Notes: generated by a model from the sequence alone, not told the origin. 64,000 bases of DNA from an uncultured Clostridia bacterium (GCA_944383415.1 CALWPK010000001.1:103107-167106); one strand, 5' to 3'; numbered from the stretch's first letter, positions 1-64,000 are shown. Made by a program: numbers and translations.

Positions 1-2058
1 GGTCGCAGGAGAGACGCTATCTAGCGCACCTATCGGAAGCGCCCCTCCCTCGATTATTTCAATATTACCATCTCGCTTGACGAGTCCGAATGGAGACCCT
101 ACCTTGATGAAATCTGCTATCTCATTGTTTAAATCTATTATGCACACGTCCAGTGTGGAATAATTTTCTTGATTGTTTATCGCGAGGAGTTTATTCACAC
201 TTTCTAGCACCACATCATTTTCAAAGCCGACCTTGTAAAAATCTTCGATGAGTCCAAGCGTGGTAGCACTCATTTTATGTGCACCCTTTCCGCTACCCAT
301 TCCATCACACAATGCCAAGAGAAATCTATCACCTCCAAGTCTTATGATGCTATGGCAATCTCCAGACTCTAGATTGCCAGACTTGTTGCAACCAGCGAGT
401 CCAAACACGCAATCATATTTATTTTTCCGTCGTAATGTCACTGAGAAAAAGTCTCCCTCCTCAATAGGAACAATGCTGGTGATCTCCATCTGTATTTTCA
501 AAACTTCTGTCATCACCTTTTCTATCAGAGGATTATATATCTCTTGATTCTTCATAATCAACACCGCACTGATATTTTCGTCCTTTTCTGTGTATAGAAG
601 CACCTCTTTGCATTCGATGTTGAGACTCAGTAGTCTAGAAATGATCTTGTTTTCCCGCGCTATGTCGAAACTGACGTTCGTATCTATCTCGTCCCCAATA
701 TCCAAAAGCAGTCGCGACACCGCGCCCATCTGATCTGCTAGCAAGATTTTCACATTATTGACGTCTGCTAGCATATTCTTGTATTGCTTGTATTCACTAC
801 TTAGCCTATTGATAAGACTAATTAAATTGTTTATTTTGCCACACCTATTGCTCAGTCCACTAGGGATGTCTAGCAAAGTCACCTTTCCTTTCGTGACCGC
901 TATTTCTATCAAAAGTTCTAGACTTGATTTATTGTCCGTGCCCAACGAACGTGTACATCTATTTTTGTCCAAGCAGTCTTTACAGCACGTGTTCATTATC
1001 TCTCGCGTGAGCATAGCGATGAGTTCCTCTTTCGTCAGATCCTTTTTCACCATATTGAGATGAATCTGTTTCATATCTAGGAACACATTGCTCAGTTCGC
1101 TCATACGTTTGCGAATATTTTTCCGAGTGGTGTTGATGAGATTTCGCGATGACAGTTCACTCTTCTTGACATACACAAAATCTGAAAAACTATTGAGAAT
1201 TTTGTTCGGAATGCACAAAAATATTAATCCCGCGAGCAATATTGGAAGGACGTTGAAAAATAAATTCATCCCATCATTGAAAAAGTAGAGTTGCAAAAAG
1301 ACGTCTGACAAAACCACTACGAACACGATTTTGAATTTTGATGGCATTGAAAACAGGTTGGCAACGAGCGTCAGGAGCGCAAACTCCGCGAGAGGCAATA
1401 GATTCAAACTCCCTAGCCCCACCCCCAAAGAAAATGACAGCGTGATAGCGAAAGTCATTGTCGCGTTTCCTGTGGATACGAATAGGAAGATCACACATAT
1501 CAGCACGAAGCGATATATTGAAAATTCATAAATATATATAGGCGCCAATCCTATCGCTAGTATTGCAATTGCGAATAGGAAACACACGCTTTCATTCAAT
1601 GTCAGTTTGAAACAATTTTTTCTAAGCAACAATACGTGCAACACTATGATGAATACATATAAGCATATTAGCCCAAGTGCAATGTAATATAGAAGTGACA
1701 AAAATTGTGAGTAATGATAGTATATATATGTTGCTAAACCTAATAGGTATGATAAAAATACCAAATATAGAGGAATTGGTCTCTTTATGAATTTGAAAAT
1801 ATAAAACACCACTAGCCCAACCGCAACCGCTGTGACATTAATTAGCAATGTATCGAGTGAAGGATCTACCGCGAGTGCAGAACAAAGAGTAAAAATTGAG
1901 AGCAACTTCTCTTCGCACCCTACGTATATCCCCGCAAAGAAAAATGCGAGCAAAAAGGGTGACAAATCGTTGATTTGCGCCCTAGATAGCACCAAACACA
2001 CGAAAAAAATAGCCAGATATTTTAATACAAATTTTTTTGAATTGCCTTTGATTTTCAT
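1..2058 (-). CDS. spoIIE: Stage II sporulation protein E (SpoIIE, PP2C-type phosphatase). The C-terminus runs off the window at nt 1.
   Basis: Absent from the ORF track because it is open at the window edge. My reverse-strand translation in the frame ending at nt 1 is stop-free where checked (1-600, 1200-1500, 1980-2058). ATG at 2058 (MKIKGNSKKFVLKYLAIFFVCLV) follows an AGGGGA RBS. The N-terminal half is hydrophobic and multi-TM. It is followed by FLLALCDGMGSGKGAHKMSATT, STLDVCIIDLNNE and GGALPIGAL, typical of the SpoIIE PP2C domain. Confidence 0.85.
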   Translation of the reverse strand, partial: MKIKGNSKKFVLKYLAIFFVCLVLSRAQINDLSPFLLAFFFAGIYVGCEEKLLSIFTLCSALAVDPSLDTLLINVTAVAVGLVVFYIFKFIKRPIPLYLVFLSYLLGLATYIYYHYSQFLSLLYYIALGLICLYVFIIVLHVLLLRKNCFKLTLNESVCFLFAIAILAIGLAPIYIYEFSIYRFVLICVIFLFVSTGNATMTFAITLSFSLGVGLGSLNLLPLAEFALLTLVANLFSMPSKFKIVFVVVLSDVFLQLYFFNDGMNLFFNVLPILLAGLIFLCIPNKILNSFSDFVYVKKSELSSRNLINTTRKNIRKRMSELSNVFLDMKQIHLNMVKKDLTKEELIAMLTREIMNTCCKDCLDKNRCTRSLGTDNKSSLELLIEIAVTKGKVTLLDIPSGLSNRCGKINNLISLINRLSSEYKQYKNMLADVNNVKILLADQMGAVSRLLLDIGDEIDTNVSFDIARENKIISRLLSLNIECKEVLLYTEKDENISAVLIMKNQEIYNPLIEKVMTEVLKIQMEITSIVPIEEGDFFSVTLRRKNKYDCVFGLAGCNKSGNLESGDCHSIIRLGGDRFLLALCDGMGSGKGAHKMSATTLGLIEDFYKVGFENDVVLESVNKLLAINNQENYSTLDVCIIDLNNEIADFIKVGSPFGLVKRDGNIEIIEGGALPIGALDSVSPAT

Positions 2059-2116
2059 ATTTCCCCTAACCTCTTAATACACTAACACATTGAATTTCGA
2101 TTTTCACAACAATTCT

Positions 2117-2123
2117 TGTCGAA
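2117..2123 (+). promoter_or_regulatory. Candidate Spo0A box (TGTCGAA) about 60 nt upstream of the spoIIE start
   Basis: Exact 7-mer TGTCGAA. spoIIE is a classic Spo0A-activated gene in Bacillus. A 7-mer can occur by chance. Confidence 0.3.
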
Positions 2124-2191
2124 TAAAAAGATAAATCTACCTTTTTGGTTGAAAATAAAATCTTTTATCTTGCTATTCGCTCGCTTTTTTC

Positions 2192-2220
2192 TTGACAAAC
2201 GAAATTTTTATTGATAAAAT
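2192..2220 (+). promoter_or_regulatory. Sigma-A-type promoter for the pheS leader
   Basis: TTGACA (2192-2197), 17-nt spacer, TAAAAT (2215-2220). Confidence 0.5.
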
Positions 2221-2519
2221 GATAATGCAATTATATTGCACAATAAAGACTATGACGATGTGTAAGTAGCAACTAGTTTTCATCCTGAGAGGACACCCTT
2301 AGAAAGCAAGGTGACTATGTTCAGACTAATTGTGAATTTCAGCATCTGAGTCGCACTCGGTAAACGCATTTGTTTAAAACGAGGCTCAATTCGAATGCCC
2401 ACACGCATTTGAATTGCTTGAAGCCTCTATATGTATTCAGCAAATGTGATTAAGAGTCGCCAGACAAAACTGTGAAAATGTCAATAAGGTTCATAAACTA
2501 ATATCGCACAGCCCAAAAT

Positions 2520-2948
2520 TCGCACTCTCACCAAGATAGAGCGAACAAACGAGCAATATCGCTGTTCGCTGAATGTAGTGAAGCGAACGAGAAAGAGCGT
2601 TCACTCAAGGCTCCCACAAGCACCTAAAAGCAAGCAATTTGCCAAAAGATCTAGTTAGGATTATTTGGGGCCCCCACAAGCACTAGTGCGCAGTGGGGAA
2701 GAGGAGCGACAGATCAAAGAGGCTATAATTGCGTTAGCAATTTGCCAAAAGATCTAGTTGCGACGAGCGGTGGGAAAAGCGAACAAACAAACTTTAGGTG
2801 ATGTTCGCTAAACGAAGTTTCGCGAACGAATAAAAGTGCATTCATTCAGGGCTCCCACAAGTGTCGTAAGATACGCGGTGGGAAAAGCGAACAAACAAAC
2901 TTTAGGTGATGTTCGCTAAACGAAGTTTCGCGAACGAATAAAAGTGCA
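2520..2948 (+). repeat. Mosaic hairpin-repeat insertion inside the T-box leader (H, D-like and other modules). Includes a 74-bp exact-looking direct repeat with 108-bp period.
   Basis: H units are at 2667-2698 (GGGGCCCCCAC..GTGGGG) and 2849-2883 (GGGCTCCCAC-AAGTGTCGTAAGATACGCG-GTGGGA). The D-like module spans 2699-2766. GCGGTGGGAAAAGCGAACAAACAAACTTTAGGTGATGTTCGCTAAACGAAGTTTCGCGAACGAATAAAAGTGCA occurs at 2767-2840 and again at 2875-2948. Confidence 0.8.
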
Positions 2949-2983
2949 GTTTGTGAGCGCAATTAGGTGGTACCACGAGATTC

Positions 2984-3012
2984 CCTCGTCCTAATATTAG
3001 GGCGAGTTTTTT
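2984..3012 (+). terminator. T-box attenuator terminator
   Basis: GC-rich hairpin followed by TTTTTT, immediately 3' of the T-box sequence and 60 nt before the pheS ATG. Confidence 0.7.
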
Positions 3013-3072
3013 AAATACCACTTGAAATTCAAATATCACAAGTCCAAGTCTCAAGATTAAAAAGGAGAATTT

Positions 3073-4095
3073 ATGAAAGAAAAGATACAAGAAATTTTGA
3101 AATACACCCTAGACACGATAGACAAAATCAACACCAGTGCTGAATGCCAAAATTTGCGCGTAGAGATTTTAGGCAAGAACGGCAAGATCACTCAACTATT
3201 CCGCTTTATGAAAGAGGTGAACCCCGAAGAAAAGCAGGCAATGGGACAACTCTTGAACAACGCGAAACAAGAGGCTGAAAGGATGATTTCCAGCAAAGAG
3301 ATTTTTTTGCAAAATGCCGAACTGGAAGAAAAATTGATGAAAGAAAAAATTGACGTCACGCTTGACCTGAATCAAGAGGAGGTCGGTGCACTCCACCCTA
3401 TTTCTATCGACTTTATGAGAATGGCAGAAATCCTGAACGGTATGGGGTTTTCTCAAATAGACGGCCCTGAGATTGATTATGACAAATACAATTTCGAACT
3501 AGTGAATGTGCCGAAAGATCACCCATCTCGTGATATGCAGGATAGTCTATATATCACTAGTGATATCCTGCTCCGTACGCAGACATCAAACACGCAACCT
3601 CGTGCTATGGAAAAGATCAAACCACCATTCAAAGTCTTCAGTTTCGGTAGAGTGTTTCGAAAAGACGAAATAGATGCCACCCATACCCCTGCGTTTTATC
3701 AACTAGAAGGAATCTATATAGACAAAAAGGTGAGCCTCGCCGATCTAAAGCACGATTTGAGTTTGATCCTCAAAAAGTATTTAGGCGAAAGCACCAAGAC
3801 GAAATTCAGAGCATCCTATTTCCCTTTCACCGAGCCTAGCGTAGAGGTGGACGCAGAATGCAATGTATGTAAGGGGAAAGGTTGTTCTGCCTGCAAAGGT
3901 GCTGGTCAATACGAAATCTTGGGCGCAGGGATGATTCATCCGCACGTGCTTGAGATGAATGGAATCGATCCAAACGAATATAGCGGATATGCATTTGGAT
4001 TCGGATTCGACCGCTTCCCAAAAATGCGCTATAAAATCCCAAATGCGAAAGTAATGTTCGAAAACGATGTCAGATTCATCAGACAATTTAGATAA
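3073..4095 (+). CDS. pheS: Phenylalanine--tRNA ligase alpha subunit
   Basis: 340-aa ORF with RBS AAAGGAGAA. Class II aaRS motifs are present (HPISIDF, FRKDEIDATHTPAFYQLEG, GAGMIHPHVL, GFGFDRF). Confidence 0.97.
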   Translation: MKEKIQEILKYTLDTIDKINTSAECQNLRVEILGKNGKITQLFRFMKEVNPEEKQAMGQLLNNAKQEAERMISSKEIFLQNAELEEKLMKEKIDVTLDLNQEEVGALHPISIDFMRMAEILNGMGFSQIDGPEIDYDKYNFELVNVPKDHPSRDMQDSLYITSDILLRTQTSNTQPRAMEKIKPPFKVFSFGRVFRKDEIDATHTPAFYQLEGIYIDKKVSLADLKHDLSLILKKYLGESTKTKFRASYFPFTEPSVEVDAECNVCKGKGCSACKGAGQYEILGAGMIHPHVLEMNGIDPNEYSGYAFGFGFDRFPKMRYKIPNAKVMFENDVRFIRQFR

Positions 4096-4338
4096 ATTGA
4101 CTGGGAATCTAACGAAGTTTCCTGCCGATCTTAGGAGGCAGTGTACGACGAGGATTCATCAGACAATTTAGATAAATTGGCTAGGAATCTGACGAAGTTT
4201 CCTGCCGACCTTAAGAGGCAGTGTACGACGAAGATTCATTAGACAATTTAGATAAATTGGCTGGGAATCTGACGAAGTTTCCTGCCGACCTTAGGAGGTA
4301 GTGTACGACGAAGATTCATTAGGCAATTTAAGTAAATA
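4066..4338 (+). repeat. 80-bp tandem repeat, 3 full copies plus a partial one. Each copy restarts with a copy of the last ~26 nt of pheS.
   Basis: GATTCAT(C/T)AG(A/G)CAATTTA(G/A)(A/G)TAAAT recurs at 4073, 4153, 4233 and 4313, an exact 80-nt period. Each unit also carries the hairpin CTGCC-GA(T/C)CTTA(G/A)GA-GGCAG and the motif GTACGACGA(G/A)G. Confidence 0.9.
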
Positions 4339-4494
4339 TAAAATATAATGTGACCATCATTACAATATAAATGTTGAAAAAAAATAAGAATTTTAAAAGT
4401 ATAGATGGATTCAAAATTTAACTTTTTAATTCGGTCAAAATAAAAAATCGCGAAAAATCAACAAATTAATTTGATAACCTAGAAAGGAGAAAAT

Positions 4495-6867
4495 ATGAAA
4501 GTTTTATTATCGTGGATTAATGATTATGTGGACACGAGCAGTATAGAATTGAAAACACTTACAAAAGGACTCACTGATGCAGGTTTCGAAGTGGAAGATG
4601 TCATTGACAAAGCGAAGGGATTGGAAAAAGTGGTGGTATCAAAAATCACCGATATTCGTCCGCATCCAAATGCTGATAAACTCGTGATTTGCTCGGCTGA
4701 TTATGGATTCGGCAAGACTGAGATCGTGACGCACGCTACGAATATGAAAACGGGTGATCTCGTGCCACTTGCTTTGGTCGGTGCTCATTTACCTAATGGT
4801 GCGGAAATCAAGAGCGGAAATCTACGAGGAGTGGAAAGCAATGGGATGTTTTGTGCAGGAGAAGAATTAGGAATAGACAACTCCATTTACCCAAATGCCG
4901 AAGTTGACGGACTCCTCATACTTGAAAGCGGATTGAAACTGGGCACTCCTATTGCTGAAGTACTGAAACTAGACGAGATTGTGCTGGATATCAACGTGTT
5001 GCCAAACCGTGCCGATTGCAACTCAATATACGGCATTGCAAAAGAGATTGGCGCAATATTTTCGCTACCGATCAAACCTCTTGATCTGACGTACAAGACC
5101 AATTCGAGCAAAAAAATTGACGTAGACGTACTAGACTACGATCTCTGCCCTAGATATGAGGCAACTGTTGTCGAAAATGTAAAAAATGGTGCATCTCCAG
5201 ACTGGATGCAGAGGAGGCTTAAGTTGCTCGATCACTCCCCTCACTCGCTATATGTAGATATCACGAACTATGTTTTACTTGAAGTCGGTCAACCTATGCA
5301 CGCATTTGATTTATCCAAAATTGAAGGCGGAAAGATCATTGTGAGGAGAGCAAAAGCGAATGAAAAACTGCTCGCTCTTGACAACAATGAATACACGCTC
5401 AATGAAAACAACCTAGTGATTGCGAATGCGGTCACACCAATGGTCATCGCAGGCATTATGGGAGGAGTGCATAGCGGAACATATCCCGACACGAAAAATG
5501 TGTTGCTAGAATCTGCGAATTTCCATTTTGCGAACATCAGACGCTCCTCACACGCATTAGGTCTAAGTAGTGACAGTTCTATTCGCTATTCCAAAGGCGT
5601 AAATATTGGCAACACTGATATTGGGATGAAGCGTGCGCTCAACCTTATCTCGAAATTGAATGCTGGAGATATCTCTAGCGTAACTGTGGACAAAAATTGT
5701 GGACTGCCAAACTTAAGTACTGTGGAAAGCAAGGTTCAGAGTATTAATGATAGACTTGGACTAAATATTGATAAGGTTCAAATGATAGAGATATTGAATA
5801 GATTGGGTATTAATACAATTTCCAAAGGTGAAACTCTAATTAGCACCATTCCAGAGGAGCGAACCGACATTGAGCGTGAGTGTGATATCTGCGAAGAGGT
5901 AGGAAGAATATATGGTTTGGACAACATCAGCATAGATGACAGCACTGCAACAGATTTCTCCACTGTAGGTGAACTGACTGTGGAGCAAAAAAATATCAAT
6001 AGGCTAAAAATTGCCAGCGCGATGTATGGATACAACGAAACTCTCACCTGGCAATTCGGCGGTCCGAAACTGATTGCCTCCGCCCTGATGGACGAAAACG
6101 AACATATCAAGATCGCCAACCCTATTGGTCAAGACTATAGCATTATGCGTAGAAGCCTCATTCCGAATATGCTCAACACCATTTCTTTCAACCTAAAGCA
6201 AGGGAACAAAGATTTGAAATTGTTTGAACTCGCCCGTGTATTTATTCCAAAGCAACTGCCTATCACAGAACTGCCTGATGAGCACAACAATTTATGCATT
6301 AGCCTCACTGGAGATTATGATTTCTACCGACTTAAAAACGATTTAAACAAAATTTTGGCGAGCATTGGGATAAAACTAGAATATCGTGCTAGTCAACGCC
6401 AGCAGATGCATCCAGGAATATGCGCGGATGTATATCTATACAATCGACCAATTGGCGTGATTGGCGAGGTTCATCCTAAAGTTAGGAAGAATTTTGACAT
6501 TGCTCAAAAAGTGTTTGTTGCAGAAATCAATCTGACAAATGCCATCACTAGACTAAATGACAGACACACAGGCAATGCTCCAGAAAAATTGCCACACATC
6601 AGTCGTGATCTGGCAATCGTGCTTGACAAAGATGTCCCTGCTAGCAAAATCATTGAGACCGCTATAAAAGCAGACAGGCAAAATGTCGTAGAATGCAAAA
6701 TATTTGATGTGTATATGTCTGAATCTTTAGGAGAGAATAAGAAAAGTGTAGCAATGAGCCTAAGCATTCGTCAGGGTGAAAAACCGCTCAGCGAAAATGA
6801 AATTACCCCTATCGTGAATAGAGTGTTGGATGCAGAGATCAAGAATTTGAAAGCAAAATTGAGATAA
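4495..6867 (+). CDS. pheT: Phenylalanine--tRNA ligase beta subunit
   Basis: 790-aa ORF with RBS AAAGGAGAA. It has an N-terminal tRNA-binding domain, B3/4 and B5 regions, and a C-terminal FDX-ACB-like end. It lies downstream of pheS. Confidence 0.97.
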   Translation: MKVLLSWINDYVDTSSIELKTLTKGLTDAGFEVEDVIDKAKGLEKVVVSKITDIRPHPNADKLVICSADYGFGKTEIVTHATNMKTGDLVPLALVGAHLPNGAEIKSGNLRGVESNGMFCAGEELGIDNSIYPNAEVDGLLILESGLKLGTPIAEVLKLDEIVLDINVLPNRADCNSIYGIAKEIGAIFSLPIKPLDLTYKTNSSKKIDVDVLDYDLCPRYEATVVENVKNGASPDWMQRRLKLLDHSPHSLYVDITNYVLLEVGQPMHAFDLSKIEGGKIIVRRAKANEKLLALDNNEYTLNENNLVIANAVTPMVIAGIMGGVHSGTYPDTKNVLLESANFHFANIRRSSHALGLSSDSSIRYSKGVNIGNTDIGMKRALNLISKLNAGDISSVTVDKNCGLPNLSTVESKVQSINDRLGLNIDKVQMIEILNRLGINTISKGETLISTIPEERTDIERECDICEEVGRIYGLDNISIDDSTATDFSTVGELTVEQKNINRLKIASAMYGYNETLTWQFGGPKLIASALMDENEHIKIANPIGQDYSIMRRSLIPNMLNTISFNLKQGNKDLKLFELARVFIPKQLPITELPDEHNNLCISLTGDYDFYRLKNDLNKILASIGIKLEYRASQRQQMHPGICADVYLYNRPIGVIGEVHPKVRKNFDIAQKVFVAEINLTNAITRLNDRHTGNAPEKLPHISRDLAIVLDKDVPASKIIETAIKADRQNVVECKIFDVYMSESLGENKKSVAMSLSIRQGEKPLSENEITPIVNRVLDAEIKNLKAKLR

Positions 6868-7642
6868 TCTATATAAACCTCATCAATTCGAGATTTAACC
6901 TCTGTAAAATTTATGACAAAATTCCACGAATAATAATTTATAATTAAATTCAAATCAGTCAATTGATAATCAAAATATCAATAATTAAACATAAAAAGTA
7001 AATAATTAATAAAACTAAATATATAATATCAATTATTGAATAAAAAAATATGTATAAATAAAAATGCGAAAAAATTAATAAAATTTCGCATTTTTTATTA
7101 AATTTTTGATATTTTTTGATTTTTTTATAATTTATATTTTTTTCGAGAAATTTTTTAATTGTATTTTTTGATTTTTTTATTGCATTATTTTGATGCGATT
7201 GTATTTATATAATTTAAAATTATTTCACTAATCTAAATTTATGCCATTCATACACTAAAATAATTTCAAGACTAGATCTATTTTGTTATATAATTACGAA
7301 TTTTCCTATTAGTAAAATTTTAATGTTCGTTTTTATTAATTCTTGTAAAATATTTGTTTTTAATTAATAATTGTCAATCTAATTTTTCATAATATATATT
7401 TTTTACTGAATTTTTAACTTATTTTTATATATTTTAATTAATTTTTTGTATTTTATAGCAAATTTAATTTTTGCATTTATTAGCAAATTTATATTTTAGA
7501 ATTGAATTCAAAATTCCTTTTTGAATTTATTAATATATCTATTCTTTCTTTAGTTTATATTTATATGAAATAATAGTGTAAAATATATTTCTTTCGTATA
7601 TGATATTTTTAGAAAACATTGTGAGATAAAATATTAGACGCA
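6868..7642. other. ORF-free, extremely AT-rich island (~775 bp) between the convergent 3' ends of pheT and the ger operon
   Basis: No ORF of 60 aa or more on the + strand beyond 6868. Sequence is almost entirely A/T with many oligo-T/oligo-A tracts. Confidence 0.8.
7064..7097 (+). terminator. Rho-independent terminator downstream of pheT
   Basis: ATGCGAAA-loop-TTTCGCAT followed by TTTTT. Confidence 0.55.
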
Positions 7643-8908
7643 CTAATTTTCGCTCTTCACATCTATACTGATCTGATAATCAATCTCGTTCAAATAATCT
7701 TCGCCAACTCTATCTAGATATTTTTCAAAATCTTTATTCTTTAGCGCATAAAAATGTTTGTACACTCCCAACAGATCTACCTTATTGTCTTGACAATACT
7801 CTATAATCTCTCGCATATCAGACTCCATTTTTTGCTTTATTTTCTCAATCAATGCGTTGGTCAAGAAATCTTGATTTCGTCTGAGGAGTCGTTCGCTAGG
7901 ATTTTCCTCTATCACTTCATCAATAAATACCGTAAGCGATACATCTGTTTTGTAAATGGGGATACCATCTTTAAAGTTTGGTTCTACAGCAATGTCTTTT
8001 TTCAAAATGTTGACGACCACTTTGGCATCATTATATATATGGTCGGTCACGTTTTCTACCACAACTGTGCCCTTCTGTGCATCATTTACAAAAATATTGG
8101 CTTTTTTCACCTCGTCCAAAGTCATATCTAGATAATGTTTGCCCTGTTTAAACAGACTGACAGTACCATCATTCATTATAAATTTTTTATTTTCTCCGCC
8201 ATCTCCTGTGCTGTTCATATCTGTACTGGATCCACTCGAACTTCCAGCATCTGCACTAGCCACCTCAATCGCATTGAATTCTTCAGTTGTGGCAAGTTTC
8301 ACCTTTGACATAATCCCTAGTGAAATCGGACTATAATATCCTATATAAAATGTTTCAATGTTGCTATCTTGCGTCAAAATATATCGTTTGTCAAAACTCA
8401 CGATTCTATCGAGTCGTAAAGACTTTTCAAGATTCAGATTCGCTACCGCCTGTGTAAAATCAATCACATCGCCCGTAAATGACACTAGCACTGCGTTTCT
8501 ACCCACCTTTTTGGTCCTCGTCATATAATCTAGCACTTGCATCACTCCTTCATCACAGATATTCTCTCCTAACGCCATAATTTTGCATTGCGCAAATCCC
8601 ATCTCCTTTCCCATAGCGAGCGAGATGCTATCCACAGCATATCCCAAAGTCTCTCCCTCTCCTGAATATACTTGAAAATTCGCTTTCTTGTCCTGAGACG
8701 GAGTCAGCACGGTAGTCGCGACCTTTATCTTGTCGTCCACTTTGTCTACACAAAGCATTGTCACTATCGCCTGAGTTTCGCTCATTGCTGATTTGTTGAA
8801 TGTCGGCACAGTAAAGATCAAAATCAATATAGACAACCACAGTACCAATTTTCTTGGACTAAATATTGACATTAATTTCTTTTTTATCTCTATTTTTTTC
8901 TCTTTCAT
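7643..8908 (-). CDS. Ger(x)C-family spore germination protein
   Basis: 421-aa ORF, last gene of a gerAA-AB-AC-type operon, with ATG at 8908 behind GAGGG. N-terminal hydrophobic anchor. The size and position fit the GerAC family. Confidence 0.7.
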   Translation of the reverse strand: MKEKKIEIKKKLMSIFSPRKLVLWLSILILIFTVPTFNKSAMSETQAIVTMLCVDKVDDKIKVATTVLTPSQDKKANFQVYSGEGETLGYAVDSISLAMGKEMGFAQCKIMALGENICDEGVMQVLDYMTRTKKVGRNAVLVSFTGDVIDFTQAVANLNLEKSLRLDRIVSFDKRYILTQDSNIETFYIGYYSPISLGIMSKVKLATTEEFNAIEVASADAGSSSGSSTDMNSTGDGGENKKFIMNDGTVSLFKQGKHYLDMTLDEVKKANIFVNDAQKGTVVVENVTDHIYNDAKVVVNILKKDIAVEPNFKDGIPIYKTDVSLTVFIDEVIEENPSERLLRRNQDFLTNALIEKIKQKMESDMREIIEYCQDNKVDLLGVYKHFYALKNKDFEKYLDRVGEDYLNEIDYQISIDVKSEN

Positions 8909-10010
8909 CTTTTACCCTCTCGATTCTATCTTTCGCTCGCTTCTTTTTATTTTTAATTGCATAAACAATTTCTAAAAGGATAGGCAAAATGTATTGCGCC
9001 ACAAACGTGACGATTGACGCGAACGGTGTGAAGAATATTCGTTCCATTCTGACCGTATTCTCACCGATGAAACTCCACGCAAATATATATAAGACAACTA
9101 TAATAATAGGTAGAGTATTGTTTTTGATGTCGAACAAAAATTTTATTGCTTGCGCTAGACAGTATGAGTATAGTGCCAATTGCACTGCTTGCGCTACTAT
9201 CCACATTGAGACTACCAGCCAAGACAGTTCGTCGATCGCCGAGTATGTGCTGGAAAATTGACTGATGTCACTTATGCAATAGTTGTGCGTCGGACTCGTC
9301 ACTTCAAAAAGTCCGTAGAATACAAAATATAATAATTCCACAATCAATATGGCAAATATGATATACTTAATCATTTTAGACTTTTTTTCTTCGCGAAAAT
9401 CTACGAATCCAAAAAGCATAAACATAAATGTTGCCGACCCAAACCAACTGAGGTGTATCCACGCACTGTCTACAAGTGGCTTAAACCCATCCTTGAGAAA
9501 AGGTAGATATGACAATATATCCATTCCAGACAGTGCTTTCAGAGCGATATATATCAGTCCAATCACAATCGCCCAACACACCATCTCACTCACTCGTGCA
9601 ATGTTCCTAATACCTTTATAAACCATAAAACCAACCAAGATCATCAGCGGAAGTACGAATACGAACCAGTCGAATTCAGTGTATAAGTTTTCCACCACGA
9701 AAAATTCAAGTCCTTTCGAAATATTCCCTGCCACTAGTGCGTATTTTATTATCAACAAAATTAAGACAATTTTGGTTGCAACCGTACCCAAGCAGTTTTT
9801 CATAAATTCATATATATTTTTCTCTCCGCTCTTCTTCATAAGATCTAGGATGACGAATGCATACAATCCGTCAATTATCATCAAAATCAAAGAGACAAAC
9901 ATACTCATATTTTTGCTCTCAATATAAAGTAGACTCGGAAGAGCCAAAAATTTCAGAGCAATGAAACTCATAAATGTTATTATTGATAATTGTCTATAAT
10001 TAATCTTCAT
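8859..10010 (-). CDS. Ger(x)B-family spore germination protein (spore permease, multi-TM)
   Basis: 383-aa polytopic membrane ORF. The N-terminus INYRQLSIITFMSFIALKFLALPS is typical of spore permeases. RBS AGGAGAGG. It overlaps gerAA by 11 nt and the gerAC-like gene by 50 nt. Confidence 0.8.
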   Translation of the reverse strand: MKINYRQLSIITFMSFIALKFLALPSLLYIESKNMSMFVSLILMIIDGLYAFVILDLMKKSGEKNIYEFMKNCLGTVATKIVLILLIIKYALVAGNISKGLEFFVVENLYTEFDWFVFVLPLMILVGFMVYKGIRNIARVSEMVCWAIVIGLIYIALKALSGMDILSYLPFLKDGFKPLVDSAWIHLSWFGSATFMFMLFGFVDFREEKKSKMIKYIIFAILIVELLYFVFYGLFEVTSPTHNYCISDISQFSSTYSAIDELSWLVVSMWIVAQAVQLALYSYCLAQAIKFLFDIKNNTLPIIIVVLYIFAWSFIGENTVRMERIFFTPFASIVTFVAQYILPILLEIVYAIKNKKKRAKDRIERVKDEREKNRDKKEINVNI

Positions 10011-11505
10011 AAGAGCCTCTCCTGACAGTGTTTCGTTTGTTGTTGGCGATAGATTTTGGACGTCTCTTCATCTCGTCTATCGTCTTTCGCATATACGAAT
10101 CTTTTTGGTCCTCTTCAATATACGGCGCGGTAGGAGCGAGATAAGCAGATTTGTAACTATCGAAATTGGACAGATATGAAAGTATAAACACGCAAAACAG
10201 CAATATCCCAAAAAGTCCAAGTGACGCTCCAATTATCACACCCAACAGACGCAATATACTGAATTGAGAGGCTTGGCCTGGTATGATATAAAACGTGATG
10301 CCAGATAGCGCCACTATCATCACAGCGGGTGGACTCACAAGCCCTGCACTCACTGCAGTCTCTCCCAAAATGAGAGCGCCCACTATTGACATTGCCATAC
10401 CAAAATATTGAGGCATCCTGATATTCGCTTCGTACAAGATTTCAAATAGCAAAATAATAAATAAAATTTCTATGAAAGGAGAGAATGGTATGCCCTGCGT
10501 GCTGTTCATAATCGTTATCAAAAATTCAGTAGGTAAAATTTTGTAATGATACAATTCAAGTGCTATATACACTCCTGGCAACAGCACCGCGAGTATTACT
10601 CCGATGAGTCTTAATGCGCGCACAAAAGTGACACGAATTGGATGCGTATAATAATCGTCACTATTCTGTAAATCTTCTAGCAAGATGAATGGCAAAGTGA
10701 GTGCAATCGGACTTCCGTCCACTAAGATACCCACTCTTCCCTCGAGCATTTTTGCGACCAATATATCTGGCTTTTCCGTGTCTCCCACTTGTTTGAATAG
10801 CGAGTGCTTATTCCTCTCTAGATATGACACCAAATAGTGACTATCTACCACGCCATCGATTTTGATTGAATTTAAGCGTTTCAATATTTTTTTCACGACA
10901 GTTTTGTCCGCGATTGAATCATAATATACCACCGCGATTTGCGTCTTGGTCTTTTCGCCCAGTTCTAGCATTTTCACCACGAAATCGTCCGATTTCACTC
11001 GCTTGCGTATGAGTGCAAGATTGAATTTCAAACTCTCTGTAAAGCCCTCTCTGGGTCCTTTTATCACCACGCTAGTAGGAGGTTCAGACACGGCACGCAC
11101 TGTGATCTTTTCCATATCACAACCTAATATTTGCTCCGCTTTGTCCGCCAATATGAGAGTGTTGCCCGCGAGCATTTTATCCACTGCGGATTTTAGATCT
11201 GAAAATGCCGTCACCTCTTGATTCGCCAGCACCTTGTCCATCAAAACTTTGACGACATCCTCATCCTTGATCTCGTCCGAAAAATTGATGAGCGGATAGA
11301 TGAGAGTGTTGTTCAAAAGTTCGTTGTCCGTGATAGGCGCAATGTAGCACAACGTGATTTGAGTGCCAAAAAACTGCACGGTTCGAGATTTGAGGTCTCC
11401 GCTATCGTGCAGTTTCTTTTTTATTTCATATAGAGTCTTCACTGCATCAACTTTCATTAACTTTAGTTTAACTAATCGTTGATTTTTTATACTATATAAA
11501 TTCAA
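10000..11505 (-). CDS. Ger(x)A-family spore germination protein
   Basis: 501-aa ORF with a soluble N-terminal domain plus a C-terminal TM bundle, the GerA family architecture. The track start is TTG at 11505, overlapping the upstream stop by 14 nt. An alternative ATG is at 11457. Confidence 0.85.
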   Translation of the reverse strand: MNLYSIKNQRLVKLKLMKVDAVKTLYEIKKKLHDSGDLKSRTVQFFGTQITLCYIAPITDNELLNNTLIYPLINFSDEIKDEDVVKVLMDKVLANQEVTAFSDLKSAVDKMLAGNTLILADKAEQILGCDMEKITVRAVSEPPTSVVIKGPREGFTESLKFNLALIRKRVKSDDFVVKMLELGEKTKTQIAVVYYDSIADKTVVKKILKRLNSIKIDGVVDSHYLVSYLERNKHSLFKQVGDTEKPDILVAKMLEGRVGILVDGSPIALTLPFILLEDLQNSDDYYTHPIRVTFVRALRLIGVILAVLLPGVYIALELYHYKILPTEFLITIMNSTQGIPFSPFIEILFIILLFEILYEANIRMPQYFGMAMSIVGALILGETAVSAGLVSPPAVMIVALSGITFYIIPGQASQFSILRLLGVIIGASLGLFGILLFCVFILSYLSNFDSYKSAYLAPTAPYIEEDQKDSYMRKTIDEMKRRPKSIANNKRNTVRRGSYED

Positions 11506-14500
11506 GAGTGAATATATATGTAGTCACGAGATTTGAACTATCTACGACATAATGCACCCGCGTCTCTAGATATTCATTAATGCTGTTGCAGTAGTAGGTG
11601 TTGATTGTGTCCAATATCTCGGTGATAGTAGCATTTATTGGCAATGTTCCGCCACCCATCGCGGTATGCTCAACCTTGAATTCAAACGAACTCATATTGC
11701 TAGCGTTCACGTCTAGTTGAAGATATTTTGCGTACATTATCGCGTTCATCACATAGGCTTGCAACTGACTATATTCTGACGTCATAGAATAAATTTGATA
11801 TAGGTTCTGTGCATTTGTTTCAAACTTTTTGCCATAAGTGAAGTCTGTAATATTACTACCCAAATTGTCCTTCGGAGCGATTGAGTATAGGTTTTCAATA
11901 GACATACTGAAACTCGAATTCGCATAATAGTCATAGTTTGTCACAGCCGATGGATAAATGACCAATTCGTTTTCCTCCAATCTCAAACTTGAGTTCAAGA
12001 ACGAGTCAGTCACCAAGAAGTATAGGTGAGAACTATAATTGTAGCATTCAGATGAACTATATGCGACAAATCTATTGTCCGAATAAGTGATGTCTAGCGC
12101 GTACCACGCCTTTGCACTCTCATTCGAACTCGTTGAGATGTATACCTTGTTCCAAGCGTGAGACACAGTATTCGTCTTGTTTCCTGACGAGTCTAAAGAA
12201 TAAGTGATCGTACCATTGACTTTCCTTGACTCTATTCCTTCAATACCGCATAGCAAGGTGAATGCTTTTGCAAACGATTCGCTCGTAGCATTTTTGTTGC
12301 CTAGATAGAACTCACCATCAAATCCGCCCGAATTGGAGTCATACAGTCCCAGGAAAATCCCCTCTAGATAATATTCTTTCCTATTGCCATAGTCTGATAA
12401 CGTCCCTTCAATTGTGCTATCACCTGACAAAATTCTATTCGAATGATAATTCAGATTGTAGGCATATTCTAGCCAGTCGAATATGGCAGTCACTTTTTCT
12501 AATTCTGTCATATTATTATGGACAATCGCACGTAGGACGTCTTTTGCATTTTCATACACAGTCTCTACTATTTCACTATCGCCTACGAAGTTTGGTTTCC
12601 TGCCGTATTGCACCGCCATAACTAGTTGCTCTGTGGTGGAGACGTTCATCTCTGGCAGACTGTCTATAGCGAACAGCGAACTACCACTCCTCCTAGAATA
12701 TAGGTCCAGATATTTGTATGTGTTGCTATAATCGGTGGCTATCTCGATGAAGTTTTGATCGGTATCAATCTTTTCTACATCCAATGCGTTTTCATAGTAC
12801 AATCTAAAGATTTGACTGTTATCCTCGTGAGAAATCTCAAAGTTGGACATCACCGCCATCTCTGGATAAATTGAGAGTAGCGCCCTCGCCACATATCCAA
12901 GCAGTGTGCTGTCCGTGCTGGACGTGAGCATTCCTTGATACGTTCCGTCACTGCCGAAATTGTATATCCTGCTCTGAGTCGCATCGTCTGCCAAGCGAAT
13001 GATAGCGTCTCGAACGGACTCTTCTGCCTGCAACTCAATGTAGATAGGCAAATCAAAATCAGAGTCAATTCCGAATAGATAGTGATACCACAATAGATAG
13101 GTGAGTTCACTAGCATTCGCTATAGAAAAGTCATATTCTTCACCATACATATATATGCTGTAACGTAAGAAATCATAAGGTTCTGAATAGGTGTAATACA
13201 GATATACCGCTTCGCTGAACGGACTGGAGGTGTATTCTATCGCGTTTTCGCTCGCGCTGTCCACCACCGCTTTTATAGACACGGCATAGTTGCCCTCACT
13301 GGTTATGCTAGGGTTGATGTTGTATTGAGTGGAGTTATATGCCTTGTACTCCACGCTGACGCCTGCTGTGTCGGTGACACGCACTATATAATAATCCGCA
13401 TTTTCGTCCCCCACCCATTGTACTAGGTAGGAATCTTCAGATTGATTGAAAAAGTCTATTTCGCTAGGAGTGGCTAGGGTCGTCAATTTGTTGAGCTCGC
13501 CATAGGTCTGAGACTCGTTTGAATCCCCATAGAAACTATCCTTTCCTGCAAGCGCAGTGACATAAACGTAATATTTCCCTGCCTGAAGGACATAATCTGT
13601 GATATCGGTAGATTGCACGACTTCAAATGGGTTCAACAAATCCAAATCGTACAGATAATCTGTGTATCCGCCATCATAGAGTTTGACGATCCTCACTCGG
13701 TATGCCTCTGCGTTTTCCTGTATGTCAAACGAGAGAGTATATCTTCCGTCATTTTCCGTAATGCGAATGTTGGTCACTTCGTTCAATTGCATTGTCAGGA
13801 CATAGTCGGTCGAATTGTACTGACTCGCCTTGATATTTTCATCACTGTCTGGATTGGGAAGTGCACGCACCATTATTGTATAACTATTCGCACTCATCAG
13901 ATAATTGGTGATGTCGATTTCATATAGATCAGTACGTCCATCACTTGATACATTGATCGTGTTGAAGTTTATCATCACCTCGTATTTGTGCGCATACTCC
14001 ACTCCATAGAAACATAGATAATACTTCGTGCTACCATTTTCGTTTCGTCTAACGATAGGAGTCGGATTCCCTCTATCATCTTGCAAAAATTGTGGAACTT
14101 CCAACACTCGAGTATGAGATATTGACAATGTTCCGTATTCTGTGAGATCGCTGTTTATGTATCCGCTATACTCTGGCGCTACGGCTTGAATTTGGACATA
14201 ATAATTGCGGTATTGCCCCTGCTTTATGACATATTTGGATAGATCTATCGCTGTAGACGTGAATATCTCTTGAATTCTATTTGCTTCTCCATTTTCGCCC
14301 GCAGAGAGATATATGTAATATCCGATAGCGTTTTCCACTCCAGTAAAGGTCAATAGATACGGGTCACTCGCTTGAAAGCCTTGACTTTGTCCGATAGTAG
14401 GGGTCTCAAGTTTCTTCGAAAAATCGATAGTCTGTGTGACGATTTTAGGTGCATAGCCCGATTTTATCACGGCGAGACTTATTTCATCCGTGCCAATTCG

Positions 14501-15952
14501 CACATTGCTTAGATTGAGACTATTTTCTGACAAAACAAATATCTGATTGCCTATCTCGACGATATAGTGTGCTCCGTCCACCATCGTGAAATTGAGGACA
14601 TCTCCGTCTAGATCTATACTGACATCATCAGTTATTGTTTCATTGTGAGTAGAGAGATATTCGCTCATTTCACTATTTGAAAAATTACCTAGCCCCACCG
14701 CTTGCACGCTCACTGAAATGAATCCGTCCTCTAGCAACATTGATCGCGTGGTTTTGTTGAGTTCGTATACCTCAACACTAGTGTCTAATGCGACATACAC
14801 TTTGAAGCCACTGATGTTTTCGTCATCTGCGACCTGCCAACTGACCATATAACAATCGGACAATTGGTTGTAGTCTAATTCCACCTCAGGACGTGCTAAT
14901 TCTTGACAATTTTCGACCAAAATATCTGTACTAAAATCAGAATCTATATAGAATTTATCCTGCTCGTTCGTGGTCAAGTAGTTCGCTTGAATTTGGAAAG
15001 AATATTGCCCGATTTTATTGAAATCTAGAGGCTCACCGTCCACATATAAGTTCATAAAAAACTCGTTTAAATTGATATCTAGCAAATTTTCATCCTGGAT
15101 AATACTAGTCTCAAGTCCGTTCAATTCCACCGTCTTTTGATATTCTCCCAATCTGATTGTGATGCCATTGGCGTTAGGGTCGATCACGGCTATTAGGTGA
15201 AAATTGTTTTCATATAGAGATGTGTCTGCATCCAATTCGTTCACTATGAAAATCTGCGAATTCACAGGGGTGAAAAGCCCGACCTCGTGCCTAAATACCA
15301 CCTTGCTAGAATATCCGCTTTCGGTGTAATTTGCATTGTTGCTCACCGCGTTGATATAAAACTTATAATTGCCAGCATTGGTTAATATTGAAGAAAAATC
15401 AAATCTATTGGTACTGAATTGATATGTGGTGAGTTCAGATTGAGCGATAGTCTCGCTATCATCTGCACTGATATTGTCTGTAGGAGTGAGCACGCGCACG
15501 AAATATGTGCTAGCATTTTCCACCACATCCCACGTGAGCACTGTGCCGTTGATCTGTATGTTTGTAGGTTTAGCCATTGGGATAGTGTGAGTGTATGCTA
15601 CGACTTCGGAATAGTTGCTGTCTCGCTTCCCATCCGCTTTCGCACGAACGCGAACGGTATAACTCTCCCCCAAGACGAAAATCTTGGACGCATCATATTG
15701 CAAATAATTTTTCCCATTCTCATTGTATAATTCCACATTTGAGTTGTTTGAAAAAACGTTTATTTCAAAGTCGTCAATCATTATCGTATAATAACCCTCA
15801 TCTTTGACCCTCTCAAACGTGATCAGTCCGCCACTCTCGACTGTCAAGCCTTTTGGAGTGGTCATTGTGTCCATATTTTCATTTCCACACGCAGACAAAG
15901 AAATAGGCACTATCAAAAGTATTAAAAGCATCAAAATCTTTAATTTTCTCAT
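11492..15952 (-). CDS. Large lipoprotein (1486 aa) with repeated Ig/FN3-like modules and a C-terminal transglutaminase-like cysteine-protease core
   Basis: Lipobox in MRKLKILMLLILLIVPISLSAC. The C-terminal triad context is FTLLCGIEGIESRKV ... SHAWNKVYI ... WYALDITYSD (Cys-His-Asp spacing of the transglutaminase-like superfamily). RBS AGGGG. Confidence 0.7.
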   Translation of the reverse strand: MRKLKILMLLILLIVPISLSACGNENMDTMTTPKGLTVESGGLITFERVKDEGYYTIMIDDFEINVFSNNSNVELYNENGKNYLQYDASKIFVLGESYTVRVRAKADGKRDSNYSEVVAYTHTIPMAKPTNIQINGTVLTWDVVENASTYFVRVLTPTDNISADDSETIAQSELTTYQFSTNRFDFSSILTNAGNYKFYINAVSNNANYTESGYSSKVVFRHEVGLFTPVNSQIFIVNELDADTSLYENNFHLIAVIDPNANGITIRLGEYQKTVELNGLETSIIQDENLLDINLNEFFMNLYVDGEPLDFNKIGQYSFQIQANYLTTNEQDKFYIDSDFSTDILVENCQELARPEVELDYNQLSDCYMVSWQVADDENISGFKVYVALDTSVEVYELNKTTRSMLLEDGFISVSVQAVGLGNFSNSEMSEYLSTHNETITDDVSIDLDGDVLNFTMVDGAHYIVEIGNQIFVLSENSLNLSNVRIGTDEISLAVIKSGYAPKIVTQTIDFSKKLETPTIGQSQGFQASDPYLLTFTGVENAIGYYIYLSAGENGEANRIQEIFTSTAIDLSKYVIKQGQYRNYYVQIQAVAPEYSGYINSDLTEYGTLSISHTRVLEVPQFLQDDRGNPTPIVRRNENGSTKYYLCFYGVEYAHKYEVMINFNTINVSSDGRTDLYEIDITNYLMSANSYTIMVRALPNPDSDENIKASQYNSTDYVLTMQLNEVTNIRITENDGRYTLSFDIQENAEAYRVRIVKLYDGGYTDYLYDLDLLNPFEVVQSTDITDYVLQAGKYYVYVTALAGKDSFYGDSNESQTYGELNKLTTLATPSEIDFFNQSEDSYLVQWVGDENADYYIVRVTDTAGVSVEYKAYNSTQYNINPSITSEGNYAVSIKAVVDSASENAIEYTSSPFSEAVYLYYTYSEPYDFLRYSIYMYGEEYDFSIANASELTYLLWYHYLFGIDSDFDLPIYIELQAEESVRDAIIRLADDATQSRIYNFGSDGTYQGMLTSSTDSTLLGYVARALLSIYPEMAVMSNFEISHEDNSQIFRLYYENALDVEKIDTDQNFIEIATDYSNTYKYLDLYSRRSGSSLFAIDSLPEMNVSTTEQLVMAVQYGRKPNFVGDSEIVETVYENAKDVLRAIVHNNMTELEKVTAIFDWLEYAYNLNYHSNRILSGDSTIEGTLSDYGNRKEYYLEGIFLGLYDSNSGGFDGEFYLGNKNATSESFAKAFTLLCGIEGIESRKVNGTITYSLDSSGNKTNTVSHAWNKVYISTSSNESAKAWYALDITYSDNRFVAYSSSECYNYSSHLYFLVTDSFLNSSLRLEENELVIYPSAVTNYDYYANSSFSMSIENLYSIAPKDNLGSNITDFTYGKKFETNAQNLYQIYSMTSEYSQLQAYVMNAIMYAKYLQLDVNASNMSSFEFKVEHTAMGGGTLPINATITEILDTINTYYCNSINEYLETRVHYVVDSSNLVTTYIFTLEFI

Positions 15953-16085
15953 ACTACCCCTGTTTTGAATATTATACCCAAATATTCGCTATAAATCAAA
16001 TAAATTAGACAAAATTTAATATTAATATGAAATCTAATAATTCATAATTGAAAAATCTAGACATATTATTAATTAGAGGTAAAAT

Positions 16086-16829
16086 ATGTATTATTGTAAT
16101 GAATTTTTATCACTGAATGTATTATCCTTGTATGAGGGCGAATTGATAGGAGTGGTGGACAAACTCTATTTTGACAAAAAAATGAAAAAATTGATCCAAA
16201 TAGAATTGATAGGAGAAAATGATGTCAGACTGATTTTGCCTACAAAAAATATATACCATATTGGGAAGAATGCCATCACTGTGCGCAACAATCAAGCGGT
16301 GAATCTCAAGGTGGAAGAGAGCGAATATTATCTTAGCCCAATTGGTTCAAAAGCATATACCATTAAAGGAGAATATTTGGGAGTCATAAAGGAGTTGAGC
16401 CTATCGGACAAATTCTTGACAGAAAAATTTTCACTAGACAACAATCAAACTCTCAGCATAAAATCCCTCGCGTCATTTGGGAAAAATACGATCATTTTCT
16501 ATGACGAAAACGACAAAATCAATGTAAACAAATTCATCCCGAACAAGACTCCAAAGTTTTTCAAGACCGAAAAACCTCAGACCGCACAAGTCCTCCCAAT
16601 ACCGAACGAAGAGGTCGAAGATGAGAAAAAGAATGCCGTGCCTGTAGAAGAGCAAAAAAAATCTACAATCCAAAATGCCGACTTCCTATTAGGTAGAATA
16701 TGCACAAAGGATATATTCAATTTCAACAACGAACTACTCATCAAAGAGCACGCCGTGATCAACAAGAAAAATCTGAAAGAAATCAACAAATATGGCAAAC
16801 TACGTGAACTGATGTTGTTTTGTAAATAA
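16086..16829 (+). CDS. PRC-barrel-like domain protein (YlmC/YmxH-like N-terminus), function unknown
   Basis: 247-aa ORF with RBS AGAGGT. The N-terminus LSLYEGELIGVVDKLYFDKKMKKLIQIEL resembles PRC-barrel sporulation proteins. The call is weak. Confidence 0.4.
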   Translation: MYYCNEFLSLNVLSLYEGELIGVVDKLYFDKKMKKLIQIELIGENDVRLILPTKNIYHIGKNAITVRNNQAVNLKVEESEYYLSPIGSKAYTIKGEYLGVIKELSLSDKFLTEKFSLDNNQTLSIKSLASFGKNTIIFYDENDKINVNKFIPNKTPKFFKTEKPQTAQVLPIPNEEVEDEKKNAVPVEEQKKSTIQNADFLLGRICTKDIFNFNNELLIKEHAVINKKNLKEINKYGKLRELMLFCK

Positions 16830-16837
16830 ATATAAAA

Positions 16838-16868
16838 ATAGTAAAATGCTGAATTTTACTATTTTTTG
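16838..16868 (+). terminator. Rho-independent terminator
   Basis: ATAGTAAAAT-GCTGA-ATTTTACTAT followed by TTTTT. Confidence 0.6.
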
Positions 16869-17411
16869 ATATTGAAGAATTTTCACATCGCATTTTTGCT
16901 TTTATGAGTTACTATTTTAATATCTTCGAATTTAGACATTTATCTAATGAATTTTCATAATTATAAAAATTACGTTCAATTTTTAATTTATATAAATTTA
17001 TTTTTCCATTTTTAATTAATTTATTTATTTTTCATTAAAATTTTAATTTTTTATCAATTTTTTATGCATTTTTTAATATTTTTTTGAATTTTTTGTATTT
17101 TTCAATTAATTTTTATAAATTTTTTATATGTATTTTTTATATATATTTTTTATCTAAATTTCTATCTATATAATATTCAAATATTTATATATTTATATTT
17201 GTATATTTATAATACTAAAACACTTATGATATCTATAGATATATTAAAGATATTTTATATTTCTTTTTGAACATTTTGCGTTGGGATTTTTACACTATTG
17301 TATGCTAGCACCGAAACTGATATTATAATATTTTTAGATTTCCACTAGATCGAGTTTTCAATTCGCATAAGATTGTTTCAAACTTAGTTTTATCTATCAA
17401 AAATTTCAATA
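16869..17411. other. ORF-free, extremely AT-rich island (~540 bp) between convergent 3' ends
   Basis: No ORFs. Nearly pure A/T with phased T-tracts. Confidence 0.8.
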
Positions 17412-17927
17412 TTAAACGGACAAAAATTCGACACTATCCAAAATGTATTTGAACACCCTGATATGCTGTTGCTCATCCTCGATTATTCGTTTGAATAAAT
17501 CTTTCAAACTTTCATTTTTTACACGCTTGATTGCTTCATTGTAATGCTCGATCGCTTTTTGCTCTGCTTGAATATTGTTGTTCAGCATATCTTTCAACTT
17601 TATGCTATAATTTATATTGCCTGTATTATACTGATTGCCAGTGCTATCTTCATATCTAGGCACGCCACCAAAATCTGTGATCGCGTGCATCAACATATCA
17701 AGGTGAATCATTTCAACTATGCCGATTTCTTCAAAAATTTCACCGATCTCGTCTTTTGTTTTATCTGCCACAACAGACTGAAAGATGTACTGCAAAACAG
17801 CGTTTAGTTCACCCACTCTACCCTGTGTCAAATTTTTCAAAATACCCACCGTCATTGGATCAGTGTTTGCACCGACAATTTTTGGATATGGTTTATCTAC
17901 CCTCACCTTAATATTTTCAAAATCCAT
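17412..17927 (-). CDS. cotJC: Spore coat protein CotJC / manganese-catalase (ferritin-like) family
   Basis: MDFENIKVRVDKPYPKI ... GELNAVLQYIFQSV ... MIHLDMLMHAI ... AEQKAIEHY ... EDEQQHIRVF. The ATG at 17927 follows GGAGG. The track start at 17981 looks like an upstream extension. Confidence 0.8.
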   Translation of the reverse strand: MDFENIKVRVDKPYPKIVGANTDPMTVGILKNLTQGRVGELNAVLQYIFQSVVADKTKDEIGEIFEEIGIVEMIHLDMLMHAITDFGGVPRYEDSTGNQYNTGNINYSIKLKDMLNNNIQAEQKAIEHYNEAIKRVKNESLKDLFKRIIEDEQQHIRVFKYILDSVEFLSV

Positions 17928-18035
17928 ATAGCCTCCGATAGTTTTTATGAAAAAAAGTTTGAAGATGTTAAAAATAATCAAATATCTATTTGTTAAAAAC
18001 TGTGAATTATGATAATATAATAAATAGGAAAGGTT

Positions 18036-20459
18036 ATGAGAAATAAAAAGAAAAGAAATATCAAAAGATCAAGTGCGGATAGTCAATCTATCGTTCGTTT
18101 CAATCCCGATCCGAACGCTGGGCTGAAAAGTACAGAGGTAAATAGTCGAAATGAAGAAAATCTCGTCAACGTCTCAAAGTTGAAGACGAGCAAAAGTCTC
18201 GCGAGCATTCTTGCAAAAAACATTTTCACATTTTTCAACATCACCTGTCTGGTTGTCGCCAGCGCGCTGATTTTCGTTGGTGCATATTCGGATCTATTGT
18301 TTATGGTGATTGTGATTTTGAACACCACCATCGGAATTGTGCAAGAAATCAAGGCTAAGCGAATCATAGACAAACTGTCTTTGACAAATTCGAATTTCAC
18401 AAAAGTCGTACGCGATGGAGAGGAAGAGGAAATATACAAAACTGAGGTTGTGTTGGACGATGTCCTATGTTTGAGTCCTGGTATGCAGATTGCCTGCGAT
18501 AGTGTCATACTATCTGGGCAAGTCGAAGTGAACGAAAGTTTGCTGACTGGCGAAAGTCAGCCAATCAAAAAGGTGAAAGGAGATGAATTGCTCGGCGGTA
18601 GTTTCATATCGAGCGGAACGTGCAGAGCGAAAGTGAACAAGATCGGTGATGAGAATTACATATCTCAACTAAGTCAAAAAGCAAAGACTTTCAAGCAGGC
18701 AAAAAGTGAACTTTTGACCTCGCTACGAACGCTCATAAAGGTCATAACCATATTTATGGTGCCTATTGCAATAATGATGCTGTACAACAACTATTCGTAC
18801 TATTCGCAAAATCCAGCCCTAGACTATTCACTCACATATATGGTGATCACCAAGACGAGTGGATGTATCATTGCGATGATACCTGCTGGAATGTTCCTGC
18901 TAACGAGCGTGGCACTCGCAGTCAGTGTCATCAGACTATCGAAAAAGCACACCCTTGTGCAAGAATTGTATTGTATCGAAATGCTAGCGCGCACGAATGT
19001 ATTGTGCTTAGACAAAACTGGGACATTGACCAACGGCTCTATGAGCGTGAAAGATGTGGAATTGCTCTCAAGCAAGACAGAAAACGATGTGAATAAAATA
19101 ATTTCCTCAATGGTCGCATCCTTTCACGATGCCAATCACACTGCGCTGGCATTAAAAGCATATTTCAAAAAATCAACTCTGACCGCAGAAAAATCCATAC
19201 CTTTTTCGTCCGAACGGAAATATATGGGATGCAAATTCAAAAATTCTGGTGCGTACAAATTGGGCGCGTATGAATATGTGACGGATAAACCGAGTGCCGA
19301 GTTGAAAAACAAAGCGGAAAATTATTCCGCGAACGGATATAGAGTTTTGTTGCTGGTCGAATGTGATAAAAACTTTTCAAACTCCGGTGCCAAGCCGATT
19401 GCATTTGTATTGTTGCAAGACAATATCAGGAAAGATGCTCCGAAGACTATCGAGTGGTTCAAACAAAACGATGTGGATATCAAAATAATTTCGGGAGACA
19501 ATCCTATCACGGTCAGCGAGGTGGCACGCCGTGTGGGAGTAGAAAATTATGATAAATATATCAGTCTGCAAGGACTTAGCAACAATGAAGTTATGGAAGT
19601 GGCGAATAAATATTCCATTTTCGGTAGAGTCAGTCCAGAGCAAAAGGCTATACTAGTCAAGACGCTGAAATCTCAAGGAAAGACAGTTGCTATGACGGGT
19701 GATGGAGTGAATGATATTTTGGCGCTGAAAGAAGCAGATTGCTCTATAGCAATCGCCGCTGGCAGTGACGCTGCACGTAGCGTGAGTCAACTGGTCCTAC
19801 TAGACAGCAACTTCAGTTCTATGCCTAGCGTGGTGGCTGAAGGTAGACGCGTGGTGAACAATATTCAAAAGTCATCTTCGCTCTTCCTTATGAAAACAAT
19901 ATTTGCAATATCTATTGCCATCTTCGTCTTGTGTATGAACAGGACTTATCCATTCTCTCCTATCCAATTCCTCTTGCTGGAAATGTTTGTAATAGGTCTG
20001 CCATCCTTCTTCCTCGCACTTCAGCCGAATATCAATCGGATCAAAGGAAAATTTATGTCCAACCTGCTGAAAAACGCGCTACCTGCTGGAATATGTCTAT
20101 TCGCTGTGACGATCGCTATGTATATATATCAGATATTTACCGGCATTCGCACAGAAGTGTTGGTGACTATGGCGTCCATTGCAATAATTGCGGTCGGATT
20201 CATCGCGCTATTTAGAATGTGCCGTCCGTTCAATTGGTTCAAATCGATGATGTATATTGTATGTTTGAGTATTAGTATCACTTGCATCGTGTGTATGCCT
20301 GAGTTGTTCAAATATGTGACCATATCGTACACTGATTGGTTGTTCTTGATAGTCGTATGTCAAGCATCATATCCGCTATATGTCGTGCTGAACAAATTGT
20401 TTGAACTGGGCAATAATGACGAAAAATCGAAGCAATATGCAAATTCGGTGTACAAATGA
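18036..20459 (+). CDS. Cation-transporting P-type ATPase (P2/Ca-Mg type)
   Basis: DKTGTLT phosphorylation motif, TGES, MTGDGVNDILALKEAD, and about 10 TM segments. Confidence 0.9.
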   Translation: MRNKKKRNIKRSSADSQSIVRFNPDPNAGLKSTEVNSRNEENLVNVSKLKTSKSLASILAKNIFTFFNITCLVVASALIFVGAYSDLLFMVIVILNTTIGIVQEIKAKRIIDKLSLTNSNFTKVVRDGEEEEIYKTEVVLDDVLCLSPGMQIACDSVILSGQVEVNESLLTGESQPIKKVKGDELLGGSFISSGTCRAKVNKIGDENYISQLSQKAKTFKQAKSELLTSLRTLIKVITIFMVPIAIMMLYNNYSYYSQNPALDYSLTYMVITKTSGCIIAMIPAGMFLLTSVALAVSVIRLSKKHTLVQELYCIEMLARTNVLCLDKTGTLTNGSMSVKDVELLSSKTENDVNKIISSMVASFHDANHTALALKAYFKKSTLTAEKSIPFSSERKYMGCKFKNSGAYKLGAYEYVTDKPSAELKNKAENYSANGYRVLLLVECDKNFSNSGAKPIAFVLLQDNIRKDAPKTIEWFKQNDVDIKIISGDNPITVSEVARRVGVENYDKYISLQGLSNNEVMEVANKYSIFGRVSPEQKAILVKTLKSQGKTVAMTGDGVNDILALKEADCSIAIAAGSDAARSVSQLVLLDSNFSSMPSVVAEGRRVVNNIQKSSSLFLMKTIFAISIAIFVLCMNRTYPFSPIQFLLLEMFVIGLPSFFLALQPNINRIKGKFMSNLLKNALPAGICLFAVTIAMYIYQIFTGIRTEVLVTMASIAIIAVGFIALFRMCRPFNWFKSMMYIVCLSISITCIVCMPELFKYVTISYTDWLFLIVVCQASYPLYVVLNKLFELGNNDEKSKQYANSVYK

Positions 20460-21344
20460 TTATCTTTCGATGATATTTTCTATTTTGTTGTCGGCAATTT
20501 TGAATTCAAAGATACCCGCTAGGGTATTTTTTCTAAGCAAAGCAACATTATAGGAATCTATCGCTTGATAGTCGTCAAATTCTGGGAAAAATTTTTGAAT
20601 GCTCTTCGCGTCCTCTTGGTGAATATCCTCAGCAAGCATCTGATTGCAATATTCGAAATTGCCCGCAACGAGTGCATCCAAAAACACGACCATAACTAGT
20701 TGCGAACATAGGTGCATATCCTCTTCGTCTAGATAGATCAAGTAACTATCAAATTTTTTGTCCTTGATGAGATATACTTTGCCGTGATTGAGGCTATCTT
20801 TCAATCGTTTCATAAAATAAATTTCATCATCGCCAATATTGATCTCGTCATAATAGTCGGCACAGCAAAGTTCTTTCCCTTTCAAAATGACTACAAAATT
20901 TCGCACCCCCTCAAAATATAATAGGCAATAGTCTGCACGCGTTTCAGAGTGGGAAAATTCAAGTTTGCTCACGCTTTTTTTGATGAGATTTTCCGAATCT
21001 ACAAAGATGGACAATTCTTGTGATAGCGTTATGATTATCTCTTTGTTTTGTACCTTCAAAAAATTCACGCTCGTGGGCAATACTTTTTGAGGAAATAAAA
21101 TCGTATAATTGTCTGACAGATAATCAAATTGCAACACTCCTCTTTGAGCGTTCGAATTCTGTGGAGAATCGAAGTTGATACATATCGGCAATTCACCATT
21201 ATCTCCAAAAATCATATAAAAATGATCATCCACATTTTTCAATCCGTACTTTACATTTTCGCACAAACGTCTACTCTCCCTGCCTACGATCGTGCAAGGA
21301 AACTTTGACACCAAATATTTCATATTAATATGTATGAAAAACAT
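20460..21344 (-). CDS. Hypothetical protein (294 aa)
   Basis: Long ORF with no recognisable motif. Its stop abuts the ATPase stop with zero spacing. No clear RBS. Confidence 0.5.
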   Translation of the reverse strand: MFFIHINMKYLVSKFPCTIVGRESRRLCENVKYGLKNVDDHFYMIFGDNGELPICINFDSPQNSNAQRGVLQFDYLSDNYTILFPQKVLPTSVNFLKVQNKEIIITLSQELSIFVDSENLIKKSVSKLEFSHSETRADYCLLYFEGVRNFVVILKGKELCCADYYDEINIGDDEIYFMKRLKDSLNHGKVYLIKDKKFDSYLIYLDEEDMHLCSQLVMVVFLDALVAGNFEYCNQMLAEDIHQEDAKSIQKFFPEFDDYQAIDSYNVALLRKNTLAGIFEFKIADNKIENIIER

Positions 21345-21430
21345 TCTTAAAACTTGCTTTTATTCTACAATTCTACATATTAAAACACAATCCGTAAATT
21401 AGATATAGCAATTATGGGAAAAATAATAAT

Positions 21431-21703
21431 ATGGACAAAAAAGAAATTCAAAACAGCGAAAATAAAAAATCTCAATCTAAATGCAACCTGATCGTAATGC
21501 CTCAGACGATAACGGATGACGATATCTCCGCTCTATTCAATGGTCTGATCAAGATTGTGAGGAAAAAAATTGAACTTGAGACTCGCTTTGAGATCATCAA
21601 TATGAATATCAGCAATCAAAAATTGTTGAAAGAATTGAAAGAAAAACAGGCGGAGTGCAATAGATTGAAAAACGAATTGCTGTATTATAAAACTAAACAA
21701 TAA
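21431..21703 (+). CDS. Hypothetical small coiled-coil protein (90 aa)
   Basis: ORF with a K/E-rich heptad-like C-terminus. Weak RBS. Confidence 0.4.
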   Translation: MDKKEIQNSENKKSQSKCNLIVMPQTITDDDISALFNGLIKIVRKKIELETRFEIINMNISNQKLLKELKEKQAECNRLKNELLYYKTKQ

Positions 21704-21844
21704 AAAATTTTGTGTGACAAAAAACGATTTTTTTGGCTTTGTCAACTGTTTTTCATATCTTTTTTAAAAAAAATTAAAAAAGTTTTAAATTCATTTGCGT
21801 CTTTTTATAAAAATTGTTATATTCATTTTAAAGAGTGATGAAAT

Positions 21845-23065
21845 ATGAATGAAATGATTTTTTTTGATAATGCAAAGGAGAGTGTAAAATCTTTTTTCGA
21901 AACTGAGTTTGAGAATTTTCCGCCACTATTGATGTCTCACTTTTTAAACAAATTCAATGATATAATGAATTACTCAGAAGAGGGTATGAAGATAAAGCCG
22001 AAAATTATTTTCACGGACAACATTGAAGCAATCAATAGAGCAATTCCAAAGTCGAATTTGTTGACACTTTTTGAAGATGCAGATGCCACGATGTTCAACT
22101 CTCGCCTGAAATCAATTTTGGCAATAGCGAGGAATGATTGGTGCCTATATATTGATATCAAAGAAAACAAAATTAGTTATGGTCTCGTGATGTCGTTTCG
22201 AAGCATTAAGGACAAAAACTTTTTGCAAACTTTGCAAGAAAACACCTCGCTCAAAGACCGCGCTAGCAAAATGCACTGTATTTTAGTCCGTCCTCTCAAT
22301 TTCTACACTATGCTACTACACTCTATTAACGGAAATGATTTGACAGTGAACTTTTCGCTAGATAAGTCAAAGGCAAACGTGTTTTCCACAGAAATTCGAG
22401 AGTTTGTGGATGTCACATTCTCAAAATTGCGCACCACTCAACGCAAACTGCAAGATATGAAGAATATGTATCTAAACATTTTCACTAACGTGATGAACGA
22501 TGTCAATGGTGCGATTTGCGTGATTGTGGACAAAGACTACAAAGATACAGGACTATTTGAGGACGGAATATGGCTGAAAGAGCCGATCAGTTTCAGCAAA
22601 CTGTTCACTCAGACCAAGAGTTATAGCGAGGCAAAGTTGCAGTCGTTCGCCGATCTATTTGTCAATATGCTAAATTTTGACGGCATCACCATCATTGACA
22701 ATCAGGGAAGATTGCGCGCATACAACGTGTTCGTGGAGCCAAATTCAAAAAAGGTAGGCTTTATCGTGGGAGGTGCCAGAAAACGTGCAGCGTACTTCAT
22801 CCTTAGCACCAAGAGGAAGGGAATCGTGGGAGTATATTTCCAGTCGCACGAGGGCGAAGTGTTCTTCCAAGAGTTGAAAACTCGCGAATTGAAGAAAAAG
22901 AAACCCGCCACACCGAAAATCGTTTCCTCACCACTGATAGATCAGTCCGAAATGGCCACAAAATCAGTGGATGGAAAAAAGAGTGAGCAATATGAAAATA
23001 ATCCAGAAATGCTCACTGATGTCTCAAATGCGGAAAACAATGCACAAGTCAATCCAAAGGTATAA
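21845..23065 (+). CDS. Hypothetical protein with a C-terminal DisA_N / diadenylate-cyclase-like domain (divergent motifs)
   Basis: By-eye alignment to CdaA-type DAC domains: GAICVIV ~ GALISV, GIWLKEPISFSKLF ~ GIPLNAKISSQLL, FDGITIIDNQGRL ~ HDGAVIIKGNEI, GGARKRAAYFI ~ GTRHRAALGI, SHEGEVF ~ SEETGGIS. The N-terminal ~230 aa are unassigned. Confidence 0.45.
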   Translation: MNEMIFFDNAKESVKSFFETEFENFPPLLMSHFLNKFNDIMNYSEEGMKIKPKIIFTDNIEAINRAIPKSNLLTLFEDADATMFNSRLKSILAIARNDWCLYIDIKENKISYGLVMSFRSIKDKNFLQTLQENTSLKDRASKMHCILVRPLNFYTMLLHSINGNDLTVNFSLDKSKANVFSTEIREFVDVTFSKLRTTQRKLQDMKNMYLNIFTNVMNDVNGAICVIVDKDYKDTGLFEDGIWLKEPISFSKLFTQTKSYSEAKLQSFADLFVNMLNFDGITIIDNQGRLRAYNVFVEPNSKKVGFIVGGARKRAAYFILSTKRKGIVGVYFQSHEGEVFFQELKTRELKKKKPATPKIVSSPLIDQSEMATKSVDGKKSEQYENNPEMLTDVSNAENNAQVNPKV

Positions 23066-23275
23066 AATCTCTTCAATCATATAAGTCAGTCTAATTATCT
23101 TCATTTGATTCAATAAATAAGTATATGACCTACATTGTCTTGAATCTTATTGAAAAATATGCAACTTTTTTGAATTTTCATTCGAAAATCTATGGCAAAA
23201 ATACTAGAATAATTTTGTCTTTTTATCATAATAAAAAAATTACCATATATTAATTCGTACAAATATAATCAATAT

Positions 23276-23330
23276 TAAAAAAGAGAATCGAGATGTCTAC
23301 ATTAGTAGACGATTGCAATTCTCTTTTTTG
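23276..23330. terminator. Bidirectional hairpin terminator between convergent genes
   Basis: A5-AAGAGAAT ... GTCTAC-ATTA-GTAGAC ... ATTCTCTT-T5. Confidence 0.5.
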
Positions 23331-23449
23331 AATCATCTTTTTGATACAATTTTTAGATTTTCATCTAGACGTCATTTTTGTTTTAGGTTTTCATTCAAAT
23401 TTTCTTTTGGATGCTCAAGTCTTATTCCTGCCTTAGATCTTTAATTCTA

Positions 23450-24190
23450 TTAAATTTTCCTTTTCTTATATTTAATAACCACTCTGAAAACAGACTTATC
23501 TTCAATCTTTCCCTCAATATAGATATAGTCCTTTACCTTTTTCTTGTACACTCTGATTTCATCACCATATTTTGACTCATTCACGAAATATATCTCATAT
23601 TCTTTCATATCAATCGCTTTCAATTCGCCAATATCAAGAGCGTCCATAGCAATGAAATTGTATTTTAAATTGTTGGTGTGATTGTTGAGATCTATATCTG
23701 TAGAGCGGACCTTTTTGGTGTAGACATAGTCAGATTCGTCCACATCCATTTTTAAGTTTGAATATTTTAAATCCAACTCTTTCGTCTCTTCCATCTCTAG
23801 ATCTGGATATTGTATAGTGCTTGCTTTCCTAAGTTTTCGAGAATCGTAGTCTAGGCAACACCATTCCGAAGAGGATAGGACTTTTACGCTACTTTTAACC
23901 TTAAGTGTGCAAAATCGGGTGAATCTGATCATACCTGGAGTTTGCGTCCACGTCTTGACATTTACCCTATCTTGACTGTGGACGTCACCCTTGAATTTCA
24001 TTTTGATCTTGCTCACCACCCAAAACGCATTGTCTCGTTCTTCCATAGTGTCGTGATCTAGACCTATTTTGTCCGAGTGATTGAAAGTTGCGACTTCAAG
24101 CAAACGCATCAATTCAGTCACTGGAACTTTTGCTTCAAAATCTATCTCTGTATCATTTATAGTCAATCTTTCAGTGTATGTATTTTTCAT
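23450..24190 (-). CDS. Acyl-ACP thioesterase family protein
   Basis: 246 aa with a double hot-dog layout. VRSTDIDLNNHTNNLKYNFIAMDAL matches the D-x-N-x-H-V-N-N-x-x-Y motif of acyl-ACP thioesterases. The ATG overlaps the upstream stop (TAATG). Confidence 0.8.
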   Translation of the reverse strand: MKNTYTERLTINDTEIDFEAKVPVTELMRLLEVATFNHSDKIGLDHDTMEERDNAFWVVSKIKMKFKGDVHSQDRVNVKTWTQTPGMIRFTRFCTLKVKSSVKVLSSSEWCCLDYDSRKLRKASTIQYPDLEMEETKELDLKYSNLKMDVDESDYVYTKKVRSTDIDLNNHTNNLKYNFIAMDALDIGELKAIDMKEYEIYFVNESKYGDEIRVYKKKVKDYIYIEGKIEDKSVFRVVIKYKKRKI

Positions 24191-27100
24191 TACCTAATCC
24201 TCATCCTTGTTCTCAATATTATAATCGTGGTCACCACTGCGATCACAATCACAGATACCACCACTATGATTACTATTGCCCAAACATTCAATGGCTCTTT
24301 GATCTCAACTTTGTAACTCAGAATCACATTGCCAGACGAACTGATCAGGCGGATATAATATTCTCCCGCACCATCTCGCTCCTCTGTAATCTCAGTCTGC
24401 ATCAATTCGGTAGGCGAATTGCTACTGATAGTGGCGATCAGTCTATTGTTTATGTACAACATAGCATCTCCCACTTGGTCGTAAATAATGCCTGGATTGT
24501 ATCGAATGGTGAATCCGTCTGTACTGCTCTCGCCAGGATCTAACGAGCATTCTATATTCGGAATTTCGTTATTGATAGTGAAACTGAACGTCACTTCTCT
24601 ATCTGGATATATTCCGTCAGACACCAGATATGTGAGGGTGAACATCTGCTTTCCGCTAGACACTCCCAAAAGTGCACTGTTTTCAATCATTTTGTCATAC
24701 GTCAGGAGCAATCCATTCGTGCCAGTATTGATATTCAAAACGCTTAGGAAATTCGATGTGATATCTGTGCCGAGATTGTTCGTCACCTTGCTGATCGTGT
24801 ATCCGCCTATGCTGGTAAGATCAATCGAATCTCTCGATTCGTTTTCATTGACGATCGTGAATACGATGACTTTCCTCAGAGAATGCACCTCTTCGCCTAT
24901 TGTATAGTTGGCAGAGATTGTGACTCTGTATGTACCATAATCTGTGAAAGTGTAATTATACTGCGTTTTTTCTGGATTATAACTAGCACCATTCCTGGTA
25001 GCGTACAGACTGATAGAGCCCAAATTGTACATAGATGGATTGTATACGTTCACCACCACATCGCCGTTGTAATATGCATTGTCAATTGGTGCACCTGAAT
25101 TGATAGTGATGACCACTTCTCTTAGGATCAATATATCAATGCTATTTTGCACAACTCCAGTATTTGTCGTGAATGTATGAATATTGCCAGCCAAGTCTCT
25201 GAATACGAAACTATATTTGCCATTGCCATCAATGCGGAAACTAATTGAATTTCCTAGATTGTTGGTGTGAACAGTTTTGACAAACACGTCATTATAATAC
25301 ACGTCCAGCAAAACTGTATTTTTCCTCGTGAGCAGATTGTCTGTAGGTATGGTCTGATCGAAATTCAATGTGAAGGTATCGCTACTCTCACCCACATAAG
25401 TATATGATAGGTTGGTGTTGACAGGCAATTCGCTAGTATTCACGCTAATGCCATTGACCACATTGTCCGTCTTTGCCACATTCAGAATTCCTATATACAA
25501 ACTATATGTGCTGGTATAAATTCTACGCACCTCGAATCTATACGTTCCAAAAGTCTTTGAATAAATTAGTTGCGACGCGCCTTGATCTGTGGATATGACC
25601 ACGAACAAATCTTCGTTGCTAATATATAGCGGAATATTTGTCTTTGGCAATTCATCCACTGACTCAAAGCCGAAAGTCTTTGCGATATCTGCCACCGCTA
25701 TTCCAGTAGTCTCTTGCAGATTCTCCAACTCTGCGAATGTGAAAGACGAATTCTGTCCAACTGCCTCATTGTTGCCCGTCTGAACGTAATATAGTTGATT
25801 GACGATCGCTTGAACAGAGAAAGAGTATACTTTGTTGCCTAAATATAGTCCATCTTTTGTGTAGATCTGTATTTCAAACTTGTAACTACCCGCGCTGTCC
25901 TCTCCAGTGTTGATCACACAAGACGAAAACTCGGATAGATCTTCTGTAGCATACTCGCCATCAAGCATTTCTTCGTGAAGTAGATATACATAGTTGAAAT
26001 ATTCGTTTTCTATTTTGTTCCAAGTCAGATTCATCGTTCCAGAACTGGTGGTCGAATATGCCGTGTCCTCAAAATCCGTATTGATATCGACCTCCATTCC
26101 CTGACTGGAATTGTTGGTATCTCTGAGATTCACCGCACCCGTACGCGTATCGATCACGACATTGTAGACAAATTCCACTTCATTGTTGAATATCAACTGG
26201 ACTGTCACGCTCAGCGCTTCTCCTAGATAGTTTGCGCCCAAGTACGGAATGATATTGATCACGCCATTTTCTCTATCTATATTGATGATCTCCGTGCCAC
26301 TATATGTCACAGAAGTTGCTGTCGATGCCACTGTTTGATTGTTGATACCACTGATTGAATATATGATGTTCGCGTTTTGATAAACTTCGCTATTATACCT
26401 GATCGTTGCCTGATTGAATGAGTAGTACACATTCGAAAGTTCGTACGAATTTCCCCCTTCAAATTCAAGCGAATAAAAGTCCTCGCCACTGGTGTTGAAT
26501 CTGTGATATGAAGTCTCGCCGAAAGCGTCTGTCATTTCGATTTGATAAGTGCCTTCTGTTAAATTCGCGATGATATTTGATACCAGTTCGTAGCCGTCTG
26601 GAGTGACTAGATAGTAGTTGTATTGCCCATTTTCTGGTCTACATACATAAGTATATGTCTCTCCATTATGTCTGACGATGATCTCTTCCGCATAATATGT
26701 TATCCCATTGTGAGTGACATTTGCTCCCGCAAGGTCGATTTGATATCTTCCATTCACAATATTCACCAAATTCAATATATTCAATTCAATACGTTCGTTC
26801 ACGTCATAATAATTGAGAGTAGTTGAATATGTGTTTGTCCTTGAATAAATCCTGAATATATAGTTGCCCTGACCTGCATTCTTGATCATATTTATGATGT
26901 CTTGAGCGAGTCCATTATTTGTAAACTCTGTGCTAGCGTTGGTGTTGATATGATAGGTGCTACCAAGCATACTGATGAGTTCGAATCTATAAAATCTATC
27001 CACAATATTATCGCTAATGACGTTGAACACTTCTTCGCCTGGAAGGTTGATGTCAAAGATTGTCAAACTATTGTTTATGCTATCTGTAGATAGACTGAAT

Positions 27101-30100
27101 TGGACATTTTCATCATCTATCGCTCCTTCCATCACGCGAGTGACGTTGAAAGTCATTTCTAGCGCGTCATAATCTCCATTCGCAGAATAGAATATCACAT
27201 ATTGCGTAGTGTTTCCTGCGCTATCTTGCTCTAAGATCTCGATATACTGACCATACTGATTGTTCGTGAAAAGTCCTGCATAAGTATTCACGTTTGATAG
27301 ATTCGTGATCGATGTATAACTTGCATAGTTTGTGACTGGCAGGTTCAAACTGACGCTACCGAGTCCGCCCTCAAGCACTCTATAATACAATCTTGAGATA
27401 TCTGTTTTGTCAAATGGAGTCGTATTGTCCACTCTGAAAGCATAAATTTCACCGACATCTCTATCTTGATAATACGCGGTATATTGATTGACGAAATACA
27501 CTCCAGAGTTGTCTTCATAAACGGCACTTTCAAACATATCTACACCGCTCTCTTCAATATAATAATCGACTAGAGTGTCGGTCTGCAAAAGGTTGTTGAT
27601 ATTATTCTCAGGCGGAATCCTATCTATGATCACGCGGTAGTGCGTTTCATAAAATTCTACCATTTCGCCCTCTGCATTGTAATAATAATAGCAGTTGATA
27701 TAGTCCTCATTGTCTGTAGCGGAACTGAGTTTGTATCTAATCGTAATGTCATAATACAAAGTTTTGTGCAAATTATCTATATCTATGTCTCCATTCTGAT
27801 CACGTAGGTAGGTGTTGAGTGTAATCACTCTACTCAAATTGCCTTGCTCATCTCGAATATTTTGAACCACATCCGATTCGTTATCTAGGTTGTATTCACC
27901 GCCCGTATTTGAATATCTATAGTTGATATATTCTGATGTGACACCATTTAGAGTCCTATTCACGATCAAATAATTCACATCCACCTCAGCATTCAAGCCG
28001 TCAGGATTGTATTCATTGAGGTCAATCTTTACGAATTCTTCACTTGTCGTCAAAGTATACGTACCGCCGATCTTCTCAGCCTCGTAGATTGCGTTGTTGA
28101 CAGTGTTGTCCTTGCGTGGCACAGAATACACATCTGTGGTCGGTTCGCTGTTTTGCAACCTAAAGCCGATCATCTTCTGATGACTGCCCGAACTGCCCTC
28201 TACCAAATCTCGTATCACCACGACATAGTCGCCATTGAGGCATAGCCAATTGCCCTCATTGTCCTCGCGGATGAACCTATCGCGAAGATTTTGAGATATC
28301 TCAGATAGGTATCTATCGATATCTATGATATAATATCCATTCGAATAATTTGATGTATCCGCACTCTCTTCGACATCTATGCTAAACAATTTGATAGTCT
28401 TGCCCCGATCTACTCCACTCAATTGATTTTGCACATCTTTGAAGTAAACGTCAAACACCAATCTACCAGAATAGTAACTGCTACCGAACGTTCCGCCAAA
28501 ATATTTGCCCACAGGCACATTCAAGGTAGCAGGAAGTTTGTCCGTACTTAGATATAGATTATACACGCTATTCACGATGTCGTCCTCTAGATAATCTAGA
28601 CGTCCAGTTTGCGTGCCGATTTGAGAAAATTCGTTGTATTCAGTCTCTCTTTCTAGCAGTCCGATTGTGATATATCCACCATTGATCGCATTCGTGACAT
28701 CAATGATTTCATTTCTATCCACAATGAAGTAGTAGTTTTGCACACGTTTGTCATCACCAAAATCGGTAGAGTCTTCCCCTCGATATGTCCTCGTCACCAC
28801 ATATAGTCCCTCTGTCGTTCTACCATCTGAGACATTTAAAAGAGCGAAATATCTATCACTAGCATCGTTGTATGTGGCACCATTTTGTGCACCATCACTA
28901 TTGTATAAAATGACGTCTCTAGGATTGACAGAAGTGTAATAATAGAATTTGCTTGAGTCAAAATTTGCTTCGCTGAGATTTAGTTCGTACTGGCGATAAC
29001 TCACGCTCTCCACTTCGTACAGTCCAGAGCCTTGTGTCCACACGAACGCGACATAATTGTCACTAGTGGCGAACGCTCCCTCAACTCCATTGTAGACCAC
29101 TCCGTTTGCCTCATTGTCACTACCCGTGTCTAGTTTGTGCACGTTCGAATTGTTGAGGTTGTTGATAGTGAAGTTGTCTTGACTATAGTATACTGATCCA
29201 CGCGAATTGTCTTTGTTGATCTCAATTGTCACGAACGAATCTGAGTCTTGCGTAGATACATACGCCTGATTTATGCCCAAAAGATAAAACGTGCGTATAG
29301 TGCTGGTGGACGCACTAATTTGATGAGTCATCACTCGAGAGTGATTGTTCGCGCTGATCGTTGGGATGCTCAAACTGTTGTCTAAAATCCCTTGATTTGT
29401 ATAAGCAGTAAGAGATGAATTCTGTACTTTCAAATAGTATGTGTTGTCACTATTCAAAATAGAAAACAGGTTGTTCAAAGCATTGATATTCGTATCGCTT
29501 TCAACATAGTAGCCGAGCGCTTCATACTCGTCAGTTGAAGTCGCCTTTATCAGTGAATACAATTCACTCTTCGTGTCTGCGCTGTTTTCAAATAGAGATA
29601 TCACTTTGTGAGTCCCGACATTGATGGTCACGTCGTCACCGAAGAGTTGAGATGTCTGAGTGATCATTTCACCATTCACTTCAAAGAACGATTCTGTATA
29701 ATCTATGATGAACATATATTTGCAACTATTGCCCGCTTCGTCCGTGAGCGTAAACACATATATACCCTGATTCCTCAAGACTGAAGAGGCTGGTATTTCG
29801 CTACCGATAGAGTCTGCTTTGTAGATGTCATCAAAAGAACCCACAGTCGTTCCCAATCTATAGTTGGTAGAGTGCCAAATTTCGCTATAAGACGAGAATA
29901 TCTGATCTGGAGAAATTGAACTATCTCTAACGAAAGGTGTGAATGTATAAGTCAAAGATATGTTCGCACCGCTATCTTTGTCATTCCAGAAAATTGTCGC
30001 TAACGAATCTGTGATCGAATTCGATATCCTGACATAATCTCCAGCCACATTTGTCCTAAATTCATATACAGCGCTACCGTCTGACGCGTTGGTCGTCGTC

Positions 30101-32307
30101 ACCACAGAATATATGGAGACTCCCGTGATCGGCTGGCGGTCGATGGTGAAAGTGCGATAAGATAACGCTCTTCCTTCGCTATTCAACTCGATCAAAAAAC
30201 TTGCCCCAGATCTATCGGCTATATTTTGACCTAGCACCTGACCGTTTGTTAGCGTATAAGCGGTAGTGTTGAGGAGTTGATCTTTGTTATAAAATTGATT
30301 GGTCACACTATAATAGTTCGCACTGATTTTTCTTTCGAATACATCTGGATCCGTCCAATATACACGCACGTTTTTGTTGGTATATCCGCCCGAACCGATA
30401 GCCTTGCCGTCAACGCCATTTTCATACTCTACGACATTCACGTTCACCGTATCTGTTCCGTATTGGAAAGCAAACACTTGATAGTAATCGTAGTTCACTG
30501 CCTGTTCACTAGAAAATCCATTGACGTCCACCTTTATAAACACAAGGTAATATCCTGTGGAACTGAACGAAGTTTGATTCGAATATACTGAATAGCCATT
30601 AAGAGAGTCGTCTAGCAAAATCTCGCTAGTAAACTTGACTTTGCTAAAATAGTAGAAACTTTGATTGGCAGTATATGTATCATTTGAACTCAGCCATAGC
30701 GAGCCTTGATTTGTCTTTTCATAATTAATGCCTGCGATAATGTCCGAGACAGCATTTACATCCAATTTGTATATCCCACTATCAGAAATTACATTGTTAG
30801 ACAGGATCCTACCAACAGTTGCACTGCTCGCTGTCATATCTTGATTCAGGTTGGCGTCCTGACTGGTGAGCACACTGCCGACCTGTGCATTTGAAGATGT
30901 GTCCAAACTATACACCACCCCCAAAGAAGAAATGGATGGTTCGCTGTCCCTTAGATATCCGTTAGGTACGATCAGATCGACTAGATCTGCACTATTTTTC
31001 GACAAAGTGAGATATCTCATCTGTGCTTCTTCATAGTTTGCCTTTGAATATTTCAACTCAAAGCCCGTGATCACAAGCGACTGATTTGATATAGTCAAAT
31101 TCATATTTGGAGCACTGCCAGCGTTGTATCCAGAGTATAGATAACTGAATGAAAAGTCGTAGTTGCCCATCTCTGTCAAGAGAATGACTGCAATATTATT
31201 CTCACTATCTGAATTGTAGTTTGAAAGTGAATATGTGACATATCTTGTGCCTGTAGAATTCGTGATAGTCAAAACTAAATTGGCAGTCTCTCCGCCCAAA
31301 TTGGAATTCGTGACATAAGCGTAATCATAGGTGGTCACCTTACCATTTGCCGTCAAAGTGTATTGCATTTTGTATTTCGTATAATCATAGATAAGCGTAG
31401 GATAGTTCGTAGAAGATCTGCCCAAATAATATCTGTACGCCCCACCTGAGTCTGCATTAAAAGTGGTGTTGTATAGATTCAGGGTCGGAGCAGAACTATA
31501 TGTATACGTGCCTCCAAAACTGATATCGTTCGAATATGAACTTTCATATAGAATATAAAATTCAAATGTCTGATTGTAGGTGGTGTCGTTGTATCTATAG
31601 GTAATGTTGAACTGATAGAATCCCTCATTGCCTTCTACCTGAGGAATGATGTAGACAAAATCTTGATATGTATTGTTATCATACTGCCTCACGCCTGGCA
31701 AATTGGTTATCAGACTACCGTTTCTATACGCGATGATATTGATATATTGAATGTTGGCGCCACTGTCCTCGTCCGCTTTGATGATGGCACCCGCATCGTA
31801 TACGTATTGCCCGAACGAGAGCATCACAGCCTCTGCCATACTTTGCACGCTGTATCCAGTGTCTGTTTGGATATATGAAGAATAGTCGCTATTCGAGTAA
31901 TAGGTCTGACCATCTACGATCGTTTCATCGTTGTTTAGCATAACGAATTCACCATTGCCTATTACATATTTTTCATTGCCCGAATTCGCAATGTCTAGAT
32001 AGTAATATGGATTGTTACCCCTTGATAGCATAGTTTCAGTCGTCTCGACTCCCGCACTATCTGTATATAGCGGGGTAGAAAACACATCCTGAGAATATTG
32101 ATCAGCGGTGGATATCACAGCCACTTTTTCCGCTGACAAAATTAGATTATTCGAATCAACCGCACTGAAAGTCTCATTGCCGATTGTGGTCACCGCATAT
32201 ATCTTTTCACCATTCTCTCTATTCCTTAGTCCGACAAAAACTATAGCCGTGACGATCGCGACTAATAGAATGGCTAATCTATAAATAACTATTTTCTTCC
32301 CCTTCAA
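24190..32307 (-). CDS. Giant membrane-anchored surface protein (2705 aa), N/T/S/Y-rich, beta-rich repeats
   Basis: Uninterrupted 8.1-kb ORF with a TTG start behind AGGGGAAG. N-terminal TM/signal is KIVIYRLAILLVAIVTAIVFVGL. C-terminal TM plus basic tail is VWAIVIIVVVSVIVIAVVTTIIILRTRMRIR. Confidence 0.85.
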   Translation of the reverse strand: MKGKKIVIYRLAILLVAIVTAIVFVGLRNRENGEKIYAVTTIGNETFSAVDSNNLILSAEKVAVISTADQYSQDVFSTPLYTDSAGVETTETMLSRGNNPYYYLDIANSGNEKYVIGNGEFVMLNNDETIVDGQTYYSNSDYSSYIQTDTGYSVQSMAEAVMLSFGQYVYDAGAIIKADEDSGANIQYINIIAYRNGSLITNLPGVRQYDNNTYQDFVYIIPQVEGNEGFYQFNITYRYNDTTYNQTFEFYILYESSYSNDISFGGTYTYSSAPTLNLYNTTFNADSGGAYRYYLGRSSTNYPTLIYDYTKYKMQYTLTANGKVTTYDYAYVTNSNLGGETANLVLTITNSTGTRYVTYSLSNYNSDSENNIAVILLTEMGNYDFSFSYLYSGYNAGSAPNMNLTISNQSLVITGFELKYSKANYEEAQMRYLTLSKNSADLVDLIVPNGYLRDSEPSISSLGVVYSLDTSSNAQVGSVLTSQDANLNQDMTASSATVGRILSNNVISDSGIYKLDVNAVSDIIAGINYEKTNQGSLWLSSNDTYTANQSFYYFSKVKFTSEILLDDSLNGYSVYSNQTSFSSTGYYLVFIKVDVNGFSSEQAVNYDYYQVFAFQYGTDTVNVNVVEYENGVDGKAIGSGGYTNKNVRVYWTDPDVFERKISANYYSVTNQFYNKDQLLNTTAYTLTNGQVLGQNIADRSGASFLIELNSEGRALSYRTFTIDRQPITGVSIYSVVTTTNASDGSAVYEFRTNVAGDYVRISNSITDSLATIFWNDKDSGANISLTYTFTPFVRDSSISPDQIFSSYSEIWHSTNYRLGTTVGSFDDIYKADSIGSEIPASSVLRNQGIYVFTLTDEAGNSCKYMFIIDYTESFFEVNGEMITQTSQLFGDDVTINVGTHKVISLFENSADTKSELYSLIKATSTDEYEALGYYVESDTNINALNNLFSILNSDNTYYLKVQNSSLTAYTNQGILDNSLSIPTISANNHSRVMTHQISASTSTIRTFYLLGINQAYVSTQDSDSFVTIEINKDNSRGSVYYSQDNFTINNLNNSNVHKLDTGSDNEANGVVYNGVEGAFATSDNYVAFVWTQGSGLYEVESVSYRQYELNLSEANFDSSKFYYYTSVNPRDVILYNSDGAQNGATYNDASDRYFALLNVSDGRTTEGLYVVTRTYRGEDSTDFGDDKRVQNYYFIVDRNEIIDVTNAINGGYITIGLLERETEYNEFSQIGTQTGRLDYLEDDIVNSVYNLYLSTDKLPATLNVPVGKYFGGTFGSSYYSGRLVFDVYFKDVQNQLSGVDRGKTIKLFSIDVEESADTSNYSNGYYIIDIDRYLSEISQNLRDRFIREDNEGNWLCLNGDYVVVIRDLVEGSSGSHQKMIGFRLQNSEPTTDVYSVPRKDNTVNNAIYEAEKIGGTYTLTTSEEFVKIDLNEYNPDGLNAEVDVNYLIVNRTLNGVTSEYINYRYSNTGGEYNLDNESDVVQNIRDEQGNLSRVITLNTYLRDQNGDIDIDNLHKTLYYDITIRYKLSSATDNEDYINCYYYYNAEGEMVEFYETHYRVIIDRIPPENNINNLLQTDTLVDYYIEESGVDMFESAVYEDNSGVYFVNQYTAYYQDRDVGEIYAFRVDNTTPFDKTDISRLYYRVLEGGLGSVSLNLPVTNYASYTSITNLSNVNTYAGLFTNNQYGQYIEILEQDSAGNTTQYVIFYSANGDYDALEMTFNVTRVMEGAIDDENVQFSLSTDSINNSLTIFDINLPGEEVFNVISDNIVDRFYRFELISMLGSTYHINTNASTEFTNNGLAQDIINMIKNAGQGNYIFRIYSRTNTYSTTLNYYDVNERIELNILNLVNIVNGRYQIDLAGANVTHNGITYYAEEIIVRHNGETYTYVCRPENGQYNYYLVTPDGYELVSNIIANLTEGTYQIEMTDAFGETSYHRFNTSGEDFYSLEFEGGNSYELSNVYYSFNQATIRYNSEVYQNANIIYSISGINNQTVASTATSVTYSGTEIINIDRENGVINIIPYLGANYLGEALSVTVQLIFNNEVEFVYNVVIDTRTGAVNLRDTNNSSQGMEVDINTDFEDTAYSTTSSGTMNLTWNKIENEYFNYVYLLHEEMLDGEYATEDLSEFSSCVINTGEDSAGSYKFEIQIYTKDGLYLGNKVYSFSVQAIVNQLYYVQTGNNEAVGQNSSFTFAELENLQETTGIAVADIAKTFGFESVDELPKTNIPLYISNEDLFVVISTDQGASQLIYSKTFGTYRFEVRRIYTSTYSLYIGILNVAKTDNVVNGISVNTSELPVNTNLSYTYVGESSDTFTLNFDQTIPTDNLLTRKNTVLLDVYYNDVFVKTVHTNNLGNSISFRIDGNGKYSFVFRDLAGNIHTFTTNTGVVQNSIDILILREVVITINSGAPIDNAYYNGDVVVNVYNPSMYNLGSISLYATRNGASYNPEKTQYNYTFTDYGTYRVTISANYTIGEEVHSLRKVIVFTIVNENESRDSIDLTSIGGYTISKVTNNLGTDITSNFLSVLNINTGTNGLLLTYDKMIENSALLGVSSGKQMFTLTYLVSDGIYPDREVTFSFTINNEIPNIECSLDPGESSTDGFTIRYNPGIIYDQVGDAMLYINNRLIATISSNSPTELMQTEITEERDGAGEYYIRLISSSGNVILSYKVEIKEPLNVWAIVIIVVVSVIVIAVVTTIIILRTRMRIR

Positions 32308-32902
32308 AATGCTTCCCCTTTTTATTTTCCCGAGTTTAGAGAAAATTATTTAATTTAATTAAATAAATAATTTATTTAATTTAGAATAAGTATATCATAA
32401 TAAAAAATAAATTACAAACAAAATTTTATATTAATCATAATATTTATTATTGCCCAAAATTAAATTAGATTAAAATATGCTATAGAGTGACATTTATTTC
32501 ATTTCGTCTAATCTTAAATTATTGTTTATGAAAATAATGCCGTCCCACCTTTATTAAAAATAAATTTGTATAGCAACAAAATATGAAATTAATATTGATA
32601 ATTTTTATTCAATTAAAATCTATTTATATAGAAAATTTGAATTGATATCACATACCTTTATCATTGAATAAAACAAATAGGAAAATAAATTGATAATAGA
32701 TATAATTTAATTTTTTAATATCAAAAATTTATAATATTTTTTGAATTAATTTATTTGGAATATTTCAAATTGAAGTAAATTATTTTTATGAATTTATTAA
32801 AAATTTAAAAAATATATAAAAAATTATTAAAAATTCATTAAAATTAATAAAAAATACACGATTTTTTCATATTTTCCGTGTATTTTTTAATTTTTAATAT
32901 TT
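32308..32902. other. ORF-free, extremely AT-rich island (~595 bp). Contains the ypeB terminator hairpin (32853-32884).
   Basis: No ORFs. AATACACG-loop-CGTGTATT is flanked by A/T runs on both sides. Confidence 0.8.
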
Positions 32903-34339
32903 TTAAATTAATTTTTGCACGCCGTTAGTCATCACTAGTTTCATAGTCTTAACTATCTGATTTTGATTCGCATCAATATAGTAAAAGTACATACCATCTA
33001 TTCTTTCTACCATAAATTCATAAGCAGATACCTCGCGTCCGCTATCGAGACGAATCACAGTTTTGCTCACTTTCAACACGTTATAGTCAAATCCCAGCAA
33101 ACTTTCCGCATCTGAGGTGTCCACCACAAATTCTAGATTGCGTTCTACGTGGTTCAATGCATAATTCACGGCCTCAAAACCGATCACTTCAAGACCAGTC
33201 AAATCAACTTTCACCTTCACCAGATCTGGATACATTATTACGTCTCGGATGACAGGTGCTAGATTGATATATGCAACATTGTCGTGCACCTCAAGCCACA
33301 CCGAATCCATACTCTCAAATCCTATATTATTGGCGAAAGTTTTTGCCAGTTCCATTGCCTGCTCATTTTTCATTATCGGATCTCCCGTTTCGGCATATCC
33401 GGATAATGTGATCAGTAGTCCACCCCGCTTGCTGACTTGAGCATAAAAAGTCTTCTTGCCAATCGTCACGTTGAAATCAAATGTTGCGATATCTCCATTG
33501 GTCTCTTTGTCAAACTCGACTTTCACATCCGACCTATTTTTGTACACTGTATTTTTCAAATAATCATAGGCTTCGTCCTTTCCAATTTCGTTTTCGCTCA
33601 AGCCCTTTACCTCTGTAGTTTCAAGTGCAGTAGAAAACGGTCCATCGAAAATCATCGCAGGATAATCTATGCTATCCGAAGTGAGATCTCCAAGACCTGC
33701 AGAGAGTTCGTTCATACCCGTATCGTCAAAGATAGACGAATCTACAAAATTGAATCCCGAATCATACATACTGGCATTTTGGCTGTTCAAATTTTCTTTG
33801 ATTTTGCCTAAGACTAGACCGATTTCATCGAAAACGAGTTCCTCATCTTGAGTGAGCGATTCTCCTCTATAAAGCGTGTTTGAATACGCCTCACACAAAC
33901 CGTTCACTTGATTGAAAAATTTGGTCGCACTAGAGGCATTCTCCTCATTGATAGGTAGCACGCTGAGTCCAGATAAAATGTAGTTGCAATCCAGCATCAT
34001 ATCCTGGAGCGAATTTAGTTTCGCCTGATTCGTCGTGAGAGTAGAATATTTGGCAACGTCTACTGCGAGATTGTTCACATTGTCCACCATTGAATAATAA
34101 CTAGATGTATACACTCCCTCCAAAACATTGGCGTTTTGTTTGCCCGAAGTGTACACTTGATAATAAGCAATCAAGACGCAGGTTAAAATGATCAATAGTG
34201 ATACTATCACAACAATCAGCCAAGGAATGAGTTTTTGTGCACGACTCTTTTTCTTGAGAATTTCACTCTGTTTCTTGTTTGATTCTGTTTGATTTTTTTC
34301 TTCTTCAAAATCAACACTTGTTATATTGTTATTTCTCAT
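32903..34339 (-). CDS. ypeB: Germination protein YpeB (PepSY-domain protein partnering SleB)
   Basis: Immediately downstream of sleB (11-nt gap). N-terminal TM followed by PepSY-like repeats. The ATG at 34339 follows AAAGGAGAA. The track start at 34408 overlaps sleB. Confidence 0.8.
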   Translation of the reverse strand: MRNNNITSVDFEEEKNQTESNKKQSEILKKKSRAQKLIPWLIVVIVSLLIILTCVLIAYYQVYTSGKQNANVLEGVYTSSYYSMVDNVNNLAVDVAKYSTLTTNQAKLNSLQDMMLDCNYILSGLSVLPINEENASSATKFFNQVNGLCEAYSNTLYRGESLTQDEELVFDEIGLVLGKIKENLNSQNASMYDSGFNFVDSSIFDDTGMNELSAGLGDLTSDSIDYPAMIFDGPFSTALETTEVKGLSENEIGKDEAYDYLKNTVYKNRSDVKVEFDKETNGDIATFDFNVTIGKKTFYAQVSKRGGLLITLSGYAETGDPIMKNEQAMELAKTFANNIGFESMDSVWLEVHDNVAYINLAPVIRDVIMYPDLVKVKVDLTGLEVIGFEAVNYALNHVERNLEFVVDTSDAESLLGFDYNVLKVSKTVIRLDSGREVSAYEFMVERIDGMYFYYIDANQNQIVKTMKLVMTNGVQKLI

Positions 34340-34350
34340 ACATTCTCCTT

Positions 34351-35049
34351 TTAAACTGCAAATATATGATTGCCTATCTGCGTCACATAAGTAGTTGTCC
34401 ATATCCAACTGCTAGTGGCAGTTTGAGGATTGTAATAATATACGGAGCCATAGGTTGGATCCCAGCCATTCAGAGCATCATCTGCAGCCTGATACGCCGT
34501 TGCATTTGGCTCAAGATTGATCTGCCCATCATTCACAGCAGTGAAAGCCCAAGGTTGATATATCACTCCCGCAATTGTGTTTGGGAATCTACTGTCCTCT
34601 ACTCTATTCAATACCACCGCACCGATTGCCACCTGTCCAGTATAACTTTCTCCACGTGCTTCAGCATAAATAACTTTTGCTAGCAAATATCTATCATTAC
34701 TATTATAACTAGACGAACTCGATCCGCCAGACAAACTTATGCCCATCTTTGCAGCAGTGAGCGGTCCGACAATGCCGTCTTGAGTCAATCCGTACTTCTT
34801 TTGAAATCTCTTGACCGCACTGATAGTGAGCGGTCCATTGATTCCATCTACATTTCCAGTATAATATCCCCATTTTTTTAGTCTCGTCTGCACTTCAGTG
34901 ATGTCGGCAGTGGCAGAATCTACCGAGTCAATTCGCGCGATTGTCGTCTCTGCTTTTTCTTCATTCACTCCTTGTATCGCGCTCACGCTACCCACAATGG
35001 CAAATGTCAAAGAGAGCATTACGAGCAATACTACTAACAATTTTTTCAT
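34351..35049 (-). CDS. sleB: Spore cortex-lytic enzyme SleB
   Basis: Signal peptide, PG_binding_1 repeat (LKKWGYYTGNVDGINGPLTISAVKRFQKKYGLTQDGIVGPLT) and a Hydrolase_2 domain (VIYAEARGESYTGQVAIGAVVLNRVEDSRFPNTIAGVIYQPWAFTAV). Confidence 0.88.
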   Translation of the reverse strand: MKKLLVVLLVMLSLTFAIVGSVSAIQGVNEEKAETTIARIDSVDSATADITEVQTRLKKWGYYTGNVDGINGPLTISAVKRFQKKYGLTQDGIVGPLTAAKMGISLSGGSSSSSYNSNDRYLLAKVIYAEARGESYTGQVAIGAVVLNRVEDSRFPNTIAGVIYQPWAFTAVNDGQINLEPNATAYQAADDALNGWDPTYGSVYYYNPQTATSSWIWTTTYVTQIGNHIFAV

Positions 35050-35058
35050 CCATCCTCC

Positions 35059-35622
35059 TTAATCGAAGAGATTTTTGAACCATTCTACGATCTTCGATTT
35101 ATACTTAATTTGGATAGAGTTTTCAAAATTATTCACAAAACACAAAGGTGGATACATCACACACCACCAATTGTCTCCTTCAGCCTCACCGAGTTCTACA
35201 ATAACTGCGTCATAATAGCCAGATTCAAGAGTGGTGTTTGAGTAAGTTCGCGTAGGGAAATATTCGTTGTCAATTTTCACATTGACAGAATAGTCAAAGC
35301 CACTCTCGATCAAAATTTCAGAGCAGATATCCTCCATCCTATCCGACAGCGCACGAGCCGTCTCGATCGCCTCCTCTTTGCTAGATAGCGTGCTAAAATA
35401 TGGAGTCAAAAACTCGACCAAACTATCCTTGATTTTATATTTCACATTTTGATCGACAGTGCTATTGCTATTGGCGCGAATATGTAGACGCAGGTAGTCA
35501 TACTCTTTGTTTTCAGGGAGGAATAGTGCTATGGCAACCACTACCACAATCATAATGATGATAATCAAAAATTTATTTTTCATATTTTTGATTTTTGGCA
35601 TTTTGAAAGCAAAAATACGCAC
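35059..35622 (-). CDS. spoIIR: Stage II sporulation protein R
   Basis: YLRLHIRANSNSTVDQNVKYKIKD and GEAEGDNWWCVMYPPLCF are SpoIIR signatures. The track start is GTG. Alternative ATGs are at 35601 and 35583. Confidence 0.88.
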   Translation of the reverse strand: MRIFAFKMPKIKNMKNKFLIIIIMIVVVVAIALFLPENKEYDYLRLHIRANSNSTVDQNVKYKIKDSLVEFLTPYFSTLSSKEEAIETARALSDRMEDICSEILIESGFDYSVNVKIDNEYFPTRTYSNTTLESGYYDAVIVELGEAEGDNWWCVMYPPLCFVNNFENSIQIKYKSKIVEWFKNLFD

Positions 35623-35663
35623 AATTTATGCGTATTTTGTGATATTTTTATAAATTTTAAATT

Positions 35664-36722
35664 TTAATTTGGATTTGCTCTCCCCGAACTGTTGAACAAA
35701 GCATTCCAAGTATTAGGTCCCACTATTCCATCTACCGACAGAGAATTTTCACTCTGAAAGGCACGCACTGCCCGCTCGGTCTCTGGACCAAAAATCCCGT
35801 CTAGATCCGTGATAGGATATAAGTAGGACAACAATAATTTTTGCATAAATAGCACGCTACTATTCCTGCTACCATTTCGTAAAACGGTCGCACCTGGATT
35901 TATATTCAAAAGAGCGTTCCAAGTGTTTGGTCCAACTATTCCATCCGCTGTCAGATTGTTGTTGCGTTGGAAATTCAATACCGCCTGATACGTGTTCCCT
36001 CCGAATATCCCATCAGGAGATAGATCGTAGCCATATTCATTCAAAAGATATTGCAAAATCTTCACGAAATTTCCACTATCTCCCTGCCTTATTAGAGGAT
36101 AATTATTCAGTTCTCGTGCGACATACGGCACTCCTAAAAATTCGCAAACACCCTGAGTCACACTTTCGGCTACGTTTTGAACAAAGATAGGATTCAGCAT
36201 CAATTTTGCTTCCTCAAAATTCGTCATAAAGCCAGACTCTATCAAAGTAGATGGGCAATTCACATTTGACAATATACCTATTGAAATTGTGCCCACAAAC
36301 CTTGCTCGAGTATTCAGATTTTGGCTAAGTTTTTCAAACACCTCTTCACTCAATTGCCTACTTTCGGTCGAATACGGATTGTACGGACTATAATACACTT
36401 CAAAGCCAGATGCAGAATTGAAACTATTGCCCGTGCCGAACGCATTATACGCAAACGTCACGACAAGACTGACTCGCGCTCTATTCGCTCGCACCACACG
36501 AGTTGAGACGGAAATGTCCTGCTCTTCTGGATGAATATCATACACATTGAATCCACACCTCAAGCACGCCATAATAAAATCATATTTTGCTTGACGATTG
36601 AATTCATTTTCGTAAAAACTCCTGCCTATATACGGCATAATCGGAGTGCGTTTGCCCACTGTAGGCGGATTAATTCCGTGCTCATCATTTGCACCAATCA
36701 AAAAATTGCTTGCTATTGCCAT
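35664..36722 (-). CDS. N-acetylmuramoyl-L-alanine amidase (Amidase_3) with three PG_binding_1 repeats
   Basis: Amidase_3-like core (FAYNAFGTG..GFEVYYSP, PSTLIESGFMTNFEEAKLM) plus three copies of DGIFG/DGIVGPNTWNAL. The ATG at 36722 follows GAGGTG. Confidence 0.8.
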   Translation of the reverse strand: MAIASNFLIGANDEHGINPPTVGKRTPIMPYIGRSFYENEFNRQAKYDFIMACLRCGFNVYDIHPEEQDISVSTRVVRANRARVSLVVTFAYNAFGTGNSFNSASGFEVYYSPYNPYSTESRQLSEEVFEKLSQNLNTRARFVGTISIGILSNVNCPSTLIESGFMTNFEEAKLMLNPIFVQNVAESVTQGVCEFLGVPYVARELNNYPLIRQGDSGNFVKILQYLLNEYGYDLSPDGIFGGNTYQAVLNFQRNNNLTADGIVGPNTWNALLNINPGATVLRNGSRNSSVLFMQKLLLSYLYPITDLDGIFGPETERAVRAFQSENSLSVDGIVGPNTWNALFNSSGRANPN

Positions 36723-36728
36723 TTTCAC

Positions 36729-37324
36729 CTCATAAGTTTTTATGCTATAAGAATTTTATTTGTCAACAGTTCTAAGCAATTAATTTATTTTTAATATTCA
36801 GATAAGATCCATATTTTAATTGTAACTCAAAGATTTTATAAAATTATATAATTATTAATTAATATTTTAAAATTGTTTTATTTAATTTTTTAATCTAAAA
36901 ATTTTTTTATTTATAAATTTGAATATTTTATTTACATTATTAAAACTTTAATTAATATTTTTAATATTTTATTGAGATTATTTTAAGTTTAATTTATATT
37001 TTTAGATATTTTATTATTTATTAAAATATTTTTATTATAATAGTGAAATTATATAAAACAATTAAAATATACAAAAAAGTATAATATCGATAAGTCAAAT
37101 ATATGAATTTTATATTCAACTTAAAATTAATAGTATTTTTGAAAATAAAATATATTTACAAATTCTTTGAAAGGTATTTAATAAAATTAATCAAAAAAAT
37201 AAAAAAATCTATAATAAATATCAAAAAAATATGATTTTATTATAAATTTTATGAAATTATTGAATTTTTTAATTTATTTAATTTTATATAAATTATTAAT
37301 TAAATTTTTTTAAATTTGGAATAT
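36729..37324. other. ORF-free, extremely AT-rich island (~595 bp)
   Basis: No ORFs except a track artefact at its edge. Almost pure A/T. Confidence 0.8.
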
Positions 37325-37924
37325 TTAATTTGATGATTTTTCATCCAAATAGGTAGCCTCTAGATCGGATACGTGAATTAGCAACGCTATAGGGAAACGC
37401 GAATACGCTTCAGATAGATCACTACCCATCTGCGCCCGAATGTCAAATCCTCCCATGTGCCAATTGATCGCCATCGCCTCCTCGCGATTGAGACGCATAA
37501 AACCGCTGATTATATACACGGACTTTTCCCCGTGACCATAAGGTAAAGTATTGTTATAGGCAAAATATGGCACTTGCACCCACTGACCATCCACCTTTTG
37601 ATTCCTATAATCTTGCGTGTATGTATTGATTTTGCACACGTCGTGCAAAAGAGCGATTATCGCAATGCTTTCATCCGAGATCCTCTCTTTGTAATTTTCG
37701 CCAAATTCAGATATGATGTTCTTTTTGAATCTATGATATACATTTAGCGAATGTTGACACAGTCCGCCTATGTATGCAGAATGTCTTTTGCCTGACGCTG
37801 GAGACGTGAAAAAGTTGCTCGAATTGATAAGATAATCTAGCAATTTATCCGATCCCTCTCGCTTGATATTTTCATTATAAATTTTGATAAACTCCGCTTT
37901 GGTCTCTTCTACTGTCTTTTCCAT
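37325..37924 (-). CDS. HD-domain phosphohydrolase family protein
   Basis: H..(N) and LLHDVCK motifs. RBS AAGGAGAGG. Confidence 0.7.
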   Translation of the reverse strand: MEKTVEETKAEFIKIYNENIKREGSDKLLDYLINSSNFFTSPASGKRHSAYIGGLCQHSLNVYHRFKKNIISEFGENYKERISDESIAIIALLHDVCKINTYTQDYRNQKVDGQWVQVPYFAYNNTLPYGHGEKSVYIISGFMRLNREEAMAINWHMGGFDIRAQMGSDLSEAYSRFPIALLIHVSDLEATYLDEKSSN

Positions 37925-38117
37925 ACCTCTCCTTTTTTTGTTTTTTTATGATTCAAACTGATTATAAAATTTTAAAATTCAACCTCTCTCGCACTTTAGA
38001 TCAAAATTATTTGATCTTCACTTTCATTTTTGATGCGTGAAACTGAGTATATGTAGAATTTTTCAATATAAATTTACCTCTCTAATTTAGATATCTAAAG
38101 TTATTTTTTTATTTCCC

Positions 38118-39437
38118 TTATTTTTTATATTCACGCGCCCTATATGATGTATGCAAATATTGCTCTGCTTTTTCGCTCAGTGGGGATATCAAAAATTCTT
38201 TGTACAGTGCCTGTATCTTTGGATTTTCGAAACTTGATTTGATATCCATCTTTGCATCCTGATCGTACAATCCTTTGGCACGCGCGACCACTCGCTCGTC
38301 AGGATTGTTCGACTTTGGCTGACCGCCACCACCGACACAACCGTTTGGACAAGCCATCACTTCTATCATATCATAATTTTTGCTCTTGAGTCTATTCAAT
38401 ACATCGCGTGCCTGCATAGTGCCGAATATTACACACAATTTGATCTCTTTCCCTAGCAAATTCACTGATGCAGTCTTCACGTCTTTGTATCCACGCAATT
38501 TCTTGAATTGCAATAGATCGCTCGGTGGATTTTCTCCTGTCGTGAAATAGTACGCCGTGCGTACCGCCGCCTCCATCACTCCACCGCTCGCACCGAAGAT
38601 CACTCCCGCTCCGCTCCCTGTAGGGAAATGAGAGTCGAACGGCTCATCTTTTAGGGTGCTAAATTTTATTTTATTGCGTTTTGCTAGTCTGCCAACCTCA
38701 CGAACGGACACGACAAAATTCGTATCTTTCCCGTAATATGAACGCAGTTCTTCACGTTCGGCTTCAAATTTTTTGGCAACACACGGTGTCATTGCCACCA
38801 CCACCAAATCGCTAGGATCAATTTTGATAGATTTGGCAAAATAGTTTTTTATTACGCTAGACATCATCCCTATCGGGCTACGGCAGGTGGACAAGTTCGG
38901 GATATATTGTGGATAAAACGTCTCCACGAATTTCACCCACGCAGGACAGCAACTGGTGAACTGCGGTAGAGTTTTCCCATTCTTTATTCTATCGATAAGT
39001 TCGCTCGCCTCTTCCATAATCGTGAGGTCAGCACCGAAGGTCACGTCAAAGACATAATCCACACCCAAGCGTTTTAGTAGTGACACCATTTTGCCTGCCA
39101 CGAATTCGCCAGCAGGCAAGTCAAACATCTCGCCCAAAGACACCCTCACTGACGGACTAGTGATCACCGCCACCTTTTTCTTGGGATCATTGATTGCGGT
39201 CATCAGCGCGTCCGTGCTATCCACCTCAGTAATCGAATCCACTGGGCAAACGTTGGCGCATTGTCCACAATTTATGCACACGATATCTTCGCTATCGTAC
39301 TTCCAATATCCTGCCACACCCATTTTCTTTTTGCACACATCTTTGCACTTTCCGCACAAAACGCACTTCCTCTCATTCCTTTTAATGCTAGGATTGTTGT
39401 GGCTGATCGGCACTCTTATCTCGCTGTATTTATCCAT
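38118..39437 (-). CDS. [FeFe]-hydrogenase catalytic subunit with an N-terminal 2x[4Fe-4S] ferredoxin domain
   Basis: H-cluster motifs TSCCPAW, MTPCVAKKFE and EVMACPNGCVGGGGQP, plus two CxxCxxCxxxCP ferredoxin motifs. The ATG at 39437 is preceded by GGAGG (the track TTG start lies inside the RBS). Confidence 0.9.
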   Translation of the reverse strand: MDKYSEIRVPISHNNPSIKRNERKCVLCGKCKDVCKKKMGVAGYWKYDSEDIVCINCGQCANVCPVDSITEVDSTDALMTAINDPKKKVAVITSPSVRVSLGEMFDLPAGEFVAGKMVSLLKRLGVDYVFDVTFGADLTIMEEASELIDRIKNGKTLPQFTSCCPAWVKFVETFYPQYIPNLSTCRSPIGMMSSVIKNYFAKSIKIDPSDLVVVAMTPCVAKKFEAEREELRSYYGKDTNFVVSVREVGRLAKRNKIKFSTLKDEPFDSHFPTGSGAGVIFGASGGVMEAAVRTAYYFTTGENPPSDLLQFKKLRGYKDVKTASVNLLGKEIKLCVIFGTMQARDVLNRLKSKNYDMIEVMACPNGCVGGGGQPKSNNPDERVVARAKGLYDQDAKMDIKSSFENPKIQALYKEFLISPLSEKAEQYLHTSYRAREYKK

Positions 39438-39489
39438 AATTTCCTCCAATGTATTTAATGTTTTTGTTTTGCTTTGTGTCGAGTTTTCT

Positions 39490-39790
39490 AATTTTCTATT
39501 TTCAAGTGTTTCTATCTATAATTAATCTATATTTTAATTTTGCTCTCAAATTAAACTTTACTTTTAGGTATTTCAGTCTACGACTGATCTTTTTTAATTT
39601 CGCTCTAAATTTGCACTTTACTTTCAAGTGATTTGCACTCAAATTTATCTATATTCGAAAGTGTTTCTGTACCAAATTCAACTACGCTTCAATGTATTTC
39701 AACCTCAAATAAACTGTGTTTCAATGCTTTTGGCTCAAATTGGACTTTATTATCACCTCAAATTGATTTCAAAGTTTTTAAAAAGTTTCG
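39490..39790. repeat. Degenerate tandem repeats (~31-45 bp, 7-8 units) in the hydrogenase upstream region
   Basis: Recurring CTCAAATT-N8-12-TTCAA(A/T)G-N-ATTTC units, for example at 39545, 39603, 39638, 39704, 39734 and 39757. Confidence 0.6.
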
Positions 39791-39810
39791 TGCTTCAACG
39801 CTAAAAACAA

Positions 39811-41064
39811 CTATTTTTCTACCAGTGGTTTGATGGGTCTGTTTTCCTTCAGATCTTTCACACTCGTCACGAAATCGGCGACCTCAGGTAACTTCATATA
39901 AAAGGTCTTGGCATTCTTAGGTCGGGTGTACAAAGACACATTGTATTCCCTTTTCAAGCGATCTTTCAATTCAAACACTTCAATAATATCGTCATCATCG
40001 TCATATATCAATGCCAAATTTTGCCTAATATTGAGATCATTTTCCCTATCTTTCAAAAGTAGACAGATCGGCTCAAATCCTAGACTTATTCCCACGACAG
40101 GAGAAGGATTGCCAGAAAACTTTTCCACCATTTTGTCATATCTACCGCCACCGCCGATCGCGCCAGAGAATCCATCTGTGTACAATTCGTAAACAGTCCC
40201 CGTGTAATAGCCCTGCCCGCGCACAATTGATATATCATATTTTATCGTAAAACGGTTTTTGGTTAGACGAGTGAGCGTGTCGATGAGATAGTTCATTCTC
40301 TCAATTTTTTCGCGACAAGCGCCGTATTTTTCGGTTGCCAATAAGCCTTTATCCACAACATCATTCACTATATCCACAAGTTTATTTATCTTTTCGGTAG
40401 CAAAACCCTTTTCAATGAGTTCCATCATAACGCCCGTGATTGAAATTTTGTCAATCTTATCTAGCGTGACGCACACCGTACCTATTTCGCCATCTTCAAA
40501 ACCAGCAAAACGCACCAACTGATTCAAAATCTCTCTATCGTTGATCCTCAAAATAAGATTTTCAAATCCTAAACGCTCTAAGGTGTCAAAACAAGTCTTG
40601 ATCAACTCCAATTCTGCGTTGATACTGCTATCACCGAACACATCTATATCGCATTGTGTAAATTGACGATTCCTGCCTCTCTGCGGTCGTTCTGCACGAA
40701 ATGCAGGTCCGATTTGAATAGTTTTGAATGGTGTAGGCAATTTTTCCCTATTGTTTGAATACATCCTTGCCAGCGGGACAGTGAGATCGTATCTGAGCCC
40801 CTCCTCAGTGATTTCGTCAATGGTCAGATTTTCCTTCGTCAAATCCAGTTTTTCTCCACGCTTGATCGTTTTGAACATCAAACGCAAATTGTCCCCACCC
40901 TCACTGCTATTCAAAAAATCAAGACTTTCCAAAATAGGAGTATCTATCAGATTGTATCCGTTTTCTTGATATGAATTGAGGATAGTCGCTCTCACATATT
41001 CGCGTAGGCGTGCCTCTTTTGGCAAATAATCATACGTTCCTCGAATTGGATTAAAGTTTTTCAT
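39811..41064 (-). CDS. hisS: Histidine--tRNA ligase
   Basis: RGTYDYLPKE, FRAERPQRGRNRQFTQCDIDVFG (motif 2) and GGGGRYDKM (motif 3). The ATG at 41064 follows AGGAGA. Confidence 0.9.
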   Translation of the reverse strand: MKNFNPIRGTYDYLPKEARLREYVRATILNSYQENGYNLIDTPILESLDFLNSSEGGDNLRLMFKTIKRGEKLDLTKENLTIDEITEEGLRYDLTVPLARMYSNNREKLPTPFKTIQIGPAFRAERPQRGRNRQFTQCDIDVFGDSSINAELELIKTCFDTLERLGFENLILRINDREILNQLVRFAGFEDGEIGTVCVTLDKIDKISITGVMMELIEKGFATEKINKLVDIVNDVVDKGLLATEKYGACREKIERMNYLIDTLTRLTKNRFTIKYDISIVRGQGYYTGTVYELYTDGFSGAIGGGGRYDKMVEKFSGNPSPVVGISLGFEPICLLLKDRENDLNIRQNLALIYDDDDDIIEVFELKDRLKREYNVSLYTRPKNAKTFYMKLPEVADFVTSVKDLKENRPIKPLVEK

Positions 41065-41131
41065 ACAATCTCCTAAGCAAAAAAAATACTTGCTATCTAG
41101 CAAGTATTATAACGGAAAATCATATCAAATG

Positions 41132-41371
41132 TCAATCGTTTGAAATCTTAACTTCTCCACAAAGGATATCATTATACGAATATGTGTTGATAGACTCGAG
41201 TTCTAGCGAACAAGATTTCACCGTGAAAACACTAGAATACACATCCTCAATGCGCGCTCGATACGCACTGATTTTTCTACGCCCGCGATTGATATATAGA
41301 TTCACCTCTTTTCCCTTGAGATCCATAATTTTTTTCTTAATATTTTCGATGGTGTTAGGCATTTTCTTCAT
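41132..41371 (-). CDS. veg: Veg protein (DUF1021)
   Basis: IENIKKKIMDLKGKEVNLYINRGRRKISAYRARIEDVYSSVFTV...YSYNDIL aligns with B. subtilis Veg. Confidence 0.85.
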   Translation of the reverse strand: MKKMPNTIENIKKKIMDLKGKEVNLYINRGRRKISAYRARIEDVYSSVFTVKSCSLELESINTYSYNDILCGEVKISND

Positions 41372-41440
41372 AGTTCACCCCTAAATATGTTTTACTAATG
41401 GCTCCTTTTTACACACCATCGACAAAATAAGTCAAAAGAA

Positions 41441-41986
41441 TTAGTCGTCGTCCTTGTCATCCTTGTCGTCATCTTCGTCGTCATCATCGTCATCATCTTC
41501 GTCGTCATCGTCATCATCATCGTCTTCGTCATCGTCCAAAATGTCTAAGTCAAAATCTTCGTCTTCATCATCCGAATCTAGATCCTTATCCAAATCTTCT
41601 GCGAAATCAAAGTCATCCACCATTCCAGAGGTGTCTTCCATCTCGTCATTATCATAATCGTCCGTATCTTCGTCTTCGTCCTCGTCGTCGTCTTCGTCGT
41701 CATCATCGGCAATATATTTGTGCCAATCTGCCACTTCTTTGTCCTCAGCGTCTTCGCTAGGTTCGATGCCCAACTCCTGCTTGCAACTGTCGCATATCTC
41801 TTGGTCACTTTGCACAAAATTGATTTTGCAAATTGGGCAAAGTTCCAAATCTCCGATATCATCCTCGCTAGATTTGATAAGTTTCATTTCTTTTTTGCAG
41901 ACATTGCAGTATTGATCAGATTTCTTGATGTAGTTCAATTCACAACGTGGACATAGTATCCAAACAGGTTTTGTAGATTTTCCCAT
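41441..41986 (-). CDS. Double zinc-ribbon protein with a ~95-aa poly-Asp/Glu tail
   Basis: Two zinc-ribbon Cys pairs (CPRC...CNVC, CPIC...CDSC) followed by a D/E-only tail. The ATG at 41986 follows AAGGAGAG. Confidence 0.6.
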   Translation of the reverse strand: MGKSTKPVWILCPRCELNYIKKSDQYCNVCKKEMKLIKSSEDDIGDLELCPICKINFVQSDQEICDSCKQELGIEPSEDAEDKEVADWHKYIADDDDEDDDEDEDEDTDDYDNDEMEDTSGMVDDFDFAEDLDKDLDSDDEDEDFDLDILDDDEDDDDDDDDEDDDDDDDEDDDKDDKDDD

Positions 41987-42200
41987 AAACACTCTCCTTA
42001 TAATTTGCTTAGTATATTATAATTATTGAAAATTTATTTGTCTACTGAATTTGAAAAATAATCCAAAATTATTTCAAAAATTTGTCGACAATTAATTATT
42101 CCGCCTTTAAATACAGCAAATAATCCACAAATTCCTTAAATATTCCAAAAAACGCGTCAAAAAAAAGAACGTATCTCCTGATAAATTCTTTCCTTCGTGA

Positions 42201-42953
42201 TTACGCTCCTTCGATAAGCATTTTGTCTGCCACCAGTGCGATGAATTCGCCATTGGTTGGCTTTTCGTTGCTCGAATAGACTTTGATACCAAATAGGTTG
42301 TTTATGTTTTCTATTTTTCCACGATTCCAAGCGACTTCGATTGCGTGACGTATTGCTCGCTCGACCTTTGAGGCGCTGGTGTCATACTTTTCGGCTATGG
42401 TTGGATATAATTTTTTCGTGATAGAATTGATAATTTCAGGATTCGCTATAGCAAGTTTGATCGCCTCTCGCAAGAATTGATATCCCTTGATGTGTGCAGG
42501 AATTCCTACTGTGATAAATATATTTGTGATCTTCTCTTCAATCTGATTCGGCGTCTTTGCGTTGAAGAAAACTTTTGTTTGGCTGGTATCTGGTTTCAAT
42601 AGATCTTCTATCCTGTCCTTCAGCGTCTCGATGTCGAATGGTTTGATGCAATAGTATTTCGCTCCGCTAGATATTGCTTTGTTGATGAATCCATCTATTG
42701 ACAAAGCGGAATGTACAATTATCTTGGTATTGATCGATTTTCGTATTGACTCCAACACCTTGAATCCGTCGCATTTTTGCAAAACTATGTCCATCACCAC
42801 GATGTCAGGAATGTATCGATTGATAAGGTCTATCAACTCTTCGCCATCTGATGTGCAAGCCAAAACTTCATATCGTTCTGATGTGAAATTTCTTTTCATT
42901 TCATCTAAAGTATTTTGATCTTCGTCTGCGAGTATGAGTGTAATTTTTTTCAT
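42201..42953 (-). CDS. spo0A: Sporulation master regulator Spo0A
   Basis: Receiver domain (ILADED..., VMDIVL) plus the Spo0A_C signature GIPAHIKGYQFLREAIKLA ... SITKKLYPTIAEKYDTSASKVERAIRHAIEVAWNRG. Confidence 0.96.
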   Translation of the reverse strand: MKKITLILADEDQNTLDEMKRNFTSERYEVLACTSDGEELIDLINRYIPDIVVMDIVLQKCDGFKVLESIRKSINTKIIVHSALSIDGFINKAISSGAKYYCIKPFDIETLKDRIEDLLKPDTSQTKVFFNAKTPNQIEEKITNIFITVGIPAHIKGYQFLREAIKLAIANPEIINSITKKLYPTIAEKYDTSASKVERAIRHAIEVAWNRGKIENINNLFGIKVYSSNEKPTNGEFIALVADKMLIEGA

Positions 42954-43080
42954 ATTTTCCCCCTTATTTTTTTGCGTGTTCTACACGTAAATATAATAGC
43001 AAAAAATGCCTATTTTTACTAAAAGAAAAAGTTACTAATTTGCTTATATTTAGCAATTTTAGAGGTATAAAAAACTAAAT

Positions 43081-43087
43081 TGTCGAA
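43081..43087 (+). promoter_or_regulatory. Candidate Spo0A box (TGTCGAA) in the spo0A / sipL-like divergent intergenic region
   Basis: Exact 7-mer 128 nt upstream of the spo0A ATG. Could be chance. Confidence 0.3.
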
Positions 43088-43276
43088 AACAATTCAAGCC
43101 TTTGAATAATTTAAAATAATATAGTGAAATTTACGATTTTCAGCATAAAAACAAGTTCTTATCTCGAATTTTTGCTATTCATAATTTTAGTGTCAAATGG
43201 GAAATAGGATATTTTTTATTTTGAATTTAGTCATATTTTGAAAACGGATATTATACATTATATAGAGGAGGTCCAA

Positions 43277-44788
43277 ATGGAAGAAAATCAAGACGCCATC
43301 AAAATCACTTATGCAAAAAATTTATCAAAAGTAAATTTCAACTCCACCATAAACGTAAATATAGATTCCAATGTCAATATCAAGACAATCCTTGATATTG
43401 ATAGTTATATCTATGACAAAAAGGTCGAATCGGGCAACGGAAAAGCGGTGGTGAGCGGAAAATTGGGGGTGAAGGTCCTATATATTGACACAGACAATAT
43501 CACAAACACGATCACCGATTCTCAATCTTTTAGCGAAAACATTGCAGACTCATCTATCACGAGCGACTGCATCATCAATCTAGATAATGTTTCAATATTA
43601 AACAATGTGCTGTCATCTGACAGTCAGTTGAAGATAAACTGCGAAGTGAGTTTCTCTCCAATGATATATCTAAACATTGGAATAGCGAACAAGTCCAGCA
43701 GTTTCGACAATCTCATCACGAAAAAAAGTGAGATCAGCACCAGCACAATTTCCGGAAAGGTGAATACCAGTTTTGAATATACTACGAATTTTGAGACGCG
43801 TGACAATATCACCAAAATTTTATGCTACAACGCATACTTTGCCCCGTCATCCACTCTGGCAAGCGAGGGTGGTGCGATCGTCGAAGGAAAGTTATTTTCG
43901 AAACTGATCTACGAGACGCAAGATGGAGAAAATAGCAAAATCAAAGAACTTAGTGACATTTTCAATATCAAGACAGATGTCAATCTACCTTTCGTCGAGC
44001 AGGACTCCACTTTGGATCTATCGTTTGAGGTCAACAAATCTCTCACCAATCTATCTACAGATTTCGAAGAGGGCAACAGTATTGTGACCATCACGCATAA
44101 TATTGATGTGTGTGGCATAGCAATCAAAAGCATTTCTATTGACGTTGTGGACGATCTCTATAGCACGGAAAACGAGGTCGAATTGACTACGACCAAGCGT
44201 GACTACAACAAAAATATCCAAACCAAATCCATCTCTGACAATATCAATGGAGAAATCAGTCTGACGAACAAAGAGCCAGCCATAGACGAAATTGTCTCGA
44301 ACTGCAATATCAACGCAGAGATCACGAATAGTTATATAAAAGATGGCAATTTGATTTTGGAAGGAATCATCTCTTCGCACCTAATATACATTGATGAAAA
44401 CAAAGAATATTCACACAAACATCTTGAATTGCCGTTCGTTTTGAACACGAAAATTGAATTGGACCACATAGACTGCCTGCACTCGCAAATCTGCGTCTCT
44501 GACTGCAAGACAAAAGTGAAACGTGGCACAATAATCGAACTTGACTACAATGTCTTGGTATGTCTACATATCTATCAAAAGGACAGTCGAGAAATAATCG
44601 ACAATTTCACACTAGGCAAAGCATTGGACTTCTCTAGTTATGATTACCAGATTTTCCTAGCAAAGCCGAATGAAAGTTTGTGGAATCTTTGCAAACGAAT
44701 CAAAATTTCTCCAGAGGACATCAGCAAATACAACAAGGACTTACCTTTGGTACTGAATGGTGGAGAAAAAGTGATCATCAAAAGATAA
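43277..44788 (+). CDS. SpoVID/SipL-like protein: DUF3794 (SPOCS)-type repeats with a C-terminal LysM domain
   Basis: C-terminal LysM is YQIFLAKPNESLWNLCKRIKISPEDISKYNKDLPLVLNGGEKVIIK. The ATG at 43277 follows GGAGG. The track TTG start at 43238 is less likely. Confidence 0.6.
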   Translation: MEENQDAIKITYAKNLSKVNFNSTINVNIDSNVNIKTILDIDSYIYDKKVESGNGKAVVSGKLGVKVLYIDTDNITNTITDSQSFSENIADSSITSDCIINLDNVSILNNVLSSDSQLKINCEVSFSPMIYLNIGIANKSSSFDNLITKKSEISTSTISGKVNTSFEYTTNFETRDNITKILCYNAYFAPSSTLASEGGAIVEGKLFSKLIYETQDGENSKIKELSDIFNIKTDVNLPFVEQDSTLDLSFEVNKSLTNLSTDFEEGNSIVTITHNIDVCGIAIKSISIDVVDDLYSTENEVELTTTKRDYNKNIQTKSISDNINGEISLTNKEPAIDEIVSNCNINAEITNSYIKDGNLILEGIISSHLIYIDENKEYSHKHLELPFVLNTKIELDHIDCLHSQICVSDCKTKVKRGTIIELDYNVLVCLHIYQKDSREIIDNFTLGKALDFSSYDYQIFLAKPNESLWNLCKRIKISPEDISKYNKDLPLVLNGGEKVIIKR

Positions 44789-44904
44789 TACAAAATAGAA
44801 TGAACACTTCTCATTGATGTGCGTCCCAATCTTGCTAGGTAGTGCTATCAATTTGGCAAATTTGAGCATAGATTTTAGGCGAAATTCAATGAAAAATATT
44901 ATAT

Positions 44905-45060
44905 AAAAAAGCAGTAATTAAATTACTGCTTTTTGAATGGATGTAGGCGCGTATTCCTCCCACATCGATTCAAGCGTCTCATAAGTTTGTTATGAGTAAT
45001 CCCCCAAACTAATGAGGTGACATCCGCTCGTCGGTCATCGCACGAAATCTACCGACCTCT
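44905..45060 (-). ncRNA. Candidate orphan small RNA or degenerate member of the hairpin-repeat family
   Basis: On the minus strand, TTGACT plus a 15-17 nt spacer and TATAAT/TAATAA lie near 45066-45095. About 120 nt of GC-richer sequence follows, with hairpins GTCGGT/ACCGAC and CTCATAA-CAAAC-TTATGAG. It ends at the 44911-44934 terminator. It contains TCGATGTGGGAGG, similar to the 3' half of unit H. Confidence 0.25.
44911..44934. terminator. Bidirectional rho-independent terminator
   Basis: GCAGTAATT-AA-AATTACTGC is flanked by A6 upstream and T5 downstream. Confidence 0.7.
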
Positions 45061-45630
45061 CCATTAATACTATTATTATATACTGAAAATTAAAAAGTCA
45101 ACAATATTTGAAAAAGTAGTAAAGGTGTTTTTTATTCAATCAGATTCAAAACTGCATTTGAGATCTTTTACTAGCGATTAATTTTTAAAAACTTCGCATT
45201 CTTTGTCTAGAGTATACGAAGAACTGAGAGCATTGAATTAAAAGCATCTCACAACTTGTCTAACCTATATAGACGGAGAGGCGTTCGTTGAAAACATATT
45301 GAAAAGTGTGAACTGCGATACGATGGACTCCTGCGAAAACTCATATAGTCCAATTCTTCTTTTCCTCAATTCGCCTATTCTTTTCAGATATCCTTATGAA
45401 AGATTATGATCGCCATTTTGAAATAAACAGTAGGCAACTATATTGGCAACTAGTTTTTATGTATATGTCATATAAAGTGCAAAAATCGAAAGACTTATCT
45501 AATGATTGAACAATAAACTCATACATAGAATCAAATCTGCTAATTAGTTTTCAATAAATTTTTTAATATGTGACATATATCGGCTGAAATAATTAAAATA
45601 TAGTTTAAAATTAAAATATAGGAGAAAATT

Positions 45631-45834
45631 ATGAATTACCAAATTAATAAATCAAAGATTTTTCTTAGACTAGAAGAATACGAATTGACGATTGATAGTC
45701 TATCAAAATTGTCGAAAATATCTGTCACTTATCTTATCAAGATGCTTGCAGGAAAGACAAAAAAATTGCTTCCATTCCTAACTGTTGCTAAAATCCTAGA
45801 TCTATCACTTAATGAAATAATAATTTATACTTAA
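45631..45834 (+). CDS. Small HTH (XRE-like) protein
   Basis: 67 aa with RBS AGGAGAA. Helix-turn-helix-like LTIDSLSKLSKISVTYLIKMLAG. Confidence 0.5.
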   Translation: MNYQINKSKIFLRLEEYELTIDSLSKLSKISVTYLIKMLAGKTKKLLPFLTVAKILDLSLNEIIIYT

Positions 45835-45845
45835 AACAGTGTTTA

Positions 45846-46052
45846 TTAAAAATCTGCCAAACCTACCAAAAAATCAATTGACACATTAAAATATTTTGCC
45901 AACTCTATAAAATATTCAATGAAAGGTGTGCGTTCACCTGATTCCCATTTAGCAATAGTAGCCTGCTGTACCCCCATTGCTTCACCTAATTCTGTTTGAG
46001 TCAACTTTTTATCTTTTCTTAATGCCCTAAGCCTTTTAGGAAATTCTGTCAT
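45846..46052 (-). CDS. XRE-family HTH transcriptional regulator
   Basis: LRALRKDKKLTQTELGEAMGVQQATIAKWESGERTP is a canonical HTH_3 motif. RBS AAAGGAG. Confidence 0.8.
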   Translation of the reverse strand: MTEFPKRLRALRKDKKLTQTELGEAMGVQQATIAKWESGERTPFIEYFIELAKYFNVSIDFLVGLADF

Positions 46053-46226
46053 AATATACTCCTTTCTTTAAATATTTTAAGAAAAAATATGTAAATTAGT
46101 TGACAAATGTCATCCTGCTATAATATAAATAATACAGGCGAGGTATTTTGTATCAACCATTATCTTAATACAATGAAAAAAGTCTTTTTATGCACATTTT
46201 TTTTAGATACGAAATATTATTGCTTG

Positions 46227-46262
46227 AAAAAAGACACGTTTGATCAACGTTGTCTTTTTTTT
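46227..46262. terminator. Bidirectional terminator downstream of the gpsA-like gene
   Basis: A6-GACACGTT-TGATCA-AACGTTGTC-T8. Confidence 0.5.
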
Positions 46263-46317
46263 GTATTTTCTTTGAATTTTTGAAAAATCGAAATAAACAG
46301 TGGATATTAGATAAAAA

Positions 46318-47355
46318 TTACAAATAGAGTGCTTCCGTGATTTTCTCGCTGATATATTCACCCGCTTTATCAAGTGGAATACGTCCGTTGACTATATCGT
46401 TCACCGCTTCACAAATCGGCATTCTCAATTGCTGTTGTTCGCTAACACGTGCGTTGAATTGATCTTTTTTCAGTATCAAGGCATCACTAGTCTTGATTCC
46501 CTCCACTGTGCAAGGGATCACTTTCTCGCGAATTTTATCATTGTCTAATGCTAATTCTTTCACAATCTCTCTACCATAGGTGAGGTTTTTGCTATTATGA
46601 TCAAATAACGTGGCTTGGAAGTCACCCAAAAATGCCAACCCAGACGCGCTTTCCCTATCTCCGCCAAGTGCGTCAATGAACATACCCAACTCTTTCACGC
46701 TAGCAGGCATAAGCGGACCTTTTTTCTGCTCAAAGCCACATCCCTCAAGTATCCCTGCCGCTATTCCAATTACGTTTTTTGCGGCAGCACCATACTCTGT
46801 GCCGATTATGTCATTGGAATGCGTAATGTCTATCACTTTCCTGCGAGTGAAAATTTTGGTGAGTCTTTTCGCGTACTGCTCACGGTAGGCACTGATTATC
46901 ATATTCGTAGGTTGCCCTGCGAAAATCGACTGCACGTGGCCAGGACCCACCCAAACGGCGATGTTGTCTTTCTTCACCCCGTTGTCCAAAAGTATTTCAC
47001 TGAGCCGTCTACCAGTCGTTGCCTCCACTCCTTTCATAGCGACCACATAATGTTTGTTTTCATAACCTTTGATCTTGCTGACATTTTTCATCAAACTATC
47101 TAGTGCCTGACTGAGAATAGATATGATGATAATGTTGCTGTGCCTCAACGCACGCTCAAGGTCGTGAGTGAAATTCACATTTTCTGATAGTTCCACAAAT
47201 TTATTCTTTCGCGTCAAAAATAGTGGATTTTCTTTCTCTTCAATTCTCTCCCAAACTAGCACGTCATAATTTAACTTGTCCATACAAAAGGCAATGTTGC
47301 TTGCCCATCTACCTGCACCTAAAATACTAATCTTCATCATCTTCATCCTTTTCAT
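46318..47355 (-). CDS. gpsA: NAD(P)H-dependent glycerol-3-phosphate dehydrogenase-like
   Basis: KISILGAGRWASNIAF (Rossmann fold), WVGPGHVQ, DIIGTEYGAAAKNVIGIAAG. The start is uncertain (ATGs at 47355, 47346, 47340, 47337). It overlaps the lysS 3' end. Confidence 0.78.
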   Translation of the reverse strand: MKRMKMMKISILGAGRWASNIAFCMDKLNYDVLVWERIEEKENPLFLTRKNKFVELSENVNFTHDLERALRHSNIIIISILSQALDSLMKNVSKIKGYENKHYVVAMKGVEATTGRRLSEILLDNGVKKDNIAVWVGPGHVQSIFAGQPTNMIISAYREQYAKRLTKIFTRRKVIDITHSNDIIGTEYGAAAKNVIGIAAGILEGCGFEQKKGPLMPASVKELGMFIDALGGDRESASGLAFLGDFQATLFDHNSKNLTYGREIVKELALDNDKIREKVIPCTVEGIKTSDALILKKDQFNARVSEQQQLRMPICEAVNDIVNGRIPLDKAGEYISEKITEALYL

Positions 47356-48868
47356 TCGAATTTTCTTTGTCTAATGGCTTGGTGATAGGGAAGAGGATCG
47401 TCTCCCTAATATTTTCCAAATCTAACAAGTGGTAGATAAATATATCTATTCCGAATCCTATGCCCGAAATTGGCGGGAAGCCGTGCTCCATAGCCAAGAT
47501 GTATTCTTTGTCATAATCCATTGCCTCCGCATCTCCGCGCTGTTTTGCTCGTGCTTGTTCTTCGAAATTTCGCTTTTGTTGGATAGGATTTACCAACTCG
47601 CTATACCCTTTCACCATTTCTTGACCATCGATCACGAGTTGGAACATCTCAATGATACGATCATCACCATCGCTATATCTTGCCAGCGGAACGACATTTG
47701 GATAATTGTATAATATGGTAGGTTCCACAATATTTGGTCTAATTTTGCGTTTGTAAACTAGGTCAATCAGTCCTCCTACTGTGAATTGATCTGCCATTTC
47801 GAATTCTTCTAGCAATTTTTTCTTGCGGATTAAATTCTTGAATTCGTCTACGTCTGTGATATCCAAAACATTGGAACCTACTATCTCATTGACCTTAGCC
47901 AAGAAATCTATTCTAGGGAACTCATTAGGCAGTTTGATCACTCTGCCATTCGCCGTGAATTCGTACTTTCCGAACACAAATTTGCACACTTCTCTAAACA
48001 TTTCGGTATAAAATTTGATACTATCTTCGAAATCCCAATACGCAGCATAACTCTCTAGCATAGTGAACTCTTGAAGTTTATCTACTGAGATACCTTCGTT
48101 CCTGAAATCTTTGGCAAATTCATATATTTTATCGAAACCACAGGCTATAACACGCTTGTGGAAAGTCTCTGGTGAGATCCTTAGATTCATATCCAAGTCA
48201 AGTGCATTATGGTGCGTCCTAAATGGACGAGCGAGTGCTCCACCCACAGCATTCTGAAGAATAGGAGTTTCGATTTCTAAAAAGCCGTGCTGGTTGTAAA
48301 ACTCGCGAATAAATTGCATCACTTTGAAACGTACGAGTACGGCAAGTCTACTCTTTTCGTTTGAGATTATGTCCAGATATCGCTGACGATATCGTGCCTC
48401 TGTGTCTGTCAAGCCGTGAAATTTCTCTGGTAATCCACGAAGTGCTTTGGATAGCAATTCAAATTTTTCCACCTGTACAGTCAACTCTCCCGTCTGTGTG
48501 CGGATGAGTTCGCCTTCCACTCCTACGAAATCTCCTATATCGCAAAACTCTTTGAATTTCTTGAGTTGCTCCTCTCCCACAATGTTTTGAGACAAACTAA
48601 TCTGCACGCTAGTCCTGATCGGCAGAGTGAAATCTATTTCAAAATTGTCCCCAATGGCATATAGGCGCGCAAAAATCAGTTTGCCAAAAGTGCGCTTGAA
48701 TGTCATACGTCCTGCGATGCTCACACGCGTGCCTAATTCATATTTTTCAAGATCGTGGATTTCGTGCGTTTTATGATACTTCGCTTTATACGCCTTTTCT
48801 CCCATCTGTTCCAATTTATTTACTTTCGCAACTTTTATATCAAATTCATTCAATGTTTCGTTTTCCAT
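47327..48868 (-). CDS. lysS: Lysine--tRNA ligase (class II)
   Basis: OB-fold N-terminal domain plus class II core (RYRQRYLD, FLEIETPIL, FRNEGIS, GIGFGIDIF). The ATG at 48868 follows AGGAGAA. It has an acidic C-terminal extension. Confidence 0.95.
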   Translation of the reverse strand: MENETLNEFDIKVAKVNKLEQMGEKAYKAKYHKTHEIHDLEKYELGTRVSIAGRMTFKRTFGKLIFARLYAIGDNFEIDFTLPIRTSVQISLSQNIVGEEQLKKFKEFCDIGDFVGVEGELIRTQTGELTVQVEKFELLSKALRGLPEKFHGLTDTEARYRQRYLDIISNEKSRLAVLVRFKVMQFIREFYNQHGFLEIETPILQNAVGGALARPFRTHHNALDLDMNLRISPETFHKRVIACGFDKIYEFAKDFRNEGISVDKLQEFTMLESYAAYWDFEDSIKFYTEMFREVCKFVFGKYEFTANGRVIKLPNEFPRIDFLAKVNEIVGSNVLDITDVDEFKNLIRKKKLLEEFEMADQFTVGGLIDLVYKRKIRPNIVEPTILYNYPNVVPLARYSDGDDRIIEMFQLVIDGQEMVKGYSELVNPIQQKRNFEEQARAKQRGDAEAMDYDKEYILAMEHGFPPISGIGFGIDIFIYHLLDLENIRETILFPITKPLDKENSNEKDEDDED

Positions 48869-48958
48869 ACTTTCTCCTACCAAAAGTATAGCAATCAAAT
48901 TATGTTTTGTCAATTTATAGATTTGACTTTATTAAATTTTTAAACGACTAAACTATAA

Positions 48959-49321
48959 TTAACTATTAGATATGATATCTACTTTATTTTTTTTGATGAC
49001 GATGAAAAAATTATGCGACATAAACTGACTTTTGTTCTCATATATAATAGTTTTGTCACATCTATAATTTTGCGTTATTAAATCCATAAATTGAGTTTGG
49101 GCTTTTTCAATATATCCTACAACCTCAATATCCTTATACTTATATTTTATCGCAGATAGCAAATGATATAGTTCATCATTCAATAATTCTGATATATGAA
49201 TATATATTTTTTTTAACTGATAATTCTTGATGAGTATACACAAATTTAATAAAATTTCTATGCTTTTATTTTTTAAATACTTGCTATTTTTGATCATCAT
49301 TACACAACTATTTTCTTCCAT
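48959..49321 (-). CDS. Hypothetical protein (120 aa)
   Basis: ORF with RBS GGGAGAAAA. No recognisable motif. Confidence 0.4.
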   Translation of the reverse strand: MEENSCVMMIKNSKYLKNKSIEILLNLCILIKNYQLKKIYIHISELLNDELYHLLSAIKYKYKDIEVVGYIEKAQTQFMDLITQNYRCDKTIIYENKSQFMSHNFFIVIKKNKVDIISNS

Positions 49322-49984
49322 TTTTCTCCCATTAAATATAACTATTCTCTCAATTTTCTAACATAGGTAATCATATTTAATCAATTATACCACAATAAAT
49401 ATAATAAGTCACTCAAAAAAGATAAATTGGTGTCATAAACTGCTCAAAAAGGACAATTTGGTATAAATTTCGCTTATAGTTAGTTTAATTATGGTGCAAA
49501 TTAGACATAAAGTGATATGGACATAAAGTGATATTGAAAAATTTGAGTTATAGTGAAATTATCAAATGTTTTGCATATTTTTTCAAAAGAAAATCGTCAC
49601 AACGCGAAATAAATATGAGACTATGATACAACTCCTCAATTTGCGAAAACGCTTGAAATGGCAAGATTCAATTGAAAATATCTACACTGCTTGATTTTTG
49701 CGACATTGCAAAGATTGCAATTTTTGATATCTTTTATTTGGGCGAAAACTATAATGAGGACAAAGATGTTCTCAGTCCGTACTCCGCACCTTCTACCTAC
49801 AGCAAAAATACAATAATCAATCTAATGAAAAACTAAAATAAAGACTAATCATTGCACGAAAAAAGAGTTCGCGACCCGCTAGATCAAAATGTAATTGAAT
49901 GAACAAGATTATATGTTTTTGATCAGCATATAATTTGTGTCAATCAAAGTCAAATTTGTCTACTTTGGGTGCAAACTCTTTTTT

Positions 49985-50743
49985 CTACCTTTTAAATATA
50001 GGTTTTACGACCACGTGCCTTTTCTCGCCTTCACCGGTCGATTCTGTCGTCACGTCATCGCGATTTTGGAGTGTGGTATGCACGATACGTCTATCATAAG
50101 CGTTCATTGGATCTAGGTGAATGTTGCGTTCTATCTTCACCGCTTGCTCAGCAGTCTTTTGGGCAAGGTCTATGATTGCTTGATTCCTATTTTGCTTGTA
50201 GCCATCCACGTCTAGATACATTCGGATAGGTCCCTCGCTCCTCAGTTTCAAGCCAGACAAAAGCATCTGCAATGCCTGAAGGCTCTCTCCGTGATATCCT
50301 ATCAACTTTCCGACCTTTTCGCCCTTGATGGAAAATGATATTTCATTCTCTCCAGACTGTGCTTCAACAGTTGCATTTTCGTCTATTTTTCGAACTAGTC
50401 CCGATAGAAACTCTATTCCTCTTTTCTCTAAACGTGCGGTGTTGATTATTCTTTTTTTCTTTTCTTTCTCTTCAGTTTCAACTTCATTTGAAGAATCATC
50501 TTCTGTATTATATATTGTGACATCCATTTTATCATTTTCAAACTTTAAACTTTTTTGTTCTGTTTCTATAACAGAATTAGGCTCTGTCGTTTCCTCTCCC
50601 CAAGTCAACAACACTTTTGCCTTTTTAAACAATCCGCCAGCATCCAAGACTTTGACTTGCACATCCTCGCGCCTAAGTCCACACTCCAAGAGTCCATTCT
50701 GGATTGCCAATTCTACACTTTTCCCTGTCGCTTCTATTTGCAT
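49985..50743 (-). CDS. jag: Jag/KhpB (SpoIIIJ-associated RNA-binding protein: Jag_N, KH, R3H)
   Basis: C-terminal R3H is LDPMNAYDRRIVHTTLQ. It lies downstream of yidC. Confidence 0.85.
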   Translation of the reverse strand: MQIEATGKSVELAIQNGLLECGLRREDVQVKVLDAGGLFKKAKVLLTWGEETTEPNSVIETEQKSLKFENDKMDVTIYNTEDDSSNEVETEEKEKKKRIINTARLEKRGIEFLSGLVRKIDENATVEAQSGENEISFSIKGEKVGKLIGYHGESLQALQMLLSGLKLRSEGPIRMYLDVDGYKQNRNQAIIDLAQKTAEQAVKIERNIHLDPMNAYDRRIVHTTLQNRDDVTTESTGEGEKRHVVVKPIFKR

Positions 50744-50777
50744 AATCTCTCCTATATTTATCTTATTGTCTCTCTAT

Positions 50778-51815
50778 CTATTTTTTGTAGTTCCTACTAT
50801 ACTCCACCACTTCAATATTTCTAGATTTCATCAATATGTCTTTGTCATCTTTGTCTTTGTTCATACGTCTCAACACTAGCGAGATGATCGTAGAGATAAT
50901 TGCCGTCATCAGTGAGTTTGTGATGATATACAGAGTGAACACTACATTCGATGTCATAGCCAATATCAGCATTGTGATAGGAATCACTGCCATCATAATC
51001 TTGTTGGTTAGATTCATTTTCTGACCTTTTGGTGCAAGCAATTTCGCAGATAGCAATTGAGTCAAAAAGGATACTAAGACTGCAAATATTATTATCACGT
51101 AATATCCGTTGTTGTCTCTACCATCACCCACGATCGTGGAGGTGATGCTATCGTACCTTGCCTCTGCCAGTTCTCTATCTTCTCCCTCTAGGTTGAAATG
51201 ATCTGCATAGGCGTCAAAGTCCACAAACTGACTGGTATTCGTATCTGATTTCCAAACGTTCTTGATCCACAGCCAACTATTCTGCTCGCTCAACTCATCA
51301 TATTTGAGCATAACAGCCTCTTCTATATATTCCTCTTGAGTCAAGTCCGTATCTGTAAGAGTAGCATATTCCGTCTCCGCCTCAATATATGCTTTGTCCA
51401 ATTCTTGATAGGTCGTATACAATTTTTCATTACCATAGGAACGTATGCTCGAATACAAGGTGAACAATACTATCAGTGAAATTGCCATAGTGACGAGCAT
51501 CGTGATACACATACCGCCGACATTGACTTTGTATTTCTTATATAACTTATTCGTCTCTTGATTCAATTTCTCGCGATCGTTTTTGTACTTTTCTTGCAAC
51601 TCATTGATCTCGGGCTGTATCACAGCCATCACACGTGACTGCTTTTGAGTGGACACGCGCTGGAACACGTCCAGCGGACTCAGCACGAGTTTCAAACAGA
51701 TAGTAAAAACTATGATTGCCCACCCATAGTTGACAATCGTCCTTGCGAAGAAGTCTATAATGATAGTCCAAAGGTCGCTAGCAAGTAGCATACTCACACT
51801 ATTCAACATTTCCAT
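50778..51815 (-). CDS. yidC: Membrane protein insertase YidC/SpoIIIJ (Oxa1 family)
   Basis: Polytopic ORF in the rnpA-yidD-yidC-jag context. LSPLDVFQRVSTQKQ..MAVIQPEINELQEKYK is typical of the 60-kDa inner-membrane insertase core. Confidence 0.88.
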   Translation of the reverse strand: MEMLNSVSMLLASDLWTIIIDFFARTIVNYGWAIIVFTICLKLVLSPLDVFQRVSTQKQSRVMAVIQPEINELQEKYKNDREKLNQETNKLYKKYKVNVGGMCITMLVTMAISLIVLFTLYSSIRSYGNEKLYTTYQELDKAYIEAETEYATLTDTDLTQEEYIEEAVMLKYDELSEQNSWLWIKNVWKSDTNTSQFVDFDAYADHFNLEGEDRELAEARYDSITSTIVGDGRDNNGYYVIIIFAVLVSFLTQLLSAKLLAPKGQKMNLTNKIMMAVIPITMLILAMTSNVVFTLYIITNSLMTAIISTIISLVLRRMNKDKDDKDILMKSRNIEVVEYSRNYKK

Positions 51816-52078
51816 TTATAATTCCCTGACAAATTTAATTTAACAAAGTCATATCCCGCCTTGTGATTCGGACGGCATCTAAGCAAGCGCTTAATCGTGT
51901 ACACTGAGCCAATGATTGCTCCAAATTCTATGAAACTATCCACTGCATATCTGCTACACGTGGGGATATAGTGGCAACTGTTTGGAAGAAAATATCTAAT
52001 GATACACCTATATATCGACATAAGAAATAGGCATATCAAAGTCAATGGATAGGTCACTACATAATAGAATCTAAACAT
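51803..52078 (-). CDS. yidD: Membrane protein insertion efficiency factor YidD
   Basis: CHYIPTCSRYAVDSFIEFG ... RLLRCRPNHKAGYD. Confidence 0.85.
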   Translation of the reverse strand: MFRFYYVVTYPLTLICLFLMSIYRCIIRYFLPNSCHYIPTCSRYAVDSFIEFGAIIGSVYTIKRLLRCRPNHKAGYDFVKLNLSGNYKWKC

Positions 52079-52432
52079 CTATATTTCCTTTTTCTCTGCC
52101 TTCAACAGCCCATTTTTTTTCAGGACAGTCAATAGTTCCCTTTCAATATCTGTCGATTTTTTGTCCACAATATTTGCTCTCGGTGTAATCACATAATTTT
52201 TGATCGCCAATTTGGATATATTGTGCCTCAATGCCTCGCTAATAATGCGTTTCACTCGACTCCGCACGACAGAATTGCCCACCTGCTTTGATACAGAGAT
52301 TCCCACCTGAGGATAGGGTCGATATGTCCTGACATAGTGCATCACAAAACTAGGTGCGTGAAGGACTTCGCCCTTTTTGTACACGTAATTAAACTCTTTC
52401 CTTTTTTTCAAACGATTAATTCTACTCAACAT
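52079..52432 (-). CDS. rnpA: Ribonuclease P protein component
   Basis: 117 aa and basic. RINRLKKRKEFNYVYKKG ... VGNSVVRSRVKRIISEA (RNR motif). It lies downstream of rpmH. Confidence 0.9.
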   Translation of the reverse strand: MLSRINRLKKRKEFNYVYKKGEVLHAPSFVMHYVRTYRPYPQVGISVSKQVGNSVVRSRVKRIISEALRHNISKLAIKNYVITPRANIVDKKSTDIERELLTVLKKNGLLKAEKKEI

Positions 52433-52449
52433 AAAAACTACAATTGTGA

Positions 52450-52590
52450 CTATTTCGTGTTAGTCAAATCTTTTTTCCCTTTGTTTCTACGTCTTTTAAG
52501 AACTTTTCTACCTGACAAAGTCTTCATTCTCGCTCTGAAACCGTGAACTTTGTTGCGTTGTCTTTTCTTTGGTTGATAAGTCTGTTTCAT
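52450..52590 (-). CDS. rpmH: 50S ribosomal protein L34
   Basis: Below the track size cutoff. My translation is [55 protein letters not shown]. Confidence 0.95.
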
Positions 52591-52617
52591 AGTCTCTCCT
52601 TTTAATTGTACTAGATT

Positions 52618-52646
52618 ATGATATCAAATTCTTGAACTATTGTCAA
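52618..52646 (-). promoter_or_regulatory. Sigma-A-type promoter of rpmH
   Basis: On the minus strand: TTGACA (52646-52641), 17-nt spacer, TATCAT (52623-52618). Confidence 0.5.
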
Positions 52647-52709
52647 TAATTACAAAGAAAAAAATCAAATAGCAAATATTCGACATTTTCAAGCAAATTT
52701 ATCTTTTCC

Positions 52710-52968
52710 TATTTGATTTTATTTGATTTCTATTTGATTTCACCTTGTAAAATGGCGCGACTTGTCTATTTAATTTTTTTGAATCCCGTTTTCGGCAATC
52801 AAAATTCCAATTAATTTTTGAATCCCGTTTTCGGCGATCGAATTTTTTGATCCATTCATATCTTTAAACTCAAATCGCATTGATGTTCAAACTCGTTTAC
52901 ATTATGTACTCAAATTGCATTGATGTTTCTTACTTTATAGACTTTGCACTCGCATTGCATTGAATTTT
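52710..52968. repeat. Several short direct-repeat sets upstream of rpmH
   Basis: ATTTGATTT occurs 3 times (52710-52741). TTTTTGAATCCCGTTTTCGGC(A/G)ATC occurs twice (about 52774 and 52815, ~41-nt period). ACTCAAAT(C/T)GCATTGATGTT occurs twice (52868, 52908), with a degenerate third copy near 52946. Confidence 0.6.
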
Positions 52969-53188
52969 CACATATTCGTTCAAATAAATTTTACATTTTC
53001 AATAAAATGGCGAATCCTATTGAATTCACTATGATTTTATTCTATTAAAAATAGCAAAAATCATTGAATTATTCGAACGTTTGTTTGATAAAGCAAGTTA
53101 AATAAACTTTCGGAGGACTAAATAATGTTCGGCAATTTTTTGATACAAAGTTTTAAAATTTGATTAAAATTTTTCCAAAACATTATAT

Positions 53189-53845
53189 CTATTCTGCATC
53201 AAATAGACAAAAAAGCACTTCCTCTATCTCAATATCCTCAGGGACCAACACATTTCCGATCGCCTCTCTGACCCTCATATTGTCTGCATAAACTCCCATT
53301 TTTGCCGTGCCTTCAAATTTTGAGTTTGATTGAATTGGTCCATCAAATGTTTCGAAACTCACTTTTTTGCAATCTTTCAATTTCTTCCCAGCACTTTTCG
53401 CTATCGCTTCAGCCTTTGATTTCGCGTTCTTGAAAGCGAGGTCAATGCACTTTGACTTGGCACCGTCTTCGTTCTTCAACATAAACGCAATATTTACGCG
53501 CGGACCGTCTTTTAGTTTGCTGATCTCTTGCACGATGTCGGCAAGGCGTGCGATATCATATCCGAATTCCATATTCGCGTTGTGATTGTATATGTAGCCC
53601 AAACGTACATTTTCTTGTTTCTTTGGGTCATATTTTATCTCCTCATAGACTCTGAATGAATTTGTTTTGAAATCTGTCTTTTTGTAGCCCAATTTTTCCA
53701 ATAGTTGCACGAATGAGTCCACCGCCCTCACGCCATCCGACAATGCCTTATCGTAAACCTGAGATTTGACATTGAAATCAAAATTCAAATGGATGATTTC
53801 GGGTGCAAATTTTTTGATTCCTATCCCTTTGCTAATTATTTCCAT
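53189..53845 (-). CDS. SIMPL (DUF541)-like protein, no signal peptide
   Basis: 218 aa with RBS AAGGAGAA. Overall similarity of layout to SIMPL-family proteins. Moderate confidence only. Confidence 0.5.
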   Translation of the reverse strand: MEIISKGIGIKKFAPEIIHLNFDFNVKSQVYDKALSDGVRAVDSFVQLLEKLGYKKTDFKTNSFRVYEEIKYDPKKQENVRLGYIYNHNANMEFGYDIARLADIVQEISKLKDGPRVNIAFMLKNEDGAKSKCIDLAFKNAKSKAEAIAKSAGKKLKDCKKVSFETFDGPIQSNSKFEGTAKMGVYADNMRVREAIGNVLVPEDIEIEEVLFCLFDAE

Positions 53846-53977
53846 AATTTCTCCTTATATTTATTTCATTTTTGTTTGATATAGGTGCCAATTTTATGAT
53901 TCTAGTCTTAAATGTTTGGTTCCACCTGCGTTTATTGTTTGAAATTGCCAGCCATTCACGAATCTCGAAAATAAATT

Positions 53978-54323
53978 CCTTTTGCTTGCCTGCTCCGCTT
54001 TCCCTCTACGCACTAGTGCTTGTGGGAACCCTTTGTCGTCGAAGATATGGAAAAGTCTATCTTCGCTATACCTATTAGGTTATCCAGTATCTTAACCTTT
54101 CAACCCTCTAGACTGTCTATCCATATCTGCATCGCAGTCTACGCTTTTGCTAGAGTGACAAAGCACTCATAGCCTTTTGCTTGCCTGCTCCGCTTTCCCT
54201 CTACGCACTAGTGCTTGTGGGAACCCTTTGTCGTCGAAGATATGGAAAAGTCTATCTTCGCTATACCTATTAGGTTATCCAGTATCTTAACCTTTCAACC
54301 CTCTAGACTGTCTATCCATATCT
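53978..54323. repeat. 151-bp direct repeat (53978-54128 and 54173-54323, 195-nt period), each copy carrying an inverted H-type hairpin
   Basis: The two copies look identical by eye. Each contains TCCCTCTACGCACTAGTGCTTGTGGGAACCC (54001-54031 and 54196-54226, H in reverse orientation) and GTCGTCGAAGATATGGA. That 17-mer is the inverted copy of the gene sequence at 54316-54332. Confidence 0.9.
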
Positions 54324-54538
54324 TCGACGACGATGTCGCAGATTTCGCCCAAAGTGGCACAATATTTCAAGACATCCCAAGGTTCGTTGGTGTGGAAATG
54401 AATTTTAATAAGTTCACTATCTCCAACCGCGATGAGACAATCTCCCTTAAAATTTTTCATAAAATAATCTCTAATCTTGTCCTCATCCAGCCCTTTTCCC
54501 TCAATGAGTAATTGTGTATCGTATCTAAATTCTATCAT
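54287..54538 (-). pseudogene. Fragment of a DAK2-domain fusion protein (YloV-like), central segment only, 3' end replaced by repeat sequence
   Basis: GDCLIAVGDSELIKIHFHTNEPWDVLKYCATLGEICDIVVEDMDRQ matches the conserved GDS-LVV-D...KVHVHT..PG.VL...G.L..I.I.NM..Q segment of YloV, recalled from memory. There is no Dak2 domain upstream and no C-terminal half. The ORF does have an RBS (AAGGAGAA) and an ATG. Confidence 0.5.
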
Positions 54539-55020
54539 TTGTTCTCCTTTTTGATAAACATATTATGCTAGAAAAATGAAAAAAAGTAAAGCAATTTTCT
54601 CACCTTTCTTCGACTGTCATTGAAATGCCACAGATTATGCACAAAATACCTCTGATTGTCTATTTTGAGCAGATGAGAAACACCTATATCTGCCTCATTT
54701 TAATTACTCGAAATTTTAGATTTGAACAAACACTGACCGCGTATTGAACTCATTTGTGCGAAGATCTCCTGTATAAGAAACTGCTTGCGGAATATATTTT
54801 TCTAAAAAATATTGTGCACCTCAAAGCGTTTGGTGGAAAATGCAAGTAAATGGATCTCTCAAAGTATACCTCTTTGTTGCTCGATTATGAAAAGATATTT
54901 GACGTAAGGAAATTTAGCAAAAATTGTCGCAAAACCTCGCATTGAGACAATTCCAGACTATTTTTGTATAAGATAAATTTTTCGTAAAAAATTGACCATT
55001 TTAATTATGGAGGAAAATTT

Positions 55021-55713
55021 ATGAAAACAAAATTTTTCAGTCTAACTATCGTTACACTTATCCTAGCATTATTGTCCACCCTTCTTCTAGAGAATTTGAC
55101 AAATGGTGGCACTTCTTTTGCCCTAGACTATAGTGCACCAACGCTGGAGATATTCGGCAAATCAGCAATTGTCGTGCAGGCAGATCGGGCAGAAGTTTAT
55201 GTTCAGATCGAAAATGCGGATATAGATGTAGCGGTGGCAAAAGAAAAATCTATAGACCAATTCAATACTGCCAAAGATTCTCTCATCGCGAGCGGAGTCG
55301 GTGCAGATTCGATCAAAATTACTAGTCTCACCACCAACCCAAACTACGATTATTCGTCTAATAAAACTCTGGTCGGATACTACGCGATCCTCAATTTTTC
55401 ATTCAAACTAGACGACTTGTCCATATATGAGAAAAGTTTAGACAGTTTGCTTGATGCAGGAATCGCAGATGTGAATTATATCAATTTTATGCTATCTAAT
55501 GCGGATGAGATCTATCAGACAGCGCTTCGCGAGGCAGTAAACAACGCTACGCTAAACGCCCAAAACCTGCTAGGAAAAGACTCAGTCACAGTCCTTAAGA
55601 TCGAGGAGCAGAGCAGTTTCTATGCCCCAATTTTGTATAGGAATCACTCGCTAGACTCAAGCCTAGACACATCTATCGAGATCAGCGCCACTGTCAAAAT
55701 CAAATGCAAGTAA
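55021..55713 (+). CDS. Secreted SIMPL (DUF541) family protein
   Basis: Signal/TM is FFSLTIVTLILALLSTLLL. LEIFGKSAIVVQADRAEVYVQIE... is typical of the DUF541 N-terminus. RBS GGAGGA. Confidence 0.6.
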   Translation: MKTKFFSLTIVTLILALLSTLLLENLTNGGTSFALDYSAPTLEIFGKSAIVVQADRAEVYVQIENADIDVAVAKEKSIDQFNTAKDSLIASGVGADSIKITSLTTNPNYDYSSNKTLVGYYAILNFSFKLDDLSIYEKSLDSLLDAGIADVNYINFMLSNADEIYQTALREAVNNATLNAQNLLGKDSVTVLKIEEQSSFYAPILYRNHSLDSSLDTSIEISATVKIKCK

Positions 55714-55890
55714 TCAGTCAATATCAACCGCCATTCTGCCAGGAATCTCGCTCTGCCCAAAACTACACACGCTCTGCCCATAAATGACGCAGACTCTACC
55801 CATAAACGACACACTCTCTCAAAATAATTCCCTTTCCAAATTCGATCTAATAATTCATATCTTATTTGAAATTAAATTTCTTCATTGCTT

Positions 55891-56034
55891 TGTTATATCA
55901 TTGTACTATTATATCATTATGTTATTATATCATTGTACTATTATATCATTATGTTATTATATCATTGTACTATTATATCATTATGTAATTATATCATTGT
56001 ATTGTTATATTATTGTGTTATTATATCTTCATAT
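55891..56034. repeat. 16-bp tandem repeat, 9 units (three perfect 32-bp dimers, then decaying copies)
   Basis: TATTATATCATTGTAC / TATTATATCATTATGT alternate. Confidence 0.9.
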
Positions 56035-56215
56035 CATTTTCTTCTTTATTCATTAGACTCTTTCTTTGTATAGTTTACATTATGTCTTTTTCAATATTAT
56101 TATCTTCCCTCTTTTTGTCACATCGCTTCTTGTTGCTAAAATGTTTTTTGGGAAAATGATTTGAATTGGATAATTTATCTCTTTTTGAAAATATTTTTAT
56201 GTGATTGTATATAAA

Positions 56216-56259
56216 ATATAGAGCATTCGGACAAGTCGTCTCTTGCTCTATATTTTTTC
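56216..56259. terminator. Bidirectional hairpin terminator downstream of the LRR protein gene
   Basis: ATATAGAGCA-18 nt-TGCTCTATAT followed by T6, with an A/T run on the other side. Confidence 0.5.
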
Positions 56260-56446
56260 GTTGCTTTTGATATTGATATACTGTCTAGCCACTCTATTGA
56301 ACCTGGAGAGAGAATTGGTCAAGACTTATTTGTGCCAATGCCAATTCTCTTATCCCTCCTCCAATTGCTCCGCCCTGATATGACGCCTAAATCTATAGTT
56401 GTATTCAAAATACTGATCTCTTTATCTATATTTATTTCAAATTGAT

Positions 56447-59400
56447 CTAGTTCTTAGTGTAGATATAATATAGTTCGTCCTCAGAGGTGGTCTTGGTGAA
56501 GGTCGCTGTGTTCTCGAGATAACTATTCGTGCTACCCTCTTCAATACAACTAATCAGCACCCGCACCTCTGTAGCACTTTGCAAAAGGCGTCCACACGAC
56601 GATGTGCTGGTAGCAGATTTGTACGCATAATTGCTCTCTATAGTCACACTGGTGAGACTGCTACAATCTTCGAATGCCCCCATTCCTATGCTGGTCACAC
56701 CTTCTGGTATGGTGATACTGGTGAGATTACTACAATCCTGGAATGCATAACTTCCTATGCTGGTCACACTATCTGGTATGGTGATACTGGTGAGACTGCT
56801 ACATCCATTGAATGCATACTCTCCTATGCTGGTCACTTGTTCGCCTATTGTTACACTGGTAATTGAAGTACATCTATAGAACGCATAAGCATTGATTGAT
56901 GTGGCTGTATCTATATTTGCCTCTGTCACCAATTCATTTCCATTTATATATAGATTCGCTCCATAGTATAATGGATTTGCTGAATTAACACCAAAGGATA
57001 TTGATACCCAATCATTGATATCTCCTGTATAATATACATCTGTGAGACTGGTACATCCTGAGAATGCAGAATTTCCTATGCTGGTCACACTATCTGGTAT
57101 GACAATACTCGTTATATTTGAATAGGCAAAAGAACCTCTGTGGCTTTGTCCATCCCAAGTGGCAGAATCAATTGCCATGATTTGATAGTCATCACCCTCA
57201 ATGATCGTACCATCTAGCGCTATAGAATATGTACTTGGGATCACTACCGCACCGCCCAGACCTGTATAATCAGTAATCACACCATCTTCAATCTCGAATG
57301 GATAGGCTACGACATAATCTCCATTCAACCAATAAAAAGAACTATAGGTAGATGTTAGATATTCAATAATTGTAACATTATTAGATAAATCTTCTGCAGA
57401 TATCCTAGATGTGCCGTAAGTAACATAAAAATGATTAGCCAATACCCAATTCCCAGATTTCATAAAATCGACGTTAGTCAGAGCACTGCTTCCATAGAAT
57501 GCATAAGCACCTATGCCCTCTATTGCTATATCATTTTCTATTTTTAATTCTTTTAATTGTATTGGAGTAATATCGCTTTCGACCAAAGTTCCGTCATCAT
57601 TAGAGACTTCGACTAAGAAATAACTTGGGATGCGTCTTACATTGCTGGTCACTGTGATGGTTACTGAATTGCTGAGTCCTATGAATGAATTTAAGGTCGT
57701 TTCGCAATTTGTCGCAGAAAATATTATCTCCTTGAGATTGCTACAGCCTGACAATATCCCTGTGCCTATGCTTGTGATGTTTTCAGATATCCGTATCGTC
57801 TCTATATCTGAATTGGCGAACACTCCGTCTGCTATGCCCGTCACCTCGAAATCGTCTCCGGCAACCACTGTACCTGTCCTGAATGGTGCGGTAGTGAATT
57901 TGATGCGATATATTTGATCCATCAGTTCTTCGTCCGTTATATCTGGGTTTTGTGCCTTCAGTTCTGCCTCTTTCTGTTCAAATATTGTCATCATTTGATT
58001 AAAAGTCTGCTCTGCTGAGGTCTGATTCTCAAGAGCAGTACCATCACTGAATGTTATGCTGAACGGCTTGCCTAATGACTCTGCTGTTATCATTGCATAT
58101 TGAATCGGAAATATTGCATATTCAACACTTTCCATTCCATCATCCATTCCGTTAAGAACAATCTCATAAGTGGCTCCATCTATCTGTATTGGGAAAAGAC
58201 TTTCATTTGTTTGCCAATCGGGATCTAATGTATTCATTGCTTCAGTAAATTCAAATATATTTTTATAGAAAGTACGTTCTCCACCATTAATAGTGCAATA
58301 AAATCCGCCTAAATACATTAACTTGAGTGCCATTGGAGCGTTTGCGAAATCGCCGTCAAAATTAGATAATTCCTCATAGGTCAGAGTTGCACTTCTGGTC
58401 TCTACCATATCTGCTAGTGAATATGTGCTTGGGAGAACTACGTATGTGTCTGTGCCCGTGTATGAGGTGATGATGCCGTCCTCTATAGTGAAGTCATAAC
58501 TCGCTTTGATCTCAGAGTCAAATATGGCTGTGTAGGTGATGTCTCCTGTCACTGGGTTTAGTTCTTGATCCCAGCCTGTGAAGGTATAACTATGGCTTGC
58601 GGTCTCCTCACGTGTAGGTGTCTCGCCGTTGTACTCTGGGGTGGTGCCATAAGGAACTAAGGTATCTGTCTCTAATGTACTGCCATCCCAGTTCTTCCAC
58701 GTTACTGTGAATTTCTGGATTTCCTCGCTATAGGTGACCACTAGGTTGCCTGTGATCTTATATTGATTCTCACTCCCCTCTACTTTCTCTGCTCCTGATA
58801 CAGAAAAAGCAGTGACATCGTGTCCCTCTGTGGTGTCATAAGTTATCTCTACTATATCTCCATAGTGAAGTGTGGCTGTGTTGGATAAATACAGATCTCC
58901 GAATTTCACATTCACTTGCTCTGGCTTGGATATCGTGTACTCTATATATTCTTCTCGGAAGTTGGCGAAGAGTTCTAGATCGGTCACTATGCGGGTTGTA
59001 CTTAGATCTACCTCGTTCCCTTCTGCATCTACCCAGCCTATGAATGTGTATGTGTATGTATGGGTGCTATGCTTGGTTGGTGTGACGCCTGTGTAGGTGC
59101 AGAGTTGGTTGTATTGTATATCTAGAGTCTGATACATCTCATTCTTCTCTAGGCTATCGTAGAATGTCACCTCATAGGTGTTGATCTCCACACCTTCTAC
59201 CTCTACTAGTGTGTCTCCATAGATTGTGAGAGTATAGTACCCTTCTTTATCTGGGGTGACTACTTCGCCATTCACTTTGACTGTGATATCGCTCTCGTCA
59301 TAACCTGTAGCGAGATTTAGTTTGAATCTATACTCCGTGTTGTACTCTATCTCTACCTGGTTGTTCACTATATCCTCGCCCTCAATGGTGAATGCTGGGC

Positions 59401-60037
59401 TGGTTGGGAAAGTCACCTTATATACATTCGCCTCATACTTGGCATATATGGTCATATTTTTATTTATCTTATCCGTATCTTTGTATGGCACAGTGAGTTC
59501 GGCATCCTTGTAGAACCCTACGAATGTATATCCCGTGATCTCTTGTGGAACTATGTCCTTGATCGTGCTACCACGATTGATATTTACTGTATACTCTTGT
59601 ATCACGTCAATATTGTTTGAGATATCTACCGACACCTTCCTTCTAGATAGGTATACTGCTGTAGGTATTGCTACGCTCGCTGTGACTAGCAAAACTACAG
59701 CAGTGGCTATCGCTGCTTTCTTTCGCTTGCTATTCTTACCTGCATTCTTCTTGATCCTCTCGCCCTGACTCTGTATACTGAAGTCGTCACTCGAACTGTT
59801 CCTCTCCACATTTGCCGTGTCTACAGCAACCTCTTGACCTTTCACTACCTCGTCAGTCTGCTTAGGTTCAGTCTTGGCACCTCTCTTGCTTGCACTCTGC
59901 TTACTAGCATTAGATTTCACTGCTCTTTCTTGAGTGGTGGCATTCGCTTTGCTTGCTTTCGATGTAGAGACTTTCTTCTCTACATCCTTTGCGTTTGTAT
60001 TCTTGGTTGACTTTGGTTTCTTTTCTTGATTTTCCAT
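56447..60037 (-). CDS. Large membrane-anchored surface protein: Listeria-Bacteroides (Flg_new) repeats plus BspA-type leucine-rich repeats
   Basis: K-rich N-terminus, a single TM (AAIATAVVLLVTASVAIPTAVYL), YTFVGFYKD/YTFIGWVD/YTFTGWDQ repeat motifs, and C-terminal repeats of the type IPDSVTSIGNSAFSGCTSLT. RBS AAGGAGA. Confidence 0.85.
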   Translation of the reverse strand: MENQEKKPKSTKNTNAKDVEKKVSTSKASKANATTQERAVKSNASKQSASKRGAKTEPKQTDEVVKGQEVAVDTANVERNSSSDDFSIQSQGERIKKNAGKNSKRKKAAIATAVVLLVTASVAIPTAVYLSRRKVSVDISNNIDVIQEYTVNINRGSTIKDIVPQEITGYTFVGFYKDAELTVPYKDTDKINKNMTIYAKYEANVYKVTFPTSPAFTIEGEDIVNNQVEIEYNTEYRFKLNLATGYDESDITVKVNGEVVTPDKEGYYTLTIYGDTLVEVEGVEINTYEVTFYDSLEKNEMYQTLDIQYNQLCTYTGVTPTKHSTHTYTYTFIGWVDAEGNEVDLSTTRIVTDLELFANFREEYIEYTISKPEQVNVKFGDLYLSNTATLHYGDIVEITYDTTEGHDVTAFSVSGAEKVEGSENQYKITGNLVVTYSEEIQKFTVTWKNWDGSTLETDTLVPYGTTPEYNGETPTREETASHSYTFTGWDQELNPVTGDITYTAIFDSEIKASYDFTIEDGIITSYTGTDTYVVLPSTYSLADMVETRSATLTYEELSNFDGDFANAPMALKLMYLGGFYCTINGGERTFYKNIFEFTEAMNTLDPDWQTNESLFPIQIDGATYEIVLNGMDDGMESVEYAIFPIQYAMITAESLGKPFSITFSDGTALENQTSAEQTFNQMMTIFEQKEAELKAQNPDITDEELMDQIYRIKFTTAPFRTGTVVAGDDFEVTGIADGVFANSDIETIRISENITSIGTGILSGCSNLKEIIFSATNCETTLNSFIGLSNSVTITVTSNVRRIPSYFLVEVSNDDGTLVESDITPIQLKELKIENDIAIEGIGAYAFYGSSALTNVDFMKSGNWVLANHFYVTYGTSRISAEDLSNNVTIIEYLTSTYSSFYWLNGDYVVAYPFEIEDGVITDYTGLGGAVVIPSTYSIALDGTIIEGDDYQIMAIDSATWDGQSHRGSFAYSNITSIVIPDSVTSIGNSAFSGCTSLTDVYYTGDINDWVSISFGVNSANPLYYGANLYINGNELVTEANIDTATSINAYAFYRCTSITSVTIGEQVTSIGEYAFNGCSSLTSITIPDSVTSIGSYAFQDCSNLTSITIPEGVTSIGMGAFEDCSSLTSVTIESNYAYKSATSTSSCGRLLQSATEVRVLISCIEEGSTNSYLENTATFTKTTSEDELYYIYTKN

Positions 60038-60088
60038 CTTATCTCCTTTGTATTAATTTGTATTTTCTGTACATTATTATACACTTAT

Positions 60089-60119
60089 ATTCTAATGCCC
60101 CCCCCCCTAGCCTTGTCAA
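60089..60119 (-). promoter_or_regulatory. Candidate promoter of the LRR gene with a G10 tract in its spacer
   Basis: On the minus strand: TTGACA (60119-60114), 19-nt spacer containing G10 (60107-60098), TAGAAT (60094-60089). A second TATAAT is at 60081-60076. Confidence 0.4.
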
Positions 60120-60462
60120 GTAAATTCAATATGCCATACGAAAATTTTATAATAAATTTTTATATATTTATATAATACCCACCCCAAAGAATGCGAAAAT
60201 GGGTCAAATTTGCCAGTTTCCATCCGCCCAAAACAAAAATTCAATCTATCCAATTCTACTAATCGCTCAATTGATCAAGACTATTAAAAAATTCAGGAAA
60301 CACATTAAATTGCCAATTGAAAATACAAAACACGCTCTATCAAATTTTTCAAGATTAAAAATCTATTCACAACCGATTTATTATTAAATATTTTTTTTGA
60401 TTTGTGCAATATTTATTTACTTTTGGAATTGTTTTTTATATAATACGAAAAATGGAGAAATT

Positions 60463-61731
60463 ATGAAAAAGATATTCCCTGATTACTCAGAAAACATCGC
60501 AGAATTCGGCGTGCACGACCCCTCTATCATTAAGTCGGCGGACAAATATTACACGATCTCAACGCACGGGTTTTTCCAATTCCGCGAGTCGCGTGACCTC
60601 GTCAACTGGGTGGATGCAGGGGATAGTTGCTTTGATAGTGAGAGCATCAGGCGTGAACTCAAGGACGGAATAGATTATTGCAAAGTGGACGGGCCTAAGT
60701 CTAGGCGTGACGGATCCCCATTTTGGGCACCAGATCTCGTGAAAATCGGGAGGAAATATTGTCTATACTACTCTATCTCGTCTTTCGGTAGTACGCAAAG
60801 TTTCATAGGGCTAGCAAGATCGGAAAATTTGCTCGGTGGGTACAAAAATGCAGGTTGCATAGTGAAATCTGCATTCGGAGGAGATATCACGCGTCCGAAC
60901 GCGATAGATCCGTGCGTGAGACGGGATAAGACGGGCAGATTGTGGATGAGTTTTGGCAGTTTTTTCGGCGGGATATATATCAAGGAATTGAATCGAACTA
61001 GCGGACTCGCCATTGACGAAAAAGATAACGGCATACACATTGCGGGCGGGATGATGGCGCCAGTGGAGGGCTCGTATATTATCTACAACGAAAAGACAGG
61101 CTATTATTATCTATTCATATCATTTGGCGGACTGACTGAGAGTTATAACGTGCGCGTGGCGAGATCAAAAAATATCACGGGACCATACCTTGACCCGCGT
61201 GGGAAGATTATGACGGATAGAGATTGGGATAGTCTCGGTGGAATGGTGATTGCAAACTATCATTTCGCTCACCAAAAGGATACATACACAGCACCTGGAC
61301 ACAATAGCATACTTCAGGATGGGGAAAAATTTTTCATCATCCACCACACGCGCCTGAATAGACGTGTGGACAAGCATTATTTGAACGTGCGCAGGATGTA
61401 TTTCAACGAACTAGGCTGGCCAGTCGTGATGCCGAATAGATACGCTTTCGACCGCCCTTATATGTCGAACAAAAATGTGAATGGAACGTATAATATCATT
61501 CACTTTAGACACATTACTAGCGCAGAGACTTTTGAATCCGAAAAGGTGAAAATTTCGCTAGACAAAAATATATTTAAGCATAATCAGTATGTCCGATTCA
61601 CTCTTGAAAATAAAACATATTTCGGCGTGATCTCTCGTGTGTATGATGAGGGACTAGTTGACTATACCATTGCTTTTGGTGCTATGGCTGGGGATGGCGA
61701 GACTGTGTTCGCTGTCAGGATAGGAGACTAG
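60463..61731 (+). CDS. Glycoside hydrolase family 43 (arabinanase/xylosidase-like), apparently cytoplasmic
   Basis: VHDPSIIK, FWAPDL and GSYIIYN... are five-bladed propeller catalytic-region motifs of GH43. The ATG at 60463 follows GGAGAA. The track TTG start at 60397 is unlikely. Confidence 0.8.
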   Translation: MKKIFPDYSENIAEFGVHDPSIIKSADKYYTISTHGFFQFRESRDLVNWVDAGDSCFDSESIRRELKDGIDYCKVDGPKSRRDGSPFWAPDLVKIGRKYCLYYSISSFGSTQSFIGLARSENLLGGYKNAGCIVKSAFGGDITRPNAIDPCVRRDKTGRLWMSFGSFFGGIYIKELNRTSGLAIDEKDNGIHIAGGMMAPVEGSYIIYNEKTGYYYLFISFGGLTESYNVRVARSKNITGPYLDPRGKIMTDRDWDSLGGMVIANYHFAHQKDTYTAPGHNSILQDGEKFFIIHHTRLNRRVDKHYLNVRRMYFNELGWPVVMPNRYAFDRPYMSNKNVNGTYNIIHFRHITSAETFESEKVKISLDKNIFKHNQYVRFTLENKTYFGVISRVYDEGLVDYTIAFGAMAGDGETVFAVRIGD

Positions 61732-62290
61732 CATCCCTCGCCCACTAACCTAGTATTGAACTTTTCATCATAAGTTGTTGACTTTCAATTTTTCAATGTA
61801 TACAAAAATGAAAATACGGTTTATAAAAGCGAATTGAGTTTCGATCATATCGTCTTTTTTCTAGACCAAAAACGTAAGAGAATGGGCGAAATTTCTTCGT
61901 ACCATATTTTTAATCTATGAAGGTTTCATAAAAACAAATTATGTTTTTCATTGCGTCTTTGTTCGATCTAAACTTGCGGTCAGACAAATTTCGTCTTTCT
62001 TGGAGGTTGCTTTGCCTGATCGACATCCAAATAAACGCTATATAATAGTCAGTAAAACTGCTCACAAACATAATTAATTTCGCAACAATGTTTCAAGCAA
62101 TCTTGCCTTCTCTATTTAAAATATCCACCGGCTCTTCTCTCTTCTTTGTTATTTCTTATCTTAAAATAATCCGGGAGATGAAAAGTACAGAGTGAAGAGG
62201 TGAAAAGCGAAAGAAGAAAAGTTAAAAACGAAGGAATAAGAGTACAAACAAAAATAACCCGCCCCTAATAAAAATAAGAGGTCTCCATAA

Positions 62291-63240
62291 GAACTTGATC
62301 GAAGTGGGAAGAGGAGCAACGGCGTCGAAACAAGTCTACAATTCATTTACTCGTAAACTCGTAAATTTCATCTTTTAGACTGTTTCTCCTTAGTCCCACT
62401 GCGTACCCTTTGGGCACTTGTGGGAGCCCTAATGTTACTTCGCTACGATTGCGCTATTTATAAGCAATCTGGCATAAGGTCGCAGTGCGACGAGGGCTCC
62501 CACAAACAACTTCCAACGCCACACCCCAATTTTATTCACAAGATAGTTGAAAACTATCGCAGTGAAAGAGGAGCAATCATCATAAGGATAAAATAATTTT
62601 GCATTCTACTTGTTTCTCTTACAAAATTATTTATTATATAGATGCATTGCGACGAGAAGTGGGATAGGCGAAACAATCGTCTATTAGTGAAGTTTTGCGA
62701 TTAGCAAAACGATAAAAAAGGCGATAAAACAAATATAAGGGCTCCCACGAGACGAATGTCGATGTGGGATAAAAAAATGACCGCCCAATAGGTCTATAAT
62801 TACGCAGTAATTTGACAAAAGGGCGATTTTTTCAAAAGGGCTCCCACAAGCACTAGTGCGATGTGGGATAGGCGAAACAATCGTCTATTAGTGAAGTTTT
62901 GTGATTAGCAAAAAGATAAAAAACGGCGATAAAACAAATATAAGGGCTCCCACGAGATCTAGTTCGAAGTGGGAAGAGGAGCGACCGAACAAAAGGCTTA
63001 TATTCGCCTAAACATCGTTTAGCGAATTTGCAAAAGTTCGAGTCGCGACGAGGGTTCTCACGAGACGAATGTCGATGTGGGATAAAAAAATGACCGCCCA
63101 ATAGGTCTATAATTACGCAGTAATTTGACAAAAGGGCGATTTATATATAGGGCTCCCACAAGCACTAGTGCGAAGTGGGATAGGCGAAACAATCGTCTAT
63201 TAGTGAAGTTTTGCGATTAGCAAAACGATAAAAAAAGACG
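62291..63240. repeat. Mosaic array of hairpin unit H alternating with modules B, C and D (order: half-H, B, H, C, H, B, H, D, H, C, H, B)
   Basis: H copies are at 62739-62769, 62838-62868, 62944-62974, 63052-63082 and 63150-63180, with an inverted H at 62394-62429. B occurs 3 times, C twice, D once, and there is a degenerate D start near 62305. There is no ORF. Confidence 0.88.
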
Positions 63241-64000
63241 AATTGCTTCGCCTTGGTGCGGATTGAGGCAATTTGCACGAACTTTGAGGATTAGATAAAG
63301 CAGAATTAATCTGCTTTTCCGTTTTAATGTTTTCTTCAACTGTAAATTTTGGTGGAGTTGGATTGTTTGTATAATTAAACAGTATAACTACTGCATCATT
63401 ATACAAATAGATTTCTCTAACAAATGTATTGACTAAGAGTTTTCGTATTTTAATGTCGCTTGTATCTTCAAATACTTGCTTTCGTAAAAATTGGTCAATA
63501 TCTTCCTTTGTTAAAAGCAAATTGTTTTTATGTTTTTCTTTTGTGATTTCAATTTTTATTTGTTCAAGTTCTGTTTCAAGTTCACTCAAACGACTTTTTG
63601 TCATTTCGGTTATTATTCCTTGCTCAATCGCTTTAATCATATTTTGACAAGATTTATTTATTTCCTTTTCTCTTTGTTCTAGTAGTTTCAAGTTTGCATT
63701 ATCATTTGCATGTTGTTTGTGGTATTCAAAAATTTTATCGGTTAAAAACTGTGTGTTTTCTTCGCTATTAAGTGCTTTAGATATTGCTTGCATAACAAAA
63801 TCTTCAAGTTCTTGCTTTTTAAGTGATTTCATATTGCAAGGACCTAACTTTTTTCTTCGTGAGCCGCAAACATAGTAATAGTGGATATCTTTTGTATGGC
63901 TTGTCCCACTTTCACCATACATTTTATGTTTACATTCTCCGCATATAAGTTTGCCAGAGAGAATATAGTCATAAATCTCTTTTTTTCTACTAGGTGCAAT
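63200..64000 (-). CDS. Large serine recombinase (C-terminal recombinase/zinc-ribbon/coiled-coil part). The N-terminus runs off the window at 64000.
   Basis: The frame is open to the window edge: ...YILSGKLICGECKHKMYGESGTSHTKDIHYYYVCGSRRKK (zinc beta-ribbon) followed by a long coiled-coil. The last ~15 codons read into repeat module B. Confidence 0.85.
   Translation of the reverse strand: MAPSRKKEIYDYILSGKLICGECKHKMYGESGTSHTKDIHYYYVCGSRRKKLGPCNMKSLKKQELEDFVMQAISKALNSEENTQFLTDKIFEYHKQHANDNANLKLLEQREKEINKSCQNMIKAIEQGIITEMTKSRLSELETELEQIKIEITKEKHKNNLLLTKEDIDQFLRKQVFEDTSDIKIRKLLVNTFVREIYLYNDAVVILFNYTNNPTPPKFTVEENIKTEKQINSALSNPQSSCKLPQSAPRRSNSSFFIVLLIAKLH

What the first reader, a model, noticed from the sequence alone, without database searches (positions are those of the whole stretch)
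62291..63240. Modular hairpin-repeat array with compensatory stem changes, next to a serine recombinase gene
About 0.95 kb without any ORF is built from a ~31-nt hairpin unit H (GGGCTCCCAC-N13-15-GTGGGA). H alternates with three recurring 55-85-nt modules. B is TAGGCGAAACAATCGTCTATTAGTGAAGTTTTGCGATTAGCAAAACGATAAAAAA (3 copies). C is TAAAAAAATGACCGCCCAATAGGTCTATAATTACGCAGTAATTTGACAAAAGGGCGATTT (2 copies). D is AGAGGAGCGACCGAAC...GTTCGAGTCGCGACGAG. The outer CCCAC/GTGGG stem of H is constant. The interior differs between copies but stays self-complementary each time: GCAC-TA-GTGC, GAC-GAAT-GTC, and GTGTC-GTAA-GATAC in the copy at 2849-2883. Module D covaries between this locus and the copy in the pheS leader. 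The closing stem is GCGAC+CGAAC / GTTCG-A-GTCGC here (62981-62990 with 63036-63046), versus GCGAC+AGATC / GATCT-A-GTTGC there (2706-2715 with 2751-2761). The inner stem is ATTCGC/GCGAAT (63002-63027) versus AATTGC/GCAATT (2727-2742). Compensatory changes suggest selection on a folded RNA or single-stranded DNA, not just recent duplication. The layout recalls BIME/REP or pneumococcal BOX mosaics. I do not recognise these sequences as a described family.
Basis: seen in the sequence. Interest (0 to 1): 0.75.

Follow-up and report, generated by a model that had tools for sequence, protein, structure and literature searches.

The report
Hairpin-punctuated mosaic repeat array beside tRNA-Leu
The 1-kb non-coding stretch is a real array of a small conserved hairpin alternating with larger hairpin modules, one locus of an uncatalogued repeat family that is common in uncultured gut Clostridia, stacks against tRNA genes and changes copy number between strains; the neighbouring recombinase gene is unrelated.

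Summary
Window 62276-63252 carries 8 copies of a 31-36 nt hairpin H (GGGCTCCCAC-N13-19-GTGGGA), plus one split H. These alternate with long hairpin modules (B x3, C x2, several D-type). The window has 11 H copies in all; the other 4 lie in the pheS T-box leader and at 54 kb.

The repeating unit is H plus the module downstream of it. H and the modules keep their pairing through many two-sided changes across 70 and 16 distinct copies from many genomes. G-U excess points to the H-sense strand. No Rfam family matches, IMG/VR holds no real copy, and a sequence-string search of the literature found nothing.

The family occurs in Christensenellales-type MAGs, in a Flavonifractor group II intron, and as a ~125-nt single unit in Bacteroidales. 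In the Clostridia the units abut tRNA gene ends and mostly point towards them. Unit number differs between strains at two loci tested.

The array ends at a 10-nt tRNA-Leu 3' fragment. The large serine recombinase belongs to an element integrated there, so its adjacency looks incidental.

Best reading: a new NIME/BIME-like, recombination-prone family of structured repeats. Its seeding enzyme and any RNA function are unknown.

The parts
62280..62309 (+). Degenerate H hairpin (GGTCTCCATA...GTGGGA), first unit of the array
   Evidence: CM R1 hit 62276-62313, 20.1 bits, E=0.002; sequence
62310..62389 (+). D-like long hairpin module (GGAGCAAC...GTTTCTCC)
   Evidence: Sequence; folds as a hairpin, -13.9 kcal/mol
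62394..62429 (-). Inverted H copy (GGGCTCCCAC AAGTGCCCAAAGGGTACGCA GTGGGA on the minus strand)
   Evidence: CM 43.6 bits, E=6e-10
62430..62493 (+). 5'-truncated D-type module. The same module occurs complete in the pheS leader of other strains (L001, L002, L008).
   Evidence: Comparison
62494..62664 (+). Split H: 5' half at 62494-62505 and 3' half (AAGTGGGA) at 62657-62664. It encloses a degenerate H and a D-type module (62568-62656).
   Evidence: Sequence reading; orphan 5' half listed; module fold
62665..62738 (+). Module B copy 1 (3' closing arm lost)
62739..62837 (+). Unit H (62739-62769) + module C copy 1 (62770-62837)
   Evidence: 92-nt repeat, 98% identical to 63051-63142; CM 51 bits
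62838..62943 (+). Unit H (62838-62868) + module B copy 2
   Evidence: 102-nt repeat family D1; CM 50.6 bits
62944..63051 (+). Unit H (62944-62974) + D-type module (AGAGGAGCGACCGAAC...GTTCGAGTCGCGACGA)
   Evidence: Homologous H-D units occur in L071, L055, L037 and the pheS leader.
63052..63149 (+). Unit H (GGGTTCTCAC variant, with a U-G wobble) + module C copy 2
63150..63252 (+). Unit H (63150-63180) + module B copy 3. This is the only complete B, with closing stem GGCGAAACAATCGTCT / AGACGAATTGCTTCGCC.
   Evidence: Fold of -29.3 kcal/mol for B3 alone; CM 51.6 bits
63254..63263 (-). 3'-terminal 10 nt of a tRNA-Leu gene (ATCCGCACCA on the minus strand), left behind by integration of the recombinase element
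   Evidence: Identical to the 3' ends of tRNA-Leu in L014, L055 and L086, which sit in the same position against a module. ARAGORN finds no whole tRNA in the window.
63200..64000 (-). C-terminal part of a large serine recombinase; not part of the repeat system. The last ~20 codons are read-through into the tRNA fragment and B3.
   Evidence: Pfam Zn_ribbon_recom. The full 523-aa gene has Resolvase+Recombinase+Zn_ribbon domains in the identical contig L107. Tail translation.
2608..2960 (+). Family copies inside the pheS T-box leader. Split H: 5' half at 2608-2623 and 3' half at 2768-2775. D fragment at 2624-2667. Unit H 2668-2699 + D 2700-2767. Module at 2776-2848. H at 2849-2883. Module at 2884-2960.
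   Evidence: T-box antiterminator at 2961-2993.
53997..54230 (-). Two H copies within a 195-nt tandem repeat (long hairpin F + H + D-type module), downstream of a truncated FakA-like ORF
   Evidence: The repeat has 1 to at least 4 copies in other strains.

Best explanation
The region is an array of at least 9 head-to-tail units of an interspersed, structured, non-coding repeat family. Each unit has three parts: a 31-36 nt hairpin H, an A-rich linker, and a 55-85 nt three-tier hairpin module. H has an invariant 5' GGG tail, a 6-bp lower stem UCCCAC/GUGGGA, a small RA/GNA internal loop and a variable upper stem. The modules are types B, C and D, which belong to one hairpin superfamily. The array occupies the usual niche of the family: the non-coding DNA against the end of a tRNA gene. 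Here that is the 3' end of tRNA-Leu, convergent with the GH43 gene. Later, an element carrying a large serine integrase inserted into that tRNA gene.

Shown: units multiply, are lost and are reshuffled locally, and strains of one species differ in unit number and kind at the same locus. The natural route is recombination or slippage between the repeated H and module copies.

Shown in part: units appear now and then at new sites (inside a group II intron, in a T-box Stem III loop, in a conjugative element, inside another H).

Inferred: an unidentified structure-specific activity seeds these new copies. The pairing constraint on the H-sense strand reflects selection for each unit to fold on itself. 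That would keep it harmless, or make it mildly useful as an insulator, terminator or stabiliser, inside heavily transcribed non-coding RNA such as tRNA precursors, the pheS leader and 3' UTRs. In short, this is a NIME/BIME-type mosaic repeat of Christensenellales, not a recombinase cassette system.
For: Anatomy and excess over chance. The unit is H plus the downstream module: the repeats of 92 nt (98%) and 102 nt.

Family outside the window: a scan of GTDB species representatives found H in many uncultured Clostridia, Ca. Onthoplasma and 'Christensenella' MAGs, and in Flavonifractor, Lachnospiraceae and 8 Bacteroidales genomes. High-GC hits look like chance.

Structure: H is 96.5% paired, with 8 of 10 pairs changed on both sides, 0/500 shuffles and slid controls at 31-48%. 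GU/UG number 40 against 11 AC/CA. Modules are 97.3% paired against 33-42% when slid, with 57 double-change cells against 19 expected. The Bacteroidales units have 8 covarying pairs. The array folds at z=-8.7, and the plus strand is 13 kcal/mol more stable than the minus strand.

tRNA link: 20 of 39 low-GC loci have H within 450 nt of a tRNA. 41 of 57 H-tRNA pairs point towards the tRNA. The nearest distances cluster at 72-84 nt, which is one module.

Turnover within the species: the pheS leader has different unit sets in 9 strains. The 54-kb locus has 1, 2, 3 or at least 4 copies.

New-site insertions: the H-D unit in a decayed Flavonifractor group II intron is absent from two related introns. 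A 147-nt insert containing H sits in the T-box Stem III loop of a species whose PheS is only 42% identical. H-H-module also lies within 199-nt inverted repeats in a conjugative element.

Recombinase incidental.
Against: No enzyme that could move or recombine H was found. The mobile part therefore rests on a handful of insertion comparisons between rather distant sequences.

The H lower stem and GGG tail are nearly identical in Bacillota and Bacteroidota. H+module also sits at the same place in pheS leaders of lineages with 42% PheS identity. Both fit a conserved cellular function at least as well as a selfish element.

The G-U bias could also arise in single-stranded DNA. My H collection required a paired lower stem with G-T allowed, so only the upper-stem counts (29 GU/UG; at most 11 AC/CA, which is the all-stem total) are unbiased.

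Much of the module covariation separates a few subfamilies, so the number of independent events is small.

No transcription data are available.
Confidence: 0.6

Rival explanations
1. H-module units are functional RNA modules of stable-RNA and leader transcripts. H would be the binding or cleavage site of a conserved host protein or RNase. Arrays would then be processed into several small hairpin RNAs, or act as insulators, terminators or 3' stabilisers for tRNA operons, the pheS T-box leader and convergent genes.
For: The pairing constraint with G-U excess is on the H-sense strand. The unpaired positions are invariant: the GGG tail, A16 and G33. H is nearly identical across two phyla. H+module sits in the pheS T-box leader in two lineages with 42% PheS identity and in all 9 strains examined. 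Type C modules, flanked by an A-tract and a T-tract, look like bidirectional terminators abutting tRNA 3' ends.
Against: Units flank the same tRNA from both sides pointing inwards (L009, L062). One flank would therefore be transcribed antisense, which suits a DNA-level logic better than a sense-specific RNA function. Unit number and type vary freely between strains at one locus. In Bacteroidales the orientation relative to neighbouring genes is mixed, and the units lie in accessory islands. No promoter or terminator excess was found in the array. No Rfam family matches.
Confidence: 0.25
2. H is a REP-type sequence mobilised by a RAYT or IS200/IS605-type HUH transposase acting on single-stranded DNA hairpins. 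The arrays would be BIME equivalents.
For: The format matches: about 31-35 nt, a conserved short 5' tail followed by an imperfect palindrome with an internal mismatch loop, many extragenic copies and clustering. The REP description comes from my own knowledge. G-T wobble is also tolerated in DNA hairpins.
Against: All copies in an array are direct, not alternating. The tail is GGGC, not GTAG. tblastn found no Y1/HUH transposase-like ORF in about 1 Mb of H-flanking loci and the window, but this is a weak test: the query was recalled from memory and RAYTs are single-copy. H orientation is not uniform on one side of the likely origin region.
Confidence: 0.1
3. This is an integron-like or shufflon-like cassette array. 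H would be the recombination site, the modules would be cassettes, and the adjacent serine recombinase would be the enzyme.
For: H has conserved inverse ends around a variable, self-pairing centre, like attC. Each H variant travels with one neighbouring module. A recombinase gene lies 0 nt away.
Against: The recombinase is a 523-aa phage/ICE-type large serine integrase at the edge of an element inserted in tRNA-Leu, and its ORF tail is junction read-through. The other H loci in the window, and in about 40 other genomes, have no recombinase next to them. Nested H halves are joined to module fragments at irregular points, not at a fixed crossover.
Confidence: 0.03
4. This is a purely local tandem duplication or an assembly artefact, with no family behind it.
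For: The array contains near-identical 92-102 nt repeats.
Against: An independent contig carries the same sequence. There are copies at three other places in the window, and in dozens of genomes from different studies.
Confidence: 0.01

Closest known systems
Neisserial intergenic mosaic elements (NIMEs: dRS3 + RS elements)
   Same: Both use a short punctuation repeat with 6-bp inverted ends and a variable centre (dRS3 is ATTCCC-N8-GGGAAT) to separate many families of 50-150 bp modules in long non-coding arrays. In both, arrays differ in repeat number between strains (PMC1797815). Here H has 6-bp arms (TCCCAC/GTGGGA), the modules are 55-85 nt, and strain variation is seen.
   Different: There is no sequence similarity. 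The H centre is 13-19 nt and itself base-paired. H has an asymmetric 5' GGG tail and therefore an orientation. The modules are conserved, covarying hairpins. The units abut tRNA gene ends. No phage or IS110-type integrase is known to use H, and H is essentially absent from IMG/VR.
REP sequences / BIMEs of enterobacteria with RAYT transposases
   Same: Both are ~35-nt imperfect palindromes with a conserved short 5' tail, in many extragenic copies, clustered in mosaics with other short motifs, often after genes (own knowledge).
   Different: In BIMEs the REPs alternate in orientation, and the tail is GTAG. Here the copies are direct, the tail is GGGC, the interspersed modules are much longer and structured, and no RAYT was found.
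Pneumococcal BOX elements
   Same: Both are modular, non-coding, hairpin-forming repeats built from a few module types, in a Gram-positive host (own knowledge).
   Different: BOX has a fixed boxA-(boxB)n-boxC order with no recurring punctuation hairpin. There is no sequence or Rfam match.
Integron attC cassette arrays
   Same: In both, a conserved outer pairing surrounds a variable inner structure, one site travels with each module, and the array is head-to-tail.
   Different: attC sites are 57-141 nt with R/L boxes and need a tyrosine integrase IntI, and the cassettes are usually ORFs (own knowledge). None of this is present here.
CRISPR arrays
   Same: Both have a palindromic ~31-nt direct repeat at regular intervals.
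   Different: Here the 'spacers' recur (B x3, C x2), are 55-85 nt long and are conserved across species. No cas genes are present. The repeats differ in their upper stems.

Membership tests
REP/BIME (RAYT-associated) | ~35-nt imperfect palindrome in many extragenic copies | tested here: met
   H is 31-36 nt. There are 11 copies in 64 kb and 86 in 291 kb of related loci.
REP/BIME (RAYT-associated) | Conserved GTAG-type 5' tetranucleotide | tested here: not met
   The tail is GGG(C/U), with GGG invariant at 70/70, 70/70 and 66/70 positions.
REP/BIME (RAYT-associated) | Alternating orientation of REPs within a BIME | tested here: not met
   7 of 8 H copies in the array, and all copies in the other arrays (L045, L011, L003), are direct.
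REP/BIME (RAYT-associated) | Cognate RAYT (Y1 HUH) gene in the genome, flanked by REPs | tested here: inconclusive
   tblastn over about 1 Mb of loaded sequence gave no hit. Whole genomes could not be searched, and the query was recalled from memory.
NIME (dRS3/RS) | 20-bp dRS3, ATTCCC-N8-GGGAAT | tested here: not met
   The sequence and length differ (H is GGGCTCCCAC-N13-19-GTGGGA). Only the design is shared (PMC1797815).
NIME (dRS3/RS) | Arrays of diverse 50-150 bp modules separated by the punctuation repeat, variable between strains | tested here: met
NIME (dRS3/RS) | The punctuation repeat is the integration site of prophages through an IS110-type recombinase | tested here: inconclusive
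   IMG/VR holds no real H copy. Split H copies enclose only other units. The integrase element next to the array sits in the tRNA fragment, not in an H.
MITE (TIR + target-site duplication) | Terminal inverted repeats and flanking direct duplication around each element | tested here: not met
   Modules inside arrays are flanked by GTGGGA...TCCCAC. Terminal or single units lack the second half (L013, B3). Neighbouring H centres differ, so there is no target-site duplication.
CRISPR | Unique spacers and cas genes | tested here: not met
   The modules recur and are conserved in other species. No cas-like domains were found in the neighbours tested.
Integron cassette array | attC sites plus an IntI tyrosine integrase | tested here: not met
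   The adjacent enzyme is a large serine recombinase belonging to an inserted element. H is half the length of the shortest attC.
Any Rfam 15 RNA family (ribozymes, RAGATH, T-box, group II domains, etc.) | Covariance-model match | tested here: not met
   The window gave no hit at gathering thresholds. The array gave none up to E=10. Related loci gave none on H or the modules. The only T-box match is the pheS antiterminator, next to (not on) the units.
Group II intron domain | H-D present in related introns as an intrinsic domain | tested here: not met
   Introns with 51-54% identical IEPs (L110, L111) lack the ~115-nt H-D segment.

The most novel reading that the evidence does not exclude
H is the recognition hairpin of an unidentified structure-specific factor shared by gut Bacillota and Bacteroidota. 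That factor would be either a recombinase or transposase that docks units against the base of folded tRNA-like or hairpin DNA, or an RNA-processing or RNA-binding protein. On this reading the H-module units would be a new class of module, targeted to tRNA genes and hairpin loops, that shapes stable-RNA operons and T-box leaders. They would not be mere recombination debris.
Probability: 0.2. Interest if true: 0.8.

Novelty: new variant of a known kind. Interest (0 to 1): 0.55.

Why it matters
Christensenellales are abundant, heritable, health-associated gut bacteria that are known almost entirely from MAGs. A dense family of hairpin repeats would explain several things: why their assemblies break at tRNA loci, why some intergenic regions (including an essential T-box leader) are hypervariable between strains, and where ready-made strain-typing markers lie.

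Three features are unusual for bacterial mosaic repeats:
- The punctuation hairpin is nearly identical across two phyla.
- Units abut the mature ends of tRNA genes, often from both sides and pointing inwards.
- Units occupy hairpin loops of functional RNAs (T-box Stem III, a group II intron).

These features suggest either an unknown structure-specific enzyme or an unrecognised RNA module. Both ideas can be tested with metatranscriptomes and with gene co-occurrence analysis.

Tried and rejected
1. Known RNA families. Rfam at gathering thresholds on the window, and at E<=10 on the array, the pheS leader, and Bacteroidales and Clostridia loci, found nothing on H or the modules.

2. Self-cleaving ribozymes (HDV-like, hammerhead, twister). 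I tried to thread the sequence by eye. The GGAGC/GCUCC pairing competes with the H stem, and no model hit supports a ribozyme, so I dropped the idea.

3. tRNA-like or tRNA-derived unit. ARAGORN finds nothing in the window. The tRNA pieces next to units are ordinary gene fragments or att-type duplications.

4. H-D as domains II/III of a group II intron. An Rfam D1-D4 hit in L037 suggested this. I rejected it because related introns lack the segment and no other H locus has an IEP.

5. Phage origin. The IMG/VR scan gave one hit, which is a high-GC coding chance match.

6. Partner transposase. tblastn with a recalled IS608 TnpA sequence found nothing (weak test).

7. Promoter or terminator content. 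There is no excess in the array.

8. Other strains of the array. The GH43 neighbour exists only in an identical contig and a short one, so strain variation was measured at the pheS and 54-kb loci instead.

9. The metagenome scan for H-module-T-box arrangements returned only chance or host-DNA matches. The collection does not seem to hold this species, so that scan was wasted.

10. The Rfam alignment of the minimal leader in L004 was too poor to place the insertion within Stem III for this species.

11. Literature string searches for the H sequence found only primer coincidences.

Full report
**1. What is in the sequence**

Between the GH43 gene (60397-61731, plus strand) and a recombinase ORF (63200 to the window end, minus strand) lie about 1.47 kb with only chance-sized ORFs.

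From 62280 to 63252 the DNA is a chain of hairpins. A 31-36 nt hairpin H (GGGCTCCCAC-N13-19-GTGGGA) alternates with longer modules.
- GGGCTCCCAC with at most one mismatch occurs 11 times in the window, against 0.6 expected.
- A covariance model of H finds 11 copies with E<=0.002.
- Eight copies are in the array (one inverted, one degenerate), two are in the pheS leader, and two are on the minus strand near 54.0-54.2 kb.

The repeat finder shows that the duplicated block is H plus the module that follows it. H+C is 92 nt at 98% identity, and H+B is 102 nt in three copies. Each H variant accompanies its downstream module.

The left third of the array (62280-62664) is decayed:
- a degenerate H;
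- a D-like hairpin;
- an inverted H;
- a 5'-truncated D-type module whose complete form sits in the pheS leader of other strains;
- an H whose two halves (62494-62505 and 62657-62664) enclose another unit.

The last module, B3, is the only complete B. It has a 16-bp closing stem.

**2. The recombinase is a bystander**

Right after B3, at 63254-63263, comes TGGTGCGGAT. This is the reverse complement of the last 10 nt (including CCA) of tRNA-Leu genes. In related genomes those genes sit in exactly this position against a module (L014, L055, L086).

The recombinase ORF reads through this fragment into B3 before it meets a stop. An identical independent contig shows the whole gene: 523 aa with Resolvase, Recombinase and Zn-ribbon domains, i.e. 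a large serine integrase.

The simplest reading is that an integrative element inserted into tRNA-Leu and displaced its 3' end, which stayed beside the array. None of the other H loci examined, in the window or elsewhere, has such a gene next to it.

**3. The family outside the window**

An exact-pattern scan of one genome per GTDB species returned 98 stretches. The high-GC ones look like chance; I had estimated about 70 chance matches.

The low-GC ones are real and come with the same flanks:
- uncultured Clostridia MAGs from several studies;
- Candidatus Onthoplasma (Christensenellaceae by NCBI taxonomy);
- an uncultured 'Christensenella';
- a Lachnospiraceae MAG and a Flavonifractor MAG;
- eight Bacteroidales/Paludibacteraceae genomes.

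The Bacteroidales copies are single ~125-nt units. Their H is nearly invariant and is followed by a long hairpin closed by GCG/CGC, with 8 covarying pairs among 7 sequences. They lie in accessory regions next to a DNA methylase, a KAP NTPase or a VapE-like gene, in either orientation relative to their neighbours.

IMG/VR holds no real copy. No Rfam model matches H or any module in any of these loci. A full-text search for the H string found nothing relevant.

**4. Structure and covariation**

Seventy distinct H copies align cleanly. For the structure of a 6-bp lower stem, a 2x3 internal loop and a 4-bp upper stem:
- 96.5% of cells pair;
- 8 of 10 pairs show changes on both sides (for example UCCCAC/GUGGGA to CCCCAU/AUGGGG, CCCGC/GCGGG and CCUAC/GUAGG);
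- no shuffle out of 500 reaches the observed values;
- sliding the partners drops pairing to 31-48%.

The unpaired GGG tail, A16 and G33 are invariant or nearly so.

G-U/U-G pairs outnumber A-C/C-A by 40 to 11. In the upper stem, which my search pattern did not constrain, GU/UG number 29, against at most 11 AC/CA (the all-stem total). The H-sense strand is therefore the one that folds.

The modules belong to a superfamily of three-tier hairpins: a variable outer stem, A-rich internal loops and a conserved inner hairpin. Sixteen of them give 97.3% pairing against 33-42% when slid. They show 57 double-change cells against 19 expected, although many changes separate subfamilies.

The well-preserved part of the array folds far better than shuffles on both strands (z=-8.7 and -9.0). 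The plus strand is 13 kcal/mol more stable.

**5. Where the units sit**

In 39 low-GC loci (291 kb, 86 H copies) there are 37 tRNA genes, and 20 loci have an H within 450 nt of one. Of 57 H-tRNA pairs, 41 point towards the tRNA. The nearest distances cluster at 72-84 nt, which is exactly one module.

The 3' end of the module lies 0-5 nt from the mature tRNA end. That end is either the 5' end on the same strand or the CCA end on the opposite strand. Some tRNAs are bracketed by inward-pointing units on both sides (L009, L062).

Other sites:
- downstream of 5S rRNA (L090);
- 3' of protein genes;
- T-box leaders;
- a conjugative element, where 199-nt inverted repeats that each hold H-H-module flank a pilin-like gene next to a coupling-protein gene.

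In a second species whose PheS is only 42% identical, the Rfam T-box model aligns end to end (88 bits). That alignment places a 147-nt insertion, including H, in the loop of Stem III.

In Flavonifractor an H-D unit sits in a decayed group II intron. Two introns with 51-54% identical maturases lack those ~115 nt.

**6. Dynamics**

Nine strains of the window's species have identical flanks around pheS. Their leaders nevertheless differ in the number and kind of units, from one H between two modules to three or more H copies with different D-type modules.

At the 54-kb locus, the 195-nt block (hairpin F, H, D-type module) is present once, twice, three times or at least four times in different strains.

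Arrays therefore behave like minisatellites with module exchange, as NIME arrays do in Neisseria (PMC1797815).

**7. Interpretation**

Settled:
- The array is real.
- It belongs to a widespread family.
- Its hairpins are constrained.
- It lies in the family's typical tRNA-flanking niche.
- The integrase is unrelated.

My best explanation (confidence 0.6) is a recombination-prone, non-autonomous mosaic repeat. Its units are tolerated in transcribed non-coding DNA, and perhaps mildly useful there, because each folds on itself. Local expansion and shuffling by recombination between H and module copies is well supported. Seeding at new sites is supported by only a few comparisons, and the enzyme is unknown.

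The main rival (0.25) is a functional RNA module recognised by a conserved host factor. The cross-phylum identity of H and its fixed place in pheS leaders speak for it. Inward-facing pairs around tRNAs, free strain variation and mixed orientation in Bacteroidales speak against it.

A REP/RAYT system proper (0.1) is not excluded, because whole genomes could not be searched. Cassette-recombinase, CRISPR and artefact readings are rejected.

**8. Novelty**

The design matches known intergenic mosaics (NIME, BIME), but the family fails their sequence-level and partner-level criteria. It also adds features I do not know from those systems:
- an oriented punctuation hairpin with a paired variable centre;
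- conserved covarying modules;
- abutment to mature tRNA ends;
- occupation of hairpin loops in functional RNAs.

I file it as a new variant of a known kind, with moderate interest (0.55).

Noticed in passing
window 4090-4345: A separate ~87-nt tandem repeat (3 copies) fills the pheS-pheT spacer. Each copy ends ...GCAGTGTACGACGAGG, like the 3' end of D-type modules. The spacer length differs between strains (240 to 544 nt).
   Followed up: partly
window 2100-3072; L001-L008 8700-10000: The pheS T-box leader is unusually long (about 0.75-1.25 kb between spoIIE and pheS, by strain). Rfam therefore misses it at the gathering score and finds only the antiterminator at 2961-2993 (E=0.004). The specifier region carries a UUC-A Phe codon.
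   Followed up: partly
window 54287-54538 (-): An 83-aa ORF matches only the middle domain of FakA/DAK2-type proteins and looks like a gene fragment. Its last codons form one arm of the long hairpin F that precedes H.
   Followed up: partly
window 56447-60037 (-); L113-L120 1-1330: The BspA-type LRR surface protein gene lies between the 54-kb H locus and the array. Its length differs greatly between strains (about 577 to 1929 aa against 1196 here). This recalls NIME arrays that flank variable surface genes.
   Followed up: no
window 55880-56030: An AT-rich tandem repeat (TTATATCATTGTACTATTATATCATTATG, about 5 copies) lies in the spacer downstream of the SIMPL gene.
   Followed up: no
window 52600-53100: Upstream of rpmH-rnpA-yidD-yidC-jag there is a 0.6-kb non-coding stretch with short direct repeats (TGAATCCCGTTTTCGGC(A/G)ATC x2, CTCAAAT(C/T)GCATTGATGTT x2). 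It may be an origin-proximal region, but no dnaA gene is adjacent.
   Followed up: no
L041 2389-4082: 199-nt inverted repeats, 98% complementary, each contain two H copies and a module. They flank a 138-aa pilin-like membrane protein gene next to a VirD4/TraG-like gene. This may be an invertible or duplicated segment of a conjugative element.
   Followed up: partly
L066 3683-3960; L028, L060, L087: In these loci the H-module unit is followed by a direct repeat of the 3' part of a tRNA (from the T-loop onward) plus a terminator. This looks like att-type scars of integrative elements at tRNA T-loops.
   Followed up: partly
L014, L067, L086, L062: D-type modules ending in GACGCGC are joined to the reverse complement of the 5' part of tRNA-Leu at GCGTCTGCC. 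The junction is palindromic (GACGCGCGCGTC), which suggests fold-back or template-switch rearrangements.
   Followed up: no
L123-L126, L130-L134: The metagenome hits to the H-module-T-box pattern are near-identical ~46-54% GC sequences. They look like host (mammalian) DNA in the metagenomes, not bacterial loci.
   Followed up: no
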